This document shows positions 1-11,800 of a stretch of DNA of 11,800 bases, piece after piece. Positions within the stretch are counted from its first letter, which is position 1. Each line of letters opens with the position of its first letter. Source of the stretch: Pseudomonadota bacterium (GTDB lineage: Bacteria > Bdellovibrionota > Bdellovibrionia > Bdellovibrionales > SG-bin7); the NCBI GenBank assembly GCA_034439715.1, contig JAWXAY010000106.1, positions 1 to 11,800 of the forward strand, in the 5' to 3' direction. The notes under the pieces were generated by a model. It saw only the letters and a list, made by a program, of their open reading frames with translations, was not told where the DNA came from and did no database searches. Made by a program: the position numbers and the translations under genes.

Positions 1-1
1 G

Positions 2-1093
2 CTTAACAAACTTCAAAAGTATGACTCCCAAAAAGTAAAAAACCCAGAAAAAATATCAGAAGAGCTGTCTCCTGAAGAGATTGAACTCTGGAAAAAATTT
101 GAGTCCATAAATGGGACTCGCAAATTTATCGAGGCCTCGCGTGCGGGTCGCCTAAGGTTTCAGTTAGGTCAGAGGGACCGAATTGAGCTAGGTGTTTTTT
201 ACAGTGGCAGATATTTAAAAAAAATGGAGCAAATTTTTCGTGACGAGGGGCTACCCGTTGAGCTCACTCGGCTACCTTTTGTAGAAAGCTCATTTAATAT
301 TTATGCGCGCTCTAAAGTGGGCGCTAGTGGAATTTGGCAGTTTGTACCTCGAACGGGTCGTGCTTATATGAAAATAAATAATTTTATTGACGAGAGAAAC
401 GATCCGCTCATTGCGACAAAGGCTTCAGCAAAATTACTGAAACAAAATTTTAATCTGTTAAAGTCATGGCCCTTAGCTGTCACGGGGTACAATCATGGCG
501 CCTTTGGGGTTAGAGGATTGACAAAAAAATTAAAAACAGAAAACCTCAATGAAATTATTGAAAGAGCTTCAAGCCGCCGCTTCGGTTTTGCGGGAGAAAA
601 TTTTTATTCAAGTTTCATGGCTATTTTACATGTGGAGAGCAATGCCGATAAATACTTTGGAAGTATCAAGCGAAGTTCTGAGTTAAAATTTGAGAAGATT
701 CCGCTGCCTACGTCCGTTCTGTGGGATACGGTTCTTACTTGGTTTGAAGGCGACGTGGATAAGGCAAAAATGTACAATCCCCATATTAATCTTCGGAAGG
801 GGAGGAGTGCGATAAGAATTCCTACAGGAGTCAGTATTCATCTTCCGCCAGAAAAAGCCCCCGAAATAGTGATTTGGCTAGAGGAGCAAAAGAAGAAACC
901 TCAATCTTCAGTAGTGGTTGCCAATAACGATTCGCCGTCGGAAAAGGGCGGCGAATATTATGTGCGAAAAGGCGATACTCTGAGTCACATTGCTCGACAT
1001 TTGAGGGTGACTATCAAAGACTTAATGGAAGCCAACGACCTATCGTCGGCTAATAAAATCAAGCCGGGGTTAAAGCTCGTGGTACCAGATTAG
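2..1093 (+). CDS. MltD-like lytic transglycosylase (SLT domain + C-terminal LysM), 5'-truncated by the window edge
   Basis: The frame of ORF 224..1093 stays open back to position 2 (LNKLQKYD...RLRFQLGQRDRIELGVFYSGRYLKKM), so the true start lies upstream of the window. SLT motifs: LPFVESSF (catalytic Glu-Ser), GASGIWQF, GYNHG. LysM at about 956-1087 (YYVRKGDTLSHIA...LMEANDL...IKPGLKLVVP). Confidence 0.9.
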   Translation, partial: LNKLQKYDSQKVKNPEKISEELSPEEIELWKKFESINGTRKFIEASRAGRLRFQLGQRDRIELGVFYSGRYLKKMEQIFRDEGLPVELTRLPFVESSFNIYARSKVGASGIWQFVPRTGRAYMKINNFIDERNDPLIATKASAKLLKQNFNLLKSWPLAVTGYNHGAFGVRGLTKKLKTENLNEIIERASSRRFGFAGENFYSSFMAILHVESNADKYFGSIKRSSELKFEKIPLPTSVLWDTVLTWFEGDVDKAKMYNPHINLRKGRSAIRIPTGVSIHLPPEKAPEIVIWLEEQKKKPQSSVVVANNDSPSEKGGEYYVRKGDTLSHIARHLRVTIKDLMEANDLSSANKIKPGLKLVVPD

Positions 1094-1103
1094 TTTATTG
1101 CAC

Positions 1104-1667
1104 TTACTGAATATTTTGAACTTGAGCGATAAAGGGCAAATTTCGATAGTAGCCCTGATAATCCAAGCCGTAGCCCACGACAAATTCATTGGCGATTTCA
1201 AAACCTACATGATCGAGCTTAAGAGGCATTTGCACGGCTTCAGGTTTGTGAAGGAGCGCGATGGTCGAAATCGACTTTGGCTTACGAGCCTGTAACATTT
1301 GTACCAAGTAATTCATGGTTAGGCCCGTGTCCACAATGTCTTCGACTAAGAGAACGTGTTTGTCCTCAACAGGTGTTGAAAGATCCAAGGTCACTTTGAT
1401 TTCACCCGAAGATTTCATCGCATTATTGTAAGAAGAAACTCCTAAAAACTCGCAGGTTACGTCAGTATCGATATGTCGAATAAGGTCAGCAAAAAACATG
1501 ACTGAGCCCTTGAGTACGCAAATTGCGACAAGCGGTTTATCTTTAAACTTTTTGGTGAGCTCGGCACCAAGAGAAGCAACGCGCTTATTAATTTCATCTT
1601 CTGCGATGAGCGTACTTAATTTTAAAGTTTCCATGCCCCACTTATTTTTTTTCATCTGATCTTTCAC
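1104..1667 (-). CDS. hpt: Hypoxanthine(-guanine) phosphoribosyltransferase
   Basis: Motifs ICVLKGS, VSSY (flexible loop), VLLVEDIVDTGLT (PRPP-binding), FVVGYGLDY and YRNLPFI. The GTG start at 1667 overlaps the upstream gene's TGA (GTGA). Alternative in-frame ATG starts lie at 1655 and 1634. Confidence 0.95.
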   Translation of the reverse strand: MKDQMKKNKWGMETLKLSTLIAEDEINKRVASLGAELTKKFKDKPLVAICVLKGSVMFFADLIRHIDTDVTCEFLGVSSYNNAMKSSGEIKVTLDLSTPVEDKHVLLVEDIVDTGLTMNYLVQMLQARKPKSISTIALLHKPEAVQMPLKLDHVGFEIANEFVVGYGLDYQGYYRNLPFIAQVQNIQ

Positions 1668-2470
1668 ACGAACGAGTTATTCATAATTTCGCCAAATCCG
1701 CCGCCACCGGGAACGATGTACTGATTATCATTTAAACCGCGCTCTTCATTCCAAAAGGTACCCGGTACGGAATTTAAAACTTTATCAGAAGAAAGGCCTC
1801 GGTCAACTCGGAATGCATAAATATCTAAGTTGGGGGCTACCGCAAGTGCTTGTTTTAGGTATTCAGGTGTAACGATGAGATGCAAAGCTAAAAATCGCGT
1901 GGCAGCGCCTGCAATCTTAGTTTGGTAGTAATCAATAATTGTTTTAATGGTGCTACCTGTGGCGCCCATTGGGTCCGGAAAAATCACTAGACTTTGTTCT
2001 TTGTCGCCACCTATCTTTGCTCCTGCTATGTGAGAGCCTGTAACCTGATGATCTTGGTCGGTGGTACGTGAAATATGCACATGATCTTGCCGAACGTTCT
2101 GAGGATTCACGAGCTGGTTTAACATATCATAGCAAACCTGACTGGGAAGTTGCCCGGCACGGGCAAGACTCACGGTAATAATTCTTTGTTCTGGCGAAAA
2201 AACCTTACCTCGATACATTTTATTAGGATGAAGCTCGGTCATACGCGTGGGAACTTCTACCTCAATTAAATTAAGTTCTCGATTCACTACTTTTCGTAGT
2301 AGTGAGCCATATAGCAGATGGACCAGCTGGTTGACCCTGGGCTGAATCGTTTTAGGCGAGCAAAGCTCACAGAGGAGCGTGGTCGCAAAGGGGTCATTTA
2401 AAATATGTATACGGGGGCCATACTTATGAGGAATTTCGTTTAGTAAAAATTCGTTAGACATGCTGGCCAC
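1664..2470 (-). CDS. upp: Uracil phosphoribosyltransferase family protein (divergent, 268 aa)
   Basis: SLARAG corresponds to canonical PILRAG, DPMGATGST to DPMLATGGS, and GLNDNQYIVPGGGGFGE to LN..GYIVPGLGDAGD. The start is GTG at 2470, directly abutting the upstream stop, or ATG at 2461. Confidence 0.8.
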   Translation of the reverse strand: MASMSNEFLLNEIPHKYGPRIHILNDPFATTLLCELCSPKTIQPRVNQLVHLLYGSLLRKVVNRELNLIEVEVPTRMTELHPNKMYRGKVFSPEQRIITVSLARAGQLPSQVCYDMLNQLVNPQNVRQDHVHISRTTDQDHQVTGSHIAGAKIGGDKEQSLVIFPDPMGATGSTIKTIIDYYQTKIAGAATRFLALHLIVTPEYLKQALAVAPNLDIYAFRVDRGLSSDKVLNSVPGTFWNEERGLNDNQYIVPGGGGFGEIMNNSFV

Positions 2471-3418
2471 TTATTTAGAAAGAATTAGTATTACGAACTC
2501 TGACTCAGATTCTTTAAAGCGCGGGGAAAGCAAAATTTCGAAGGGTCCGCCTGTTAAGGGATAGTCCTCTCCCCCAGCCTTTCTGGATATTCCACCCGTT
2601 AGAAATAAACCACCCTTTAGGGGTATCTTTACCGAATCAGTGAGGCCCTGCGGCTCTACTGAAGCGATTTTTCGATCTGCAATAATTGGAATTTGTGACG
2701 AATATGAAAATTGAACTGCATTTTGACCTTCACTAGGCTCACCCATTTGTAACAATAAGTGCAGACCTAAATCTTGATCGTCTCCTCGAAAGTTACGGAG
2801 GCCCTTAAAAATTTCCCAGGGTTCCCCACTTTTTATAGTTTTGGACTCTTTTAACAATTCACGCACACCCTTTAGGTTTTTTAAAAATTCTTCTGAATTA
2901 TTGACCATTCCACCGTGCATAGTGCCGTCAGCAAAGCCTTCAAGAGGGGCAAAGTGTTCGTCGTAGGTATTTCTGGGTACCTCTAAAAAAATAATCTGCC
3001 ATGAGTTTGATGTTTTAGAACCTGAGCTTCCAGCTGTGGCACTTTCGGCAAAACTCTCTGCCTTTTTAATAGGAGCCGCAGTTTCGTTTAGTTTGGCTGC
3101 GCGAAGTTCACGTACTTTTTCGCCTGAATTTTTACCTGGACTATCGCTCGGCCCGTTAATATCGGGGGCGTTTTTTTCAGAATTATCCCAGGTAGAAAAA
3201 GTCTGGCTCTCATAATCTTTTGACTTGAACGTCTGTTGAATAAAAACAATACCGACTGCGATGACCAAAATAAAAGCAACAGTTCGGGCGCCAGGACTTT
3301 TGAGCAGTTTTTGGTGCATAGGAATAGCTTTGGGAACGAACTTTTGCATGTTCACTCCGCACTTAGCGCAGAACTGGTCTGGTGGTTGGGTAAACCCACA
3401 TTTCGGGCAATTAATCAT
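2471..3418 (-). CDS. Hypothetical membrane-anchored protein: N-terminal CxxC-x9-CxxC zinc ribbon, one TM helix, low-complexity linker, and a beta-rich C-terminal domain with possible secretin-like motif order
   Basis: CPKCGFTQPPDQFCAKC at aa 4-20; hydrophobic TVAFILVIAVGIVFI at aa 46-60; S/G/A/K-rich linker at about aa 70-139. It is a 315-aa ORF with a promoter-like element upstream and a zero-nt gap to upp. Confidence 0.8.
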   Translation of the reverse strand: MINCPKCGFTQPPDQFCAKCGVNMQKFVPKAIPMHQKLLKSPGARTVAFILVIAVGIVFIQQTFKSKDYESQTFSTWDNSEKNAPDINGPSDSPGKNSGEKVRELRAAKLNETAAPIKKAESFAESATAGSSGSKTSNSWQIIFLEVPRNTYDEHFAPLEGFADGTMHGGMVNNSEEFLKNLKGVRELLKESKTIKSGEPWEIFKGLRNFRGDDQDLGLHLLLQMGEPSEGQNAVQFSYSSQIPIIADRKIASVEPQGLTDSVKIPLKGGLFLTGGISRKAGGEDYPLTGGPFEILLSPRFKESESEFVILILSK

Positions 3419-3440
3419 TTTTCATAAATTCCCTGAATTG

Positions 3441-3469
3441 ACTATAACATATATGACTCCGCATCCCAA
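3441..3469 (-). promoter_or_regulatory. Putative sigma70 promoter of the zinc-ribbon/upp/hpt operon
   Basis: The minus strand reads TTGGGA (3469-3464), a 17-nt spacer, then TATAGT (3446-3441) with an extended -10 TG (TGtTATAGT). An AGGGA SD-like sequence at 3434-3430 precedes the ATG at 3418. Confidence 0.55.
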
Positions 3470-3506
3470 AAAAAGGATTAATAATTTATGCATCGTATTA
3501 TTTGAT

Positions 3507-3543
3507 GTGGTAGAAAGTGGTAAAAAATGGAGAATAGTGGTAG
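3507..3543 (+). promoter_or_regulatory. MraZ operator-like direct repeats (four units, exact 10-bp period)
   Basis: GTGGTAG (3507), GTGGTAA (3517), ATGGAGA (3527) and GTGGTAG (3537) lie upstream of mraZ. MraZ proteins are known to bind GTGG/TGGG repeats at 10-bp spacing upstream of their own gene. Confidence 0.8.
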
Positions 3544-3546
3544 ATT
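3518..3546 (+). promoter_or_regulatory. Possible extended -10 promoter for mraZ/dcw, overlapping the MraZ boxes
   Basis: TG-g-TAGATT at 3538-3546, with a weak -35-like TGGTAA at 3518-3523 (17-nt spacer). Overlap with the repeats would fit autorepression. Confidence 0.35.
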
Positions 3547-3586
3547 TATCACATAGGGAATAGTTTAATTAGTTAAGTCACTGTTG

Positions 3587-3609
3587 AAGCCCATGGATGG
3601 GCTTTTTTT
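3587..3609 (+). terminator. Intrinsic terminator-like hairpin with U-tract in the mraZ 5' leader
   Basis: Perfect 7-bp stem AAGCCCA-TGGA-TGGGCTT (3587-3604) running into T7 (3603-3609), 11 nt before the mraZ ATG. Confidence 0.6.
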
Positions 3610-3620
3610 AGAAGGCTAGG

Positions 3621-4091
3621 ATGGCAGAACTCAAATTTCGCGGACGCTTTGATGCCAAAATTGATGAAAAAGGGAGACTTTTATTACCGCTCGCGCTGCG
3701 TGAGGTCTTAAACGAATTTCCCCTGGTAGTAACAAATAACCAATCTAAAAAGGCGCGCTTTCTTGATGGCTATTCTTTTCCGTATTGGCAACAGCTTGAA
3801 AATCGCATTGATGGCTTATCTCCTTTGAAACTTGAGGTGCAGGCCTTTCAAAGATTTTATCTCGCGAATGCACAAGTTCTGTCGCCTGACGCACAAAACC
3901 GCATATTGCTACCTAAGAACCTTCGCGAGTTTGGTCAATTGGGTTCAGATGTCGTAATTATAGGTATGAGCGAGAAAATAGAAATATGGGAACAAAAGAC
4001 ATGGACCAAGCTCTATCAAGATTTGGCCAACTCATTTGAGGATACCGTTGCGCTGGTGGCCGACCTTGAACAGCAAAGGGATAAAAAGTGA
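3621..4091 (+). CDS. mraZ: Division/cell wall cluster transcriptional regulator MraZ
   Basis: Two SpoVT/AbrB-type repeats (FRGRFDAKIDEKGRLLLP and DAQNRILLP) plus VVIIGMSEKIEIW. It is the first gene before rsmH and is 156 aa. Confidence 0.95.
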   Translation: MAELKFRGRFDAKIDEKGRLLLPLALREVLNEFPLVVTNNQSKKARFLDGYSFPYWQQLENRIDGLSPLKLEVQAFQRFYLANAQVLSPDAQNRILLPKNLREFGQLGSDVVIIGMSEKIEIWEQKTWTKLYQDLANSFEDTVALVADLEQQRDKK

Positions 4092-5023
4092 GCCACAAGC
4101 CAGTCATGATCAAAGAAGTCATTGATTTGTTCTGTGAAAGAATCCCTCCCACAAAAAAATTCTTAGATGCCACCTTTGGTCGAGGTGGTCACACTCGCGC
4201 CCTTCTTGAACATATTCCCGATTGTAAAGTCTGGGCTTTAGACCAGGACATAGAAGCGGTTCGTTTTGGTGAAGTCGAGTTTTCAGAATATATTTCTCAA
4301 GGGCGTCTAAAAATAATTCAAAGTAATTTTACCGACTTTGAAGAAAAGTGTGAGCAAAGAGTGTTTGACGGAATTTTACTCGATCTCGGTGTCAGCTCGC
4401 CGCAGTTGGATGTCGCTACCCGTGGCTTTAGTTTTTACCATGAGGGGCCATTGGACATGCGAATGGATCAATCACAGGGCATCACTGCACAAGATATTGT
4501 TAACGGTTGGTCAGAGAGAGATTTAAGCGCTTTGTTTAGGGAGTTGGGAGAAATTAGTAACCCTGACCGAGTTGTTAGAGCAATTGTATCAGACCGCAAG
4601 AAAAAAAAGTTTACGACCACCCGAGAGTTGGCGGGCATGGTTGAGCGTCTTTGTGGCTGGAGAAAAAAAGGCCATCATCCCGCCACTAATTTTTTTCTGG
4701 CCTTAAGGCTAAGTGTAAATGGTGAACTGGATGTGATCGTCGAGGCGCTTCCCAAGATGGTAAGAGCGCTCAGCGAAAATGGCAGACTCATAGTTCTTAC
4801 CTTCCACTCTCTCGAAGATCGCATTGTTAAAAATATCTTTAAGGGGAGTTTAGAGTTAGGGCGCCTTATTAATAAAAAAGTTATTGTTCCGTCAAGAGAT
4901 GAGATATTATCGAATCCAAGAAGCCGAAGCGCAAAACTTCGTGCTTTCGAAAAGGGCCATAAGGTGGGCGATAAGGTGGGCCAAAAAATGGGAGAGTCGC
5001 ATGAATCAGCAAGTACAAATTAA
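4088..5023 (+). CDS. rsmH: 16S rRNA m4C1402 methyltransferase RsmH (MraW)
   Basis: Motifs HKPVM, DATFGRGGHT, LDLGVSSPQLD, RGFSF, PLDMRM, HPAT, TFHSLEDRIVK and NPRSRSAKLR. The GTG start overlaps the mraZ stop (GTGA). Confidence 0.97.
   Translation: MSHKPVMIKEVIDLFCERIPPTKKFLDATFGRGGHTRALLEHIPDCKVWALDQDIEAVRFGEVEFSEYISQGRLKIIQSNFTDFEEKCEQRVFDGILLDLGVSSPQLDVATRGFSFYHEGPLDMRMDQSQGITAQDIVNGWSERDLSALFRELGEISNPDRVVRAIVSDRKKKKFTTTRELAGMVERLCGWRKKGHHPATNFFLALRLSVNGELDVIVEALPKMVRALSENGRLIVLTFHSLEDRIVKNIFKGSLELGRLINKKVIVPSRDEILSNPRSRSAKLRAFEKGHKVGDKVGQKMGESHESASTN
4958..4993 (+). repeat. Three tandem 12-bp units in the rsmH 3' end, just upstream of the ftsL start
   Basis: CATAAGGTGGGC / GATAAGGTGGGC / CAAAAAATGGGA, encoding HKVG-DKVG-QKMG in RsmH. 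Confidence 0.7.
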
Positions 5024-5294
5024 ACCCTTTATCAGTATAGTCATTATAGTGGTCTCTATGTTTTTTCTGGTTTTTATTAAAATGGAAGTCAGGCGCCTTA
5101 GCTATTCAGTTCTTCACTGGTCACTGAAGGAAAAACTATTAAAAGATAAATATCGTTACAAAACAGTCGAGCTAGCTCAGATAATGCGAACTGAGCGAAT
5201 AAAAAATTATGCGGAAGTGCATTTGGCACTTAACGAGCCACAAAAGGGTCAAATCATTCACTTTACAGGCAATCGGATTGCCATAAAACAATAG
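5001..5294 (+). CDS. ftsL: FtsL-like cell division protein (97 aa; start revised from 4884 to 5001)
   Basis: It sits between rsmH and ftsI. It has a short N-terminus, one TM segment (FISIVIIVVSMFFLVFI), a leucine-rich coiled coil and an ERIKNYAEVHLAL-x-x-P motif resembling FtsL. A GGAG SD at 4991-4994 precedes ATG 5001. Confidence 0.75.
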   Translation: MNQQVQIKPFISIVIIVVSMFFLVFIKMEVRRLSYSVLHWSLKEKLLKDKYRYKTVELAQIMRTERIKNYAEVHLALNEPQKGQIIHFTGNRIAIKQ

Positions 5295-5295
5295 A

Positions 5296-7260
5296 ATGCG
5301 TTTACGAATTCATCTTATTTTTACCGTTTTTTTTCTAATTTGGGTTTTTCTATTGGTGCGTTCCGCTTATATTCAGCTGGCGCCTAACGCCCGACTAGAA
5401 AAAGTCGTAAAAAAACAATACCTCAGCAATCTTTCTATTAATTCGAGACGAGGTACAATTTCTGATCGTAATGGTGAAGAGTTAGCTGTTTCTACGACGA
5501 GCTTTTCGCTCTATGCAGACCCCAGTTTGATTAGTGATCCCTATATTGTGGCCTCTCATTTAGCACCTCTCCTCGATCTCAATCGCATAAGCTTGAAAAA
5601 GAAATTGAAATCTCAAAAGCGTTTTGTATGGGTTAAGCGGCAGTTAAATTTTAGTGAAAAAGAAAAAATTGATTCTCTTAAAATTCAAGGGATTGGGTTT
5701 GTTGAAGACTCAAGACGAATTTACCCCAATGGCCACTTGCTTTCGACGGTGCTAGGCTTGGTTGGGCAGGAGGGTGAGGGTCTAGAAGGCATCGAACTTT
5801 TCTACAATGAAGAGCTTAAAGGTCAGCCACTAAAGGTAAGTTTGCCTAAAGACGCCAGAGGTCGGCCGCTCACACTGCCGCATGAAATTCTCGTCACAAA
5901 CCCGCAAGGACATAACATTGAACTTACGATCGATAAAAATCTACAATTTGTGATGGAGCAAGAACTGCTCACTGCCATAAAAAAATTAAACGCTGACGGA
6001 GCCTGGGGTGTTATACTTAATCCTAAAACTTCTGAAGTTTTGGCGATGGCTTCACTGCCACAGGGCGATGCTAACAACGCGGTCGACAGAGGTAACCCCA
6101 GAAAATTTAGGAACCGAGTTTTGACGGATATTTATGAACCAGGGAGTACGTTAAAACCCATTTTGGTCGCGGGCGGGTTGGCCCAAAAGGTACTCACAGC
6201 AAAAAAAATGTACAATTGTGAAAAGGGACGCTTTAAGGTCACGAATCGTTGGATCAAAGAGGCCGACCGTCATCATGTTTTTGAAAATCTCACGGTATCA
6301 GATATTCTAGCGCATTCCTCAAACATTGGTTCTGCGAAAATTGCACTAGAAATGGGGGCTAAAAAATATTTAGGAGTGCTAAATGATTTTGGCTTTGGGC
6401 AGAAAACAGGAATAGATTTTAGAGGTGAAAGTAGTGGATTAATAAATCCGTTGCCTTGGGTTCCTCATTTGCTGAGCAATATGGGCTTTGGCCATGGTAT
6501 TGCGGTTACAGCGTTGCAGGTGGCTAACGCCTACTCGGCAATCGCCAACGGTGGGGTATTACATCAGCCCTTTATAGTTAGGGCAATTCGTTCCGCCGAC
6601 GGTCAAGAAATTTTTAAGTCAGTACCCAAAGAGTTAAGAAGGGTCTTAAGTGTTAAAGACGCACAAGAAATGAATCTTATGCTGACGGCGGTCACCGCAC
6701 CCGGAAAAACCGGGGAGCTGGGAAGAGTCATGGGCTATCCGGTAGCGGGCAAAACGGGTACGGCCCAAAAAGTGAATCAGAATTCTCGCGGTTACCAAGC
6801 CAATGCCTACATTTCAAGTTTTGCAGGCTATTTGCCGGCCAACGACCCAAGGCTTGTAATTTATGTTGCCGTTGATAATCCCCAAAAAAATTATTACGCA
6901 TCAACGGTCGCAGCACCTGTCTTTGCAAGAATAGCCGCTAATGCTATGCGCATTATGAATGTAGCGCCCTCACATTTCAATGAAGAAGATTTAATGCCCC
7001 AACGAGCGCCCCACTTCGGAACTGTGCCGTCGGTCGCAAAGAAATTTCAGATCGCCACTAATATTGAAAAAGGTATTATGCCTAATCTAAAAGGATTAAC
7101 CTTGCGCGAGGTGTATCGACAGATTGAGGGAATTGATATCAATGTATCATTACAGGGTAGAGGGGTCGTTCAATCCACCTTTCCACGACCAGGTGAGTCC
7201 ATAAAAGAGTACAAGAGCATTCATGTCACATTAGGGTTTGACGAAAAAGATTCCAAATAG
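5296..7260 (+). CDS. ftsI: Class B penicillin-binding protein FtsI/PBP3 with C-terminal PASTA domain
   Basis: N-terminal TM; RGTISDRNG, RIYPNG and GLEGIE dimerization-domain motifs; SxxK (EPGSTLK), SxN (SSN) and KTGTAQ. A PASTA-like domain spans about 7078-7233 (MPNLKGLTLREV...GRGVVQSTFPRPGE). Confidence 0.95.
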   Translation: MRLRIHLIFTVFFLIWVFLLVRSAYIQLAPNARLEKVVKKQYLSNLSINSRRGTISDRNGEELAVSTTSFSLYADPSLISDPYIVASHLAPLLDLNRISLKKKLKSQKRFVWVKRQLNFSEKEKIDSLKIQGIGFVEDSRRIYPNGHLLSTVLGLVGQEGEGLEGIELFYNEELKGQPLKVSLPKDARGRPLTLPHEILVTNPQGHNIELTIDKNLQFVMEQELLTAIKKLNADGAWGVILNPKTSEVLAMASLPQGDANNAVDRGNPRKFRNRVLTDIYEPGSTLKPILVAGGLAQKVLTAKKMYNCEKGRFKVTNRWIKEADRHHVFENLTVSDILAHSSNIGSAKIALEMGAKKYLGVLNDFGFGQKTGIDFRGESSGLINPLPWVPHLLSNMGFGHGIAVTALQVANAYSAIANGGVLHQPFIVRAIRSADGQEIFKSVPKELRRVLSVKDAQEMNLMLTAVTAPGKTGELGRVMGYPVAGKTGTAQKVNQNSRGYQANAYISSFAGYLPANDPRLVIYVAVDNPQKNYYASTVAAPVFARIAANAMRIMNVAPSHFNEEDLMPQRAPHFGTVPSVAKKFQIATNIEKGIMPNLKGLTLREVYRQIEGIDINVSLQGRGVVQSTFPRPGESIKEYKSIHVTLGFDEKDSK

Positions 7261-7297
7261 ATAAATTAGAGTGAGCGTCCCCACGGAGAAAATATCG

Positions 7298-8857
7298 ATG
7301 AAGAATATTTTTTTTGCTTTTTCCATGATTATTCTGAGCGGCTGTCCTTCGAAAGAGGAGGCAACAGAAAATGGACCGCACATTGATTGGTATCAGGGTT
7401 CGATGGCTCAGGCGCTCGCAGAAGCGAAAAAAAACCAGAAGCCGCTTTTTGTGTATTGGGGAGCCGTATGGTGTCCCCCCTGTAATTTACTAAAATCAAC
7501 TGTATTTGCCGACCGAGTTTTTATTGAGTCGACCAAGCGGTATATTCGTGTTTATCTTGATGGAGATACCGAAAGCGCCCAACAGTGGGGAGAAAAGCTT
7601 AAAGCCACTGGTTATCCCACTCTCATGATTTTGAACTCGAGCGGCGAAGAAGTTGTGAGACTTTCTACCGTTATGGCCCCCCAAGAACTCGCTGATATGA
7701 TGGATTCGGCGTACGATAATCTTCGTCCGATCAATGAAACGGTAGCTAAAGTCTTGGAAAAAAAACCAGGAGCTATTAACACAAAAGAAGAGTGGAGTTA
7801 CCTGGCCAATTACGCTTGGACACAAGATGTCTATTATGCTGAAAAAAAACAAAAGCTATCAGAAATATTGGAGAGTCTTGAGAGTCGAGTTCCCATCACT
7901 TATTCAAAAGAAAAATCGCGTTTTTATTTGAATTATCTTTCAGCGAAGGTCACCGAACTGGGCGAGAATAAAAAACTGCCTAAAGAAATTCGCGAGAAAG
8001 GCGTAAAAAGAATCAACGAAATTCTTAATGACGAGGAGTTAATAAAGTACAACCTTGAATATTTGGCCTACTATTGTGTGGAATTAATTAAGGCCATTTA
8101 TCCTGATATGAGTCCGCTACGAGATGCGGTTATAGAGCGCTATCGTGCGGCGCTGGCCGCGGCGAGAGAGAAGTTACCACCGGGATACGAACGCATGATT
8201 ACCTTTTATCCGGTGATTGAGTTAGGCGAGCTTCTTTCGAGTAGCAATATGCGATCCTTATCTGAGAAACAGAGGGATGAAATCAAAAATGAAATGGTTA
8301 AGATCACAAAGTTAGCGAAGGGCGAGCACACTAAAATCTATACCAGTAATACCTCAACCTACATTTTGTCTAAAGCAGGGTTTTCCGATTTGGCTAAATC
8401 AATTTTAGAGGAAGACCTCAAACAAGGTATCAATGATTACTACACGATGTCGTCTCTCGCATGGGTTGAAAAAGAGGCTGGAAATAAAGAAAAGGCCCTG
8501 CAGTGGTCAGAAAAAGCTTATGGAGCGGCTAAAGGCAGCGCTACTAAAATTCAGTGGGGCTCGAAGTATCTGACAAGTTTGATTGAAACTTTACCAAAAC
8601 AAAAAGATCGAATTTTTGAAGAATTGGAAGGCTACTATTCACATCACCTCTCAGCCGCAGATTCTTTCTTGGGGCGAAACAAGGCAAGTCTTGAGAAGCT
8701 GGCTAAACAGGTCAAGAAGTGGGGCTTGCAAGAAAAATTTCAGCCAGCCATTATTGATCTAAAGAAGAAAATGCTCGATGGCTGTAATCAGGAAAAAGAA
8801 AAGAAAACTAAGTATTATATTAAGGACTGTGAAAAATATTTCAAAAAGCTAATTTAA
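7298..8857 (+). CDS. Predicted lipoprotein with N-terminal thioredoxin-fold domain (WCPPC) and long alpha-helical/TPR-like C-terminal region
   Basis: ATG 7298 has a GGAG SD at 7285-7288 and gives the signal peptide MKNIFFAFSMIILSG-C (lipobox LSGC). Thioredoxin features: KPLFVYWGAVWCPPC (WCPPC at 7469-7483) and the cis-Pro loop GYPT. TPR-like segment YYTMSSLAWVEKEAGNKEKALQWSEKAY. The ORF-track GTG at 7271 is an alternative start. Confidence 0.85.
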   Translation: MKNIFFAFSMIILSGCPSKEEATENGPHIDWYQGSMAQALAEAKKNQKPLFVYWGAVWCPPCNLLKSTVFADRVFIESTKRYIRVYLDGDTESAQQWGEKLKATGYPTLMILNSSGEEVVRLSTVMAPQELADMMDSAYDNLRPINETVAKVLEKKPGAINTKEEWSYLANYAWTQDVYYAEKKQKLSEILESLESRVPITYSKEKSRFYLNYLSAKVTELGENKKLPKEIREKGVKRINEILNDEELIKYNLEYLAYYCVELIKAIYPDMSPLRDAVIERYRAALAAAREKLPPGYERMITFYPVIELGELLSSSNMRSLSEKQRDEIKNEMVKITKLAKGEHTKIYTSNTSTYILSKAGFSDLAKSILEEDLKQGINDYYTMSSLAWVEKEAGNKEKALQWSEKAYGAAKGSATKIQWGSKYLTSLIETLPKQKDRIFEELEGYYSHHLSAADSFLGRNKASLEKLAKQVKKWGLQEKFQPAIIDLKKKMLDGCNQEKEKKTKYYIKDCEKYFKKLI

Positions 8858-8869
8858 TGGTGTGATGTT

Positions 8870-10357
8870 TTGAAGCTCATACAGCTCCTATCTGTTTTTA
8901 GTGAACTCAATCTAGGTGAAACCTCGCAGGTAGACGTGCGAGGCCTTGCCTTTGATTCTCGAAAGGTCGGGCGGGACTTCGTATTTATCGCTGTTCGTGG
9001 CTCCTCATTTGACGGCCATAGCTTTTTGTCAGAAGTTGTAAAAAAAGAACCGTGTGCACTTATTGTAGAAAGCCTCGAGCAAATTCCTAAGAATTATTCA
9101 GGTGCTGTGGTTAAGGTCTCTGATTCTCGCTCAGCACTTGAGATTTTGTCCAATCGTTTTTTCGGTGATCCGGCGAATGACTTATTTTGTGTTGGAGTTA
9201 CTGGCACCAACGGTAAAACCACTATTTGTCATCTCATTGAAAAGGTGCTTACTGATTCTGAATGGAAGACGGGAGTCATGGGCACCATTAATCATCATTT
9301 AGGAGATAAGATTTGGGAATCAGAAATGACAACTCCTGATCCTATCACTTTTTATCGGCGGTTGGCGGAATTCAAAAGCCTCGGCGCCAAAGCGTTGGCA
9401 TTAGAAGTATCCAGTCATGCTCTCATGCAGTCTCGTGTGGACTCGGTGCCGTTTGATATTGGTGTGTTTACAAATCTCACGCATGATCACTTGGACTACC
9501 ATAAAACTTTGTCCCATTATTTTTCGGCCAAAGAAAGGCTTTTTTCAAAGCTGTTGTATCATTCAAAAAAACCTTTTAAGTTTGCCATCATTAATTTTGA
9601 CGATCCTTGGGGAGCCAAAATTCAGGTCGCGGGAAATGCTAAGACCTGGAGCTATGGCCAAAGCCCTAGTGACTTTCAATTTAGAGTCATTGATCAAGAT
9701 CTTGAAGGAAGTTCCTTTGAGGTTAAAACACCTCGAGGTGCCGTGACTGTATTTACGCCACTGATAGGACTTCACAATATTTATAATGTTACTGCGACGT
9801 TGGCCGTCGGCGTGGCTGCCGGTATTGCAATAAGTCGATGTGTAGAGGCGTTAAGTCAGGCCACTGGCGCGAAGGGCAGACTTGAACGCGTTCGAAATAA
9901 TCGGGGATTGGGAATTTTCGTGGACTATGCCCACAGCGGAGATGCTTTAGAAAATGTTTTAAAGGCTCTGATTGGTCTTAGAGACAGCAAGAAACTTAAA
10001 AGTAAAATCATTACTGTTTTTGGGTGTGGCGGCGATCGGGATAAAGGCAAGCGCTCAATCATGGGTAAAATAGCCAGTGATCTTTCTGACTTAGTTGTTG
10101 TGACCTCTGACAATCCCAGGACTGAAGATCCCGAAGCGATCATCAACGAGATTTTAGTGGGTATTCCTAAAACTGAAATTAACAAAAAGGTTTTTGTTTC
10201 GCCAGATCGCAAAGCCGCTATTGCTAAAGCTCTGTCTTTAGCAGTAAAGGGAGACATTGTACTCGTTGCAGGAAAAGGCCATGAAGAGTACCAAATTATA
10301 GGAAAAGACAAAAAAAAATTTAGTGACGTACAAACGGTCAATGAGGTGCTGGGGTGA
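8870..10357 (+). CDS. murE: UDP-N-acetylmuramoyl-L-alanyl-D-glutamate--meso-diaminopimelate ligase MurE
   Basis: Motifs DSRKV, GVTGTNGKTT, TTPD, LEVSSH, FTNLTHDHLDYH, VDYAHS, FGCGGDRD, SDNPR (mDAP-type specificity motif) and AGKGHE. TTG start with a GGTG SD-like sequence at 8859-8862. Confidence 0.97.
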   Translation: MKLIQLLSVFSELNLGETSQVDVRGLAFDSRKVGRDFVFIAVRGSSFDGHSFLSEVVKKEPCALIVESLEQIPKNYSGAVVKVSDSRSALEILSNRFFGDPANDLFCVGVTGTNGKTTICHLIEKVLTDSEWKTGVMGTINHHLGDKIWESEMTTPDPITFYRRLAEFKSLGAKALALEVSSHALMQSRVDSVPFDIGVFTNLTHDHLDYHKTLSHYFSAKERLFSKLLYHSKKPFKFAIINFDDPWGAKIQVAGNAKTWSYGQSPSDFQFRVIDQDLEGSSFEVKTPRGAVTVFTPLIGLHNIYNVTATLAVGVAAGIAISRCVEALSQATGAKGRLERVRNNRGLGIFVDYAHSGDALENVLKALIGLRDSKKLKSKIITVFGCGGDRDKGKRSIMGKIASDLSDLVVVTSDNPRTEDPEAIINEILVGIPKTEINKKVFVSPDRKAAIAKALSLAVKGDIVLVAGKGHEEYQIIGKDKKKFSDVQTVNEVLG

Positions 10358-11769
10358 TAGAGCTTAATGATTTGGTTATCGGCAGCCAAGGTAAAATTAT
10401 CAGCCAAATGCAGACTCAATTTAAGGGGGTGGGAACCGACACTCGAAAAGATTTGACTGATCAAATATTTGTAGCCTTAAAAGGGCCAACATTTGATGCA
10501 CATAAGTTTTTGAGCGAGGCCAAAAAGAAGGGAGCTGCCGCCCTTTTAGTTCATGACCTTTCTCAAGCTTCGGCAGATTTTAAAAATAGCGTAACAATAG
10601 TTGAAGTCAAAGACACGCTTTTAGGTCTACAAAACCTGGCGACCTATTGGCGTCGAAAAAATCGGGCAAAAATTATATCGGTCACCGGAAGTAATGGTAA
10701 GACCACGACTAAAGAATTTTCTGCCGCCGTTATTGGGGCTCATAGAAGTACGGTATTCAACCGGGGAAGTTTTAATAATCATTTTGGTGTTCCACTTAGC
10801 CTTCTCGAAATTTTGCCAGAGCACAAAGTCGCAATAATCGAAATGGGTATGAACCACGAAGGTGAAATTAGAGATCTTTGTAAAATAGCTGAGCCTGATG
10901 TGGCACTTGTAACCAATGTGGGTCGTGTACACTTGGAGGGTTTGGGTAGCATTGAAAATGTGGCCAAAGCCAAGGACGAAATATATCATTCGCGCCAACA
11001 CAAACTAATTAGGGTTTTTAATTTAGACAATCCTTACACTTTAAAAATGTTTGATAAATATTTGGTATCCACTGCGCGGGAACAAGTGATTTCATTTTCG
11101 AGTCAGGATAAGAATGCCGACGTCAGACTTGAGGTGAGTGCGAGTCACATCGGAGGCATTACTATAGCTGGTGAAATCAGGGGAGTAAGAGGTGAGGCCA
11201 AGGTTGCGGTTTTTGGTGCGCATAATGTTTATAATCTTATGGGTGCCGCCGGACTTGCCTTATCAGTCGGAGTAACTCCTCAACAAATTTGGCAGAGTCT
11301 GCACTTGTGCAGCACTCCTTGGGGTCGCAATCAGAAAGTAAAATTACATTCAGGTGCCGAGATCATCTTTGATGGCTACAATGCCAATCCCGAAAGTATG
11401 AATCAATTGATTGCGAACAGTTTGAAGATCGAAAGTAGCGGTAAAAAAATAGCGGTCATTGGCGAAATGGCCGAGATGGGCACAGCTAGAGAAAAAGTGC
11501 ATCATGAGCTGGGGCGACTAGTGGGCGAGGCTAAGTTTGATTTGATTTGGTTTATCGGAGTATCAAGTGAGGATTTTGCTGAGGGACTTAAAGAAGCCCA
11601 TTACGCTCATGAATATCTCTTCAGCGAAAAATTTGACTCTAAAATTGCCGTAAAAATTAAGACTAGTCTTGGTGCCTCGGACCGCGTGTGGATCAAAGGC
11701 TCTCGCAGCATGAAACTCGAGCAAGTCGTGCAGGCGCTTGATCCCGTGGATTTTGGGGATAAGGATTAA
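10354..11769 (+). CDS. murF: UDP-N-acetylmuramoyl-tripeptide--D-alanyl-D-alanine ligase MurF
   Basis: Motifs DTR, FVALKG..FDAH, VTGSNGKTTTK, NNHFGVP, EMGMNH.GEI, HLEGLGS, DGYNANPESM, GEMAEMG and KGSRSMKLE. GTGA overlap with the murE stop. Confidence 0.97.
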   Translation: MIELNDLVIGSQGKIISQMQTQFKGVGTDTRKDLTDQIFVALKGPTFDAHKFLSEAKKKGAAALLVHDLSQASADFKNSVTIVEVKDTLLGLQNLATYWRRKNRAKIISVTGSNGKTTTKEFSAAVIGAHRSTVFNRGSFNNHFGVPLSLLEILPEHKVAIIEMGMNHEGEIRDLCKIAEPDVALVTNVGRVHLEGLGSIENVAKAKDEIYHSRQHKLIRVFNLDNPYTLKMFDKYLVSTAREQVISFSSQDKNADVRLEVSASHIGGITIAGEIRGVRGEAKVAVFGAHNVYNLMGAAGLALSVGVTPQQIWQSLHLCSTPWGRNQKVKLHSGAEIIFDGYNANPESMNQLIANSLKIESSGKKIAVIGEMAEMGTAREKVHHELGRLVGEAKFDLIWFIGVSSEDFAEGLKEAHYAHEYLFSEKFDSKIAVKIKTSLGASDRVWIKGSRSMKLEQVVQALDPVDFGDKD

Positions 11770-11800
11770 ATCTGGCGGCCTAATGATAGCTAATCTCAAC

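Follow-up and report, generated by a model that had tools for sequence, protein, structure and literature searches.

Secretins are regarded as obligate ring channels of the outer membrane, with subunits joined in the ring through strands 3 to 8 and 4 to 7. The closest described relative of the protein family considered here is the Tad secretin RcpA/CpaC (PF00263 with PF13629 and PF04972; PDB 8ODN). PilQ, GspD/PulD, InvG, phage pIV and BfpB have the same topology as the domain of our family but are more distant in sequence; they are outer-membrane ring channels with N3 domains. The accessible text of PMC12114550 describes N0 and N3 as present in every secretin; RcpA of P. aeruginosa, with its single N-domain, is a partial exception (PMC10499894, excerpt).

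The window, i.e. the whole stretch of 11,800 nt analysed here, carries on the minus strand at 2471..3418 a gene for a protein of 315 aa, the orthologue of Bd3217 of B. bacteriovorus HD100 (CAE78035.1/WP_011165573.1, 342 aa; CAE78035.1 is equated with Bd3217 from gene order, the length of 1029 nt and accession order rather than by direct sequence mapping). An earlier note on this DNA had read off a zinc ribbon, a transmembrane helix, a linker and a folded domain; we found these parts in that order, and the open reading frame agrees with the note in its coordinates (aa 140 at position 3001). The zinc ribbon, CPxCGFxQPxDxYCAxCG (aa 4-21, 3356..3409; spacing C4-x2-C7-x9-C17-x2-C20), is predicted to be cytoplasmic and matches PF13248 weakly (E 0.001, under cut-off). 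The only hydrophobic segment, aa 42-60 (3239..3295), is predicted as a single, apparently uncleaved transmembrane helix, which in the model extends over 42-65. It is followed by a low-complexity linker (aa 66-135, 3014..3223), modelled with low confidence (block pLDDT mostly 46-62), and by a folded secretin-core beta-sandwich domain (aa 137-314, 2477..3010), predicted to be periplasmic (pLDDT mostly >90). A second model of the domain had pLDDT 94.6 and pTM 0.91; in both models the fold is compact and made by a single chain.

The Bd3217-type gene is conserved in almost every Bdellovibrionales genome searched. When the proteins of 301 genomes from the phylum were searched, matches were found in 66 of the 67 other genomes of the same order, in the one other genome of the same class and in none of the remaining 232; some matches spanned the zinc ribbon only, and in one genome there was a further, short one. 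The domain profile collected 521 clusters at 50% identity. Named genome records with the family, 80 in number, belonged to Bdellovibrionales, Bdellovibrionia or Bdellovibrionota, with 3 exceptions titled unclassified; no relative was found in viral contigs. At two loci (G274:C4:33350-33883 and G370:C18:73841-74374) a second open frame of ~590 codons lies over the domain match; the one in G274 is probably an overlapping frame, the translated gene being a normal one of 314 aa (L025).

Identity among the C-terminal domains falls to ~20%, while the ribbon is near-invariant. The ribbon was carried by 98 of 146 proteins chosen by the C-terminal domain alone, and in these 98 the four Cys as well as P, F, Q, P, D, A and G are present at 100%. 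Most of the 48 ribbonless proteins start at or after the Met following the ribbon and look like short start calls. This conserved Met24 (window 3347-3349, minus strand), located directly after the ribbon, is where many gene callers let the protein begin; database entries are therefore often devoid of the zinc ribbon.

Taken alone, the window protein resembles secretins at chance level. Its domain of 180 aa had no match in Pfam, NCBIfam or PDB sequence searches (no Pfam secretin match, no PDB sequence match at E<=10); a profile built from 56 secretins gave E=77. The protein did not reach the PF00263 cut-off and is not among the four PF00263 matches of its genome. At family level the likeness is far above chance, since the 56-secretin profile scored 64 of 274 family domains at E<0.01 and none of 274 reversed sequences; with PF00263 itself, E<=0.1 was reached by 4 of 125 members (best 7.7e-4). 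Reciprocal HMM tests showed that the family and the secretins find each other in both directions, and in the HMM ranking of the own genome the RcpA secretins came out as the best relatives. HHalign of the family against RcpA sets picked by PF00263 only gave probabilities of 97.0% (E 9e-11, 189 columns) and 96.8%; a set picked mostly by the family profile gave 98.75%, with controls at <=64%, and the values were lower with other secretins (PilQ 89.6%, GspD 11%). The best PDB sequence match of the family profile was 8JVB (E 2.3e-4), and a search of long proteins had P0193 as the best relative (E 3.7e-3), both being of the Tad RcpA type.

Predicted structures agree with the profiles. When solved structures were searched with the two models (VIA-align), ranks 1-12 were all secretins, the outcome that the earlier note had named as support for its secretin-like domain. 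Matches among predicted structures had TM 0.59-0.70, and only ~120 of 180 residues superimpose on ring-form secretins. The first non-secretin match was 9KGY, a designed monomeric beta protein, indicating that the topology can stand alone. The domain has two four-stranded sheets in secretin topology; none of the eight core strands is missing, they follow one another as in secretins, and the conserved glycines persist (G206 89%, G218 94%, G275 78%). All seven segments quoted in the earlier note fell, in the profile-profile alignment, on the secretin elements named for them and in the same order, except that for the element VPLLGDIP..LG.LF the second half was matched and the first half was not.

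One could argue that an eight-stranded beta-sandwich arose by convergence, without descent from secretins. This we consider highly improbable: sequence profiles, which do not depend on the models, find secretins in both directions, and the motifs are in register across the whole domain, so that convergence is largely refuted. As judged from sequence and models, the C-terminal domain is almost certainly a secretin-core homologue that has diverged, with the Tad secretin RcpA as its nearest relative. Motifs common to RcpA/CpaC and the Bd3217 family are V...E, G(L/V), G(G)L, LF.S..F and S(E/Q)(F/L)V(I/V), in addition to the two-sheet core, the strand order and the glycines. Unlike RcpA/CpaC, the family has a zinc ribbon and an uncleaved helix, resides outside a tad locus, and has no signal peptide, N-terminal periplasmic domains, lip or tail; half of the amphipathic loop is retained. 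Identification as an ordinary secretin was rejected on the missed PF00263 cut-off and on the absence of signal peptide, of N-domains and of almost all of the tail.

These losses can be followed along the chain. No folded periplasmic N-domain (N0/N3, or the RcpA N-domain/BON) was recognized, as the earlier note had said; its place is taken by a low-complexity linker without secondary structure in the model, 60-130 aa long across the family (median 90; Ala+Ser+Thr+Pro+Glu ~60%). In the 56 secretins the first strand runs into the F-G-F-x-W of the lip, which is absent from the family consensus. The corresponding region (aa 149-185, 2864..2974) is predicted to be remodelled into helix, beta hairpin and helix in place of the membrane-inserting lip (H149-159, E160-164, E167-172, H175-181), and the second model repeats this arrangement. 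The amphipathic helical loop (aa 291-302, 2513..2548) is a remnant in which just the LG.LF.S..F half is left: the Pro residues of the secretin VP...IP (94% and 71%) are replaced by acidic residues in the family, and F-x-I-L-x-S-x-x-F is kept; the loop is worn in one RcpA subfamily too. The terminal TP of the 56 secretins (T 89%, P 98%) is replaced by E-F. Both gate regions are present and shorter than in secretins (median 28 versus 38 and 25 versus 29 residues).

Edge strands look altered as well. Strand 7 has a Pro in 65% of the family (weighted) and in none of the 56 secretins (the window protein has Thr), and in strand 3, which is rich in Lys/Glu, a single one of three consecutive hydrophobic positions remains; both edges of the sheets seem shielded. 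Covariation in 274 sequences coupled the extra strand 167-172 to strands 8 and 7, the signal being thin (25 pairs above z 4.5 versus 4-10 in shuffles). No covariation was seen for the canonical pairings of strands 3-8 and 4-7, a weak negative at the depth of 274 sequences. Position 175 covaries with 270 and 195, on opposite sheet edges, a coupling that could be a contact between subunits.

Every same-order genome checked has four ordinary secretins, so the Bd3217-type gene is an extra and not a replacement. Between the two options offered in the earlier note, a ring or a repurposed non-channel domain, the second fits better given the loss of the lip, of half the amphipathic loop and of the N-domains and the altered edge strands. 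We think it probable, on sequence and model features, that the secretin-core domain no longer forms a channel.

With respect to the membrane, hydropathy at the helix is >=1.5 in 127 of 128 full-length members. A motif test of these 128 for cleavage at the helix end found neither the Cys of a lipoprotein signal (0/128) nor the A-x-A of a cleaved signal peptide (0/128), and the helix, at ~aa 42, follows the zinc ribbon. The helix has a modest positive-inside signal (net charge +2.6 ahead of it and +1.2 behind it; Lys+Arg 3.3 and 3.1). Of the cytoplasmic zinc ribbon on an uncleaved anchor, as the earlier note put it, the ribbon, the helix and the missing cleavage motif stood, and the N-in orientation is a prediction. 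Likewise, for the proposed inner-membrane-tethered secretin-fold protein the fold is supported by sequence profiles and two models, with the tether topology, the oligomeric state and the partners being what we infer.

The genomic context is not that of a secretion system. The window contains, in order, a gene for a LysM lytic transglycosylase, hpt (hypoxanthine phosphoribosyltransferase, 1104..1667, minus strand; TIGR01203 above cut-off), a upp-like gene for uracil phosphoribosyltransferase (1664..2470, minus strand; PF14681 E 3.6e-15) and the gene under study, which the upp-like gene abuts downstream, probably in one operon. Across an intergenic region of 202 bp (3419..3620) our gene stands head-to-head with mraZ and the dcw cell-division cluster: mraZ, rsmH, ftsL, ftsI, a thioredoxin-TPR protein, murE and murF (mraZ, rsmH, ftsI, murE and murF named from their sequences). 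A promoter scan of 3419..3620 gave nothing above chance. Of the 72 genome loci whose upstream DNA was long enough, 71 have a divergent mraZ or rsmH within 700 bp, and on the downstream side upp or hpt lies within 300 bp at 55 of 69; conserved gene order alone may be an alternative reading of this synteny. The earlier note saw no secretion genes nearby, and no secretion or pilus gene is in the window (ORFs, Pfam, NCBIfam); the neighbours are mraZ/rsmH and upp/hpt rather than genes of T2SS, T3SS, pilus or phage export, though a partner system encoded far away may exist.

Several details of the locus deserve mention. The upp-like gene (1664-2470) is long and divergent (268 aa, far under the TIGR01091 cut-off); it is present at Bd3217-type loci in some relatives and absent in others. 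The mraZ gene (3621-4091, plus strand) is missing before rsmH in most relatives, the nearest upstream gene being rsmH in 56 loci and mraZ in 15 (L003-L030, L058-L137). Between ftsI and murE, at 7271-8857 (plus strand), lies a gene for a probable lipoprotein of 528 aa with thioredoxin (WCPPC) and TPR-like parts; it has the same dcw position in L058 and L060.

Published data restrict the possible roles of the orthologue. We take Bd0112 and Bd0867 to be RcpA and PilQ. In the accessible tables of PMC3627812, Bd3217 has RPKM of 2.1 in attack phase and 58 in growth phase (7 and 59 reads), ftsI and rsmH have the same growth-phase pattern, and Bd0112 (2760/8.6, attack/growth) and Bd0867 (1171/82) have the opposite one; the growth-phase class is the default there, with 67% of expressed genes. 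According to the available part of PMC2797640, Bd3217 is unchanged 30 min after entry. In strain 109J, insertions in EP01_RS01345, which lies between rsmH and upp, are tolerated with no predation defect (W 2.6-2.8 in four screens, neighbours mostly 1-3), while pilus genes are required in the same Tn-seq screen (PMC6561027, accessible part). Its dispensability where pilus genes are needed speaks against an essential component of a pilus or of a secretion channel, and any division role would be non-essential in 109J.

Zinc ribbon, transmembrane helix, linker and periplasmic domain also make up the one-pass envelope tethers represented by Myxococcus GltJ (AgmX) and TonB-like proteins. Compared with these, the Bd3217 family would differ in having another zinc-ribbon family and a secretin core in place of TonB-C. 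We propose, with a probability of about one half, that the protein is a single-pass inner-membrane tether, not a channel, joining a cytoplasmic partner to the growing envelope. The near-invariant ribbon would dock on a conserved cytoplasmic protein, the uncleaved helix would keep the protein N-in in the inner membrane, and the linker of 60-130 aa would let the domain reach across much of the periplasm. The former lip, turned into two helices and a hairpin, would be folded back so as to cover the outer sheet with its strand-8 edge, leaving a soluble, probably monomeric beta-sandwich that may bind an envelope partner in filament growth and division. The head-to-head position with dcw and the growth-phase expression count for a role in envelope growth; the downstream neighbours, purine/pyrimidine salvage enzymes, count against it.

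Other readings of the same features are less probable. Side-by-side subunits might still make up a secretin-like ring, one anchored at the inner membrane and standing in the periplasm as a barrel or collar that at most touches the outer membrane and leaves it unpierced. Retention of the full set of eight core strands in secretin order and of the conserved glycines, the still polar face of the would-be lumen, the 175-195 and 175-270 couplings (if between subunits) and a linker long enough for much of the periplasm are in line with this, whereas the missing N3 or BON domain, the Pro and charges in the edge strands, the low expression of Bd3217 and the lack of 3-8 and 4-7 covariation, a weak negative at the available depth, make it unlikely. 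We would give about the same low credence to its most elaborate form, a fifth, hidden secretin-domain protein acting as an inner-membrane ring collar, controlled through the zinc ribbon from the cytoplasm, in intraperiplasmic growth or multiple fission.

Zinc ribbon, membrane helix and extracytoplasmic domain form a layout common in anti-sigma-like one-pass receptors. A transmembrane sensor, whose domain would bind a ligand or envelope protein and whose ribbon would relay this to a cytoplasmic regulator, could thus have this layout; it would also suit a near-invariant ribbon next to a domain drifting to ~20% identity, as well as a loss that is harmless or mildly favourable in Tn-seq (PMC6561027, accessible part). 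Such a sensor seems rather doubtful, though, as no sigma factor or regulator gene adjoins in the window, most loci have dcw and salvage neighbours, and the long disordered linker would be poorly suited to relay a conformational signal. More doubtful still is a pseudo-secretin acting as chaperone or decoy, pairing a free sheet edge with nascent RcpA or PilQ and holding or placing them at the future poles until progeny mature. It would explain why the closest relatives are the RcpA secretins of the own genome and why Bd3217 is expressed in anti-phase with secretins (PMC3627812, accessible tables); RcpA absence in growth and its re-localization in progeny, described in the available part of 10.64898/2026.07.08.737194, would fit too. 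Yet both sheet edges look protected, the window has no adjoining pilus genes and the conserved neighbours are unrelated; moreover, pilus mutants are strongly defective in Tn-seq and mutants of this gene are not (PMC6561027, accessible part).

We also observed a second set of small proteins with secretin-like sequence. One of them (L278:1714-2118, minus strand, the same as G000:C100:61713-62117) has 134 aa, is predicted to have a signal peptide and contains the secretin motif S.P.I...DGE.A.I twice in tandem; it matched the 56-secretin profile at E 5.6e-6 and PF00263 at E 3.8e-5, below cut-off. Relatives of 130-210 aa occur in 27 of the 81 same-order genomes searched. This family has a short profile match to secretins (24-34 columns, GspD 92%) and no profile match to the Bd3217 family; it is possibly a second, small and soluble family of secretin-core-like proteins.

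Secretin-like domains in unusual settings were found in the ESM Atlas too: a BlaR1/M56 peptidase joined to a Secretin (Verrucomicrobiota) and Planctomycetota hypothetical proteins (model TM 0.62-0.70 against the domain), together with secretin-like clusters of 149-216 aa. These clusters differ from our family in architecture and phyla; they were compared by predicted models, and their names are automatic. The Planctomycetota and BlaR1/M56 matches equal or exceed those of canonical secretins. As far as models go, the BlaR1 fusions point to further phyla in which a secretin domain is joined to an inner-membrane protein, and the non-canonical matches may represent a wider class of non-channel secretin cores. 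Our text search found no paper on the BlaR1-secretin, Planctomycetota or small secretin-like clusters. Neither did we find a description of Bd3217 or such a protein in the literature searched, which covered the text of openly accessible papers and preprints; Bd3217 is not mentioned in the accessible parts of 10.64898/2026.07.08.737194, 10.1101/2025.01.14.632903, PMC10499894, PMC12114550, PMC9888234 and PMC13689555. Since the Atlas clusters suggest other inner-membrane fusions of secretin domains, we do not rate the Bd3217 family as categorically new; what is new is a variant architecture within the known secretin fold family rather than a new fold.

In the Bd3217 family the secretin fold has probably been put to another use, that of a tethered binding module. 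Here the core of a channel protein appears to have lost its N-domains and lip, to have become tethered to the inner membrane and to have been retained throughout the predator order, unseen by Pfam. Should it prove monomeric, it would provide a soluble secretin core found in nature, on which the unassembled subunit and the licensing of ring formation could be modelled; should it form rings, it would be a new kind of envelope machine. Either way, the unannotated Bd3217 receives a fold and a testable role in a tractable model organism in which insertion mutants are viable.
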